A DNA stretch of 63,933 nt, filler included, from Circinaria calcarea (taxonomy: Eukaryota): NCBI GenBank assembly GCA_051942165.1. It is 8 parts of 8 records of this genome, joined end to end, with 100 filler letters (N's around TTAATTAATTAA, not from the genome) between each part and the next. Parts side by side here need not be neighbours in the genome. Positions count along the whole stretch, not along the records: positions 8,019 to 15,935 come from JAVECS010001217.1; 7 more parts are not named here. One strand, given 5' to 3'. This document shows positions 1 to 63,933 of this stretch, one piece after another. Each line of letters opens with the position of its first letter. Position 1 is the stretch's first letter. Below the pieces are notes generated by a model. That model worked only from the letters and a program-made list of their open reading frames with translations, did not search any database and had not been told where the DNA came from. The position numbers and the translations under genes are program-made.

Positions 1-1157
1 GTGTAAAAAAACACACGGAAGCTTTTCGTACCATTACCATTGACGAAGGAAGGTAAGATTTTAGATAAATCTAGCCCCTGGCCGCCTTTGGCAACGGGCA
101 ACGAAAAGAGAACAAAAAAAGAGAAAAATAAAGCAAAGAAAGGGTGGAAGATCCACAAAGTCTTGGATTCGGGAGGTCGTTTTCTTCCTTTCCTTCCTCC
201 CTCCTCCCTCCCCTTTACCCCTTCCCTTCACCCAGAACCCGGCCGTCCTGACTGACTTGACTTGACTGAACCCCCTGTTACCTAACCCGGTCATTTCTAT
301 AGACAGGATTGGAATTTTTATTTCTGTCCCGATCCCGACCTTGTTTCGGATTCCTGTTCCTGAATGATGGGGGCGGGGTTTGGTCTACGGAGTATAGACG
401 GTTCTACCTACCTACTTTAGGTCGCCCTTTTATTTTGCTTTATGTTGGCAAGGAAGAGCGGGCCTGCGGGGTAAGTTGGACCTTCGTAAGCCCCTGTTCT
501 CCCTGACCCTGTCTTAACCACCCCCGTTGCCCTCATCCAAAGTCTGGCAACGTATATCATTATCATTCAACAAGCTAGGAGAATGAGGAGTAACAATTTT
601 TCCAACCTAATATTTTTGCGATTGGGGGTTGGAGTGAGTACAGTAGGGAAATTCTGCACCGAACCAAATATACTAGAGATTTGCGATTTTAAGACGCCAT
701 AGCTATCGGGCGTTCCAATCAAGCGAAATGATCTACTTCAGCTAGGCCAAGCACAATAGATGTACCAGCACACTATAACCAGAATCGCCAACGACCATAT
801 TCTGTCGCTTCACACGAAACACCAAGTGGAATTTCCATCATATTCTCCTTTCCTCCCCCTCCCCTCCCAGCTACATGACGTACCCCGAATAGATCGTACG
901 GCTCGCCCCGAGCGGGTACCTGCATTAGTTCATGCAGATCTTTTTGATCTTCGCGTAACATCTGGCCTTGCTTAACCTTGTTTATCACCTTGTGGGCGGC
1001 CGTAGCTTGGTTTTTGTGCTTTGTGCTGTGCTTTTGGATCCAAGTCAGATGTAGGAGGCTTGGGAAAAGACTGCTCTAAATCATATATCATTCTGTACAA
1101 TGCCCGGAGCGATATACTCGAACGGTCTCTATCGACAGCCGATATACGGAGGGCTGT

Positions 1158-2549
1158 TCAAGAATGCTCAATAGGCTCTTCTGGAAGCAACGGCTCAGCT
1201 TTCCGTCGTCTCATGCACTTCTTGAATGGCAGCCCGACAATGTCATTGAACAAAAAGGTGCCATATACTAACAGCACAAAGCCCACAATCTGAAGCCACT
1301 TGAAGGTCTCCCAGTGAAGTGCCAGCGAGACAATCCAGATGAAAAGGGTTCGGCAGGTATCAATCGTGGATCGAGATGTCGCACTGACGGTCCTTGTAAC
1401 CGAAAGCCCAAAGAAGTTAAACCCACCGATGCTGATCATAATCAGGATGGAGGATATCGCAATGTTCTTGTAGTGGGTGACTTGTCTCAAACCCTCCACG
1501 GCATCAAACCATTCGTGCTGTCCACTTCTCCCGACAGCAAAATGTAGTATGATCATTCCAATGACCGTAACGGTAAAGCCGAAAACGCCCTCCCATCCAA
1601 CCATTTTGAGGGGTTCAATAGCATACCGCTCCAGGGTCCACTCTTCGAGGACAAATTGAGTCGCTGTGAAGATTTGAGCACCAGCAATCATGAGGACGCC
1701 GAGAATGGTTTGAAGGGCATCCGGCGTCTTTGCCTTGGCCATGCCGGCTCTTATAACAAGCGTTGCTACTTGGACGAGTGATCGAGGTTCTGGCTTGGCC
1801 TGTGGGTTAGGTGCAATAGCGCCTGCAAGTCCAACAATACCAACACCAAGCACGACAACAACAAGCGCGGTCCATTGGTAGAGATAGAGCTTTCGACGCA
1901 GGAATATGACGCTGAATAAGCCAACAAAGAGTACTAATGCGCCTCGAGTCATTTGATAGATACTGGCCGCAACATACAGTAGGCCAACGTTCATTAAGGT
2001 CGTTCCGGTAATGTCGCAACATGCAGGGAGAGCGAGAAGTAAAGTACTCCAGCCTCGTAACGGTTTGCGGTTCTCTTCCTTGGCGACGAGAGGTTTGAGG
2101 ACCGCACTGGTGTCCTCATGGCCGGGGAGGTCGTCGGTCGAGTCGTGCCTCAGGTGTGTATATCTTTGTTCTTTTGACGAAAGCCGTCTATAGAGAGAGA
2201 AGCCCGCTACCACGAGCCAGCAACCCATCTCTCCAATGAACATCTGCGCGCTGAGCACAGTCAGGAGAGTTTCTTGTATTCGATGGCATAAGGACATACG
2301 TTTGGATGACTGGTTGCTCGAACGTCTTCCTTCGTCCCGGATTCGGATCGTTGCAGTTTCTGACACATTGCAGATCCTGGATCGTCAGACCATGATGGCA
2401 GGTGGCGGCGAGTTGCTTACCTGGTATTTTGTAAGGAGCGTGTTGCAGACACCAGTCTATCAACCATCAGCATGAATCTCGAAGATAAGCCAAAATCCTA
2501 CCAGAAGCATCATGGTGACTAGCACCGGAATCATCACGTTGGAAGGCAT
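1158..2549 (-). CDS. SLC35F/DMT-family integral membrane transporter (nucleotide-sugar transporter-like), 3 introns near the 5' end
   Basis: Spliced reading MPSNVMIPVLVTMMLL/TGVCNTLLTKYQ/DLQC..FEQPVIQT/AQMFIGEMGCW joins ORF 1158..2366 through GT-AG introns. Motifs LPACCDITGTTL, SIYQMTRG, QFVLEE, VGWEG, SATSRSTIDTCRT; many TM segments. Confidence 0.88.
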
Positions 2550-3941
2550 GTTGAGGTTTGAATATTATCGAGTTCTCAGCGCTATCGCATGGTCTTATTG
2601 TGCGAAGGCCAACGCTGCCAGCTGGTCAAGTTGGGGCTTGTTGTCGTCTTTGGCTTTGTTCGAGTTGGGGCCCCAGCTGATACTGTCAAGCCACCCACCT
2701 TTTTATGACTAGTCTACGCCACAATCTATGGTCGACGCTTTTACCATATCGCAAACAGCAGTACATCTTATTCTCACTCTCTGCAATACTATCACAAGGT
2801 CTAGTAGCAACATCCATCAAGTGGTGCTTTCCGAAATTTCTCCTGCGTTGGAATAATAGGTACTTGACAGTTTCATCAGTAAAAGTCTCTCGCATTCTAT
2901 AAAAAGGGCCCTGGCGTGCCTGCCGGACAGGGCAAAATCTGGAATCTACCACAAAAGTGGGCGGATCCTGCAAAGAACGTGAAGATCAGCGGGGACTGTG
3001 CGGCATCAAGGCATACATTATGGTCAAGGTCGAGTAGGTTTTACGTGAATTCAGTATGCAGTACCAGTTAAACCGCCAGATTTGCCCCTGATTCACATTG
3101 GCTATTCATGGGTATAATTTATATTCACTGCGTGTAATTTCTACGAGATAGTGGAGTGGAGGAAGGGAGATATGCAGTACTGATCTACGGGGTAGGGGGT
3201 GATGGATGGAGGTGGGAGAGCAGGCATGGAATGCGGGTTATTAATGTATACTAGTTTATCATCCTAATCAACAGTCCGCTTATTATGAGGGCGAGTGTGC
3301 AGTAAAGATTGGGTTAGTTCTGGACTGGATGTAAAGTAGGGTAGAAACGTAGCACCAGAGTATGGAGGGCTTTGGGGCGATTCGTTTCCCATGGAAATGG
3401 TCGGTTCGAATGCACATGAGCAAAAGGTCAAAGGTACCGATTTACCTTTGGTCAGAGCGCTGTCTTGGATAGAGCTTGCATTCTTCAGGTAATCACACTG
3501 CCACGGATAGGACAGAGCAAGGTCAGAACATGCATTATCAATACAGCACTAGACGCATCATCAAAGACAGGACTGCGAGTAGTAGCATAAGTCGTTTCAT
3601 TCCTCTATCTAGCTAGTCTGTGAATCTGTACCGTAGTCTCAAGTAGCTAGTGATAGGGGTTTGCCAAAAGCTCGTGCATCGCCAAAGAAAAGGGTCTCAG
3701 CGAGGACAATGCATCAGACAAATAGCAGTCGGTAAAGCCGGTAATACAGCTTAGATACCCGATAGGTACAGTTATTCCCTTGGTAATGAGTGTAAAAATG
3801 TGCTGGCAAGGGCGGTTAATTGTGCTCAGAGTAAAGAAAAAGTGCATGCTAGGTAAAGAAAACCACGAAACGCCGATGCATGCGGAGACGATCAGCTGTG
3901 ATCGAAAGTAACTGTAGTAGAATCGTGGTCGAAACACGCAA

Positions 3942-5819
3942 TCACCGCACACTTCCAACCTCCCTATGTCTATCCCTATGTACAAAGGATCCTCGGCTAT
4001 CACCCATGACGGGCCGACTGTGCCTCTGATAAGGATATTCATCCGGTCCTCGATCTCTGGGTGAACTATGGGACGGACGGCGAGCATACGAAATGTCCTC
4101 TTCTGCCAATGTTCGCGAATAGGGTACTTCTCCATACAGCGTCTTTGATGATGGCCGGCTTGAAGGAGGAGGTGGTCGAGTAGACTCGCTACGAGACAAG
4201 GGTGGCCGAGATGATGCGCTTTGCTCAGGAATATTGATAGAGGCTCCCCGACTAGGCAATCGAGCAGTGGTGAATGCTTTGGACAACACTGGACGATGAT
4301 CCGATCCACGGTGATGGGTTTTGGGGGAAACTTCCCGATCCTGACGGTCATGGCGATTACGATAACTAGAGTATTCCGACTCGACGGGGGCCACACGGTG
4401 TACCATCGTCTCGTCCTCTTCGCTGATCCGATACTGTTTCAAGTTGTAACGGGGACTTGAAACAGTATGTTCAGGGCTCGAGTACCCGGCTTCATGAGTT
4501 TCAGTGTTCCTTAGTCGGGACGACCGTAAAGGCTCACGCTCCCGAGGAGAAGACATTCCAGCTAGAGGACTTGTTGCGGATCTCGGCAAAGTGGGATGCT
4601 TGGGCTCATCACGTTGAGGTTCCATTGTGGCTGCGCGAGAAATAGTTGCATTTCTCGGAGAAGAAGGTGGAGTCCGGATGTGAACAGGATCTGAAGTATG
4701 CGTTGGCATTTTAGGTCGGAACGCTTCAGGCCTACTAGCAGGTTCAACAATCTCTGGTGGTCGTCGGTCTTTGCCGGAGGACCTAGTCCGACTTGATTCT
4801 CTAGGCCGGCGTGGGGCGGCGGACCGCCGTGCGGTATCTAACGAAAGTGGCGGAGAAGGAGGAGGTGGTGGGGGCGGAGGTGCCTGTCGGAGGTTTGCTG
4901 ACGGAAACTTGGTGGACGACGGACGACGTGAGACGGGATCCAACGGGGGCCTCGATCCGGTTTTCGTAATATATTCGGCTACGTTGCGAGTTTGTTCGTC
5001 CTCGGATTCCAAAAACTTGGTGTCCTCTCGCTCTTTTCGTCTTCTATCATCGAGCTTTCTTCTCGGTTCTGTTACTCTTCGAGTATGGTACTGCAAGGTT
5101 GAGTCAGAGTCTGTATCAGTATCATCTTCTACATGGGCGGATTGGTGTTTAGTATCTGAATTCCTCCTTCTGGCCTTGTCTCGCGTCTTTTTTGCTTCTG
5201 AACGGTATGCTTTTTCTGCTGCCCTCTCCCTCTCTCGTTCTCTCCTCTGCCTATAGACCCGCTCATCCTCCTCGTACCTCCGTTCACGTTCCCTCTCCTC
5301 GTCCCGCTCCCGAGCCCTCCTCTTGTCCTCCTGTGCGCGTGGCGAATGCAGCTTGGGAGAGGGGTAATCAGAGCGATCGTCGTAAACTCTGTGTGACGAA
5401 CGAGGGTCATCGTACTTATGCAAATATTCATCGTCATATGCACGAGGACGCGGTACCCTTTCTTCCACTATCACATTGCCTCGCATCTCAAAGGTCGTAG
5501 GACCGGCTGTTCGAGGGCTAAACTCACTTGCCATTCGACGTGGGGGACATCGATCGGATCTCATCAGCTCCGCCCGTAGTTCGGCAAGCTTAACACGCTC
5601 ATCGTACCGCTGCTTCTTCGTCTCGTCACTAAGGATTTCGTAGGCCTGCTGCACTTGATGAAATTCATCGGCCTTTTGAGCTTTGATTGACTCGTCCGGA
5701 AACTTGTCAGGATGGCAGATGAGAACGAGTTTTCGATGGGCACTCTTGATGGTAGCTAGAGAGGCGTTCTTGGGTACGCCAAGGGCTTTGTAAGGGTCGG
5801 GAGGTATTGGTGATGCCAT
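3942..5819 (-). CDS. DnaJ (J-domain) protein with long R/S/P/E-rich disordered C-terminus
   Basis: N-terminal DPYKALGV..IKSAHRKLVLICHPDK..AYEILSD..YD J-domain with intact HPD; single 625-aa ORF. Confidence 0.9.
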   Translation of the reverse strand: MASPIPPDPYKALGVPKNASLATIKSAHRKLVLICHPDKFPDESIKAQKADEFHQVQQAYEILSDETKKQRYDERVKLAELRAELMRSDRCPPRRMASEFSPRTAGPTTFEMRGNVIVEERVPRPRAYDDEYLHKYDDPRSSHRVYDDRSDYPSPKLHSPRAQEDKRRARERDEERERERRYEEDERVYRQRRERERERAAEKAYRSEAKKTRDKARRRNSDTKHQSAHVEDDTDTDSDSTLQYHTRRVTEPRRKLDDRRRKEREDTKFLESEDEQTRNVAEYITKTGSRPPLDPVSRRPSSTKFPSANLRQAPPPPPPPPSPPLSLDTARRSAAPRRPRESSRTRSSGKDRRPPEIVEPASRPEAFRPKMPTHTSDPVHIRTPPSSPRNATISRAATMEPQRDEPKHPTLPRSATSPLAGMSSPREREPLRSSRLRNTETHEAGYSSPEHTVSSPRYNLKQYRISEEDETMVHRVAPVESEYSSYRNRHDRQDREVSPKTHHRGSDHRPVLSKAFTTARLPSRGASINIPEQSASSRPPLSRSESTRPPPPSSRPSSKTLYGEVPYSRTLAEEDISYARRPSHSSPRDRGPDEYPYQRHSRPVMGDSRGSFVHRDRHREVGSVR

Positions 5820-5828
5820 GAGGATAGG

Positions 5829-5849
5829 TGTTGTTGTTGTTGTTGTTGA
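5829..5849. repeat. (GTT)n microsatellite just upstream of the J-protein start codon
   Basis: tgttgttgttgttgttgttg seen directly. Confidence 0.8.
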
Positions 5850-6604
5850 TCGACCGATGATTGGGAGCTTGTTATGGAGGCAGGTTTGTAGGCACTACCA
5901 CATTGATAAAGTTTGTTCTTCGGCCCAAACGACACTTGTTTGTTGGTCGAGCCGCGGTCACGAAGGCGGCCTTGTTGATGAAGGACGGTAAGCCGAACCT
6001 ATCGGCCGAAGGAAAGGAACGGAAAATTAGAAAATCGATGGATGGTGTTGAACGGCGGTGGAATAATTCCACTATGGTACGAGGGAGAGAATCCGTGGTT
6101 ACTGTCGCTTGTGATTTTCCGCGGCGCCACTCACGTGTTTGTCCGAATTAATTACTTACGAGGCACCCGGGGGAGTTGGGGCCGAGAACTGGCTCAACAA
6201 AGTCTCTCCTTCCTACCGGTGGATAGGAACTAGGAATTAGGATTAGGAGTTGGGGAAATTGAGAGGATGGTAGTGCTTCGAGGGTGTTGCGGACGGTCGT
6301 GCTTGATTGTCGTCAGCTGGGGGTGGGGAGGTTACTGTGGTGAACTGTGCATTGAAACAGAGGTCTTCGAGTCGGTTACCCCCGGATTCCACTGCTGACT
6401 CTGGCTAGAGGGAAGGTCAATGTCGGTCTTGAAGGGAGTGGTAGCACAAGTGGACTTTGAGGTTCCTTGAGGGGTCCTTTGGGCCGGAGAGTCACTCGAG
6501 TGTTCAGGGCTGGTACCATCGATATTGAAATGGAGACGGTTGGAGAGCTGACGCTGCTTGCGCCGTGAGACGAAAGACGGAATTTCTCTCGAGAAGAATG
6601 CTGT

Positions 6605-6641
6605 GATGATGCTGCTGCTGCTGCTGATGATGATGATGATG
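6605..6641. repeat. Compound (GAT)/(GCT) trinucleotide microsatellite
   Basis: gatgatgctgctgctgctgctgatgatgatgatgatg seen directly. Confidence 0.8.
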
Positions 6642-7918
6642 GAGCGAGGACGGTCAGAGGCCACCAGTATCAAGTATCGGGGAATAACAACCAAGGCCCC
6701 GTCAGGTCAGGCTGGCGGGTCCCGTCACGGCTTTTGGTTCCTGTCCTAGGCTGAGGGTGGATGGAGGAAAGGGAGCCAGCCTTGGGCGGGAGAGTCGGAT
6801 GTAGGAATGATGGAATCCCGCTTTACACGATGGACGGCCACATCCTATTCACTGCCTGCAAACGGCGATGCCCATTCACCAGGACTGCCAGTGCATGGCT
6901 TAGGAAGTAGAAGGACTATAGGTAGGTAGCACCTGGGCATTTGGCTGCATTAGAGTCTACGAATCACTACGGTCCTGACTTTCCCCGATCATCGCGCCGT
7001 GTCTCTGAGGCATTTGCTCCCAGAATATGACGGACAGCCCCCCAATGGAAGGCTACCCCATCTTCCCTCCCTTTGATTGGGCGTAGCAACTGCATGAGAC
7101 GCGCTAAGAAAAGGGAAATGGCCACGCTGATGTCTCGCTTAACTGTCGGTAAGCATGTCGATGGAGAGCAAAGAGCATGTGGCCGTGGCGGGGTGGATTA
7201 TGATACCGTAGCTATCATACTTTAGTTATCATACCTTAGGCTGAGAGGTATGTCCCCGGCCAAGCTGCTCCATCTGACCAGCAGCAGTCTCTCTCTCCTT
7301 GTCGCATATTCGGTAGAGGCAAAAGGGATCGGTCCCGATGTAACTACCCCCGTAAAGTTGGGGGAAGATGCTACGGGATTCGCGGAGTTGATGGCCCAAA
7401 GGTCTCCAAGGTTGTTGTTGTGACCGACTCCTCTGCCACTGCATATTTCATGTACACCAAAATCCGTCCGTTGTCAAATCATCGGCCCCTCGTTTTGACT
7501 TGGCGCGTGGAAGGTGCAGATGCCTAAGTTGCAGATGAGGGGAAAAGGTTCCAAAAGGGTTCGGCGGTTACCGACAGAAAAGAAACACTCGACGAATCAG
7601 AAATCGGACGCCTTGCGTCTTCCCCACACCCATGCGATTATAGAACCCCCCTTCCGCTGTATTACCTTTGACTGTCGTAAAATACCTACATAGTTCGCAT
7701 CATCGAATCATCTACGTGCAAGTCGATGCGATATCGAATCCACCGACAAGTGCTGAGAATATGATTTGAGTAGACACCCCCCTGGTCGTCGGAAAAGACC
7801 TCATCCAACGTGTCAGCCGTCTATTCCACTGATCTCTCCCTGCCTTAGTCTTACCGCAGCAGCATGACGAGGCAGCTCCGAATACAAGGGCCCAGCCGGG
7901 CATTCGCGGGCGCTTCCA

Positions 7919-8018
7919 NNNNNNNNNNNNNNNNNNNNNNNNNNNNNNNNNNNNNNNNNNNNTTAATTAATTAANNNNNNNNNNNNNNNNNNNNNNNNNN
8001 NNNNNNNNNNNNNNNNNN
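7919..8018. other. Artificial contig linker N44-TTAATTAATTAA-N44
   Basis: Identical 100-bp spacer with stops in all six frames; occurs 7 times. Confidence 0.98.
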
Positions 8019-8577
8019 GTTGAGGATTGGGGGGTTAGAGGGGTTGAAGAGGTGAGATTGGTGTGGCTCAGGGATAGGTTTGAGGATAGGTTAGCTAGGG
8101 GTAGGGAGAAAAGAGCGTGAGATTTCAAAGGTGGGGGGGGGAGGATCGAGCTGGCTGTAAAGTCGAATGAGCTTTGTACCTGTTGCAAGCCGCTGAGAGA
8201 AAGCTGTGGCCGGGTCTTTTTTTGGCTTGGAGGCTCCAGAAATGAAATTGGCAAGTAATAGCCCTATACAAGGCGATGGATGAGTACTTCTCAGAGTCAA
8301 AGAGGTGAAAGTCATGGGCTGGAGAGGTGAGAGTTATGGGCTGAGGGGTTCGAGTACGGAGTTTCCTTTTCTTCTGAATGTGAGATTGTAAGAGGGAGCT
8401 GAGGTGGATTAGTTTTGAGGTCGAAAGGTGGCAAATAGCGCCCCGTACGCGGCCAGGTGTGTGCGAGACAATGTACGAATGCTTTCCGAAATCGAGAATT
8501 GTATTCAGTTTCTAATCATGAATTTCAATATTAGGCAATGCCATTAAATATCAACTTAGAGATGGCTAAGATAATCC

Positions 8578-11004
8578 TCAGTCGCTATCACAACTGTCGT
8601 CATCACTCGTCTCGTCGCGACTATCGAAATCTGCATGCAGTATAACCTTCCCTTTCCGCAGATGGCCTGGGGACCGTAGTGCTTTCCGTTGATTGGCCTT
8701 CACCACCTCTAGATGATTATCATCCAGTCCTTCGAGTGCACCACAGGGTCCTGCAGTCGTATATAAAATCTTGACCACCTTTTTCGGTTTGCTGCTATCT
8801 TGCAGGGTGATATTCTGTAGGAGCTCGAGGATGTCCGTGACTTTTTCGTCCACGTGGATATCATCCAACTGTTCTATTCCATCAATTATGATTAGGAATG
8901 TATCCGGGATTAGGTATAAAAGGTCTGTAAGGATATCGAAGGCTTCGTCAAAAGTCTCTAAAGTTCCATCGAGGTGCGTGAAGCGAGATTTGGTCAGGTG
9001 ACTTTCGGTTGATATTTGACGTGGGAGTAATTCGATTGCTTGACGGATTAGAGTGTATAATAGATCAACAACGGCAGCTTCTTCTTTGCTGGAGGTATCC
9101 TCCTCATTTTCCATGGTCTCTTCATCTTCTTCAGGTATATTGCAGAAAAAGCAAAGCAAGGGAATCTTCAACTCCAAGGCGGCATTGATTACCTTTGCGG
9201 CAATTGTCGAAGTGGACGATGGATATATACTTTCATACACCCCCAGGATCCAGAGACTTTTGGATTTTGCACCATGACTCCAATCTTGAAGGCTTTCGAC
9301 AACAGAGTGCTCCGTGTAGACACATTCGCGGTCAAGCTCACTTAATGTATTTGCCGGGGCGGATGTATAGTAATCCAGATGTCTCGACCAAGTTTGAATC
9401 TTGCTTTTTGCGTGAGTTCGTCCGGAAACTTTGGGATGGTATTAGTTTCTCAGGAATTGGTTGCTTCAGGCTATACTTACAAGAACACTTTGTTGCCTTG
9501 TTTTGTCGTCCTTGATTAATTCTTTCAACGGAAAGTTCCCGTGGTGATATGCTATCTGCTGTTAAGACTTTAGCGTTGCAATCAACAATCTGACCGTCCC
9601 TGACATACTGATAGAATGCGTTGTGTGAAGGTCCTCTGGGCGTTTGAGTAGCCAAGACTTCACGTTGGTTCGTAGACATTCACTCATGTTCTGCCCAACG
9701 AGCTGTCCTAGAAAATCTTTGAAATCGGAAAACTTCTGATTTATGATAGCAGCCGAATATCTGGATTGATGGTCTGCCTTTTCCTTGACCCTCTGTTCTG
9801 CATCTTCGATGATAAATAGCCGCAGGTCTCGTATTTCCGCCTGGGATTTTAAGGCACCCTTAGAAAGAATCCGGCTTGATAGTTTCTTGATCTTGACAAT
9901 CTGATCCTCGAATACATCATAGAAGTCCTCCGTAAGGCTATTCAGAACCTTTTTCCAGCTCTTGCTTTGAAACCATTGCATCGCACACTGGAGGAAGTGA
10001 AAGATATGAGAGTAGAGATTGCCTATGGCTTCCCGCATGTCTGCAACATCCATCAAGTGTACTGTATCCACACAAATGTCCAACTCGTCACTGATTTCAA
10101 CCAGAGCCTTGGCCAGGCCTTCCGCAATCCTATGATGGTTCACCGACGCCTAGCACATCACAACTGTTAGCCTAATTGTGTAGTCATGGCAACCAGAAGA
10201 TTCTGCAATGACATTCAACTCTATTAAAGTTAGAGCTGCAAGGGGTGGGTGTATCAGTAAGAAATAGATCAAGATAGCTTGGTATTGACAAATAATATGT
10301 GGGTGTCTCTTCAAATGAATAATCGGACGCACCTTTATTAAGGTTTTTATTACTCCGCAGAATGTCGAGCAGTACTCATTTTGACTCGGGAGCATCCCAA
10401 ATAAGTTCTGGTGACTGTTCAAAGTCTTGCAGAACGAGTGGAACAACCTTTGCGCTTTACCACGGGCCAATCTATCTTTATCCTTCCATAGCTTTTCTGC
10501 GTCAGATACCGTAGCTACAATATCGTCAAACGTAACAGGCCTATCTCTGCCTATAGCTTTCCATCTTGTCATGCCATCGCTCTTCCAAAACTTGCTCTTC
10601 TTCTTTTTCTCCTCTTCTTGCTCGCTTTCAAGCGACTGCAGATAGTTCTTCCAGTATCTTTCCAACTCTTTACATCGTACGTCGATATCAGCGTCTGCTG
10701 GGTTGCTGGCACAATAGTATCGTGTATTAGTCAAACCATATCAATTCCCACTTGCAGGAGAGGGGTGATGGCGCCAACGCGAGCGTTCTTACACTGGCAA
10801 AGCATTCTCATCTTCATAATAACGTCTCCACGGTCCTGAGCGTTGTAGTTCCTCCCTTTCTGTAGTAGATTCCAGACAAACCGCCAGAGAAGATTTTGGT
10901 TGGCTAACTGCAATACCAACGCTGAATTGCCGGATATTTTTCCTTATCCCTTCTTCTACCTCCTGCTCTTCGAGAGCGGCTCTACTGTCATTCAAAGTTG
11001 ACAT
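8578..11004 (-). CDS. Fungal NACHT/STAND-like protein with helical N-terminus and degenerate P-loop (multi-exon)
   Basis: ORFs 10789-11004, 10150-10734, 9562-10143 and 8578-9240 can be joined by GT-AG introns. C-terminal part reads LQDW..SKSLWILG, LLCFFC, LLYTLIRQ, FLIIIDGIEQL (Walker B-like), KILYTT (sensor-1-like). GxxGxGK[ST] is absent. Confidence 0.72.
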
Positions 11005-11737
11005 GACTGGAGTACTTCACAGATAAACGGGCAGTGAACACAGCTAAGTTATGAGCACTACACCTCCCCAGGCTGAATGTGTGCGGAACTGTAATTGCCT
11101 GCGCAATCTGCCCCCACATTTCGCCCTCCTTTTTTGGTTTTGGCACCCACTCGGCGGAGTATGACCTGCATGGCCCGCAGTCGTGAGAAGGCTGACGGCT
11201 CTTGTCATTGGTTGACCGCGAAGAAAACCCCTCAAACTGCTCTGATCTCCCTCCACAGAAGTACGAGACAGACCAGGCTGCGGGGCTCTTTTCTGCCGAT
11301 GGGTTATTTTTGTAGTACACCATCGCACTGCAGATGGTTGCCCTCAACGAGGCTGGCGCTAATTCACTTTATCTTATAGGCCGGCATGAATCACCTACTG
11401 AAATCCTTGACGGGTGAATTATTCAAACCTATTCGGGACGCCCTAGATAAGCCGTACAAACTGCAGGTCTCGAGAAGGCTGAAAGTAACCTGCCTTCCCA
11501 ATCGCCCGATATAAGAAGCTCGCGCCACATATGGTTGTGATCAGAATCTACTCCACTGATATAAGAGATCGTACACCGAAGTATGTTTTACTTTGGTAAG
11601 CATTGTCTTGTCAGAGAATACTGTATGGAAGACTAATAACATAAGCCCCAGTTTCCTAGGCTCATACTCCTTACGTCCATTCTATCACTCGCAGTAGGTA
11701 TCAGGGTTGGAGAAAACCAGTCCTGGCTTTGAAGTTC

Positions 11738-14700
11738 ATGTCTTCCGCTATGAGTGAGGTCTCGCCATTCAGCACGGCTTCATCAGTGGAAGCCACACCA
11801 AATACTTCAAATACCACGAGCTCTGCTCCAAACAACGATGCCAGTCCTGTTGACACTCTCGAACGCGGGGAAGAGTCTACGACGGTTGAGTCAGGCCACG
11901 GAGCCAGTAACATGAAGTTACCGGAGGACACACCTAAGATATTGTATCGTGTCGAGTATAAAACCCTAAATGGCGAGACTGTCCTTATTCGAGAAGGCAA
12001 GGATCCTGCCGGGCTGCTGCCGCCTAAGCCGGATAAGTCTCCAGTTTTCGAGATTTTGACCACAGTGTATGCCAATACTGCAGAGAAAAAGGGGTCCGCT
12101 ACCGAATCAGAAAAGTCCGACGCAGACAGTAAAGAGGGTAAAAAGAGAAAGACGCTGCCCGAAGGCTTTAAAAACAGCACTCAAAGCAAATCTCAGCTTC
12201 TGACTATTCGTTCTGAGAAGCTACTTAATGCTTTGAGGGCTAGTGTCGCGTACTTTCCCGGTGTCGACCTGGATGCAGGTTTCTCTTTATACGAACCGTA
12301 CCAATTTCTTACCCTGCATAGAGCAGCGCTACAGGCCTATAAATTGAAACATCCGGCATGGCATAGCGAGGCATACCGGAAAGAGTGCAACGAGGACATT
12401 GATACCCTAACTGACTTTCTTGACACCAAATATGGGGAAACAGTCCGGGACGAAGAGAGAAGATGGAGTAGATCAACGCCAGTATGTACATTTAAGAATC
12501 TCTGGTTACTTTTAAAACCGGGTGAGACTTGCTATTACAGGGGTGAGACTGGAAGACTTGAACCGCAGATCACGAAGCAGCTATATAGACATGGAAAAGG
12601 ACGTTCACCATACACAGTATCCGCATGGGACATTGACTTTGATGGAGAGGATATTGGGGCACAGGAGTCCACTCTCTATATTCACCCTTTTGATGGTGAA
12701 AAGGAGATTGCCTCGCTTGATTATTTCCCCACAGACTTCTACATAGAGCTTCCCGAAGACAAAGATAACCATGAGGGCCTGATGAAAGAAAGACTAATCG
12801 CTAGGGGAAAGAAATTTTGGGATCTGGCCAAGAAAATCTCACATATGGAATACGATGGGAAGGCCCTAACGTATCCACATAAAGCAGTATGTATGACCCA
12901 TGCAGGTCGATTGCGGTCGATCCGTTCACTAACAGTATCATATAGATCAAAGGACGGATCGTAGTTGATCCTGTATCTTACTTTGCCAGTATTATTAACA
13001 AAGAGCCTGATAACGACATCTTGAAGCGACCTAAAATCGACGAGCCATCTGATACAGATACTACAGGATGCGAATGCGAAGAGTGCAGTAAACGCTCGGA
13101 AATACGACCTGGTAAATTCCATGGCTACCAATTCCCTATTTTGGGAAGAGAAAAACCACCAAATGAGCGAGAGTTCTTCTTTCTATGTACGCATACAATA
13201 TTCGCATTCGATCTCAAGGAGAGGTGCTGGGGTAAGTTCGCTCATGGCGATAGCTGCAGTTTGAAGCAGAGGACTGATATACTGCACCTATAGAGGCCCT
13301 AGATGTTGAGTTTGTAAAAGATTTCAGTCCTTTGCCAAACGTCTTTGACAACCTGGTTCTAGAAGAGAGGATAAAGGGGACAGTCGAGGCCTTGTCTCGA
13401 ACCTTTACGCGCTCTAAGTCGGGAGCCGTTTCTCCTGCTGCTGACTTCATCGAAGGAAAAGGAGAAGGACGAATCTTTCTTTTGCATGGTCCTCCTGGAG
13501 TGGGGAAAACTGCCACCGGTGAGGCTGTTGCAGAGATGACAGAGCGCCCTTTGCTGGCATTGACATGTGGCGACCTTGGGACCACCTCTTTGGAGGTGGA
13601 GAAAGCTCTCGAGAATTATTTCAGGCTTGCAGAATCTTGGGGTGCTGTAATTCTTCTTGATGAAGCGGACGTGTACCTTGAGAAGAGAAATCTGACAGAT
13701 GTGAAACGCAATAGTCTGGTGTCAGGTAAGCTGTACTTTCAGTCGAGTATCGAGGAAGCGGCTACTACCTCCTCTGCTTTATAACAAATGGGGACGTAAC
13801 TACCTACATTCCTACACTGCTTCACAATGACAGACAACGAAGACCCACGCATCCATAAGTCAACATGAGAAATACCAAGGCAGACTTTCTCGATGATGTG
13901 CAGCCTTAACCTCTGCATTACAATAATAAGCTCAAACTTTGTGCAACTGCTCCAAAATTATAGCTGATTTTCTGGCCATAGTGTTTCTCCGAGCCCTAGA
14001 GTACTACCGCGGTCTTCTCTTCCTCACCACCAATCGTGTTCTCCAATTTGATGAGGCTTTCGTTTCCCGAATTCATGTTGCCCTATACTACAAGCCACTT
14101 CGGAAGGCTGATCGGATAGCTATCTGGGAAAATAACATTAAGAGATTAAAAAAGCAAGATATCTTGGTGACTAGAGAAGCTCGAGAATATGTTTGTAGTA
14201 GCTCGAAGGTTCTAGACTTGAAATGGAATGGACGCGAAATAAGGAATGGTGAGGGCTATCTGTGCTAGTTGGGATGATGTTCTGACAAACTGGTGACAGC
14301 TCTTCAGACCGCTGTATCTTTGGCGAAATTCAAAGCCAGAAGTCTACGAGATGGCCGCATCAGGGTCGAGAGAGAGGACTTCGAGGAAGTCGCCGTACTC
14401 TCGGCTCACTTCCAAGAGTATATGGCGAGCACGCATAGAGGGAAAGATGCTTCGCAATTGGCAAAGCGCGAAGGCCTGAGGAATGATTCGTTCCGTGAAT
14501 CACCCAAGAAGACCAGGAATGATGACGATAGAGACGTGGAGGAGTCATTGACTAAACGTAGGGCAAAGGGTCGCAAAGTGGTCCATGATGACGACGAAGA
14601 AGAGCAAGAGGAACGACATGAAAAATCGAAAAAGAAGTCCAGCAGGAGGAAGAACCCTTTAAGTTCCGAAGAGGATGAGGAAGCCCAGCAGTCAAAGGAG

Positions 14701-15018
14701 AAACTCAGCAAGTCCAGAAAACCACGTACTCCCACATCCCTATCCGAGGGAGAAGAATCAAGGAAGAAGCGCATCAAGGCAATGAAGCGCTCTTTCTCGC
14801 AAGAGAACGAAGAAGAAGAAGAAAAGCAACATAGTAAGAAGTCCGGTAAGTCTAAGAAGGCCACTTCCGGATTCTCGTCATCAGAGGAGAAGAAGATGGT
14901 AAAGAGAGGGAACAAGAAAAAGCAAGCCGAGAGTGATGAAGAAGAGGAGGAAGAGAGGCCGAAGACCAGATCGAGCAGGTCGAGGAAACATGTCACTTCC
15001 GAGGAAGAGGAGGATTAA
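11738..15018 (+). CDS. Fungal AAA+ ATPase (DUF7025-type N-terminus) with K/E/S/R-rich tail; 4 introns
   Basis: DFIEGKGEGRIFLLHGPPGVGKT (Walker A), ILLDEAD (Walker B), RNSLVS/VFLRALEYY, LTTNR, FDEAFVSRIH, WNGREIRN. Introns at about 12887, 13232, 13726-13981 and 14249. Start codon uncertain. Confidence 0.9.
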
Positions 15019-15935
15019 GCAATGCGGGCTTCGAATGGGGCTTTCAAGTAAGAATCTTCAAGCAAGACAAGAAGGTAGAAGGAGAGGTCTAACGTTGGCA
15101 GGACTAGGTTAGATCACTCAGATTTAGTACTGCGATCCTATAGACGTACGATTTTCCAGGAAAACAGTCATACCCCCGTGCTTGGTTTTCAAGTCTTTGT
15201 CCTGCTCCTACTTTTATACCTGAATCTCTTCTTCTATTATCCTTACTGTCCCTTTCATTGTCCCATTTTTCCCCTTTGGGAAAGGTGCTGTTGTCCCTTC
15301 TGTCCTCAATACCCGCTTATTCTCTGTTCCATTCAGACTATCACCCCAACCCAACAGGTGGGGCCATCTGGAGTGCCATGTAACATCCAATATCCGAGAA
15401 ACTTGTTTGACGTAATCATCGCACAATCCGCCCCCAGTCCCTTACCCTAGTTTCCCCCTTCCCGCCAGGTCACCCTTTCCATGCATCCGTATACGCCTTA
15501 TTCTCACATGACCCCTTATTGATCCCATCGGTCACAAACCTGGCAAAGCATCGACGCCATGCTGATATTCCCCCCTCCCTGTTTTTCCTATCATGCTGCA
15601 ATGGCCCTGACTCTCCAGATTCTTAGCGCATTGCTGGCAGTTCTTCGTGCACTCTGCCTCTGTGTTCGCCGTGGCTTTCTTACAGTTGGTGGGGCAGGAG
15701 TGCCAGTGTGCACTATGGTCCTAGCTAACGAATCGGACGCTCCAGCGGTAGTCGTCCGAGGTGATTCCTTGGTAGGACAGTTTTTTTTTCTTTTACCGTG
15801 ATTCGGACTTGGAAGGGGGTGCTTTGGGTGCAGGTTTAGCTTTCTGGTGTTTGCGTGGGTGAAGAGGGGGGGTTTGGGTGAGGAAGCGGGTATGGCGGTG
15901 GTGTAGGGGGGATTCAAGAGAGGTCGAAGGAGGGT

Positions 15936-16035
15936 NNNNNNNNNNNNNNNNNNNNNNNNNNNNNNNNNNNNNNNNNNNNTTAATTAATTAANNNNNNNNN
16001 NNNNNNNNNNNNNNNNNNNNNNNNNNNNNNNNNNN
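15936..16035. other. Artificial contig linker
   Basis: N44-TTAATTAATTAA-N44. Confidence 0.98.
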
Positions 16036-16088
16036 TCTCGGTGGTATAAATTTTTTCGGCCCGCGGTTTTTCCCGACCCGGTTTAGCG

Positions 16089-16195
16089 TATATTATAATA
16101 AATACGTTATAATAAAATATATTATTATTATTATATTAAATTTTATTAAATATTATAATTATAATTATAATAATTAATTATTAAAAATATTATCA
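16089..16195. repeat. Extremely AT-rich, TpA-rich tract (RIP-decayed sequence) at the captain 3' end
   Basis: About 100 bp almost entirely A/T with dense TA dinucleotides. Confidence 0.6.
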
Positions 16196-18814
16196 GAAGC
16201 ACAATGAACGAAGAGGTCTGTTCCGCATTCTTCTTGTTGCCATTTTTTCTTGCCGCGGTCCATATCTAGGCAGTGCACGTCCTTTAGATGGTAGGTGAAT
16301 AACCTGGCATTACTGAAATATAGTTCACACAAAGGATGAGGGCATATAGACGGCCAACGAGATGCTGTTATATGTGATTCGAGGTGGCTCCGTAGTTTTT
16401 CTTCCCTGGTCCATGAGCTCCATCTCGATGAGGCAGGAAGATTGTCGTTACCAAGACAAACAGGGCAAAGCCCGGGACGGACGTGTATTACAGTATCTAA
16501 GAGAGGCACATCGCTTGGAGGCGATCGATTCCAAATGCAATAAACAGTGTTCGTTCCATTTCTCTTCGACAAACCAATCAAAGCAAATGAAGCAATAGTT
16601 CAGTTCAGACGGCTGTCGCGCAATTGCACATGCCAGTTCGTTATGACGACAACTGTGAATATATATATATCGTTGAACTTTCCTGAGGCTACAAAAAGTT
16701 AATATTATAATAGATACGGGAGATAAACTAGCATTTACCTTGCCATAGTTGTGCCACAGCCCTTCACTGGACAGATTCCATCGATACGCTCCTCTCCAGG
16801 TCGATATAAAACTGAGCAGTCCCGCGTTATCAGAGAATATAGATCCGAGATAACTTGTTTTCGTTCTTCATGAGATGCTGTTGCGGCCAAAATCATCGTT
16901 TTTATGAGGCGGCCACGCTCTGGCATTATCCGTGACAAGACTTCGAGAAGATCTGTCTTTATATTGTCGTCAGGCCGTTCCTTCCCGCGAGTTGTAATCT
17001 TCCAGTCCCTTCGTTTCTGAACCCACTCAAGTTTATGCTTCTGCAAGCGCTTTGCAGTTATGCTTCTGCGATATGAGGACGCTTTCCTTCTTCCAGCTTG
17101 AATATCTGAAGGGAGAGCCTGGTTGCTTTTGAGTAGACGGATTTGGTCCATCAATTCCATTAGATATGAATCCTGCTCGATCGCATCTGCCTGTTCCGCT
17201 GGTAGGCAGCTGGGAAGGCCCTTTTCGCGGAATTTTGCGAATGACTGAAAGAAGTCATCGTGATCGTGCATAGCTGGCTCACCGAGGAAGGCGTCTCTCC
17301 CACTGACAGACGAGGTGTTCGCCACATAGCTCTGACCGTATACCCACGTATCGGTCTGCGTTTTATGTTGGGATCGCTCGACCTCGGTGTACCTTTCTAT
17401 ATCGTTTGTCTGTAAGCTAGAGTGTATTTTGAGTTCTAAATCTGTGATAACTAACCATTGATCTTTTTTCCGATAAAGCGGCGTATAGCGTGAATCGTGG
17501 CATTGCCAAAGTACCCTGAAAGATTCAGTACAGATTTGATGATCCGGTCAAATGTTCTTTTGGGCAATGGCTCCTCAGAAACACCGTATATCATAGTAGC
17601 ATTTCGAAGGATTGGAAGATGTTTTGCAGAATCGGTCCAACGAAGAGTCAATTCATCTTCATTGGGGGGAATCTGTAGTTGCCATAGCTCTTCGGGTGAG
17701 CTGATACCCCAAAAAGCCTTGTCCGCAAAGGGTAGGGCGAGTAGATACTGGGTATCGTCATAGAGGAGTTTACTATGTTGACTGGTGGAGGCACCGTAGC
17801 TTCGAAGGAAGGGCCATTGTCAATATGGCTTGAGTTGTCGGAGACGAAGCAATACTTACACAGTGTTCTCTAGATCCCGATTGTTTTTCACCCAACGCTG
17901 ATCGATCCGATATATTATCTTCCATCCACCGCCAGAGTTTTGTAGCAGGACAACCTCGACATCCTGAAATCTGGTAAGTGACAGGCTTTCTCCGATAATG
18001 GCTTAGAAACTCACCCGGTACCGGAGTCCTCCTCGAGCCTTATTATCTTTATCCGGAAAGGAAGCGCCCATCCTTGCCCCAGTCCAGCAGAAGACGGCAA
18101 TGGCGAAGGGGATCTGAGCTTTGTTGCGTGGATGCACGAACTAGGTATCATCTGTGGTCCAGAAAGTAATGTTGAACTGAGTCGGCTCGTTTTTACCGAA
18201 CAGTTGCTTCGGCTTTCTCTTGTTGGCAACCAGCCCATCCTTAACCAACATATTTCTTGTCCACTAATGGAGCTTTGATTAGATGCCAGGATGACATAGT
18301 GTAGTTGTCTGGCAGGCTACTTACATCGTAGACCGCTTTTCTATCGTCCTCATCAACAGTGTTGCCCGTGACTCGCGCCCATCCAGCAAAGAGCCATTCT
18401 GCAAAGGTATTGACCGAGTCAGCAGTTATCCGACCTTCTTCGTCAATTCTGCCTTGACTGATGGCGATGTGAAAGCGAAGGAAGTCCTTAATTGTGGCGA
18501 GATTGGGAGGAGGTGAGTTATTTTGAAGTCTCGGCACCTCAGCCGCAGCATCTTCACTCTCATTTATTGGACTTCGTTCTTGTTTCCCAATAGCTTCCAC
18601 CCATCTGTTCATGTTAACGGAGGAACGCCTGAGTAGAGTCAATCGGCATTTACTTTTTATACCGGCCTAAAGCCTAGTTCTGATCGTTGAGGGTCTTTTT
18701 CACGTATTTTGTGATGTCTCTTGCGCTATTTATCTCTCGATGAGCTCCTTATTCATAACCTTTGGCTTTGGCCCGAGCCAGCAATTCTTCCGCTGATGTT
18801 TCCTTTCGACCCAT
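16174..18814 (-). pseudogene. DUF3435-type tyrosine recombinase (Starship captain-like) with C-terminal Cys/His fingers; disrupted
   Basis: Spliced reading MGRKETSAEELLARA.., PNLATIKDFLRF, CWTGAR (catalytic R), RWVKNNRD, HAIRR (HxxR), RSQH..YGQSY (H, Y), CPVKGC, YCFICFDW, CPVCLG, CPHPLC..HLKDVH. In-frame stops at 18749-51, 18674-76 and 18141-43, and a frameshift near 16484. Confidence 0.82.
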
Positions 18815-19535
18815 GATGATGGGATGCTATTAAGACATGATGAGACTTTGAAAACCAGTATATGTATATAGAAAAGAGGTCTTAGCAAGGAAGACAGATA
18901 TGGCGGCTGTAGTCCACCTGTACTGGGAGCCAAAAATGGCGGCGCCGGCTCCTCTTTATGCTCATGTCGAATGCCTCTAGTTGTAATAGCGGGTGCTAAA
19001 GCGCAGCGAGAGAACGAGAAGGGCGAGAGCCAGTTTTGGAGCTTACGCTGGTTTGGGCTCCTTGACAATGAGATTGAGGGGATTGATAGGATGGATGAGC
19101 AAGTGAGCGTGGGGCTTTTCCGTGCTCACCCGTGCAGGGTGCTGGATCACCCACCGTCACCCCAGCTCACCCGCTAAAGCAGCCACACCCGGGTGAGCTA
19201 CGATTGAGTACGGGGTAGTTTTGTGTCCTCTTTTGCCGCCAAGAGAAAGTCCCAGTCACGTGATTACCTTCCGGCTTCGTGAAATTCTCGATATTCCGGG
19301 ATATTTTTTTTCTTTCTTAATAGCTTTAATTTTCATCAGTGTTCTCAATACCCCACCCCAGGCCTCTGGGTGGGGGGGTTACCCCAAGCAAGCCTCTGGG
19401 GTGAACCCGGATACCCCGGGGTGCGTCACGTGACACTGTAAGGCTTAAAGTGGCGAATCGCTGTATTAGGCATCGCGTAGGGCTAGATAGTCACGTGCAA
19501 TAGTATATATAGCTGTTTACCGAATTTTTATATCA

Positions 19536-19648
19536 TCCACGGTGGCGCAGTAGTTATGAAATGACGAATAAACCCTGAAAAGAACGATTGAACCTTAGCT
19601 TGTTAACCTCCAAGTGGAAGGACCTCGGTTCAACCCTTGGGTTGGTCA
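19536..19648 (+). other. Degenerate tRNA-like segment (Pol III A- and B-box-like) inside the hAT element
   Basis: GGTGGCGCAGTAGTT (A-box-like), then GTGGA-AGGAC-CTCGG-TTCAACC-CTTGG-GTTGGTCA resembling a tRNA 3' half. Stems pair poorly. Confidence 0.3.
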
Positions 19649-19726
19649 ATATAACTTCGATATGTGATAAAAATACACCCTAATCATAACCAATAAGCCA
19701 ATTTTTTTGCTTATTGGCATGCCAGT

Positions 19727-19968
19727 AGAGCACGCAGTGAGCACGCAGGAAAGCATTCAATAAGGCACGCAGTAAGGCGCGCAGTAAGGCACGCAGCAAA
19801 GTGCGTGGTAAAACGCGTAATAGCACGCGTAGTAGAACGCGTAGTAAAACGTGCAGCAAAGCGTGCATATGGCAAGTATATAAGGCTGGGGAATAGGCGT
19901 GGGAGTAGGCTGGGGAGTAGACTGAGGAATAGGCGTGGAAATAGGCGTGGGAGTAGGCTGGGGAATAG
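19727..19968. repeat. Two adjacent 12-bp-period minisatellites within the hAT element
   Basis: About 11 copies of GCACGCAGTAAG-like units (19727-19868), then about 7 copies of GGCTGGGGAATA/GGCGTGGGAGTA units (19884-19968). Confidence 0.85.
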
Positions 19969-20217
19969 ACGAATTCCCCGGCATTTCGAATTAAAACAGG
20001 TGGCTATGAAAAGGTGTATGGCGAACGCCGGCGGCGATATCTAACCTGAATAGGCAATTTTCAACGTTAGTAATAAGCCATAAAAGAAAGATCGTGGATT
20101 TGAAAATAAAATTTAGGGAATTTGTCGTCCTCCACACCAAAATTAAGTATGAGTTTCGACATTTCTCCTATTTCAAGCCTAATCTTAGCTTCTTACTCTC
20201 TCGATCAGGTAGCTATG

Positions 20218-22532
20218 TTAAAACAGCTCAGCTCGATACCATGCCCGAAGGCATTCGCATGCTTCAATGATGTCGTCCTTCAAGCGGTTTCTGCTGTCCG
20301 TGAGAAGAAGTTTCGTACTGCTGAAAACACGCTCGCATTCCGCTGACATAGCCGGAATAGTGAGCATGTTGTATGCCATTTTAGCAAGATCAGGACGAAC
20401 TGCCTCCTGCGATTGCCACCATTCCAGCAAATTGTTGATGCGGCCGGCATGTAATGGCTCCTGGCAATACGCTTCGTAAAAGTCTTTACGTGCAACAGAC
20501 CCATCGGTATTGTCGGTTCGTACAGCTGTAAAATGGTCAAAGTAATCTTCCTCATATGTGACAATTTCTTTACCAAGTAATATATCCTCGGCAATGGCCT
20601 GTGCAACACCTTCATATTCCGATTGCCACATCTTTTTAACAGCTATTTTAGCTGCTGCAGTCCAGCTCCTTTCATCGACAGCATTCGAAATCCCTATCCA
20701 TTTCTTTTCCAGCCATATCCACTTCATTGACGGATTCATGACAAGGGCTGCGTAGTACGCGGCTGAATCATCGATCTTCTTGTAATATTCGTCCAGCTTA
20801 AACCATGCATTCAAAATGCATTCCTTCATGCGTTGATTATCGGGACTGCTGTAGATATCCGAGTTAGTTAACGCCTCGTATTCTTCTTTCTTATTCTTCA
20901 TATGCTCAGTAAGCATAATAAGCGCCGGTAACACCTCCCATAGTGTACCTCTATGGCCGTTGCTCGCATGACCTTCCAGGCGTGTCGTAAGCTTGGCGAA
21001 TGGCTCTAGTATGGCAGCAATCTCCTGCAAAACCTTCCAGTCATTGTCCGTGAGCATGTCCTTTTCTAAACGAGCCTCTTCTCGCTCCGCTGTGTTTTTC
21101 TTCTTCGATCCATGCAGCTGAGTTCTGTTTCGTACCACATATAAATCGATGCGGTCTCGGAGCTTTAAGGCACGCTGAACCTTGGTATATGTTGAATTCC
21201 ACCGGGTATCATTGTCAGCGGTAACCATGAGATGATCGAAATCATCACCAGGGGCGTCTTGTAGGTTGACGAGGTTTGCAAATTCTTCCCTTCTTTGCGG
21301 CGTTCGACGTATAAATACGATGATATTATGCAGCTTTCCAATAGACCCATGCCTCCGCCAGAGTTGTAGCGCCTTCACTTCATCTTCTTTTATTTCGTTG
21401 ATTGCAATGTTAGCATCAATGGCGTCCGCTTCAGTACCGAATAGGAACGCTTTTGCGGCGAGATTAACAATATGCCCGAAGCAACGAAGCCTTCGATCTT
21501 TCGGCTTAAGATCTGAGCGTAGCTGCTGCAATACCTCAGTAATGCACGTGTCGTTAGACGTAGCATTGTCCAAAACAAAGTAGCCAAGCTTAGCAGTCAA
21601 AGCAAAATCTTCAATAACTGAAACGACTAATGCAGCCATGTTCTCGCCTGAATGAGAGCCCCGCAAGCGTCGTAATGCAATGATATGAACACGATTCTTT
21701 CCATGCTGGTTAAGATAATGCGCCACGACGCCTAACATAGCTAATGCATTGGGCGAAGTCCAAAGATCAAACGAAAGATGTACGTTACTTTTGCTCCGCT
21801 CCAATTCCAGCTTGACTTGCTCTCTCCTGTATGTAAACTCCGCCATAATCCAACCTCTTATGGTATTGCCCGACCTAGGAAGCAGAGGAGCTATAGAGCT
21901 GCAGCAGTAGTATAGCAAATCGTAGAAGTATGTGCTTTCCACCTGGCTGAACGATATATGCATGCATACGAACCAACGTATAAGAAGGCGTTTGAACTCA
22001 TCAAAGTCCACCTTCATAACGAGATTTGCAACAGCCTTTTGCCCAGTTCTCAATAGACCATCACGTAATCGATCCGCCACAGTCGCCGGAGGTTGCTTAG
22101 GTCCGCCTTGATCGATGTAATGTTCAGTATCGAGGTGTTTCGTGGCTTTGTCAGTGGTGTGAGAGGTAAATAGCTTATGTTTCTTCTTCTTCGCGCCTAG
22201 AAAAGGTTATTCTATAGGTAATTACATAGGCAAAACGACTTACAGGTGTCACAGCTCCAGAAAGACTTAGTAGTTGAAACCTCCACTAATTCCGTACCAT
22301 ACTGCCATATCCAGGAGTGCTTTGGATGACGTTTGGCTAATGCAGAAGCTCTGATATACTCCTTATTATTGATTGTGATACGCGTGTCGTCGGGTGAAGC
22401 ATCTGGTGCAGCTCGTGTAGTGCGTGTAAAGCCGAAGCTAGATAGGCCAGATGGAGTTGTAGGAGTCCTTCTAGTAATTTCAGTGAGGTCAGAACCGGAA
22501 TCACTATACAAATCATCATCAAGTTTATTCAT
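20218..22532 (-). CDS. hAT transposase with BED zinc finger and C-terminal dimerization domain; one intron (about 22198-22242)
   Basis: SWIW..WSCDTC/AK..KHL..EH (BED), LSFDLWTS (D), VLDNATSND (D), RCFGHIVNL, DTRWNST, AKMAYNMLTIPAMSAECERVFS (E). No stops in the reconstructed frame. Confidence 0.93.
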
Positions 22533-22851
22533 TTTAACTGCTGAACACACTGTGAAATATATATTAAAAATTTTAAATTTTTTATTAATTTTTCCGGCAG
22601 GCGGAGCTATATTCTACCTAAAGTATTTATTCTAACCTAATATGGCTAAAGTCAACCTTAATTTTAAGCCGCTAAGAAAAATTCAGCCCTATAATTTAAC
22701 CGAGGGCAGCCTGGGCTTGGGGTACCCCAAGGGTACCCATTTCGACCCTCTGGGGTGGGGGGGGTACCCTATTTTTAAGCCCGGGGTAGGGTAGGGTAGC
22801 ACCTACCCCACCCCACCCCGGGGTAAGTGGGGTGGGGTATTGAGAACACTG

Positions 22852-23794
22852 CTCTTGTTGAGCGCGAAGTCGGATTCATGACCTGTGGCATCATAAATTT
22901 TGCGCGCTTCGATGACCCATCAGTTTCTTCACTGGGTTCTCGTTCAAGTCGACGCTTTCTACCCTGAATTCAAGTCATTAAACGAATGCTTTCAAACGAT
23001 CGAACATAACCCACCTGTGGCTTGCTGACAGGTGCGGGCAGTTGCTCCTCCAGCTTCTCCAACTCCTCGTTGGTTCCACAAGTCTCCAATCGGCCGGTGT
23101 TGGCTATCTCATCTTCGGCCCCAGCTTGACCATCCTTGTGGCGTGCCGACCATGCCCGAGGTAGTAGCTCTCTCGAAAGCTCACTCCAGTGATTTTTCCC
23201 GTTAGCTTCAGCAAGAGCCTTTAGTCTCTTGCTCTCTGCTAGTGCATCCCTAACTTCATCAGATGGAACGTGATCGGCCCCATTGATGAGAAAGTAGTCC
23301 AAAGGTAAAACCATTTGAGGGTTTTGTGGATTAACAATCCCATAGTCGGTGATAATCCAACCGGTGTTTTTCTTGATGCCTTCTTCCGTCAGAGTTTCGA
23401 CGAATAACACCATCACCTTGGTTGGCCGTCCGGTGTATTTTTGAGTCCAGCAACGCGAGTTGTATGGTACACGAGCTTTACGTAGTCGCTCTTGGTTCAA
23501 AGCGTTTTTATTGGGTAATGGCGTTCCTGGTGGCTGACGTGCCCAAATATCCAGGTAAGTCATATGTTTGTGTTTCCTGAACAACACCTCACGTGCGACG
23601 GGGTGTATCTTCTCAGGCAGATCTAGTGGTAGAGAGTCGAAATCTCTTTTCTTGTCTCCCTTGGTGTCATAAACCTCTAGTCCAGTCGTAGGATCAATGA
23701 GGTTTCCTGGTGGCTTCTGGTTGTACCAATCGGGGTGTGGATCCAGTTGCCCCAGAATTGCATCAGAACCCAAAGGGTCAATGAAAGCAGCCAT
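22852..23794 (-). CDS. Hypothetical protein, 3' end cut by the hAT terminus
   Basis: 274-aa ORF. After a GT..AG intron (about 22964-23012) the frame continues GRKRRLEREPSEETDGSSKRAKFMMPQVMNPTSRSTR straight into the TIR with no stop. Confidence 0.6.
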
Positions 23795-23947
23795 TCTATC
23801 TTCTTAAGGCAAAGATATGATCTGGCTCTGATGGGTAAAGAAACTCCTTGATGTAAGGAGGCTGATGGTAAGGGAAGATCTTGAAGGACCAAGAGTTAGA
23901 AGAGAGATTCGAGATGCAGGACGAGAGAAGATGATGAAGTAGAGTGT

Positions 23948-24047
23948 NNNNNNNNNNNNNNNNNNNNNNNNNNNNNNNNNNNNNNNNNNNNTTAATTAAT
24001 TAANNNNNNNNNNNNNNNNNNNNNNNNNNNNNNNNNNNNNNNNNNNN
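23948..24047. other. Artificial contig linker
   Basis: N44-TTAATTAATTAA-N44. Confidence 0.98.
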
Positions 24048-24199
24048 CCGTCAAAGCGCGCCAAACGCTTATCTAAATCCCTCTTAGCCGCACAGTACTA
24101 TTATTGGGACTCGTGGCAATCAGGTCACTTCGTGTGCAATCTCCGGCGAAATAGAATGATACTAATACTCGAAAATAATGATTCAATATAAGGGCCAAT

Positions 24200-26663
24200 T
24201 CAGTTCTTCTTAATCCATAGAACCAAATACCCCAAAAGCCGATAGCCTAACACGATCCCCAGCAAAATGCCCACCCACTCGCCCGTCTTTCCCGTTTTAT
24301 ACCCATACACATCCAAAACGCCTTGTCCTGCAATCTGACACTGAGGCGCAAGCTCCGTCTGGTACATGCAGACACAAGGTGGGGGCCCACAGGAATAGGT
24401 ACGGTCCGAGAACTCATTAACCATCATGCCTTGAAAGACATAACGCTGGTAGTCTATGTACGAAAATACATATCTGTAGAATACATTTAGGAGCTTGGGC
24501 GTCACCAGGAAGCCGCCAACGCTCATCCAAAGCCCATTTGCGAAGGCGGTAAGGGCCAGCGCAACGACGAAGTTGGGAAAGAGAGAGGACACCAGCACTA
24601 CCAGGGACTCGGCGGCGATGAGATCCAGGAACAGCCACATGATCCAGGTGAAGAAGGCCGTCCCTGTGGGTTGAAAGTTGGACAGCCAATAGGCTATGAC
24701 GGAGAAGAGAACGGAGAAGAGAACTGAGTCGAGAGACGAATAGTTAGCCGGTTACTTCAAGCCACAACCCCTTCTGTTGAGGCGAGGTTCATCAATAGCA
24801 TGGGCTTGGTGGAGTTTGCCATGTTTGAAATGTACTTTTAATAGGATGAGCGCCACTACTTACAAAGGTAGGGTAACCCGATAAGGAAGTTGGCTATCAT
24901 GAAGCTTGCTGGCCCATACAGCCCATTGGCTCTCTCCTTGACAAAGGTAGATCTATCTTCAAGGAACGCAGGGACGTAGGCGACCTATATCCATTATCAG
25001 CGTCAGTGATCCGTCCATCCGAGACAATCCCGAGGCAAAGCAGACGTACAGCCATGAAAGACATGAATGCTGATCCGAAGAACTATTGAGACTCGTCAGA
25101 CACCATGTTATCGCCCAAGCATGGGGGAGGGCATACAATAGCGTTTATGAAGGGCTGTATAGCATCTTGGCTGGTGCGAAGTCTTAGCCAAACTGTACCC
25201 ATCATGACGGCCAGACCTGGTAGATCGAGTCAGCCAGGCCACCATATCTTCTTGATCGTGGAGTATTCACCTAGGTACATTGCCAGACGGATCCCATACG
25301 TCACCACGTCACGGTAGCTTTTGATAAAATTCCGATGGAGCAGGGTAAAGGGAATAAGTATTTTCTTCGGTCCCAATTGCATGTCAAGCCCCCCCAGAAG
25401 TCGTGGTTCGGTTTCCTTCGTAGATTTTCTTTCACCTGGAGTGAGGGCTGCGTTCTCTATGGAAGTGCTCCACCTCGAATGAATTTGAGAAAGTTGTTTC
25501 TCCGCAGCGACCGTGTCATCGGTGAAATCAACATTGACCAGATCAAGCAGAAACTCTGCGACATTAAATTGTAACGGTACAGGAAAACCGATGGCGTCAA
25601 AGTACGGTCCGACTTGGTCCACTGGCCCATAATAACAGGTCTTTCCAGCAGACATAAGGAGCAATGTATCGAACATCGCGAAGGTCGAAGAGGAGGGCTG
25701 ATGGATTGAGGCGATCACAATGATGGAATTCGCCTTCGCGACCTTCCTCAAGTACGAAATTACTTCGTAGCTTGCGACGGAGTCTAGTCCACTTGTCGGT
25801 TCATCAAGGAACAGAATTTGGGGACAGGTGATGAGTGCGCTAGCGACGCCGACACGCCTTTTCTGGCCGCCACTTAGACCCTTTTGTATTGGAGTTCCGA
25901 TAATAGTATTGACCTGGTTCTGAAGCCCGAAGGACGTCAATAAGGTGGTGATGCGGTTCATTCGCTCCACTTTTGTAACTGAACTAAGTTGACATCAGCT
26001 GTGACTGAGGAAGGCATACGCCAGCATAGATGGTGACTACCTTGGCAGAGCTAACTTGGCGGCAAAATAGAGCGTCTCAGTCGCGGTCAAACTGCCAATC
26101 AGGCTATCTGTTAGATGGATTAGCTTACTTCCTGAGATGAGATCCGCTCAGAAGCTGGTCTCTTACCTTCTTGTTCAACGTAGCTTGACGATTTCTGGAA
26201 TTCCGATAGGGATGGTTTGCTACCGTTCACGTAGATATCGCCTTGGACATCGAAGCTTGGCGGTGTCCTTCGATGAGCAAGGACATCAAGGAGCGTTGTT
26301 TTTCCACACCCGCTCGGACCCATGAGGGCAAGGAGTTCGCCTGATATATGGAGTCAGTATTTGACTAGCATCAAGTACTCTGTTGTTGGTAGTATGAAGT
26401 TCTGAAGCGTAGCAGTAGTGGTGATTGCGAGAGATCTGAACATGCACTCGGGAGGATAGGCTTAGCAGTACGACAGTCAAGATGTATGAGAAGCGCATGT
26501 GCCCACCAGCTTTGACACGCCCTTGGGAATCTGATAGGATGGCTTTATCTGCGTGATTCTCCTTGTCATAGACCTTAACGTTCAGTGAGGCCCACGAGAA
26601 TGTACGTGTCGGCTCATTCTGCAGCCACGGCCCATTGCCACCAGACTCAATGTCCGAAGACAT
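24200..26663 (-). CDS. ABCG (White-like) half-size ABC transporter, NBD-TMD, multi-exon
   Basis: GPSGCGKTT, YVEQE, LSGGQKRR, ILFLDEPTSGLD, SIHQP, followed by ABC2 membrane-domain exons ending ..LVLWIKKN. Confidence 0.92.
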
Positions 26664-28520
26664 TGCTCGTGTACCAAAATGCGATTAGCAGGAAAATCGA
26701 TAGAACCAGTCACCGCAAAGGTATAAGGCAAACGTCAAAGCAGAAATAGGGATGATGAAGGTTTTCTGGGGCCCGACGTTGCTCGCAGAAATCTCCTGTA
26801 AGTGGGATTGTTGAACGGCTTTAGTAGCAAAGAGGAGGTCATGCTGCACACCTTTTCTACGAAATGCCGCTCGGGCGGTGTAAGCCGTACCATACTACCG
26901 CTTTGACAGCTGGAGGTTACAAGTCCCTGAAGCTTGGCATAAAGGCTCATTAAGCTGACGGGAATACGGGGCTCACCAAGCCCTATGTCACTTTGGAATC
27001 TCACCTCGTGGCAGGCGCATTAGTTAACTCCTGTAATATACCCGATCAAGTCTTGAAAACAATACCAGGCCCGGTAAGGTATCTCCACTACTCATAATCC
27101 TATCCATGCTCATTCGCCACTCGTCAAGGCTTCTTCGTAACGAATACAATGTTGAAGATTCTCCGTTCGTTCTCGAGGGTCCGATTTTAATGGTAGACCA
27201 ATAATAGCGGCTTAGCGACTGCGACGGTCGACCATAACTTCGATAATGAGATTAAAGTCGTGACCTCGTTCGCTGTAGCCAAGGTTGACTGTAATGATGG
27301 TCCACAGCCCAGCCACTGATATTAGTGGAAACCACTGTGGTAGGTCAAAGCACTTGCGCGCAAATACAATGTACGAAGGGGTTATGGCTGAGATCAGGTT
27401 CGAATCCTAATGGCGCTGCTTTTGGTGGCTCAGTGGTTACCCCCTCGCTTTTCTGTACCTTAGTACCGGGAAAGTAGTGGAGAGCTTTCGGAGTTTCAAT
27501 TTTCGGCTAGTATAGGCTCTAGACTAGGCTTAAGCTGCCGTTTCCCAACCCATGTCGTTTAATTTAGCCAAACACCACGCCAAAAAGCTCGTGATGTTAA
27601 GATACTACTATTAGCGCCGTAATTCCTCCTGGACCCCCCAAATGTAGAGGATTCTCTCCTGTACTGGACTGAAACTGCCAGTCCTAGTTCACCTTTTGGG
27701 CTAGGGTTCCGATTCCATTTGACATGTAACGTAATCCGTCAGAAGATTTCTAGTATTACATGCCACGTAGAATTCGAGTGAAATCTTGGCATAAAATTAG
27801 CCCTTGTATAAAATGTTGTATGTACATATGTTCGTGCACAGAATAGCATAAAACTGTATTATGCCTAAGAAAGACTCCACCTATACCAGTAGGGCTGATT
27901 AGATACGAAGAGCTTGCTTATTTCAAGACTAGCTTGCCAAGACATGCTATAAATTAGAGAATAGTACATGTACTAAGCAGGTCTTGGCGTATGACATGTG
28001 TCGAGCATATTTCTGTAATTCCCTTACTCGTAACGTAAAGGGGTTTCATTTTACATGTAAGATCGGAACCCTACGCGGGACTGCCTGGACTCGACTGTTG
28101 AGACTGCTGGCGGCCCCGTTCAAGCGAGCGATACTTCTATTCTTTCGTTTGCTCAGCTTAGCAGCCAGCCATCCTGTGCCGGGAAGAAAGGAGACAGATG
28201 TCTGTGCACCATTTTCGACAGAGGATGTGCATTGCGTGGACGGCAGACCGGTGCCTTGACCGAAAGGCTGAAACGGTGAGCTGGTCATTCATCAGGTGGC
28301 CTGGAGGCATGTGTGCAAGATAATTGGGAAACCCTAGGGTAAGACCTTTCTGCGGATATATACATGGAAGCGTGCCTGGAGAAATTCATTCATTCTCCAG
28401 AAGACACAACTGCAAATACCAAGAGTCCTCCAAAACTTCATTTTCCCATCAGAGCTAACTAGGCCGTATTGTTCAGTCCCAGACCCTATTCAAATTTACA
28501 TACTTCCCCTTCCCCCCAAG

Positions 28521-31069
28521 ATGTGGGATAGGGCTCTTAGCTATCCGGCTAAGCTGGATAGAATGAGACGCGAAGAGTATCCAATGTTAAAAGGTAATCA
28601 ACCCGGGCTTACCCCCCGCTTTGAATTTCTCGATTGCTGAAACTTGATATTGGCAAAGGCACCACCTATCTCGATCATGCCGGTACCACCCTCTACGCCA
28701 GGTCTCTTGTCAAGCAGTTCTCGAGAGAGCTGAGTACGAATCTCTTTGGGAATCCCCATTCAGCCTCGCCTTCCTCAAGACTGGCCACGAAACGTGTCGG
28801 TGACACTCGGGCACGAGTTCTGGAATTCTTCAAGGCGGATCCGGACCTGTTCGATGTGGTATTTGTTGCCAATGCTACTGCTGCTATTAAGCTGGTCATG
28901 GACGCTTTTCGAGACTGTTCGAGTGACGCTGCTGGGAAGCAATCGTCGGGGTTTCCATACTATTACCACAGGGACTGCCACACCTCTTTGGTGGGTGTCC
29001 GGGAGGTGGCCGCTAGCTCATATTGCTTCGAGTCCGACGAAGCCGTGGAGAGATGGCTTGCTGGTGAAGTGGACCCAATACCAACACGAAGGCAGGATCG
29101 TCTTGGGGAGGCTGGCCTCTTTGCATATCCTGCTCAGTCTAATATGAACGGTCATCGTCTACCGCTGGATTGGCCAGGTCAAGTCCGCAAATCTTCTCTT
29201 CCCAGACACAAAAACCTCTATACTCTACTCGATGCAGCCGCCTATGTCTCAACCGCGCAACTTGACCTTAGTGATGCTAGCAACGCTCCAGACTTTGTTG
29301 CCTTGAGTTTCTACAAGATCTTTGGTTATCCCGATCTTGGCGCTTTGATCGTTCGAAAAGCAGCCGGCCATATTCTGCAAAAGCGGAAGTATTTCGGTGG
29401 CGGTACAGTCAATATGGTAATAGCGTTAGGAACAGAGTGGCATGCGAAGAAAAGCGACGCTTTACACGAACAGCTAGAGGACGGTACCCTGCCTTTCCAC
29501 AATATCATTGCTCTAGACCATGCTTTGGATGTTCACAAGCGACTTTATGGCTCGATGGACCGGATATCTCAGCATACGTGTCATCTGGCCAAGATATTGT
29601 ACGATGAGCTAGCCAATCTGCAACATGCAAATGGAGTAAAGGTATGCGAGATCTACAAAGATTCAAGGTCGGAATACGGTCACAGCAAGACGCAAGCACC
29701 AACCGTTGCATTTAACATACGAAACAGTCAAGGAGGCTGGGTTGGCAAATCGGAGTTCGAGCAACTCGCGATACTGGCAAATATCCAGCTTCGTTCCGGC
29801 GGGGTATGCAATCCTGGCGGCATCGCATCCTCCCTAGGATTAACTCCTTCGGAGCTCAAGAGAATGTTCCACGAAGGGGGAGGCTGCAGCAGTGACATGG
29901 ACATATTCGGCGGAAAGCCAATAGGGATCGTCCGTGCCAGCCTTGGAGCGATGAGCACTATGGAAGACGTGGAAACATTAATCGCCTTTGTCAAAGGACG
30001 CTTCGTCGAAGATAGAGCCCTCCTTGGAAAAGTTCCTGAAATTCAGCCTCCCATGGAGCCATTGTTTCTGATAGATTCGTTAAACATCTACCCGGTCAGG
30101 GGTTGCCCGGGTTGGAAAATACCACTTTCAGCAACATGGGATATCAAAGCTGATGGCCTAGCGTGGGACGGGGAATGGTGCTTGGTCTCTTTGACAGATG
30201 GTTCGATGTTACACCCAGATGAACATCCAAACATGGCATTTCTCCATCCAAGCGTTGCTCTTGAGAAAGGCATCCTCAAGATGGAAGTATTGCGTCAGGA
30301 TCGAGCCTTCTCGATCGAGCCTTCTGAGATTTCAGTATCCCTATGGGACATCCCCGGAAACCTTGCCACCGCGGAAAAACCATCTCTATTGTGGGAGGGA
30401 CTACCGCGTGGCGGTTGCAATGCAAGGCCCTATGATTCGATGGATATTGCTAGCTTCTTCACTTTGGCCGTCGGAGTCCCCTGTACTTTGGCGCGATTTC
30501 AGATAGACCGCTCCCATGACTTGCACGGGAAAGGGGGTGATCTAAGTTGTCCAACGTCGCCGTGTGTTCGACCCGTGCTGAACCAATTACCAGGCAAACT
30601 ACCATCTGTTATCGGATCAATTACCGTGGCGTGGAAGTTGGGCAAACTCAAAGGCGGCGTCGGCGAAGAGGAACCTAATGCTAACATCATCGTGCACCCG
30701 AACCCAGCTATCGGAGAGTCTCTCGACAGCTACGATAACTGGCAGTACCTCCAAATAGGCTCAAACTACTTCCAGGTATCTGACCCACTACCACGCGCGA
30801 ATGCAGGCCACCATCACATCAAATATCTGCCGAATCTCGACCGTGGATCATCGGCGTCGCAAAATCCAATCATGAAGGTCGGTGATCTGGTCGGACTGAT
30901 TCCAACGAAAAATAGCGAGGACGAAAAGGATATGCAGTCATGTACTGGTCACTTGGCTATGGCAGGATTCTTTACTCCACCGCCTGCTTACGGAAAGTGG
31001 TCATTGTTTGGGAAGTCCTTTACGCGGTATTGTCATGGGGTGATGGGAACCCGCAAAAGAAGCAAGTAG
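28521..31069 (+). CDS. hxB: Molybdenum cofactor sulfurase (NifS-like PLP domain plus divergent MOSC region); intron 28594-28658
   Basis: REEYPMLK/GTTYLDHAGTT, LFGNPHS, YPAQSN, LLDAA, SFYKIFGYP (PLP Lys), EDGT, RSGGVCNPG (persulfide Cys), then IYPVRGC..GLAWDGEWCLV (MOSC_N-like). Confidence 0.88.
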
Positions 31070-31600
31070 ACCATGCTCTACAGGACAACCATTGACCCGG
31101 ACTGGGTGATCTGCGCTTTGTTAAGAAGAAGGCGTGAAAATAGTGCAGCTGATTGTAAGCGTATGTCTTTTAGGATCTGTTCCGAACGAGAACCGGAGTT
31201 CATCACAAATGAACCACTGATTTCTTTACTTTCCAAAATATATACGCATGAGATGCTACACAATTCTTATGTAAACGTATCTGGCTTATGATGCCATATT
31301 CCCATTGTAAATTCAAACTAGACGATCTCTTCAGCACATCACTTCAAAGGAACAAAACTTACCTTGCCCCGCACTCCTTTTGCCCCCCTGACTCTCCTGC
31401 TCCCCTTTACCGCATCTTCTGACCCCTTTTTTTTCTTTTTATTTTCTGGTGGAAAAAGAAACCTCGAGTATTACAATTCCATTACCCCACCAAATTGCAA
31501 AAGCCCAAAACCCCAAGAAAAAGAAAATAAAACCTATTCAGCACACCACCCTTCCCCCTCCAACTAGAAAAGCGCCCCGAAAAAAGGAAAAGAGAGAAAC

Positions 31601-31852
31601 TCACCTCCTCCTCGTCTTGCTGCTCTTGCTGCCCTTGCTGCTTCCGTTGCTTCCGCCGCTCAGCAGATTCTTCAAATGGTACATCGAGCCCCCTTCATTC
31701 TCCATGTCCTCGTGCGTCTGGCAGTCGGTCGCGTACGTGTGGGTGCGCACCTCGTGGTGGCAGAGGCCGCCGGTGAGGCGCTGTTCGCACGCAAAGGTTT
31801 GCGTCGAGTGGTAGCAGCCGCAGCGGTAGGTGTTGGTGAGGGTGTAGCACAT
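31601..31852 (-). CDS. Small Cys/His-rich hypothetical protein
   Basis: ATG in ACAATG context, GC-rich codons against AT-rich flanks, MC..Y.CGC.H..C..C.H..C motif. A possible donor GTGAGT lies at the 3' end. Confidence 0.55.
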   Translation of the reverse strand: MCYTLTNTYRCGCYHSTQTFACEQRLTGGLCHHEVRTHTYATDCQTHEDMENEGGSMYHLKNLLSGGSNGSSKGSKSSKTRRR

Positions 31853-31956
31853 TGTTTGTCTGTTTTGTTTTTTTTTCCTTTTTGGGTGGTGGTGGTGGGG
31901 ATTTTTGTGGGATTTTTGTGGGATGAGTGGGGATGAGGAGTAGAAGGGGGTGGGTG

Positions 31957-32056
31957 NNNNNNNNNNNNNNNNNNNNNNNNNNNNNNNNNNNNNNNNNNNN
32001 TTAATTAATTAANNNNNNNNNNNNNNNNNNNNNNNNNNNNNNNNNNNNNNNNNNNN
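31957..32056. other. Artificial contig linker
   Basis: N44-TTAATTAATTAA-N44. Confidence 0.98.
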
Positions 32057-33125
32057 GCGATCGAGGATGGAGGGCGGTGGGAGAGTGTCCTTGGGGGATG
32101 TATCAGCCAGAAGGAGTTTCGCCTCGCACTGCGACCGGCTGCCTTTCTTGCACAATCCGACAGCACCGTGCCGGGCAGGAAGCGTAGCTACTTGTCGATA
32201 GAGGCCTGGTGAGTACTAATGAGCGTCGACCACTCGATCCTGAAGAGATCCGATAGAGTATCGTGCTGGACCTGGACCAGGGACAAGCTTGCGGTGGAAA
32301 CTTGAAGATGCGGGACTTGGAGACGAAATTGGCTCTGGAGTGTGGATTTGGGCCGCAGTTTGTAGCACGGGGGGGAATTTCAGGAACTATGAACCTGCCC
32401 CGATACCTCGTCGCCGGGGCCAAAACAGATATTCCAAGTGATTCTCTCGGTACGCATGCAACGGCAACCTGGGAGTAGCGAAGGCGAGTAGTGAAGCTGG
32501 GGAGGGAATTGGTTGAGAATCAAGTGTCGTGGATGAAGTATTTTAAGAGTTTGATTACGGATCTGTGAGGAAGATCCATCTGTCAGTCATAATCGCAATC
32601 GTGACTACACTACTCCGTACTTGACTACGGCGGCGGCCGTCAACACAAATGGATAGCCACATTTGTCATAAATTATGCCATGTGAAAACAATGGTCAGAT
32701 CGCTGCCTGCTTAAACCAGACTTTCGGAGTCATTGAAAATCTTAGGCCGCACTGACTTCGCATGCCTTGAGAGGGTTTCAAAGACTCGTTCGACTCGGCC
32801 GAGAGAGTAATGATGGATCTATCATAGTCACGTAGACCGCCGTACTTGACGACGATTTGAACCGTGAAGCTGCGAAAGCGCTGAGGTCATGGCAGGTGAA
32901 ACATCGCCCTTGATCGTGAGGTATCAGATCCAGACCCTTCCCATTCATGTTTGTCCCGACATAAGACTTCCCAAATCTAGCCTTCGAGTAGGTCGGTCAA
33001 TGCCTAACAGATGGTCAAGCTCCAAAGTAATGGGGAACAGATTCTGAGAGTCTAGAGCGCCATCCATTCCACTATCAATGGATACCGCAATGCCATAGTG
33101 ACTGCTGCTCACTTAACCAGCTACT

Positions 33126-34129
33126 TTACTCGTCGTCTGGTGGCAGCTCATCCTCGAGGTATCTGAGTAGTGTTATCCTCATCTCGGTATTTTCGTCGCC
33201 TCGGAGGACGTCGTTGACAAAATGTGCTTCCACTTGGACTTGCACCTAACAGACCGTCAATATTAGTAGCTTCACCAGAGACAACAGCTTAATTGCGCAG
33301 TTGCTGCTAGGCAGTTGAGGAATTTGTTATAGATGGAGGTTTGAAATGCAGAAGCGGACATGAATAATTCAGTACGATGTCTGGTTGCGTTGAATATGAG
33401 AGAAATTGGATCGTCACTCACCATCTCCAAAGCGCCTCGTAGGACTCCGCAGAGGATGTTTGAGAACCACAGCTCGTCCTGCGCTCGCCCATCGTCTGGA
33501 AGCTCAACAAAGTCGGCTAGCGGGTTATCTTCAAATATCAAAGAGAATTGCTTGCTATCATTGGTCCAGTTGGTCACAACGGGGGTAATATTTAAGAAGA
33601 TTTTGAATCCAATCTGTATGTTTAATCAGCATGAGAATATATACACGTAAATGGAGATCCCTATGCTCCAAGCCTCTATGGAGCAACAGATTGACGAGCG
33701 AATAGAGTTATGTCAACAACATACCTTAGATATTGTTTCCGCTGTCTCCCTAAAATTGGCGCACCTCTGAGTGCCGGACTTGGCGAAGAAATCCTCGACA
33801 AGACGCATGCCGATGTTGTATCCCATTTTCTCCAACTGTTTGTTGACTTCGGCATAGTTGCTGTCATAATCACTACAAAGTTGGGCAACGATTGTGCCAT
33901 AGGTAAGTGTGACGAGCTCAGCGTTAACCTTGTCAACTCGATTCCTGGAGAACCCTTCAGGTCAGCCTGCATAGCAAGAGTAGAAACTTATGCTCAAGCA
34001 CCTCAACTGACAGAGAAAAGGAAGTCCAAATGACTTACTTCCATACTCTGTAGTTGTATTAGCGTAAAAGAAACATGAATAGTACCACAGAGCTCACTCT
34101 TCACCAACCCTTGCCTTGCTCGCAGCCAT
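33126..34129 (-). CDS. BET3: TRAPP complex subunit Bet3 (multi-exon, including a 9-nt micro-exon)
   Basis: [88 protein letters not shown]. Confidence 0.93.
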
Positions 34130-34433
34130 TTCGAACTGAGTCTACTTTTTCATTGACCGACAAGATCCGCATTGAGGGCTGAATCAAAAAGGTGGGTCCT
34201 GAGAGTGTTGCATAACTATGTAGAGTATGTTCAATGTGCACCGCGGCTGAAGGAGCGCGCTTGACTTCCATCAATTCGGCTATTCTTGGTAGTACGGGGG
34301 GTTTCTCTAAAATCTACAAATATCATACTTATCTTAGCTACGTGTGCACGCTGTCAGAACCTGGAATTACACCTTCGGCACAGCCAATATCCTCTGAAGC
34401 ACAAGTAACTCTATCAATAGGGAATCTCCCATC

Positions 34434-35758
34434 ATGTCAGCAGAAAAACGCCCTGCTTCACACGCCTTTGGGTCGTCCCAAATGGTTGTGAAGAGGCAGA
34501 AGTCAGATGCAAATCTCGGAAACCGCAATGCAATCGCGTTGGTCAACGGTTCACCTGCCAATGGCGCTCTTATACAAGCTGTAAGTTTTCTTAGATGCAG
34601 CTCCAGTGGTACTCGAATGAAGGGCTGAATACCCGCGAAAGGGTCGGCTGATGGGGAGGGAGAACTAGGTTCCACGTACGAGTGGACTCCAAGCCCCTAT
34701 CATGGAGCTTACAGGTCAGGCGCCCTAAACTCTTGGCTACCATTCGTATTGATGGCAACTAGGGCACTCGGGCGAAGTCTTTGCTACTCGCTTTGATCCA
34801 GCTGGACACCTGATTGCGAGCGGCTCGATGGACAGATCAATTAGTATGCCTGGCCGGTAACAGTTCCATACTAGAGCGGCTAACGTGGAATCTTGGTAGT
34901 GCTCTGGCGGACGTATGGGCAGTGTGAGAATTACGGGGTGCTTACGGGTCACAAAGGCGCAATACTCGACTTGCACTGGTCTCGAGACTCGAGAGTAATT
35001 TTCTCTGCCTCGGCCGATATGACGGTTGCGAGCTGGGATCTAGAAACAGGACTGCGAATACGCCGGCACGTTGGGCATGAAGAGGTTATTAATTGTCTTG
35101 ATGTCAGCCGCCGAGGAATGGAAATGCTGGTCAGCGGCAGTGACGATGGATACATCGGGATTTGGGACCCAAGACAGAAACGCGCTGCTGATTTCATCGA
35201 GACGGAGTTTCCCATAACATCCATCGCAGTTGCGGAAGCAGGCAACGAAATTTACTCTGGTGGCATTGACAACGACATCAAGGTTTGGGACATGCGGAAA
35301 AAGGCTGTCGCATACAGTATGGCCGGCCATGCTGATACTGTTACTTCACTTCAAGTATCCCCAGACACACAAGCTCTACTTTCAAATTCCCATGACGGCA
35401 CAGTACGGACGTGGGACATTAGACCCTTTGCACCCACTGATCGCCATATCAAAACTTATGATGGCGCGCCGGCAGGATTAGAACGCAATCCAATCAGAGC
35501 CTCGTGGGATTCGAAGGGCGAGAAGATAGCAGCAGGAAGTGGAGATAGAAGTGTGGTAATTTGGGAGGCACGAAGCGGGAAGCTTATGTATAAATTGCCT
35601 GGACATAAAGGCACCGTGAATGATGTCCGGTTTTCCCCAGGAGACGAGCCTATAAGTAAGTTTACTGCTCTTCCTCCTTCACTTCTAGCTGCTAAGTGTA
35701 AATAGTTGTGTCGGGGTCGTCAGACAGGACCTTGATGCTAGGTGAGCTTGGAAAGTGA
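34434..35758 (+). CDS. SNRNP40: U5 snRNP 40-kDa WD40 protein (Spf38/Cwf17 ortholog), 4 introns
   Basis: RTSGLQAPIMELT/GHSGEVF..ASGSMDRSI/LWRTYGQCENYG.L.GHKGAILDLHWS..YKLPGHKGTVNDV..SGSSDRTLMLGELGK*. Confidence 0.9.
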
Positions 35759-36865
35759 GCACTACACCAGGATACAGGTAAGGGGGGACAACTGACAGCA
35801 TCCTGCAAACTCAACCATTAACCACACGACCGGTCCAAAAATGCTTTGAGCTCTCCAGAATATCAAAATTAGTGTCAGCTAACCACTCAATGTACAAGGC
35901 GATGACTTATCCGGTATAGAAAGGGGCCTCATTATCTGATCAAATGCTATTCAAATTTGTGTACCAAGTAATCGTATGTTACTAACCCCAAAAGCTCATT
36001 GCGGATTCTAATGTAAGTTGTCAAGATTGTAAAGAAGCCAAGTTGTCCATGAGAGCAGATATAGACTATCATTCGTCTTCTCATGTGCGAGTCGGATCGA
36101 TTGGATGAGAAGCGAAGATGATGAAACTTGAGCGTGTTCGCCAGACTATGTACCCGGTCGAATTCTGAAACTCCAGCCATACTCGACTCAAGCGCATGAG
36201 CAAAACGCGAGCCGACCAGGTAATGCCTTAAATGCCTGCGACATTCACGTTGGTCCAATAGATACCGTACATACCAGGCTGGTTGACGATCGGTCCATGC
36301 AAGTAATCTCATGTTTAGGTTGACGCCTTCCTCCTTCTGTCGTTTTTCTTATTCAACCGTGCTTTTATGCGCCATACACCATCTATTTCTCTATGCGTTC
36401 CTTCTGCGCTGCTAGGTTGGTTCTGTTCTACACAGCTTACCCAAGTCACTTGTTATGACTTGTGTCGTTCTTTCCACAAGCCGTCACTGGTTGACACCTG
36501 CATTTCTTGCTTAAACATCCTCAACCAATCCGATTGTCGATAGCACGAGGATCATTTTCATGCTCATCGCGATACCCAAGTACCCTTGACCTATCAATGA
36601 ATCACCAGCTCGAGTCTCTAGGTTGGGTGGGACCGGATATCTAACCTTGATCGGAAAGGAGATAAAACACGGTCTTCAAGGTCGCGGCCTTGGGAGAGGG
36701 CTATAGTCGCGTCGGCACAACGCGTTGACTTAGTTTGTGTATTATTTGTCGATACTTAGAGATGTTCGTTGTCTCTCTTCCTTCTTGTTGCTCTGTGCAT
36801 CAAGCTTCATTAGTCAATACTGCTTTGCGGTGTCCAGTATATCTTACCATCTGGATCTTTAGAAC

Positions 36866-38021
36866 ATGCACCATTCCATGATGAAACGACCATGGCTGTC
36901 TCCAAACTCAACGTCCGAGGATTTTCGATCTGAAAATCGCAGAGGGTTTTCCCATTTTTTCCACGGGAGTTCGACCCTTGAGTCTGAGCAGCATAGAGGC
37001 CGACGCATACGGTCTCGTAAAGGGTCTCGGCTTGCCTTAGAACGGCATCCTCTCAATGGCAACCTTCGGGTTTGCTACCAAAAAGCTAGAGTGTCTGTAC
37101 TTAGGTCCCCGTCGTCTACCCGGTCCGTGATAGATCCAAGCGCTTCTTCTGCACATGGCACGAGTCCGCTATCAGGCATAACCTTCGAATACCCCCAGCA
37201 GACGTGTTCTAGCATTATATTAGGACGTATGGCGGGATCTCCCAATCCACGAGGATTAGTGACGCACTCAAGGCCGCAAAGTGGCCCTAATTCTACTACT
37301 GGACCTATCTGGCCATCGAGGGGAAAATCGAGTCGAACTCGCACTCTGCGTTCCAGAACCAAGGCGATCCGGAAACGAGTCTTACTTTGTGGCGTGTTTG
37401 GAAATATGCTTGCGCTGATATTGACTGTTTGTATGAAATGATGACCGCTGCTTGGCTTGGTTGACTCTTACTAATCCATTTTTCAGATCTCGCGCTCGCG
37501 TTATCGAACTCTATTTCAGGCCAAGAAGTTCATATTGTGTTCATTCTCATTACCCTTGCCCTTACGGTGGCCTTCTGCCATTCGCTCATACGCCTCTGTA
37601 TGGTGGCAAGACGACGTCGATCACGCAACCATACTTTGGAAGTATCGGATTCTGCGCCTGTAGATGTTCAGGGATATGCGGAGCTAATACAGCCCATCCG
37701 AGTTGCATTGGCCGATGATGAAGAGTTGGGTTACGCTGGAGGGGAGGTAGATTCAGAGGAGGAATTGGCTCTTCCCCCACCGGTTTATGGTCTTTGGCGA
37801 GGGAGTGTGGTAGGTTAGCAGGAAATTGCAAGTGGAATCGAGCTAATAAGTCATTATAGCGGGCTGACCCAGCACTGCTGTATTGGCAGCGTTCAGATAC
37901 ATCTCAACACAACGAAAACGGAATGGCAGACGGCATCAATCGGCCCCCAAGTTACATATCCGATGAGGGATCAGCATTCGAGGAAGCAGATTATCATCCA
38001 ACCACCGCCTCTAATGTGTAG
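36866..38021 (+). CDS. Conserved-type fungal 2-TM membrane protein with PPxY motifs; 2 introns
   Basis: ORF 36866-37441 spliced to a second hydrophobic helix, then PPPVYGLWRGSV/RADPALLYWQR..RPPSYISD, TAG at 38019-21. Confidence 0.65.
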
Positions 38022-38499
38022 GTTAGCGCCCTTGACGGTAGATGTTATACGTAACTCGCTGCTTCTTAAAGTTTTACTAACTGCCATGCGACCTTGGTGT
38101 ACGAGGTCTGTTTACGGTGAAGAGGAAGGTGTTGTACATTGGCAACAGCTATGAACGGCCAAGAAAGCTCTTGGACGAATCTGGAAAGCCTTCATAGAAG
38201 ACACTGTACATTCACCTTCAATGAACAAAGCAGACAAAATGACATAACCATGTATATTCCCAAAGATGGCTTTTTTTTTAAAAAAACCACCCCCCCCCAT
38301 CTATACATTCTTAAGTTGTGACTGAAATAATAAATCTGGACACTGCGAAAGACGGCCATCCTGCACCATATTTCGCCTTGATCTTGATATACTTTGTCGT
38401 ATAATTTAGTGAGTTAAAGCGCTTAAAGTAGTTCGCTCTGGTAGATCTATGTAGATTTGATAACTATCTACCACAGAAAATAGGTAAAAATTCTACATC

Positions 38500-39558
38500 A
38501 TGACCGATTCCATGAGTATGATTCCATTGCGAATATCAGACTACCATGTTCTGCCAATATCCCTACCTCCTCTAAGTAGCTTTCCCACACCAGCGACGCA
38601 TTACCTGTACCTCCGTCCAGACGAACCAAAAATTCCCAATCATGCAACACCCCGCTCACTGTTCCTAGTGAATGTTCCCTTTGACGCTACAGTTGCGCAT
38701 ATTAAAGGTCTTTTCTCGAAACAACTGGAGCTACCTGCCGGGCGGATCGAAGATGTCCAGTTTGAATATTCAAGGCGACGGCTGGCCAGTACTCAGGATG
38801 ATATCTCAGCAATCAATGAAGCTTCGATTGGGAAGAGTGGGAAGAGTAGAAAGAGGAAGAGAACGGCAGAGGAGAAGAGTCCCGAGGAGCTAGAAAGTGC
38901 GCGGTTGCCGGCTACATGGGACCGGGAGCTACATAAAAGTGGAAGTACCGCGGTTGCCATTTTTGTGGATCGAGTGAGCATGGAAGCGGCCATCAAGGCT
39001 GTAAAAAGGGCCAGGAAACAACAGACGATAGTTACATGGGGCGAGGGGTTAGAAGAGAAGGTACCTTCGTTGGGTTCTGCCCGTATGCTGTCCATCCAGG
39101 GTATCGGAAGTACGATTGACTAACCCTCCGACAGGATATCTCAACCATCATCGTCTGCGCTATCCTGATAAAACTGAAATGTTAGAATCAGTCAACAGTT
39201 ATATGACTGCCTACGCCGCGCAGGAGGCATCTCGGGCTCGTGCTTTAGCTCGACAGCGGCAGGAGCCAGATGAAGATGGCTTCATCACTGTGACTCGTGG
39301 TGGCAGGACCGGGCCGGCGAGGCAAGAAGAAGCCCAAGAACTGGCAGAGAAGCAGAGAGAGAAGCAAAAGGGGCTAGAAGACTTTTACAGATTTCAGACT
39401 AGGGAGAAGAGGAAGGAAAGGGCTGGGGAGTTAATCAAAAGGTTTGAAGAAGATAAGGAAAAGATCAGAAAGATGAAGGAAAAGAGAGGAAGATTCAAGG
39501 TAAGGCTCACCTGCCATACGAGGAGAAGGGATGGCTAACACGACATTAGCCGGAATAA
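38500..39558 (+). CDS. RRP7: Ribosomal RNA-processing protein 7; 2 introns
   Basis: HYLYLRP..RSLFLVNVPFDAT (RRM-like) and PDEDGFITVTRGGR..LEDFYRFQTREKRK..FEEDK..GRFK/PE*. Confidence 0.9.
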
Positions 39559-39962
39559 GCAGGGTGAAAGCTTGACAAAATGGAAACGGCCCTTTAGCAG
39601 TGGTCGGATAGGCATGATACCGAGCTCAACGTTAGTTCCTATAACGACATAGCACTTCATTGTGTCCTCAGATACCTCGCGAGAGACGGAAAAACTTAAA
39701 TGTCTTGTAGGTATAACTTTCACTATATATAAATTCATAAATCCTCCTTATATCGTCTGATGAGTCCGCTGGGGCCATAGTAGCTTGATTCCTCAATATC
39801 GAATCCTAGCAATGTCTTTACACACCAGCTCTATATTAATCTTCTCAATCTCTGACCACTCTGTTCTACGCGCTGCTTACTACATTTACGAGACATCTGA
39901 CGGTGTTAAAAGCTTACTTCAGATATGATAGAGGCTAGGTCTTGCCAGGTTCGCATACCGCA

Positions 39963-40062
39963 NNNNNNNNNNNNNNNNNNNNNNNNNNNNNNNNNNNNNN
40001 NNNNNNTTAATTAATTAANNNNNNNNNNNNNNNNNNNNNNNNNNNNNNNNNNNNNNNNNNNN
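39963..40062. other. Artificial contig linker
   Basis: N44-TTAATTAATTAA-N44. Confidence 0.98.
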
Positions 40063-42560
40063 TGGCGACCGATAGAAACCTTCAGACAGGACGTGTCTGC
40101 GATGATGAGTTGCTTGTCTGGACTGGAGAGAAGGTTGGACTTTTAGGTTTCAAAAGCAAGCCGGAATTTGGAGAAGACGACTGGGAAGCAAAGGCCGCAA
40201 GCGCGGAAGAGGACACGAAGATCAGGGAAGAACGGATTTACGGTGAGACCATGAGGAGGGCGCTGGAGAGACAGGCCAATGACGTGAGGTTTGTGAGGGC
40301 ACTTGGCCTCGGTAGGTGAGGTGCGGAAATGGCGTATCTTGAGGTCTCCGATTTAAGATACTACGATGCGTTTGCAGAGCCTGGGGATTGGAAATAGACG
40401 TAGGGGTATCTCCGCAGCATTGTTTATTATCAGTCTTCAAATTTCAAGTACAGATGTTGGCTTTCAAGATAGAGGACGTTTCCCAAATCACGACTATCTG
40501 ATCCTACCAGTATTTGCTACTGGAAATGTTTCAAAGACCTTCCTCTACGAAAATATCTTTAAAGTGCGGGACGGGCGCGGCCTTCTTTTTTTGCCGTTGC
40601 TCCTTTCTTGGCCTGGCTGGCTCTGTCCTGTCGTCGCGGTTGTTTTAGACTGGGACGGCGATATCCGCGTTTTTAGCTTTAATTTATTTATTCCGATTCT
40701 CGCGCTCGGCCAAGTGTCAGTTGCTCTCGTTTTGGACTGGTTATAGACGTGGGAATAGTTGGAATTGTAAGGCCGTAGAGTTCTTTACTTGAAAAGTATC
40801 TAAGGCTAAGGTATGTGGTAATGTGAGGCACGAGCAATACGATGGCTATACGCAGTATGTGCGAGAACTAATCATTACAGAGAAGAAGTGTGCCAGCGAA
40901 AGGTTTTCACTATGCGCCAAGACGCCAGTTAAACGAGGTATCGCCACCCCCTAAGCGTAGAGCCTGACAGGAATTTAGATATTCTTTGTTAAAACTTATT
41001 CCGAGTCGAATGGTTTTATCTTGGTTAATGCCTTTACTCTTTTCGTCCTCTGCAGTTTCTTTTCATTCGGTCGGACGGAGTTCTAATAGAAATATTATCG
41101 AGGCTTTTCTTATCGCTAATTAGCGCGACTCATTAGGGTGATACGATTCTTTCAATTGCTCCAAAAGGTGCCGGAATGCCAACCAGCAGCTAAATGAAGT
41201 GGGGAGCCTGTACACTTTATTGCTCGGATCTGTATTGATATAATTACAGACCGCAGACACCATGCACAGTTGGTGATCTCTCAAATAGATACCGTCCTCA
41301 AGATTACATAACTACCCCTTATCCCCTTCCTCCACCGGACACCCACCAAGGTGGGCCCAAACATCCTCCAATGAAAGAAACCGAGCCAACGAAAAGTAAA
41401 CGAGCGTTAGTCACGTTCTCTTGATCTAAAGGCGCCGGAAGGTTTAATATATGACCCACGGCCGTCAATTGCACTGTCATTTCATCGCAGACCTCCAAAG
41501 CCGCCGGCACATTAACAGAAGCGGCAGAGGAGGCGACGGAGGCGGCAGCAAGAATGATAAAGAGGCGGAGGCGGCAGAGGAGGCGGTGTGGATCGGATCT
41601 CGTGGGGTGGTTCGCGGCAAAACCAAACTCTGCTTTTTCGACCTTCCGCTCCCACTTCAATAACTCCTATCCAGAATCTCCGAGGATCAGGGTGCAGCAA
41701 CTCGCCGTCCTCATCCAACTCCTCTTTAGAACCACGCTTCGTAGCTTGGTTCGGATTTTATTCGTCATTACGCTTTTGAAGAAAAGTTGTCTTTTCCTGG
41801 CCATCATTTTTCCAAACGCCTGCGTATGTTAGCGAGAAGAGTCACGCATCAACAGAGGATAGGAGTTCCTGCATTACATACCTCGTATGCTATGCCTGCG
41901 CTCACGGCGTTATCTGAATAAATCGCCACTTTCCTTTCTTTTCCGTTCTTATCCGCAGGCAGCGACCTAATCGTTTTTAAATATAATTTAGAAGCGCGGG
42001 GATGTTCGTATTAATCGGTCGATGTTTGCCGTATCAGCGTTTTCTTAAATGAAGTTCGCATTCCCTCGGTCTCTTAAAATTATTCAAGGTAAGCGTGATT
42101 TTTTTTCGCTCGCTATACTATTATGTGCCTTAACGCTCTTAAGTACTCGATGAAATAGAATAATGATGATACGGTGGACAGCGTCCTCCCTGCTTTCTGC
42201 TTACTATTTAACTTAGTTATTAAGATATATATATTCTGTGTAAGTGTTCTGCGTTGAGCTCCGCAACTATATCTTTGTAGTTGGTGAAGAGCGGCGTTTT
42301 TGTTTTTATCACGATCACTGGCGGGACTTGTAGCGCAGGCTTCCTAAATCGTTCCGAATTTTCGTTCCTCCGTATCATGCATGTTTATAGGACCTTTAAT
42401 TCGAAGGTTTGTCTTAATTAAACTATTCTCTCTATATTCGTCACCCTAATCGCCAAGTCGACATTTTTCTGTAGAATCTCTAGTGCGTTTGGTGTCAGAT
42501 GTATATAGGACTCGTTAATATCCCATTATTTTTTATGCATGACGTTAGAATTAACCCCTT
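40063..42560 (-). pseudogene. Decayed gene/element relics with many TA-containing stops
   Basis: Coding-like fragments (e.g. SPRF*II.., ERKVAIYSDNAVSAGIAYE) flanked by intact-looking splice signals near 41821-41880 but broken by stops and frameshifts. Identity unresolved. Confidence 0.3.
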
Positions 42561-42892
42561 AACCCTCCCGATCCATCTTCAAATAGCATCCCAGAAAAAC
42601 CCCATATTTTAGGGCACCAGGACTTGGTTCGCATGTGCTTCAGTCAATTCTTGATACGAATTTTTCCTTGTTGGTACGTTCCTTTCGAATATCTGATATA
42701 GTATGAACCAGAATCTCGGATGGTTTCGTTCCTTTGAACCGGCGTGAACCTGTATACGACAGTAGATTACTTACTGCTGGTTCTGATTTCTTAGGCGTTG
42801 AAGCATTTGACCAGGTGAAAGAACCTTTTCCATCTTCTATCTCTGAAATCACGTGATTGCTGAGAGTATGAAAGCAGACGTCTTTGTTGTCA

Positions 42893-43689
42893 CACTGATT
42901 TGAGGGCCAGGGAATCGTAGAAGGCGAAATCTTCGAGATCTCCGTTTTTCAATTAACCTAAATCAGTAACCGAGTTATATAAAAAGCCGTAATCGTCGAT
43001 GAGATAATGGAAAAATCGCCGATGAGGTAATAGAATAGTATAATATTAGCTTAATTCAGTAAATTAACCCAAGTCAGTAGACGAGTTATGTAAAAGTAGT
43101 AGTCGTCGATAAAATAATAGAAGCGTAGAATGCTGATCTAAATAAGTACGACTGATTTTAGCCTCCGGGCGCCCCAAACCACTTCAATTGGCGATGAGTG
43201 GCGGGTTACGGCGATCCTGGCCCATATTCAACTGAGAAGCTGATGGAGTCAAGTATTCTTCCCAGGCTTTATGATGGCAAGTTACACCCATGAGAAGTGT
43301 ATTCCATCATCAACTTAGCCGGCTGTTCTTCTTGTACGACGATATCAATATCCACCTGTAGACACTTTTTGCAATTTCAACTGCGAATTCAAAAAGCTAC
43401 TATCCTTGCTTTTTTTGTCATTTTATCAACTGTTCTCCATATTATGTCACTGACTTCGGGGTCTTTAAAAGCTTTCACTCGTTAGGGAGCAACGAGTTCG
43501 TTCCAAATAATGCCTCTCCTTTCCTGGTGGATCGGAGACCGAGTATTATATCGTCGCTGCTGCGTTCTTTTCTAGTCAATATATCTTTCTATAGAATTCT
43601 GACGACGGCGTTTGTCCTGCTGTGACGGCTTGCTGCCACTGATTTTGGAGCCAGGGACTCGTAGAAGGCGAAATCTTCGGGATCCCCGT
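42893..43689. repeat. Local direct repeats: 42893-42945 vs 43637-43689 and 42952-43012 vs 43062-43122
   Basis: cactgattt..gccaggga.tcgtagaaggcgaaatcttcg.gatc.ccgt occurs twice; attaacc.aa.tcagta..cgagttat.taaaa..gta.tcgtcgat.a.ataat.gaa occurs twice. Confidence 0.8.
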
Positions 43690-44083
43690 CTCGAACACTG
43701 CACCAGCTAGAACTGCTTAGATGTCTCGTCACATTTCGTAACATGGCTAGAATCTGCAAAACTTTAGCCTTTGAGGATTTTGTTGCGAATACTCAGGCAT
43801 TCGCCATTCAATTTGTTCCAGGTGCTGTTTTGCCTTTGAGTCATGGCCAGAGGTTGTCTGATTGGTTGCTAAAAGGTAGCAATTTGAAAAGGCAGCGGCA
43901 GCCTTTCGAAATCCTTCAAAAAGTAAGGCGTCCGCCTCCTCTTAATCCGCTATATTAAGGGGGGAGATTAAGCTTTCTTCTCCAACACTGCGTTAATTTC
44001 TGAGATGCAAAATGGTCTGGCGACTGATAAAGTTTATAAAAAGGCTGGAGCAAGCGGACCATTTGTAAGATCGGGGGACTTGG

Positions 44084-44422
44084 TCAGCTTATCTCGTACC
44101 AAGATCCCCTCAGTCTTATCGATCCATGGTTGACACGCTTTTCGGACAAACGATATAGGAGAAAACATGGTTTGTCCCTTGGCACCGTCATAGCTAGTAT
44201 GACTTGTATCGGTTTCCCTAGACCCCAATCCTTCGCCATATAGTATCCCCTGATGACGGTCTTCACAAGTCCAGCTCCGCTCCTGCGGTGTTGTTGCTCG
44301 GCACGCGTCAGCGGACGCGGAGCCCCTTGCGGGGTGGTGAACGGCGGAAACGCCACAAACGCAGCCACTGCGCGACCATTCACAAAAAGGTGCCCAGGGT
44401 GATTCATGATATAGGCAGACAT
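44084..44422 (-). CDS. Possible small orphan protein (112 aa)
   Basis: ACAATG start context and an open frame in an otherwise stop-rich region; no recognisable motif. Confidence 0.25.
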   Translation of the reverse strand: MSAYIMNHPGHLFVNGRAVAAFVAFPPFTTPQGAPRPLTRAEQQHRRSGAGLVKTVIRGYYMAKDWGLGKPIQVILAMTVPRDKPCFLLYRLSEKRVNHGSIRLRGSWYEIS

Positions 44423-46140
44423 TGTGTAATATTCGTAAAACAGAACTGATGATGTAGCGGTAAAGGAAGGAAGAAAGAAAGAGTAAAAAGAATGGGTTCA
44501 AATGTTGATGAATAGCCACCTGGTCGGGCCGCTTATTTAAATGTTAGTCCCATTGGGGTAATCAAGCCTATTTGACTAATTAAGCTAAAAGTATCCACTC
44601 GAACCGGATATTGAAACTATGAGTTAAGATGTCACTAGCTGTAGATGTATACTTGGGCGTTGTAAGCGGTTGAAAGCTTTAGCGGCTGCGGGATCTCGCG
44701 AGAACTTGATCGATTGAGTCACTGAGGCGAATTTCGAAGTTTTCTAGGGCTAAGCGGTAGTATCGGTCGGACCCGGTGGTTAGAATATAGGCAGCTCGAA
44801 CCGGGTAAAAAGTAAAAATTCGGGCTTTTCAAGATCAATCCCATCTCCAAAAGTGTTCTTTCTCATGGCTCGCAAAGAACACTTCAATACACTCTTTTAC
44901 TATACTCCGTCTCTGCTACGGTCTCTGCTCCGCAACAGAACCATATGCAGACGTGGTAATGATTGCTCCCAAGCGGTCTAAATCCTAGGATTTTAGCTGC
45001 AGGGCAAGTTCTGGAGCCATCTTAAATCACCTTCGGTCGGCTGCAAATGGTTTGCTAGTGAGTGAGCGAACCATAAATTATCTCCGGCAAGATTTTTTTT
45101 TTTTTTTTTTTTTTGAGTGTTTGGAAATTTCGATCAGCTATTGGAAAGCAAAATGTCTAGATCAAGCGTGTAGTAACCTTCATTAGCAATATAATTATTA
45201 AAAAGGTGATTTCAGGAAGGCAGCATCCCTAGGGCCTAAGTTAACTTGAAGAAGGCATTGATTGAATAAGAGGACAGCGCACTGGCGGATGCTTTCGTTG
45301 GTACATTTACCAAAGTTGATATCTTTCGGCTGTGGTCAAGAAAACGCCCACTCAGCCTGTATCCACAATAGGTACTACCCGGTCTTGCTTAAGGCCCAGG
45401 TGGAAGCTAATACAAATAGAGCAGCTCATATGTAATCACAAGCGAGAGTAGACGCATTCACGATCCGAGGTGATAAGATAATAAAACGAAGAACTGCTGA
45501 TGCAAACCTATAGGAATTCCAGGCTTCCTTTAGCCCTTTTTGTATAACGCGACAGCGGTCCTGCTCTTAAAATACATCCTAGAGAGCCAACTGGTGCAGC
45601 CAGCACTGCAGCGCTCAGCAGGCCACAAAATATAAGTAAGCCACAATGCATATGAGGGAGGCATTCAAATCTCATCCATGGAAGGGTGGTAGGGAAGGTA
45701 TTGGTGGGTTATTGAGAATGGTTCGAGGCTGTGAAATTGGTCCCTTTTTCATGATATACTCGAGTCAATCAGGGGAAGAAGAAGATTTCAAAAGGCAAAA
45801 GAAAGCCGTTGCATAAGATACACTGCTTCTTGCTACCCGAGGGCAATTCCAGCACGGAAGATGCTTTCACCATTACAGCTGAACATTGAGGGTTCAGAGA
45901 CATCTTAAAGCCAGAGATGGTGGGGCAAGAAACAGGTGAATTTCTTGATTGCATTCACTCGAACGCTTGAGCGGTTTGCTATTGATGGGAAATAAAGACG
46001 AAGGAAGAAGGGGAAAAGAGGAATATAACATCTAGCCAACACCACCGATTCTTCGAACAGGGAAGCTTGCAATCTCATTTGTCCACAGGAAATCTGTATA
46101 GCCTCATTGTACAGTCTTTCTGTATGGTGGCCAACTCGTA

Positions 46141-47108
46141 TCATTTCTTTGCTCCTTCGTTCTGCGGTATCTCTATGACCTTGCCATCGATATATAAGTT
46201 CGTCAATATCGGTCCGGGGTACTTCCCTCATGCGTGAATAAACCATTATATCGTGGTGAAAGTTAGGTCGCCAACTAGGATGACAATATTGTAGTTAATT
46301 GTACTGACGGTAGTGGGATATACATATGCTGCGGGACAATCCGTTAGTGAACCCGCTATATTTAGGGATCCTAGTCAATTCATACGAAAGCAGAAGAAGA
46401 TGTTGAAGAAAATTATGAGTAGCACCGTGGTACCTTTAACGAAAAAACCAGCCGAACCCATCCGGAAAGGACCTCGGGGAATATTTTTCCTTCGTGTGAG
46501 GATGTGAGATAGGATAGCTAGGGCGTAGGAGACGGTAGTGAGGATGATGAACGATCCCACAAGGTCGGTAAATGCCGTCTTGCTGCCAAGTCGGATAGCT
46601 GCAAAGTTGCTACACAGGATGGCTGGATCTAAGTTAGCGACGTCTACAAGTACGGTCGAAGACTTACCGCAATGGATAGGAGCAGGTATTGAGTAGCTAG
46701 GCCTTTCGTCAACTTTGGAGAAAAGTCCGGAGAAAGGCGTGGTGTTGTCTCTTGCCAAAGCCCACCAAAGACGACCGACCTATCAAGCATCAGCTCATGT
46801 TCTCATACGCAAGAAGCCACGTACGGTCAGGAAAGTGCCGACAACACAAATCATGGTGGAAAGGAAAAGAATCAGGAGTAAGCCGAATGTGCCACCCTTG
46901 TTTCCTGTGGCCTGAGAATATACTAACTTGTCAAATAGGAAAACACACCAAGTATCCCTAAAGTAATCTGTGCAGCTATAACTCAACGCAAGTCCTGCGA
47001 CGCGTTTGGCAACTCTTCAGACATGTGCATGATAGCGTTAGGTGTCCCAATAGCAAAGGCACCATTGAGCATACTAGCTAGAAAAGAGACACCGCTACTC
47101 CAGTTTGT
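46141..47108 (-). pseudogene. Choline/GABA-type amino-acid permease (APC family) pseudogene, 5'-truncated
   Basis: WSSGVSFLASMLNGAFAIGTPNAIMHMSEELP, QATGNKGGTFGLL, WWALARDNTTPFS, GSKTAFTDLVGSFIILTTVSY, GPFRMG. Frameshifts and stops (TTI*WFIHA*GKYPGP). Confidence 0.8.
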
Positions 47109-47449
47109 ACGCAAGTGTCGGAGTCTGGAACTACAGAACATTTATAACCCTCGAGACTGTAAGAGGATCATCTCATCTGGTCATTATTGAAAGCTTGTTG
47201 AGAAACAATGGACTCAAGTCATGCTCTCTCGGCGTTTCGAGTCTCTCATTCTGACCTAAAGCAGGACATTTCGTTGCAGTAGTCTCGGGAAAGGAAGATA
47301 CCTCACGACATCGCAATGTACTAGGAACGAGTCCCGGGACGTATAGGGAGTTAGAAAAGGTGAGAATGAATTCGGTTTGTGTACAGTGGAAAACAAAACG
47401 CAATATAACCACCACAAGGATATATCCCCCAAACCGTTGCCCCTCCAAA

Positions 47450-47965
47450 CTATCGTCCAAACCGCCTCCTCTCCACGAATCTCAACAGTGTATAACTGCA
47501 GGCGCTGAACCCAAAGGCGAGCGGAAATCCCACATCCCCTCCAAACAACGGATTCCCGATCTTCTTCCCAATGGGACCCACAAACCAAACCTGCGCCATT
47601 CCCATGACGGCGCCGAAGACGCCAAAGCAGAAGGCGAGGATGGCAGCGATGCCGGGGGGCAAAAGGGAAGGGGTGGCGTAGATGGCAAGGTCGTAGCCGC
47701 GGAAGCCGCGCTTGAAGAGGAAATGCTCGGTTAGGGAAACGCCTTCGTAAATGGCGAGCCAGTAGCCCTATGGAGAATATCAGCGGGAGGCTTCGGGGCA
47801 TAATGACGGGAAGGGGTGAAAAGGCGAGATGGGAAGACGTACGATTAGTAGCATGAAGTGTTCCAGCACACTTTCGAATTGATTGTATCCTGGAATGGCA
47901 ATCGCGCAATAGACAAGAGTCCCTACGAACGTCCAGATGAAGCGTGGGACGGATTGCGTCCAGCG
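47450..47965 (-). CDS. Purine-cytosine permease (NCS1, Fcy2/FcyB-like), last two exons; 5' part lost at contig end
   Basis: VPRFIWTFVGTLVY..ESVLEHFMLLI/GYWLAIYEGVSLTEHF..LPPGIAA..MAQVWFVGPIG..GGDVGFPLAF..RFVERRRFGR*. Confidence 0.85.
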
Positions 47966-48065
47966 NNNNNNNNNNNNNNNNNNNNNNNNNNNNNNNNNNN
48001 NNNNNNNNNTTAATTAATTAANNNNNNNNNNNNNNNNNNNNNNNNNNNNNNNNNNNNNNNNNNNN
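47966..48065. other. Artificial contig linker
   Basis: N44-TTAATTAATTAA-N44. Confidence 0.98.
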
Positions 48066-50238
48066 TATACATTCCTTGGCCGTCTCGTGATCCCGTACCA
48101 TGAAGTTCTGGTGAAGTATACCTCTGACCTTGAATGTGTCCTTGGTATTTGACGATAGGGAGCTCGTATTGTGAGGTCGATGTATCGATTGGTTGTCGTG
48201 CTGGGACAACCCGGGTTCGGCCATCGCGAAATATCGAATGTGGGTCGTGCCGCCCATCTGTGCCTGGTCCAATAGTCTGTCCACAAGACGGCAGCTGAGG
48301 GAGTTCCGGCACTCGCCCTTCGTTTGCGAAATCGAAGCCGTTGTTTTGGTTGGAGGCAAGTTGCCTTTCATCGTCCATATTTGGCTGTGACCGGCTTCGA
48401 TATGCTTCTACAAAAGGCTCGGTTGGTCCAATGCTGAATCCGGGTCGTCCACGACTTGGTCCGGAGGGAAGCACTACGGTGTCATAATGATTTGGTGGCG
48501 ATTGAAGGTGTAGATCGTGGTTGGTGGTCGCGGCGTAATTCTGGCCAGCACCTTTCACAGGCATAACACCAACGTTCGGCATATCTTCAAGAGGAGAATG
48601 AAGCTCAGCGGGCCCTCCGTAATGGTAAGGCTTAGTGTTGTCGAATGAAGGTTTAGAGTAGGAAGAGTAGAGCTCGAAATGGTTTCCTTGTTGCTCAAGT
48701 GATTTTTGCCTGGATAAGAAATGTTTTTGCGACGGTGCGGGATTCTGATTCTGCTCTATTATCCCAGACTGTGATCCTTCATGACTTACATATCGTGGGT
48801 CGGAGGCGATAATAGGTCGATGGGGCAAGGCGTAGTTCCTAACAACGTTAGAACAGCTTGGTTGCGGTTCAGGGTATCCCTGTCCTAAGAAACGAGAGTG
48901 GGCCATGGTCTCGGAAATCTCGTTGGGCAACGTCCTGCTCCTTTGTTGACCGATGACGAGCAATGGATTTTGTAGGGAAGATTGTGCCAAGTCAAGATCT
49001 TCGAATCTTCTGTCGAATAGAGGTGGACGGCCATTTTGTTCGGTCCGCTGACTCTGATATACACCATTTTCTTGCTGCACTGGTTGCTGTCCATATCCTA
49101 CGGGCTCGACACCACGATCTTCGTCACTCACGGTAGATTGGTTGATGTAGCTTTGCTGGCCGCGTTTGGTACCAATAGGTAGTCGAGATTGAGGAACAGG
49201 TTCCCGCTGGGGCTCACCTTCATGAATTTGTTTCTCATGATTGCGAGGATGTTCATTATTCCTTTTACTGTTAACTGTTTGCGGTCTTTGGCGCTGTGGA
49301 GCCTCTTGGCTTAATGCGCCCTTTGCACCCACGTTCAAAACGCTTCCTTTAACATTGCTGACGTCTGAGGGCAAAGTCTTTTTTTTGTTTGTCGGAAAGG
49401 TTGGAAAAGGATTGTCCCAGCCGAGTGTCTTAGGTGATGAGGGCTCAACTGCGACGCTTTCTTTGCCAACTGTACCGGAGTCAGTAACTATTACTAACTG
49501 GCAATTATGTGAATGGATATGATGGCTCAGTCCCGATCAATCATACTGACATGGATTACTTGGGCGTATATATCTGGACTTAGGCGATCTGAGATCACTT
49601 CCGGCATGAGCTTGGTTTGCGGACTGTTGCTTACTGGAAACCGGTAGTTCAATTTTACGCGAATAAGTAGGGCTTTTGTAGCCATTTTCGGGCAGGCTCT
49701 GGTACCGATGGGCCCGGGGGACATTTTCGTTACTGTAGGAGCGCGGCGGTGGCATTGCTCGCCTCTCATAGCGGAGGTGTCCTCCAGGCATACTTCGATC
49801 TCCATTTATTGAATGGGACGAGTTCTGATGCGCCACACGTTGTTGGGTATATGAGTCGTAAAGTTCGTGTTGGCACACCCCATAACTATGATTTTCACCT
49901 TGGCGTACTCGGGTAGCATGATCAGCATCCACTGGGCGCTGACTGCTACCGGCTCCGATTATTAGCCCTTGGCCTTGAAGCTGGGACTCCCAACGGCCAT
50001 TTGGCGGGGCCTGAATAGTACGCGATTGATTCATTCCGGCTGACGGCTCTCTCATGTCGTAATACTGCTGCTGCTGCTGATTATTCCGAAGCGCATAGCC
50101 AGGGAGTTCATGGCTCCGTTCAATTGTGTCAATATAACCGTCCTGATTGTACTCTTGGGAAACTTGTAAAGGTGCAGTTTGTGCACCATGATAGGGTCTC
50201 GAGGAGGCCTCATACTGAGGCCTTGTATCGTATGCCAT
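48066..50238 (-). CDS. N-terminal Q/P/S-rich disordered part of a large protein, 3' end lost at contig edge
   Basis: ORF 49537-50238 joined by a GTATGA..GCCAG intron (about 49499-49547) to a long frame running into the linker. Confidence 0.7.
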
Positions 50239-53200
50239 CTACAGCCAAAATCTCTTGCACGGACCTTCCTAGACTGGGTGGTGCAATGGGAGAGGGCTCG
50301 AGCTGGTAAAAGATGGTTGGTAGGATGCATTCGTTTAGTCGCACATCCACTGGGACTTCCCCATTGTTACCAAACGAACTATGGAGGCTTAATCTCGCCT
50401 GGCCTGTGAAGCTGTTATAAACAATGACGAGTTGCGCTTCAGGGGAATGCGATCAGAGGACGATAAATGGCATCAAGGTCACCAGGGCGTGGAACCACAA
50501 TTGGGTGGGGCCATTCAATTGTTGCGGAGAAACAATGCGGAAGAAGTAAAGAGTGTCTGAGCTTTGTTCCGTGGTCATTTCATCCCTAGCCCTGGGATTT
50601 ACGGAATATGGAGCCGGGTATGTACAGAAATGTTTCGCAACAGTATTGACTTTGCTGGGAAATCAAAGGTCGTAATTTACTGCAGCTACCTACTCCACTT
50701 GCAACATTATCATGAGCGTATCATGCGCGTGATCCTCACTCAGGACCATACTCCGTATTCTATAAGTCATGTCACCGGCTGACACGCATGTTACAAAAGT
50801 ATGTCGGACAGTCACGTGTAGCTGCGATATATTTTTTTACAAAAAGGAAGAGGAGTCTAATAGACTGAAAGACAATTTGAGCTCGTAGCCCTCCACTGAA
50901 CCAGGAGCTGTAATTGCTATCACTGTGCTAGTAAACGCCTCGCTTTATGTCACATCGGACAACAAAGATAGCCCCGGTTCTCGCGGCTGGCGCGTAAAAC
51001 ATGTGGCGGTGCAAGCTGAGTATGACATCGACAACTCCATCGGATAGGTGAACTGTAACAACGCGGAAGGCTTCACCGCCTAATCATTGAAGGCTGTAAC
51101 TCTTCTCGGTGTATCACATAACCCTTAGTCGACCATATCTCCGTATCTGGCAACGTTCAGCACCGCATTACGTATTCATCATGTCGAAAGCTCGGATGTA
51201 CTTTAAGATGATCACCTCGTAAGCAAGCCGACTTCCAAGCTGACGTACCCTCCTCGAGCTGCAGTGTCTTCTGACGAAATATTAGGGGAGCCATTATCTG
51301 CATTGGAGGCCCATATCTAGTGATCGCGGTCACCCCCACCGAAGAGGAACTTTTCAAGGTTGGTCACGTGGACGTGATCAGAAAGCCTACTACTGACTTC
51401 GGGAGCGATATAATCCGGAACTACAGAAGAGATCATTGGAGAATAGGATAGGAAGGCAGCAAGACTTTGATAACTTCGTTGGTAAACTCAAGGAATACTC
51501 GAAGTCTGACAAGCCTAGTATGTGCAATTCCGTTGCCACCACTGTCCATGTGAGTCATGCAGCTTATATAGCTATGTGTCAGTATGGGAGGCTGCTGCGG
51601 AAGATGAAGCACGGATGCGAACGAACGCGGCGGAAGACCAGCAGCGGATCACAGCAGAGATTCAAAAGCGAAGAGACGAGATCAAGAGGCATTCCATAAG
51701 TGGAGCCTAGTAGTGGCTCGTCATGCATTTCTTGTTACGTGCCCAAAATCTTGGTGTCTTCGACGCCGTTGGTCGTCTAAAGATTTTAAGCAACCAAGCT
51801 GCATTTGTATGCCATTAGACTAATGAATGACCGAGGCAGCAAAACACTAAAGCGCTACAGCATTGCTTGCTATGTATGCACCACTGGCGTCGCCACATCA
51901 CGAAAGGCAGCGGGTTGTGGAATTACTTCAAGTTTAGTCATCACGACTATTTCCGTATTCATCCTTCGTTGGTATATGATTTGTGCCCAGGCACTGCTCT
52001 TGACATTCCTTACAGCTCAGAAAAGTCCCTTAAAATGCCGGTAACCCCGTAGCTTTTTAGGTATTTCGGATGGATTAGGATTATATCTAAGCATCTCCTT
52101 TCATGGGCACATTGAGTTTTCGGACTTGACGTGCCACTCTCACTTGCAGAAAGACGCGTATATTCGGACGACGCGATGCCTCGCATATAGGTGTCCATGT
52201 CGTTCTCTCCAGATTGAATGGTCGGCCACCCTTCTACTGCGATGCGTAATATTGTTTCACATGTTGAGTGCTGCTTCGGTTCATGCAAATTTCATCATCG
52301 AAGCTCGCCCCCGCCAGGAGAGGGTCGATTGTAGCTTGTGCAACTTGATCAGAAACGTTAATTAGAAATGACAGTACGGTAGTCCCGACCATTTCAAGTC
52401 AAGCTTGTAGAACATTGAATTGCGGCATATTTATTAGCTCCATAAAGGCTGATCCTAGGTTCAATGTCTAGTCCGATATTTTTGAGCTTATCCACTTTGA
52501 CAATGTGGGATCATAGACATTTCATTAGTACCAAGGGGGACTTAACTTGCAGTTGATCTGGCACTGCCTGTGAACAATCTACCTACCACATTGTCACTAC
52601 CAAAATCTCTAGGTACTGTTTCCCCTTGGCAGATACTTTGGGTTGGACGTCAGAAACATGACTTCCACGCGAAGTCCTGAAGACCGAGGTTCTTCTTTGC
52701 ACCGGTTCTCAACTAGCTGTCTGGTCGGTCAATCAAATTTCCCCGAACTTCAACTCCCTTGATACATGGGGTGTTCATTGTTGGTAAACAAGCATGTGTT
52801 GACGTAGAACATGGACTCACTCTTTGTGAAGAAGTGCTTTAATGGTTTTCTTGTAAATTTCCTGTATTGAGGGTTGTTCGGCGTCTGCTGGATTTAGTGA
52901 AACAGTTTCACAACTCTTGCGAATGTGGTTGATCACAAACGGTGTGGATCTAATGTCTGATTGAAGAGAGGCTACATTTCAGATCAAGTGCTAAAACTCC
53001 AAGCATGAGCTAGCATTGTGTATTTTCGGTCCAACGAGCTGCCATGAACCAGGTTAGTTGACGAGGAACGAGCAAATTCATGGTAATTTCTCAGACTGAA
53101 GGATTCGGAAATCATAAAGCAACATTGTGAAAGCACAAGCCACGATAGGGCACACTTATTGAAAGCTAGAAAACTATCAATTGAGATCTACACAGCTAGT

Positions 53201-53394
53201 TTTGCGAATTTGAATCGTTGAACAATAAGTTTGGAACCATGATCAGCGAATTGAAAACCCACGCTTGGACGGTGACGCTGGCCTACGTCACGCCTTTGCA
53301 AAGCTCCCTTTGATACCAGACCGGCGCAGAAGGTAACCATCGCCGCCAGCCAAATTAGATTATTTCACGCTTTCAGATGCCACAACGATGGATT

Positions 53395-55271
53395 TTACAG
53401 CTTGGCAGCCGGGCCCACCGAAATGATTTCATCATAAAGCAATCTAGGAAGATTAGCGCTATTCATTATGACGGTTCTTGGAAACTCACGTAGTCAGGAA
53501 ATCAGCGTACTCCTCGCCTGTGACTTGACTGGCAAAATACTGGGCAGCCAGGTGATACTTGTTACCCTTAGGAGCCTTGGAAGCCAGGTCATCCGCCTGT
53601 TCCTTCAACAGTTTCTGAGCATATGCCTTGTCAACCGTCTTCCCCTCCGCTGTCTTAACACTGTGACGACACCATTGCCAAAGCTGACTGCGGCTGACTT
53701 CTGCGGTAGCGGCATCCTCCTACATAACTATCAGTGGAGCAATGTTCCAAAGTAGCTTAGCGCCATACCATAAGATAATTGATGGGAACACAGCCAATGC
53801 CCCTCAGCCATCCTTCCATGTAGCCTAAACCAATGTTCAGGTTGTTCCGAATACCCTCTTCCGTAATATTTCCAGGCATATTCATGTTGAGCAAATCTTT
53901 GGCAACGATATTGACATCGTCTCTTCTCACAAAGTGTTGATTGGGAGTTGGCATGTGTATGTTGAAAACCTCAGATGCGATGCTCGCTAAGGCTGGGTGA
54001 GCTACCCATGTTCCATCATGGCCTGCTTGTACTTCACGAAGCTTGTCAGCATAGACATTCGCCATCGCAGCATCATTAGCCTTTTTGTCATTCTTGATAG
54101 GTATTTGAGCAGCCATGCCTCCCTATACGAAGTTAAGCATGTTTTACTTAGGCAGTGTTGCGGTTAGCTTACATACCATTGCATGAACTCCACGTTTGTG
54201 ACAGGTTCTGATAAGCAATTTGACATAGGCGTCCATAAACGGTACTTTCATCGTAACTGCTGAGCGATCTGGCAAAACAAAATCCGGGTTTTGGCGGAAT
54301 TTCTTGATGACACTGAAGATGTAGTCCCATCGACCACAATTGAGGCCTGAGCTGTGTTCACGAAGTTCATAGATGATCTGACGTTACTTTAGCAGGCTAA
54401 CTTGCACTCATTGTTGTTACGAACCTCTTCCATCTCGAATGCTGCTAAAATGGTTTCGATGAGAACGGTGCCTCGAATTGTTCCACGAGGCATTGCTACG
54501 TAGTCCTGGGCAAGATTGAAAACATCATTCCACAAGCGTGCCTCAAGGTGGGACTCCATCTTCGGGAGATAGTAATATGGTCCGGTACCCCTCTTAACGA
54601 GTTCGTGCGCGTTGTGAAAGAAGTACAGGCCGAAATCAAAAAGACTCCCAGAGATGGGCTCTCCGTCAACAATGAAGTGCTTCTCCTCCAGATGCCAGCC
54701 ACGAGCCCGAGCGATGAGTGTAGGTAACACCCGATCGGTCCGTAGTTTATACTCCTTTCCTCCTTGCTTAAAATCGATCTGTCTCCGAACGGCATCATAC
54801 AAGTTGGCCTGACCGTTGATCATATTTTCCCAGGTCGGCGCACTGGAATCTATGGGCTTGTGGATCAGCATCTGAACATAGAAATTCCCAACGCGTTCCC
54901 CCCTCACCTTCAAAATCCGCCATGTACGTCCACACATTGGAGTTCAAGGCATTGACGACCATCTTCCTATCGGTGGGCCCTGTAATCTCAACTCTTCTAT
55001 CGATCATACCTGGCGCTGGCGGAGCACCTTTCCATGCATCGTTCTGGCGAACATGCCTCGTTTCGGGCAGAAAATCGGGTAAGACGCCCCTGTCAAGTTC
55101 CTCTTGTCTTGAGACACGACGTTCCAATAACTTTTTACGCTGCGCATTGAATGAACGGTGGAGTAGTGCAAGGAAAGCAGTGGCTTCCTTGCTTAGGATC
55201 CTGCGTGTCTGGTCATTGAGAGGGCCGAGGATGGCCACGCCTTGAAGGACGTTGTCGATGTTATTAGCCAT
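53395..55271 (-). CDS. acuE: Malate synthase, glyoxysomal (PTS1 -AKL), multi-exon
   Basis: [86 protein letters not shown], ends GPAAKL*. Confidence 0.96.
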
Positions 55272-55433
55272 GTTTAGTGCACCTTACTGTGCTGAATTGT
55301 CGGGACGAAGGGTCAATCGAATGCTCATTTTTTTTCGTGCGAGCCTATTTATCTTTCCTATGTTCAACTCGTCGGCGGAACGGATAAGGGCTTACGGAAC
55401 TTGAGGGTACGGCACCACATTAATGACGCTTTA

Positions 55434-55496
55434 CCTCGGGACATTCACGCTGTTTTGCGGGGAACCAGAGCTCTCAAAGCTCGTGAAAGCGCGGGG
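55434..55496. promoter_or_regulatory. Putative FarA (CCTCGG) and CreA (SYGGRG) sites upstream of malate synthase
   Basis: CCTCGG at 55434-39 and GCGGGG at 55457-62 and 55491-96, 160-225 bp upstream of the ATG. Short motifs that could be chance. Confidence 0.45.
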
Positions 55497-55705
55497 TGAA
55501 AGCCGCGGGAGCGCAATCGAAATATAAAGGTGAAGTGACGAGAATTGAGTTCAAATCCCGACAGCGCTAATTATTGGTGGTCTGAGAAAAGCGAGGAGTT
55601 TACCTCTGAGAAATCAAAAGCAGAGCTATTACAGTTGGTTACAAAAATCTCTGCGTTTTCCAGAACCTCCCCTCTTTTATAATCTCCGCAGGAATAAAAG
55701 GAAAA

Positions 55706-55916
55706 TATAAGGATCCTTTACGACTAGTATAATAATCTTACGATAAGGGTCGGTAAACTATATAATAATAAGCTCAATGGGTTCGCATAAATATATAAAT
55801 TATTATTTAAAAAAATTAATATAACGCTTCGCGAAAAAAATCTTTTTTATTAAATTAACACCTTATAACCTCGGCATATAATTCACCCGTAAGGGTTCTC
55901 GGGTAGAACTTTTATA
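55706..55916 (+). mobile_element. Solo-LTR-like element, heavily RIP-mutated copy
   Basis: Reverse complement aligns end to end with 56665-56884; termini read TATAAGG..TTTTATA instead of TGTAAGG..CCTTACA. Confidence 0.7.
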
Positions 55917-55952
55917 TTTAAAATAATATAATTTTTTAAGGGGGGAATAAAT

Positions 55953-56052
55953 NNNNNNNNNNNNNNNNNNNNNNNNNNNNNNNNNNNNNNNNNNNNTTAA
56001 TTAATTAANNNNNNNNNNNNNNNNNNNNNNNNNNNNNNNNNNNNNNNNNNNN
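55953..56052. other. Artificial contig linker
   Basis: N44-TTAATTAATTAA-N44. Confidence 0.98.
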
Positions 56053-56664
56053 CCGGATTTCCCCACAACTGCAATCCCTCCGCGGCGCCTTCGTTCAAGC
56101 TCGCCATCTCAAAGCGAGCAACGGGAGAGTCAAAGACGTCGACGTGATCTATAGTGGATGGGAGGGAAATTACTAATTGGCTGTAAGAGTATATTGGCGG
56201 GAGCACATTGAGAGAGATAGCAAAGAGGGCGGCAATTTGGAAAGAGCTTGGAGTAGATTTGGTGGCTAGACTGATCTGCGTCACATTCTTTTTTAGTCTT
56301 GTTAGGATTCGGCGTTGTCTATTTTTGTTCGGTCGCCTATACATTTCCTTTCTTCCTTTTTTCCCTTTGCCTTACTCCCTTCCTTGAACACCCCTAAAGG
56401 CTATCTAATCTATCTCACTTGCGAATGTCTTGTTCTGCCTTTTTTGGTTTTGTTCGGCGGACTTCGTTTAGAAAATTTTCCATCCCAGGCTAGTCCTGTA
56501 CTATCCTCATACTCTGTCATTTCTGTAGTCTCCGAATCGAATCCACGTTAGAACATCTACGAATATCAGCTCTCAGGGCAGGGGGGCCATCTCAATCTCC
56601 CCCCTTGACTCGTGAGCGAATGTATCTACGGTAGCTAGATTCCCATAACCCAGCGTCCCCCCTC

Positions 56665-56884
56665 TGTAAGGGTCTCTACCAGAGAACCCCTACGAACCCT
56701 ACGGGTGAACTATATACCGAGGTCACGAGGTATTAACTTAGCGAGGAAGGTTTTCTCGCGAAACGTTACACCAGAATTCTTTAGCAATAATTTATCATTA
56801 TGCGAATCAATTGAGCACATTATCACATAGTTTACCGACCCTTAATCGTAAAGATCATTATACTATTCGTAAAGGATCCTTACA
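56665..56884. mobile_element. Solo-LTR-like element (220 bp)
   Basis: TG..CA ends with 7-bp inverted termini TGTAAGG/CCTTACA; second copy at 55706-55916 on another contig. Confidence 0.72.
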
Positions 56885-57640
56885 CTTTATTATTATTATT
56901 TTCTTTATTTCCACCGCGCCTTTTTCGGCCTTTTTAATTCTCCAACCCTACCTGCTGCGCGCCGCATCAGCATTCACTTCCAAAATCACAGAATTGCCCG
57001 AGGCTCATGTAACAAATCAGGTGTTCAGATCTTGCATCGTGGGTTTGGTACTGATTAAAGACCCCAAATTTGTTTCATGTGATGGTTACCCGGAACTTGT
57101 AAAGTTCATACCCTTTCCCGTCCCGGAAGATCTTCTCAATATTGCTCAAGCGCGACTCTTTCTTGTTGCAGTCCGATGGACTGCTTCATTCCCTTTCCAC
57201 CACTCGTCAAGTCCTTTCACATCTTTCGTCTCAAATTTGGCGATAGAGCCCAGTCGGTTTTAGAGGTCCCAGCAACGGGCTATTGTGATCGGTTTAACGA
57301 ACTTGACGCCAAAGCCTTGGCATCGGAGGCGCTTGACCATGCAACTAATCAAACGCAAAACAACTGTTCCAATTCCGGAGGGTGTTTTGATAAGATGAGC
57401 AATCTAGAACGCAGACACCGGGCGAGTAAGGAGGGCCACATTGTCCAAGGCACTGAGGCTAGCTATAGACGGGGCAAAACCCGGATAGCAGCATCGGAAT
57501 TGAAGTAAGCGCACCTTTCTTGAGGCATGTTTTTCGATGCTTACAAAGGGTTTACCAATTTAGATCAGTGGCGAAATGCACAGAACCCCATCTTTAAGTC
57601 CTCAGGGCCACATTCAAAGACCGAAAGGCTATGTCCGGCC

Positions 57641-59740
57641 TCACTGCGATTCAGGAGGGGTGAGAAAGTGTAAAAGCTCGTCCGCACGTTTGTCCTGTCG
57701 CGACGCATGAGATATGCTGGGCTTGCATTCCGGTTTGCGAAGCTTCCGCACACGCTGGGGCTGCCCTAACCTAGCTCGATCAGACGAGGATTGCGCTTTT
57801 CTGACCCCCGTCATCTTCGTGCTGCCAGGCATTGTTTGAAGCGAGCCTCGATTGACTAGATGTTGTGGGCTAAAAGTTCTTGACGACGAGGGCTCCAGCA
57901 TAATTGACTCAGTAATGGTACTCTTCGGAAGTAGCTGCTGTGGTTTTTTGGATGATTTTCGCCTGCCGTGCTTTACCACGCCTTGAGGCCTTTCAGCCGG
58001 GTTCCTTTGCGCGTTAACCTGCTGGCATGAAGCGCTCTTCGGACCTGGCTTCGGCCGAAGCCTGCCAGACCAAGTCGTTTTGTCTGCCGTCAACATCGGT
58101 CGAAGACCTCGAGGCCGGCGCCCCTTTTGAGGTCTCGCTTGAAGAGAATGTGTGGCTTCTTGTAACGCTATGGAGTCGGATCGGGAAAGTCCTCGGATGT
58201 TTTTGTAGATCTTGGCCGCTGCTGTGGAAGGTGATTGCGCAACTACCTGGGTCATACTTTCTTGATTTGCTGCAATCTCTCCGCCTTCCTGTGATGAGCT
58301 CTGTTGATGCGGCGCATCCGGACCTGTCTTGTTTTTCATCTCTTCAGTACTGATCTCGGAATCAAGTTGCGATGGATGAGGCCTGCCAGAGGAGGTATTT
58401 GCACGTTTTGATTTTCTCCATTGATTGATTTTGGCAATCATTTCGTCCTCAACGTCTTCCCGATCGAAAATGGTCTCGTAACCCTGCCATGCGGTATCTA
58501 GCTCGTTCAATAAGGAGTTCGACAAGGGTATCTCAGATGTAGCGGGATCGGAATCCGTATTAAGCACCGCTTCTTTCCAGCGTGCAAATTCAATCAACTG
58601 TCTTTTTAGACTCTCATTAGTGCTGATCCCAAACTCTTTACGGATCGCCTCCAACCTCTCTGACAAGTAATCCGGCCAGCACAAGCCACGCACTTTCGCC
58701 TTTGGATCTGGCCACTGAGGCGATGGTGGCGTCCGTATTCCCGTGATAAGCCTACACTCCCTCCAGAAAGAAACCAACTTCTGCATCTCTTTCTCCGTCT
58801 CCAGTAATTCGGCCATATAACGTCTGCTTCCGCATCGCATTGCCTCTTGATCCAGAATATTCAATTGAGCCATTAGTTCTGCCGGCCAAGTCCTGTAAAT
58901 CGACAGCGGGTTATCTGCCAGTATCGAGCCCGGGTTTTCATCCTGCCAGTTTTGAATAACGTCGCTTCTTTTAACTTTCACTTTCTGGTACTCCTCTTCG
59001 TAATACCTATCTCCTTTGAGATCTGCATGCTCCCGCAGCTCGTGGAGTCCTTTGACCAAATAGCGAGGGAAAAGAGTACCGGAAGCACTGTGGTTTATGT
59101 GTTTTAAAAGGTGTAAGTCGGGTAAGGGTGTCAGGTCTATGTCACATATCTTCTTCCAGTAGTCGTACGCCTTGCGGGTATAATTGACAACTACATGCTC
59201 TCCTAGCTGTCGTCTCAAACGGGAGATATCGTACCATTGATCGCTGAACCAGTCAGCCTCAGGCGGCTTTACCAAGTCGGGTGATTCCGGTATCGGTGAT
59301 TTGTCCCAATACATAACCCGGTGAGGATATTTACGAAGTGTAAAGTTGTCCGAAGGCTTTAACTTTTCAAGACGTTCGATCAGCTTCTCTGGTTCTATAT
59401 AGCCTCTTCGAAGTATTTGAGCCTTGTAAAGAGCCACCTCCACCGGCGAAGCATTCTCTTGAAATGATATGCATTGTGATTTGTCGCGATAGTACTCAGG
59501 CGACCGTAAGCCATCATCCTGCAAAGTTCTTGCAAAAACTTTCATGTAGAGTGCATGTCTTTCCTCTGCTGTCATGTCCACGCTTTCCATCCCTTGTGAT
59601 TCAATACCGAAATTGGACGAGGTAGCACCGTCGGTCAAGATTACTGAAGGATTAAACCTCGCGTCCTCTGGTGGACTGTGTGGCGACTGGCGTAAGGATT
59701 CATCCGGCATCGTTTTTGAGATGATGACGCTGTAGGCCAT
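57641..59740 (-). CDS. Hypothetical protein (699 aa): W/Y-rich helical core and basic disordered tail
   Basis: Uninterrupted 2.1-kb ORF; no recognised catalytic motif. Confidence 0.75.
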   Translation of the reverse strand: MAYSVIISKTMPDESLRQSPHSPPEDARFNPSVILTDGATSSNFGIESQGMESVDMTAEERHALYMKVFARTLQDDGLRSPEYYRDKSQCISFQENASPVEVALYKAQILRRGYIEPEKLIERLEKLKPSDNFTLRKYPHRVMYWDKSPIPESPDLVKPPEADWFSDQWYDISRLRRQLGEHVVVNYTRKAYDYWKKICDIDLTPLPDLHLLKHINHSASGTLFPRYLVKGLHELREHADLKGDRYYEEEYQKVKVKRSDVIQNWQDENPGSILADNPLSIYRTWPAELMAQLNILDQEAMRCGSRRYMAELLETEKEMQKLVSFWRECRLITGIRTPPSPQWPDPKAKVRGLCWPDYLSERLEAIRKEFGISTNESLKRQLIEFARWKEAVLNTDSDPATSEIPLSNSLLNELDTAWQGYETIFDREDVEDEMIAKINQWRKSKRANTSSGRPHPSQLDSEISTEEMKNKTGPDAPHQQSSSQEGGEIAANQESMTQVVAQSPSTAAAKIYKNIRGLSRSDSIALQEATHSLQARPQKGRRPRGLRPMLTADKTTWSGRLRPKPGPKSASCQQVNAQRNPAERPQGVVKHGRRKSSKKPQQLLPKSTITESIMLEPSSSRTFSPQHLVNRGSLQTMPGSTKMTGVRKAQSSSDRARLGQPQRVRKLRKPECKPSISHASRQDKRADELLHFLTPPESQ

Positions 59741-60095
59741 GCCATCTTGTCCAAATTATAACAATAAGAACAGGCACGTCTGAACTGCAATTTCAAGAAG
59801 TCGTCAGCCACATGTTGATTTTCAGCGAAGGGACCAACATACAAGATGCAAGTTTCGGGGAACAAATCCAAGCTGTAGGATCGTTCGATTGCCAGAATCC
59901 AGTAAAAGCTAACAATGTAGATGAGAAGAGCGATGAGGAACCGGGTGCTGGATATGATCTCGTAAATGGTTGTGGGATGGAGGCTAGGGCTGAGATAGAT
60001 ATCACGTGAGCACTCTCCTGCACTACCTACCGCCTTTGGGCGATATGAGTCATATGCACGTACCATCTCAGCCAAAAGGTGCAACACCGCGTTTC

Positions 60096-60116
60096 TGGCC
60101 AGCTATTAGCTGGCCA
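60096..60116. promoter_or_regulatory. Perfect 10-bp inverted repeat in the divergent promoter
   Basis: TGGCCAGCTA-T-TAGCTGGCCA. Confidence 0.4.
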
Positions 60117-60268
60117 TGCTGCTCTACAGAGAAAATTTGATTGAGGAGGGGCTCGTATTTATACCCAGAATCCATGGATTGTCTTCACCCGTCTTCCACT
60201 TCACTTGCGCGCAGTGCTTGACCGTTTCTCGCAAATCCGGGTTTTTTCCCTTCTTTCAAACTTTCAAG

Positions 60269-62665
60269 ATGGCCACTGAACCAGATTCACAGGGAATTGT
60301 TTACCTTCGCCCTCAGACGGGTCAAGCCATCGCGATCGTGGATCTGGAAGTCAATAAATTATACAAGCACACCGCAGCACCTCCCCTCCAACCCTCTGAC
60401 GTCCCCCTTGAAGGAATCTATGGATCAGCTCCTTCGACTCATCTCTCTCTTCGCATTAATGATGAGCTAGATCGTACCAGCGTTTCGCGCGAGAGCACTC
60501 CAGGCCTATACGCCATTCATCCGAGAGTTTGCAGGCTGGGCTTCGACACAGATATCAATCACTCCATTCGAGGGTTTGTGTTCGGATCCAGACCCGATTC
60601 CGATATCAAGATGGCATATCATGGTAAGATGTTGGCCAGCACGGAAAACTACTTTCGAATACATCACAATTTCGACAGCGGTGCTCTATTGATCACGGCA
60701 ACAAACAGAATACGGATCGGAGCTATCCGTCTTAAAAAGAACGAATCCCTACTTCTTATGGCTGACATGAGCATACACTGCGGTGATGGAGAATATAGAT
60801 CTGAATTCACTGTCGAATTTCCCGATCTGACTCGGTGTGGGAATCAACACGAACACAATTATAAAGATTACGTCGAGCGGCTTGGTGTGCCAAATGCCCC
60901 ATACATGATAACTGTTCGAAACGAGGATCCACCCATTGGATACTCTCACAGGAGCGCAGCTCTGCTCGGCAAGGGATCTTTTGGAGAAGTTCACAAAGCT
61001 GTGCACACCCGAACCGGGGAGTTGTGTGCCATCAAGCTACTTGCTCCAGGAGATCAAACTAATTCGACCGTGGATCAGTTAAAGGAGGTAAAGATACTGA
61101 GCAAACTCTCTCATGTAAGCTGCTGTAATATCAAACCTATTAGATGCACTAACATGCAGAAGCCGAACATCATTAGATATTATGACGCCTTCGAGTTCAA
61201 AGGGCAGATTTGCATCAAGATGGAATTAGCTGTTAATGACCTCCTCAAGCATCTAAATGCTAGAAAAGGTAACGGACGGACGTCCTTTTTACCCTTACGA
61301 TGCATTTGCTCCGTTGGCAGGCAGGCCCTGTTGGCGATAGAATACCTTCACGAGCATGGCGTGACACATCGCGATTTAAAGCCTGAGAATATTCTGGTCA
61401 CCCAATGGGATCCAAAAACAGACATTCCCACCATTAAACTCGCCGATTTCGGTCTGGCAAGTCTAAAGTTCACGCACGGCACCATCTGTGGCACTCCGGG
61501 TTGGCTGGCTCCTGAGATTGAAGAAGCGAGGAAGAAACGGCTCGAGATCATTGAACGAAACAAGAGAACTGGCACCAAGGCAAGGAACATCCCACCGATT
61601 CGGTATGATAAGTCGGTCGATATTTGGGCGTTGGGCAAAATCTTGAAACTACTCCTCGATGATGTTCCACCGAGCACAGTCATTCGGGGGAAGTCGATGC
61701 CGATTCACAAAGGACCACCTGTTCGCCTGGTCGGCAATATGATGCAAAGAATTCCAACGGAGCGACCGGCAGCTTGGCAATGTCTACAAGATCCTTGGAT
61801 GGTATCTGATGACTGCTACAATCCCCCCTCTATCAAGCGAGACAGGTCGCCCACACCCAACCAGTGCTCCACTCATCCACTCAAGAAGGTCCATCTAACC
61901 CCTTCTAGTCTTTCTAGTCCTGTAATTGACACCAAGGAAGGCTCAACTACAATGCTGTTAAGCGCTCTATGGCCAAATGGACAAGAGAATTGCTCTATGT
62001 CCTATAATAAAGGTTCGCGTGAGATGACCATCCCACTCAACAACAGGGGAATATCTAATTCTCCTATCGATCAACTAGACATTCCGTCGGAGTACATGGA
62101 GATTGACAGTCTCATGAAAAAGCCAGATGCAGAAGGGCAACTGATCATTAGTGCGCAACACCTCGATGAAACTGTGATGCATGACGCTTTGGTTGTTCGG
62201 AATGCTGGTGCTGTCGTGTCCCTTCTGGTCGAGCCCAACGACGCTTCTCCAACGTTGTCTCCATCAATGCGCAAGATCGCAGAAAAATTGACGGCAGCGC
62301 TTAAATGCCATGAAAAGGAGGAAGAAGAAGCCGTGCGCAGAGGTGTCAGTCAGCTGCACATCACCCCAGAACAGGTACAATATGGCGCGGAGAAATGGAT
62401 TGTGCGGGGAATTGAAGATGCACAAAACCCCAAAGATGATCAATGTCTACCAGCCATTACCATTAACGATGAAGATACCTCCGATGCCAAATTATATGAA
62501 GCGATAAGCTTGAATGATGGGAATCTCAGCATGGACCATGTAAAGGATACTTCCAGAAGCGAGAGGAGCTGGGGCAGCGAGAACAGCAAACCTGTCACAT
62601 ATCCCAGTGGAGGTGACGATGTGATGGCGGGTCTGACCTTTATGCTTCCCAGGTCGCTAGGTTGA
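60269..62665 (+). CDS. Ser/Thr protein kinase (CAMK-like) with FHA-like N-terminal region; in-frame intron from 61115
   Basis: GKGSFGEV, CAIK, KEV, HRDLKPEN, LADFG, CGTPGWLAPE, VDIWALG, ERP..CLQDPW. N-terminal GFVFGS..SDI..YFRIH resembles FHA. Probable start MATEP at 60269. Confidence 0.9.
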   Translation: MATEPDSQGIVYLRPQTGQAIAIVDLEVNKLYKHTAAPPLQPSDVPLEGIYGSAPSTHLSLRINDELDRTSVSRESTPGLYAIHPRVCRLGFDTDINHSIRGFVFGSRPDSDIKMAYHGKMLASTENYFRIHHNFDSGALLITATNRIRIGAIRLKKNESLLLMADMSIHCGDGEYRSEFTVEFPDLTRCGNQHEHNYKDYVERLGVPNAPYMITVRNEDPPIGYSHRSAALLGKGSFGEVHKAVHTRTGELCAIKLLAPGDQTNSTVDQLKEVKILSKLSHVSCCNIKPIRCTNMQKPNIIRYYDAFEFKGQICIKMELAVNDLLKHLNARKGNGRTSFLPLRCICSVGRQALLAIEYLHEHGVTHRDLKPENILVTQWDPKTDIPTIKLADFGLASLKFTHGTICGTPGWLAPEIEEARKKRLEIIERNKRTGTKARNIPPIRYDKSVDIWALGKILKLLLDDVPPSTVIRGKSMPIHKGPPVRLVGNMMQRIPTERPAAWQCLQDPWMVSDDCYNPPSIKRDRSPTPNQCSTHPLKKVHLTPSSLSSPVIDTKEGSTTMLLSALWPNGQENCSMSYNKGSREMTIPLNNRGISNSPIDQLDIPSEYMEIDSLMKKPDAEGQLIISAQHLDETVMHDALVVRNAGAVVSLLVEPNDASPTLSPSMRKIAEKLTAALKCHEKEEEEAVRRGVSQLHITPEQVQYGAEKWIVRGIEDAQNPKDDQCLPAITINDEDTSDAKLYEAISLNDGNLSMDHVKDTSRSERSWGSENSKPVTYPSGGDDVMAGLTFMLPRSLG

Positions 62666-62799
62666 AAATAGGCTCTTTTGTGAAAGTCTTAAAATTGCTC
62701 TTCGGCGTCGCCGATGCTGCCGCAGTTAAAAGAAAATAGTTCTGAGCTTGAGCTATGATCATCCAACAGCGGAGTCTGGCTGGGGGCTTTTGTGTCCAG

Positions 62800-63933
62800 C
62801 TCATCTCCCCGTCATTCCTAGGAGAACTCTCCTAGGAGAACTTCTCTAAGAAGGGCAGGATCAGGCGGGGAGCCCCGGGTCCAAAGTGGTGGCGTCGAGC
62901 GCAGGGAGCTTTTAACTCTTCCCCAAATAGAACCATCCTCGTTCGAGCTGAGCTACTGCAGCAGTGAAGGGACACGGGGCAGCGAATAAGAAGGCTCGGC
63001 TTTGTCGGTAACTCCAAGCCTTGGACCGGAGTGGTCAGGTCAGGGGAGGGCGAAGGTGAGGGATCGAGCGCGAGCAGCTCCATGCGGAAGGCGACGAAAA
63101 AATGCCTTATGCAAGAGAGGGGGGGCGCAGACCCTCGAAGGTACGAGGTGACGGCAGAAATGTGAAAGAACGTTGGAGGGAAATGGGAAAACATCGAGGA
63201 GGGGACGTTACTTATACCTTGAGAAAGCCGCGGGTCGGCCACGCGAGGCGCTTTGCCCGAGCAGGGCGCGTCAACCCCAAAGCGGGCAAGGGCGGCCCTT
63301 TCACCGAGACGAATATTATTAAATAAAATTTCTCGCGAGTTAGTCGTGCAGGGGGTTTTTCCTTTTCCGACTACGTGGAGGGCTGTTCGATAATTATCCA
63401 CAAAAGTCACACCCGCTAACGTAGCTCTATCGCATCTACCATACCTATATACCCCTTTTTCCTTCGAGGGTCTTGTAGCTAGCTAGTATTCTAGACATCA
63501 CCGGGAGAATTTTAAGAAAAAACCCCGCCTTTCTGATTGGGAGAGGGGGCGGGATTAAGGATTGAAAAGATGGGATGGGGAAGGAGTTCCAAAAACTACC
63601 TTTCTTCTTCTACGTTTTCCCGAAGGGGGGAAGAAGGGGGGTGGCGAGGGAGTCGGTAACCTATACCAATTGGAAGGGGAGGAAAGGGCGGAGGTCCGTG
63701 CGGAGGAAAAAGGAAGTAAGGGTGAATGTTCGAATAAATCGCGGGAAGGATTATATTAGTAAACCCTTTATACGTTCGAAATAAAATGATAAACCCCTTC
63801 TCAAGGGCTTTTCGTAACAGACCTAGGTCAACACGGTGGGTAAAAAAAAGGGGGGAATGGGTTCCGAAGGATTGATGGAACAAGGAATTAAAAGGAAAAA
63901 GGGATGGTTATGCGGGCGGGGGTGAGTAGAAGT
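62800..63933. pseudogene. Decayed repeat/gene relic at contig end
   Basis: Purine/pyrimidine-tract-rich, TpA-enriched sequence with broken coding-like frames and a short tandem duplication (tcctaggagaact x2). Family not identified. Confidence 0.3.

Follow-up and report, generated by a model that had tools for sequence, protein, structure and literature searches.

The analysed window, a 63,933-nt stretch of Circinaria calcarea DNA (assembly GCA_051942165.1), carries a head-to-head gene pair which very probably represents a real conserved unit. The minus-strand gene, called N here, encodes a truncated NLR-like protein devoid of a P-loop, and the plus-strand gene encodes a DUF7025 AAA ATPase. 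Their recurrent pairing points to an undescribed two-gene unit. On balance we favour the view that N and AAA constitute a conserved, co-inherited module of filamentous ascomycetes, the products of which would act together through an ATP-driven step of the AAA protein. The original prediction knew of no functional description of such a pairing, and the literature searched, supplementary files aside, yielded none for the pair, DUF7708 or DUF7025.

In the window, contigs are strung together by linkers of 100 nt (N44-TTAATTAATTAA-N44). The pair occupies, with no other gene, the single assembly piece at positions 8019–15935 (7,917 nt), flanked by linkers at 7919–8018 and 15936–16035, and the database records place both proteins, P0271 (N) and P0151 (AAA), on one 7,917-nt contig under the locus tags Q9187_005318 and Q9187_005319. 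The divergent arrangement on one piece is thereby confirmed. As the joined contigs are unrelated, the genes outside 8019–15935 are not neighbours of the pair. Cargo of the Starship or Crypton type was rejected on these grounds, the DUF3435 fragments (16174–17819) and hAT transposase (20218–22206) lying on another contig, and no DUF3435 was found near the pair in other related loci. DnaJ and EamA were likewise dismissed as housekeeping neighbours, being located on another contig of the chain. The region shared by the two genes, a presumed bidirectional promoter, spans 11005–11385 between the start codons, or extends to 11737 if the second ATG of AAA is used. The starts are accordingly 381 bp apart with the AAA database start at 11386, or 733 bp apart with the alternative one at 11738; the distance of about 730 bp given initially holds for the latter but not for the former.

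Gene N (8578–11004, minus strand; ATG at 11004, stop at 8578) corresponds to the database model P0271 of 672 aa, with exons at 11004–10792, 10704–10333, 10149–9610, 9549–9481 and 9399–8578. The region of the third intron is uncertain, and an alternative reading has one intron, 9608–9429. Exons 2–3 (9609–10705, minus strand) encode a helical half with DUF7708 (P0271 residues 159–301; Pfam E 7.2e-19 for the exon translation and 3.4e-25 for P0271), which provides the N-terminal effector-type domain characteristic of NLRs. In the model of an N homolog this half is all-helical, with one helix of about 90 residues. The last exon (8581–9399, minus strand) encodes, according to its structure model (pLDDT 90, pTM 0.88), a pseudo-nucleotide-binding domain and an acidic tail. 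The modelled domain has an ASCE P-loop NTPase fold of the STAND/AAA+ kind. Its best match in VIA-align was Avs3 (Z 12.1, rmsd 3.4, 185 aligned residues), with ORC/Cdc6 at Z 11.0–11.5, ZAR1 at 10.8, the STAND-TPR protein 6mfv at 10.4, CED-4 at 10.3 and Apaf-1 at 9.6. The STAND-like fold of the minus-strand protein, on which the original prediction made its proposal depend, is thus present; the STAND scores lie within about 1–2 units of those of ORC/Cdc6, and therefore the comparison identifies the fold class and not NACHT specifically. Foldseek linked the single-domain model to ORC1 (E 2.7e-5) and returned no match at E ≤ 0.001 for the 622-aa N homolog model, which as a whole aligns loosely to ZAR1, a wheat resistosome protein and MLA13 (Z 10.1–12.8 at rmsd 11.8–19.3 Å). 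A PDB sequence search with the profile of the N domain gave a chance-level match only (BgaR, E 0.043). Among the profiles expected from the outset, DUF7708, DUF7025 and AAA were all recovered, while NPHP3_N was borderline in the last-exon translation (27.8 bits, the cut-off being 24.8) and was not listed at E ≤ 5 for full-length P0271.

The nucleotide-binding motifs of N are degenerate. Walker A (GxxxxGK[ST]) is absent and its place reads GVYESIYPSSTST, the degenerate P-loop segment being LWILGVYESIYPSSTST (P0271 residues 448–464; 9205–9255, minus strand), which contains neither a lysine nor GK[ST]. The Walker-B-like strand FLIIIDGIEQLD (residues 567–578; 8863–8898, minus strand) keeps the first Asp, and reads IIIDGIEQ where the NACHT consensus, as given in the available text of PMC12258605, is hhhhD[GAS]hDE. 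The scaffold motifs noticed in the original prediction are indeed retained (IIIDGIEQLD and KILYTTAG), the KILYTTAG strand (residues 609–616; 8749–8772, minus strand) being the most conserved motif of the N family. In the model, the protein stops about 55 residues past the last core strand, and the helical and winged-helix domains and sensor repeats that might follow the core are missing from N, so the loss of both Walker A and the repeats, predicted earlier, was borne out. Lacking the Walker A lysine and a conserved acidic pair, the fold is incapable of the normal mode of ATP binding or hydrolysis.

These features are common to a large family. At E ≤ 1e-3, a phmmer search with the last exon of N yielded 676 cluster representatives, of which 361 also pass E ≤ 1e-10; the top 150 of the 676 are 176–753 aa long, and the match ends close to their C-terminus. 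GxxxxGK[ST] occurs anywhere in only two of these 150 and, judging by match coordinates, at the P-loop place in neither. None of 40 aligned long members has the Walker A lysine at that place, where the consensus reads LWIxG......PS..S..A. The Walker-B consensus of the family, VIDGxxxLD, keeps the first Asp and the Gly, without conservation of the NACHT acidic pair; the K, L, T, T and G of the KILYTTAG strand each reach at least 90% conservation. DUF7708 was detected in 38 of the 40 long members and NPHP3_N at E ≤ 0.01 in 21. The NLR ancestry of N is plain. The size of the family, its shared domain architecture and the dN/dS of N rule out a one-off decayed NLR or pseudogene. When homologues were sought among longer proteins, the N exon matched nothing, and the AAA exon recovered no protein other than that of the window itself.

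The AAA gene (11386–15018, plus strand) is represented by the 994-aa model P0151, with exons at 11386–11484, 11705–12886, 12946–13230, 13293–13724, 13981–14247 and 14299–15018. It is an ordinary member of the DUF7025-AAA-AAA_lid_13 ATPases (PF22942, PF00004 and PF23232), all its domains scoring above the Pfam cut-offs: in P0151, DUF7025 reaches E 4e-21 (75.6 bits against 27), AAA 7.5e-18 (65.7 against 21.2) and AAA_lid_13 1.1e-27 (96.8 against 27). DUF7025 occupies residues 286–379 (12461–12742; 2.6e-23 in the exon translation), and AAA_lid_13 residues 706–803 (14098–14442, split by the intron at 14248–14298); a domain-free tail of about 190 residues rich in Lys, Glu and Ser follows (14443–15015). 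The nucleotide motifs are complete, comprising Walker A (GPPGVGKT, residues 588–595; 13488–13511), Walker B (VILLDEAD, residues 641–648; 13647–13670) and, by alignment to VAT, the stretch at 14032–14070 from the sensor-1 Asn (N684, in TTN) to the arginine of the second region of homology (R696, in SRIH). Across 58 sequences, G588, P590, G591, G593 and K594 of Walker A are invariant, as are D645, E646, N684 and R696. The full AAA+ catalytic set claimed originally therefore stands as far as GPPGVGKT, ILLDEAD, TTN and SR are concerned, but the aromatic residue of pore loop 1 is missing: in the HMMER alignment to VAT D2 the place (13578–13592, GTTSL) has TTSL against KWVG, and it is free of aromatic residues in 19 aligned members of the AAA family. 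A simple threading-unfoldase mechanism is thereby made less likely. In sequence terms, the AAA core has VAT, p97, NVL/Rix7 and Afg2 as its nearest solved relatives. Family members go by the names 'ATPase', 'ATAD3B-like', 'TOB3-related' and 'CND8' in their sources, and in the literature searched no mechanism was found described for any DUF7025-AAA protein.

The evidence of synteny comes from metagenome loci and from the locus tags or contig records of proteins. DNA patterns derived from a 10-sequence alignment, which reach close relatives only, retrieved 24 related metagenome loci; the wider N family, including a 42-row clade of its tree, lies outside this reach. At least 1 kb of sequence upstream of N was available in 16 of these loci, and in 15 of the 16 a DUF7025-AAA gene on the opposite strand lies directly upstream of N. 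The divergent pair is present in all four metagenome lineages (identities 49, 38, 34 and 33%), which carry no taxonomy and some of which may be close kin of one another or of the named species. No further AAA copies occur elsewhere in the surveyed loci, and the genes flanking the pair are unrelated between lineages. In Agyrium rufum, the best full-length matches of the window's proteins, MMC25_000430 (N) and MMC25_000429 (AAA), bear consecutive locus tags. Calycina marina probably carries the pair as well, both proteins being encoded on one contig of 33,236 nt. In total, no fewer than six distantly related fungi keep the divergent pair. For two more distant N members, those of Cytospora schulzeri and Xylariaceae sp. 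FL0016, the sole AAA of the respective species among the 120 listed is on a different contig. The DUF7025-AAA family, with at least 1665 clusters, is far larger than the N family, which implies that most of its members are unpaired or partnered otherwise; pairing with N applies to some clades only. The recurrence in related loci and in Agyrium rufum, the unrelated flanks and the parallel divergence of the proteins argue that the pair is a unit and not a case of chance neighbours. The proposal of a pseudo-NTPase joined to an active ATPase, with recurrent divergent adjacency of the homologs as its touchstone, has thus withstood the comparison.

The two proteins have diverged along similar paths. 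The N and AAA trees, at least one of them computed without a mixture model, are alike in grouping the window, Agyrium, the JAABU species complex and Calycina, followed by L024, with L015 and L018 together and apart. This is the congruence anticipated by the original prediction. The Mantel correlation between N and AAA is 0.63; among 5040 permutations only the true order attains this value. A single clade uniting the paired AAAs was not rejected (p-AU 0.088, for a group named after viewing the tree). Purifying selection acts on both genes (dN/dS 0.28–0.41 in seven pairs for N, 0.12–0.14 for AAA). Broken alleles were nevertheless encountered in the JAABU species complex, where assembly errors may explain some of the lesions. 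The AAA frame is intact in four of 12 contigs (L003, L004, L005 and L014); a stop and a 10-nt deletion interrupt it in L007 and L010–L013, a 1-nt deletion in L001 and L006, and in L009 AT-rich sequence takes its place. The N frame is open in seven of the eight contigs tested; in L009 a stop interrupts N, and in L006 both genes are frameshifted. As N is open where AAA is broken, it can persist, temporarily at least, when its partner is not intact. Both genes being broken or missing in members of one species complex, the unit is probably dispensable, and of an accessory, stress or nonself-response kind rather than a housekeeping one.

Physical association was addressed by predicting, without alignments, a complex of the pseudo-NBD of N with AAA residues 105–800, a design that omitted the helical half and the conserved N-terminal motif of N ([IV]R.[FWY]S). 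The complex scored 0.35 (runs of 0.16, 0.35 and 0.44) against 0.00 for the best of three controls; at least 57% of the contacts agreed between runs, and the partner pLDDT was at least 74. Of 78 solved complexes, 51 attain the mark applied to such scores, as do two of 108 mismatched pairs. Passes at or below 0.60 comprise five of the 78 solved complexes and all four passing mismatches (of 180), and a pass at such a score will be wrong more often than not when the pairing was not already likely. The structure prediction proposed originally thus returned a signal above its controls and lends weak support to N–AAA binding; direct contact between the proteins is, in our estimation, possible rather than probable.

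N, an NLR-derived protein composed of a DUF7708 helical half followed by a nucleotide-dead NBD fold, would be the scaffold of the module. Both genes would be expressed from the shared promoter region and their products would act together, AAA supplying the ATP-driven assembly or remodelling step which the dead NBD of N has lost. The AAA ring might either gather N, uniting the DUF7708 domains, or dismantle N assemblies. A role of the pair in cell death or nonself response is somewhat unlikely. A further version, a split NLR, seems unlikely as it stands: here the nucleotide switch would have been relocated to a separate AAA+ ring, N would dock by its dead NBD, and assembly or remodelling of the ring would replace NOD oligomerisation, unite the DUF7708 domains and trigger a cell-death or nonself response.

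Several other explanations have to be weighed against joint action. The linkage might be regulatory only, with a shared bidirectional promoter serving two products that belong to different processes and never touch. The distance between the start codons (381–733 bp), the weakly supported binding and the open N frames beside broken AAA genes suit this idea, and conserved divergent pairs are, as far as the available text of PMC2871058 goes, a known class of co-regulated genes. However, the pair is kept down to 33% identity while all flanking genes change, the proteins diverge in parallel, and the functional fit between a dead NTPase and a live one is suggestive. Nor did the comparison of the intergenic regions of five lineages reveal a common motif beyond shuffled controls: no 8- or 9-mers are common to four or five lineages, and the 20 7-mers common to four equal the shuffled maximum of 20. 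We consider purely regulatory linkage an improbable explanation. A toxin–antidote or guard-like pair, in which N would be a latent executioner acting via DUF7708 and AAA would keep it disassembled, so that loss of AAA selects for loss of N, is decidedly unlikely. DUF7708 does sit in the effector-domain position of fungal NLRs, and presence/absence and pseudogene polymorphism within one species complex, together with the concurrent lesions in L009 and L006, would fit; yet L007, L010–L013 and L001 combine a broken AAA with an open N frame, and no HeLo, Goodbye or NACHT_N profile match was listed for P0271 at E ≤ 5.

That N serves, as substrate adaptor or cofactor, a housekeeping AAA remodeller engaged in proteostasis or in organelle or ribosome biogenesis, with no relation to NLR-type signalling, would agree with the kinship of the AAA core to VAT, p97, NVL/Rix7 and Afg2, and with the long charged tail of nucleolar kind in the window's AAA. 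Given the dispensability seen in the JAABU complex, the AAA pore loop without an aromatic residue and the NLR descent of N, this is very improbable. Finally, chance adjacency or an annotation or assembly artefact could be suspected, since both families are large in these fungi and the window is a chain of contigs, but the location of the pair within one contig, its recurrence across the testable loci and two named genomes, and the lack of stray AAA copies in those loci make such an origin extremely improbable. The module of jointly acting proteins therefore remains our preferred reading.

Plant sensor/helper NLR pairs are arranged head-to-head, and the partner with degenerate motifs relies on the ATP-competent one, both being NLRs. 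The pair described here shares with them the divergent orientation and the combination of a nucleotide-binding-degenerate partner with an ATP-competent one, whereas the active partner here belongs to the classical clade of AAA ATPases and brings a DUF7025 N-domain of its own. Truncated or atypical plant NLRs are likewise among the nearest comparable systems. The likeness to plant pairs drawn in the original prediction thus does not amount to membership, since the partner is no NLR or other STAND protein. In filamentous ascomycetes, NWD2 and HET-S exemplify adjacent NLR-type and partner genes (PMC4344463), and the present pair resembles them in that an NLR-type gene adjoins a functional partner gene. 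In that system, as presented in the available part of the same source, the NLR is complete and ATP-competent and its partner is a pore-forming effector, the two communicating via a common amyloid motif, while here the NLR-like protein is crippled and the partner is an ATPase. Like N, canonical fungal NACHT NLRs have an N-terminal DUF7708 followed by an NPHP3_N-type fold, and those with DUF7708 or Goodbye-like domains form with N a group restricted to Ascomycota. Unlike them, N lacks the Walker A lysine, the conserved Walker B acidic pair, the helical and winged-helix domains and the ANK, WD or TPR repeats, and has a fixed AAA partner. The available parts of Dyrka et al. 2014 (PMC4986451) report single-residue P-loop variants and no truncated P-loop-less family, and an AAA neighbour of fungal NLRs is not mentioned in those parts or in the corresponding ones of Wojciechowski et al. 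2022 (PMC9815663).

The pair brings to light a sizeable NLR-derived family that has lost ATP binding and the sensor and is still under purifying selection, and that adjoins one kind of AAA ATPase in every testable lineage. To our knowledge, the majority of NLR-like genes in fungi lack an assigned function, and studies of fungal NLRs have centred on complete receptors and amyloid-linked effector neighbours. The pairing offers a testable hypothesis for two families known only by DUFs, DUF7708 with a dead NACHT-like domain and DUF7025-AAA, and may be a case of a pseudo-enzyme dependent on an unrelated active ATPase. A complex of N and AAA, should it exist, would amount to a new design of NLR-type switch, and if the split NLR were true, a two-component resistosome-like machine would have arisen from two different ATPase lineages.

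The window is fungal, as indicated by spliceosomal introns and protein families restricted to Pezizomycotina. It is interrupted by 100-nt linkers, in which paired N44 runs surround twelve bases (N44-TTAATTAATTAA-N44) and stops occur in all six frames, at positions 7919-8018, 15936-16035, 23948-24047, 31957-32056, 39963-40062, 47966-48065 and 55953-56052. The pieces between them descend in size (7918, 7917, 7912, 7909, 7906, 7903 and 7887 nt), which identifies the window as draft-assembly contigs sorted by length, so that gene order over the linkers is not genomic order. The two genes studied here, N (8578-11004, minus strand) and the divergent plus-strand gene AAA (ending at 15018), lie wholly within the second piece, 8019-15935 (7,917 nt), and the databases record both products on one 7917-nt contig, under the locus tags Q9187_005318 and Q9187_005319, and give as their source a metagenome-assembled genome of Circinaria calcarea, a lichen fungus. 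The head-to-head arrangement described in the original prediction is thus confirmed on a single contig. The DnaJ and EamA transporter genes to the left, and the DUF3435 fragments and hAT transposase to the right, were rejected as the context of the pair, since all are on other contigs. The third contig, which has no link to the pair, carries DUF3435 tyrosine-recombinase fragments over several frames (16174-19125, minus strand, 43% G+C), probably a decayed Crypton or Starship-captain-like gene, and a hAT transposase with an open 662-aa frame (20218-22206, minus strand).

Four exons were read for N, with the ATG at 11004 and the stop codon at 8578, and the database model P0271 (672 aa) matches this reading outside the poorly conserved linker around 9400-9610, where P0271 has a 69-nt mini-exon. 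Pfam detects DUF7708 (E 7e-19 with the exon, 3e-25 with P0271); the NACHT-type profile NPHP3_N scores 27.8 bits on the last exon, barely above the cut-off of 24.8, and was not reported by the Pfam search of full-length P0271. The place of Walker A reads LWILGVYESIYPSSTST, the Walker B strand is IIIDGIEQLD, followed by KILYTTAG, and the protein ends in an acidic tail about 55 residues past the latter, which bears out the earlier claim that N lacks Walker A and sensor repeats. At the N-terminus of the family (10920-11004, minus strand), a [IV]R.[FWY]S motif follows acidic residues; it reads IRQFS in the window's N and is kept in distant full-length members. Outside the window, the same genome holds a second copy of the N last exon, P0001 (Q9187_005026, annotated with 259 aa), which is 91% identical and may be a partial duplicate of N; no second AAA as close to the window's AAA was found among the 120 relatives listed.

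A phmmer search with the N last exon against 1.84 billion cluster representatives returned 676 relatives at E <= 1e-3, 361 at E <= 1e-10 and 23 at E <= 1e-30. The best 150 of the 676 are 176-753 aa long, and the match always reaches near the C-terminus. GxxxxGK[ST] occurs anywhere in only two of these 150, off the P-loop place in both according to match coordinates; the P-loop place is G......PS..S..A in 40 aligned long members, 38 of which contain DUF7708 and 21 NPHP3_N (E <= 0.01). In the ESM Atlas, 13 such clusters have at least 50 members, the best three listed being about 600-630 aa long and from Ascomycota. Named members come from Agyrium, Thelotrema and Bacidia (Lecanoromycetes), Calycina and Cadophora (Leotiomycetes), Rhizodiscina, Kalmusia, Patellaria, Elsinoe and Ophiobolus (Dothideomycetes), Cytospora, Colletotrichum and a xylariaceous fungus (Sordariomycetes), and Rasamsonia (Eurotiomycetes). 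N is thus a member of a family and not a decayed wreck.

The structure model of the N last exon (121 sequences; pLDDT 90, pTM 0.88) has a nucleotide-binding alpha/beta fold of five strands. When it was compared with solved structures without a Foldseek pre-filter, the top match was Avs3 (Z 12.1, rmsd 3.4 A, 185 residues), followed by ORC/Cdc6 (Z 11.0-11.5), ZAR1 (10.8), a STAND-TPR protein (10.4) and CED-4 (10.3), with NRC2, Dark, Apaf-1 and MalT further down; Foldseek concurs (ORC1, E 2.7e-5; MalT, 4.8e-4). As only one or two Z units separate these tied matches, the model shows the STAND/initiator AAA+ fold class and not NACHT membership as such. In the model of a full-length homologue, P0040 (pLDDT 82), the N-terminal half, which precedes the nucleotide-binding domain, is entirely helical, one of its helices being about 90 residues long.

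The partner gene was originally read from 11738, which is the next in-frame ATG after that of the database model P0151 (994 aa); the model begins upstream, at 11386, with a short first exon. DUF7025, AAA and AAA_lid_13 are all far over the Pfam cut-offs, and AAA is a typical DUF7025 family protein. The family is large, with at least 1665 of 8000 scored candidate clusters reaching E <= 1e-20. The closest solved ATPases by sequence are VAT, p97, NVL/Rix7 and Afg2, which puts AAA in the classical AAA clade. Of the full AAA+ catalytic set attributed to it, the nucleotide motifs are present and do not vary among 58 aligned relatives (GPPGVGKT as Walker A, LLDEAD as Walker B, the sensor-1 Asn and the SRIH arginine), but the pore loop departs from the canonical form: KWVG of VAT pore-loop 1 aligns with TTSL (HMMER alignment), and 19 aligned family members have no aromatic residue at this place. 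AAA thus has complete nucleotide machinery, but not a complete substrate-threading loop of the usual kind. Between the N-domain and the ATPase core, C.C..C (P0151 residues 469-474, window ~13069-13086) has C469, C471 and C474 invariant or nearly so in 58 DUF7025-AAA proteins and could be a metal site. The annotation of two Sordariomycete DUF7025-AAA proteins includes fused autophagy-related domains, namely PF10186 in P0168 (UniRef name Autophagy-related protein 14) and PF04111 with PF17675 in P0267; these fusions may be gene-model artefacts or real.

To assess conservation of the pairing, an alignment built from close relatives of N was used to scan metagenome contigs, and the recovered loci were queried by tblastn with the window's exons. 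The DNA patterns of the scan, [FIV]K[IV]L[YF]TTAG and [VI][IV]DGIE[QH][LF]D, bring only near relatives within reach, and 24 loci (L001-L024) were recovered. Sixteen extend 1 kb or more beyond the first N match on its upstream side; in the other eight (L002, L008, L016 and L019-L023) the upstream part is too short to judge. A DUF7025-AAA gene on the opposite strand lies directly upstream of N in 15 of the 16, the exception being L009, and tblastn gave no AAA match at other places in the 24 loci. Thirteen loci of the JAABU species complex are 96-100% identical in nucleotides and were counted as one lineage, and L017 equals L018 in sequence. All four independent lineages are paired: JAABU (49% identity to the window's N), L015 (38%), L017/L018 (34%) and L024 (33%). 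In Agyrium rufum, MMC25_000430 (N) and MMC25_000429 (AAA), each the top full-length match of the window's corresponding protein, are on one 756,784-nt contig; in Calycina marina both proteins are recorded on a 33,236-nt contig, that is, linkage within 33 kb and not adjacency. Flanking genes vary among lineages: the neighbours in JAABU are BTB and ATP12 to one side, GAT/VHS and UBX to the other, while L018 has DUF6594 and L015 a HET-domain gene. The latter (L015:7696-9381) lies about 1.5 kb downstream of N in a paired lineage; HET domains are markers of fungal incompatibility genes. For the distant N members of Cytospora schulzeri and Xylariaceae sp. FL0016, the sole same-species AAA among the 120 listed is on a different contig; Patellaria atrata has N and AAA on one 3.6-Mb scaffold, which says little on pairing.

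The two partners diverged in parallel. The AAA tree, inferred from 76 rows by quick search under LG+G4, puts the window's protein in a clade with those of Agyrium, Squamulea, JAABU and two unnamed proteins (SH-aLRT 99), joined next by Chlorociboria and Calycina (96) and then by L024 (90). L015 and L018 group elsewhere (98), beside a Hyaloscypha protein, and a separate clade of 53 (100) has named members mostly from Colletotrichum, Fusarium and xylarialean fungi. The N tree (87 rows) includes the window, its paralog, Agyrium, JAABU, Thelotrema and Calycina among the members of a clade of 21 (97), with L024 in the sister clade and L015 and L018 again together elsewhere. The pairwise distances of N and AAA are correlated over the seven lineages that supplied both proteins (Mantel r 0.63), a value reached by 1 of 5040 permutations, the true order itself. 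A constraint that unites all paired AAAs and their nearest rows, a group chosen post hoc from the tree, in a single clade lowers the log-likelihood by 4.1 units and is not rejected (p-AU 0.088). Such parallel divergence is as predicted by co-inheritance of the pair and does not by itself demonstrate interaction.

Among JAABU variants, dN/dS is 0.28-0.41 for N (seven pairs, 1620 nt) and 0.14 and 0.12 for AAA (two pairs, 1902 nt in the first). Four loci (L003, L004, L005 and L014) have an intact AAA frame; it carries a 1-nt deletion in L001 and L006, the latter also with a 1-nt insertion in N. L007 and L010 share a premature stop in AAA exon 1 and a 10-nt deletion (around 7611 and 7990), and L011-L013 give the same match pattern. 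Some of these lesions may be assembly errors; yet the stop with the 10-nt deletion recurs in five separate assemblies and looks like a segregating null allele. In L009, where N has a premature stop codon, homology stops some 165 bp upstream of N, and about 8.4 kb (L009:1-8450) of mostly ~30% G+C stands in place of the AAA side, with no Pfam match in six open frames tested. With such lesions the module looks dispensable and prone to loss, and this pattern of loss within a species is more in keeping with an accessory response system than with housekeeping. That N stays open in L007 and L010-L013 despite a broken AAA weakens any claim of strict mutual dependence.

Direct binding was addressed by one complex prediction, between the pseudo-nucleotide-binding domain (P0271 residues 395-650) and AAA residues 105-800, with alignments left unused. 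The score was 0.35 (runs 0.16, 0.35 and 0.44) against 0.00 for the best of three controls, with at least 57% contact agreement and partner pLDDT of at least 74, a result classed as weak support. In the benchmark, 51 of 78 solved complexes attained the mark, as did 2 of 108 mismatched pairs, but at scores of 0.60 or less only 5 of the 78 did so, together with all four passing mismatches (of 180); a pass in this range is therefore likelier to be wrong than right, except where the guess was already probable. Because the linkage is conserved, we rate direct binding of N and AAA as a serious possibility, if somewhat short of an even chance, and no higher.

N descends from fungal NACHT NLRs and is predicted to work like them, but it differs from them in having no Walker A, no Walker B acidic pair and no C-terminal domains, and with these three defining features missing it is not filed as an NLR. 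Head-to-head NLR pairs occur in plants, and the N-AAA pair resembles them in layout only. The same applies to fungal NLR-effector neighbours (NWD2/HET-S, PMC4344463). The consulted sections of three further papers report single-residue P-loop variants in fungal NLRs (Dyrka et al., PMC4986451), count truncated NLRs in Sordariales (PMC12258605) and speculate that Goodbye-like domains may be under non-amyloid control (Wojciechowski et al., PMC9815663); no mention of the N family or its AAA partner was found in those sections. A full-text literature search, supplementary neighbour tables excluded, found no paper on the pair or the DUF names. NLR-type gene pairs as such are known; this one had no description in the literature searched.

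In sum, the NLR-type scaffold N, dead and truncated, is inherited together with the live ATPase AAA in head-to-head orientation, with purifying selection on both, and their conserved, co-diverging linkage supports the idea of a two-gene unit. We infer that N and AAA have a common promoter region and act together. In ordinary NLRs, ATP binding by the central domain leads to oligomerisation, which brings the N-terminal effector domains together. N retains the N-terminal domain and the shell of the central domain, without switch and sensor. In the simplest reading of how the unit might work, the AAA ring would supply an ATP-dependent assembly or disassembly step for N; because the aromatic pore loop is missing in AAA, such remodelling would proceed by docking rather than threading. 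The pair is of real interest for fungal immunity and pseudo-enzyme research.
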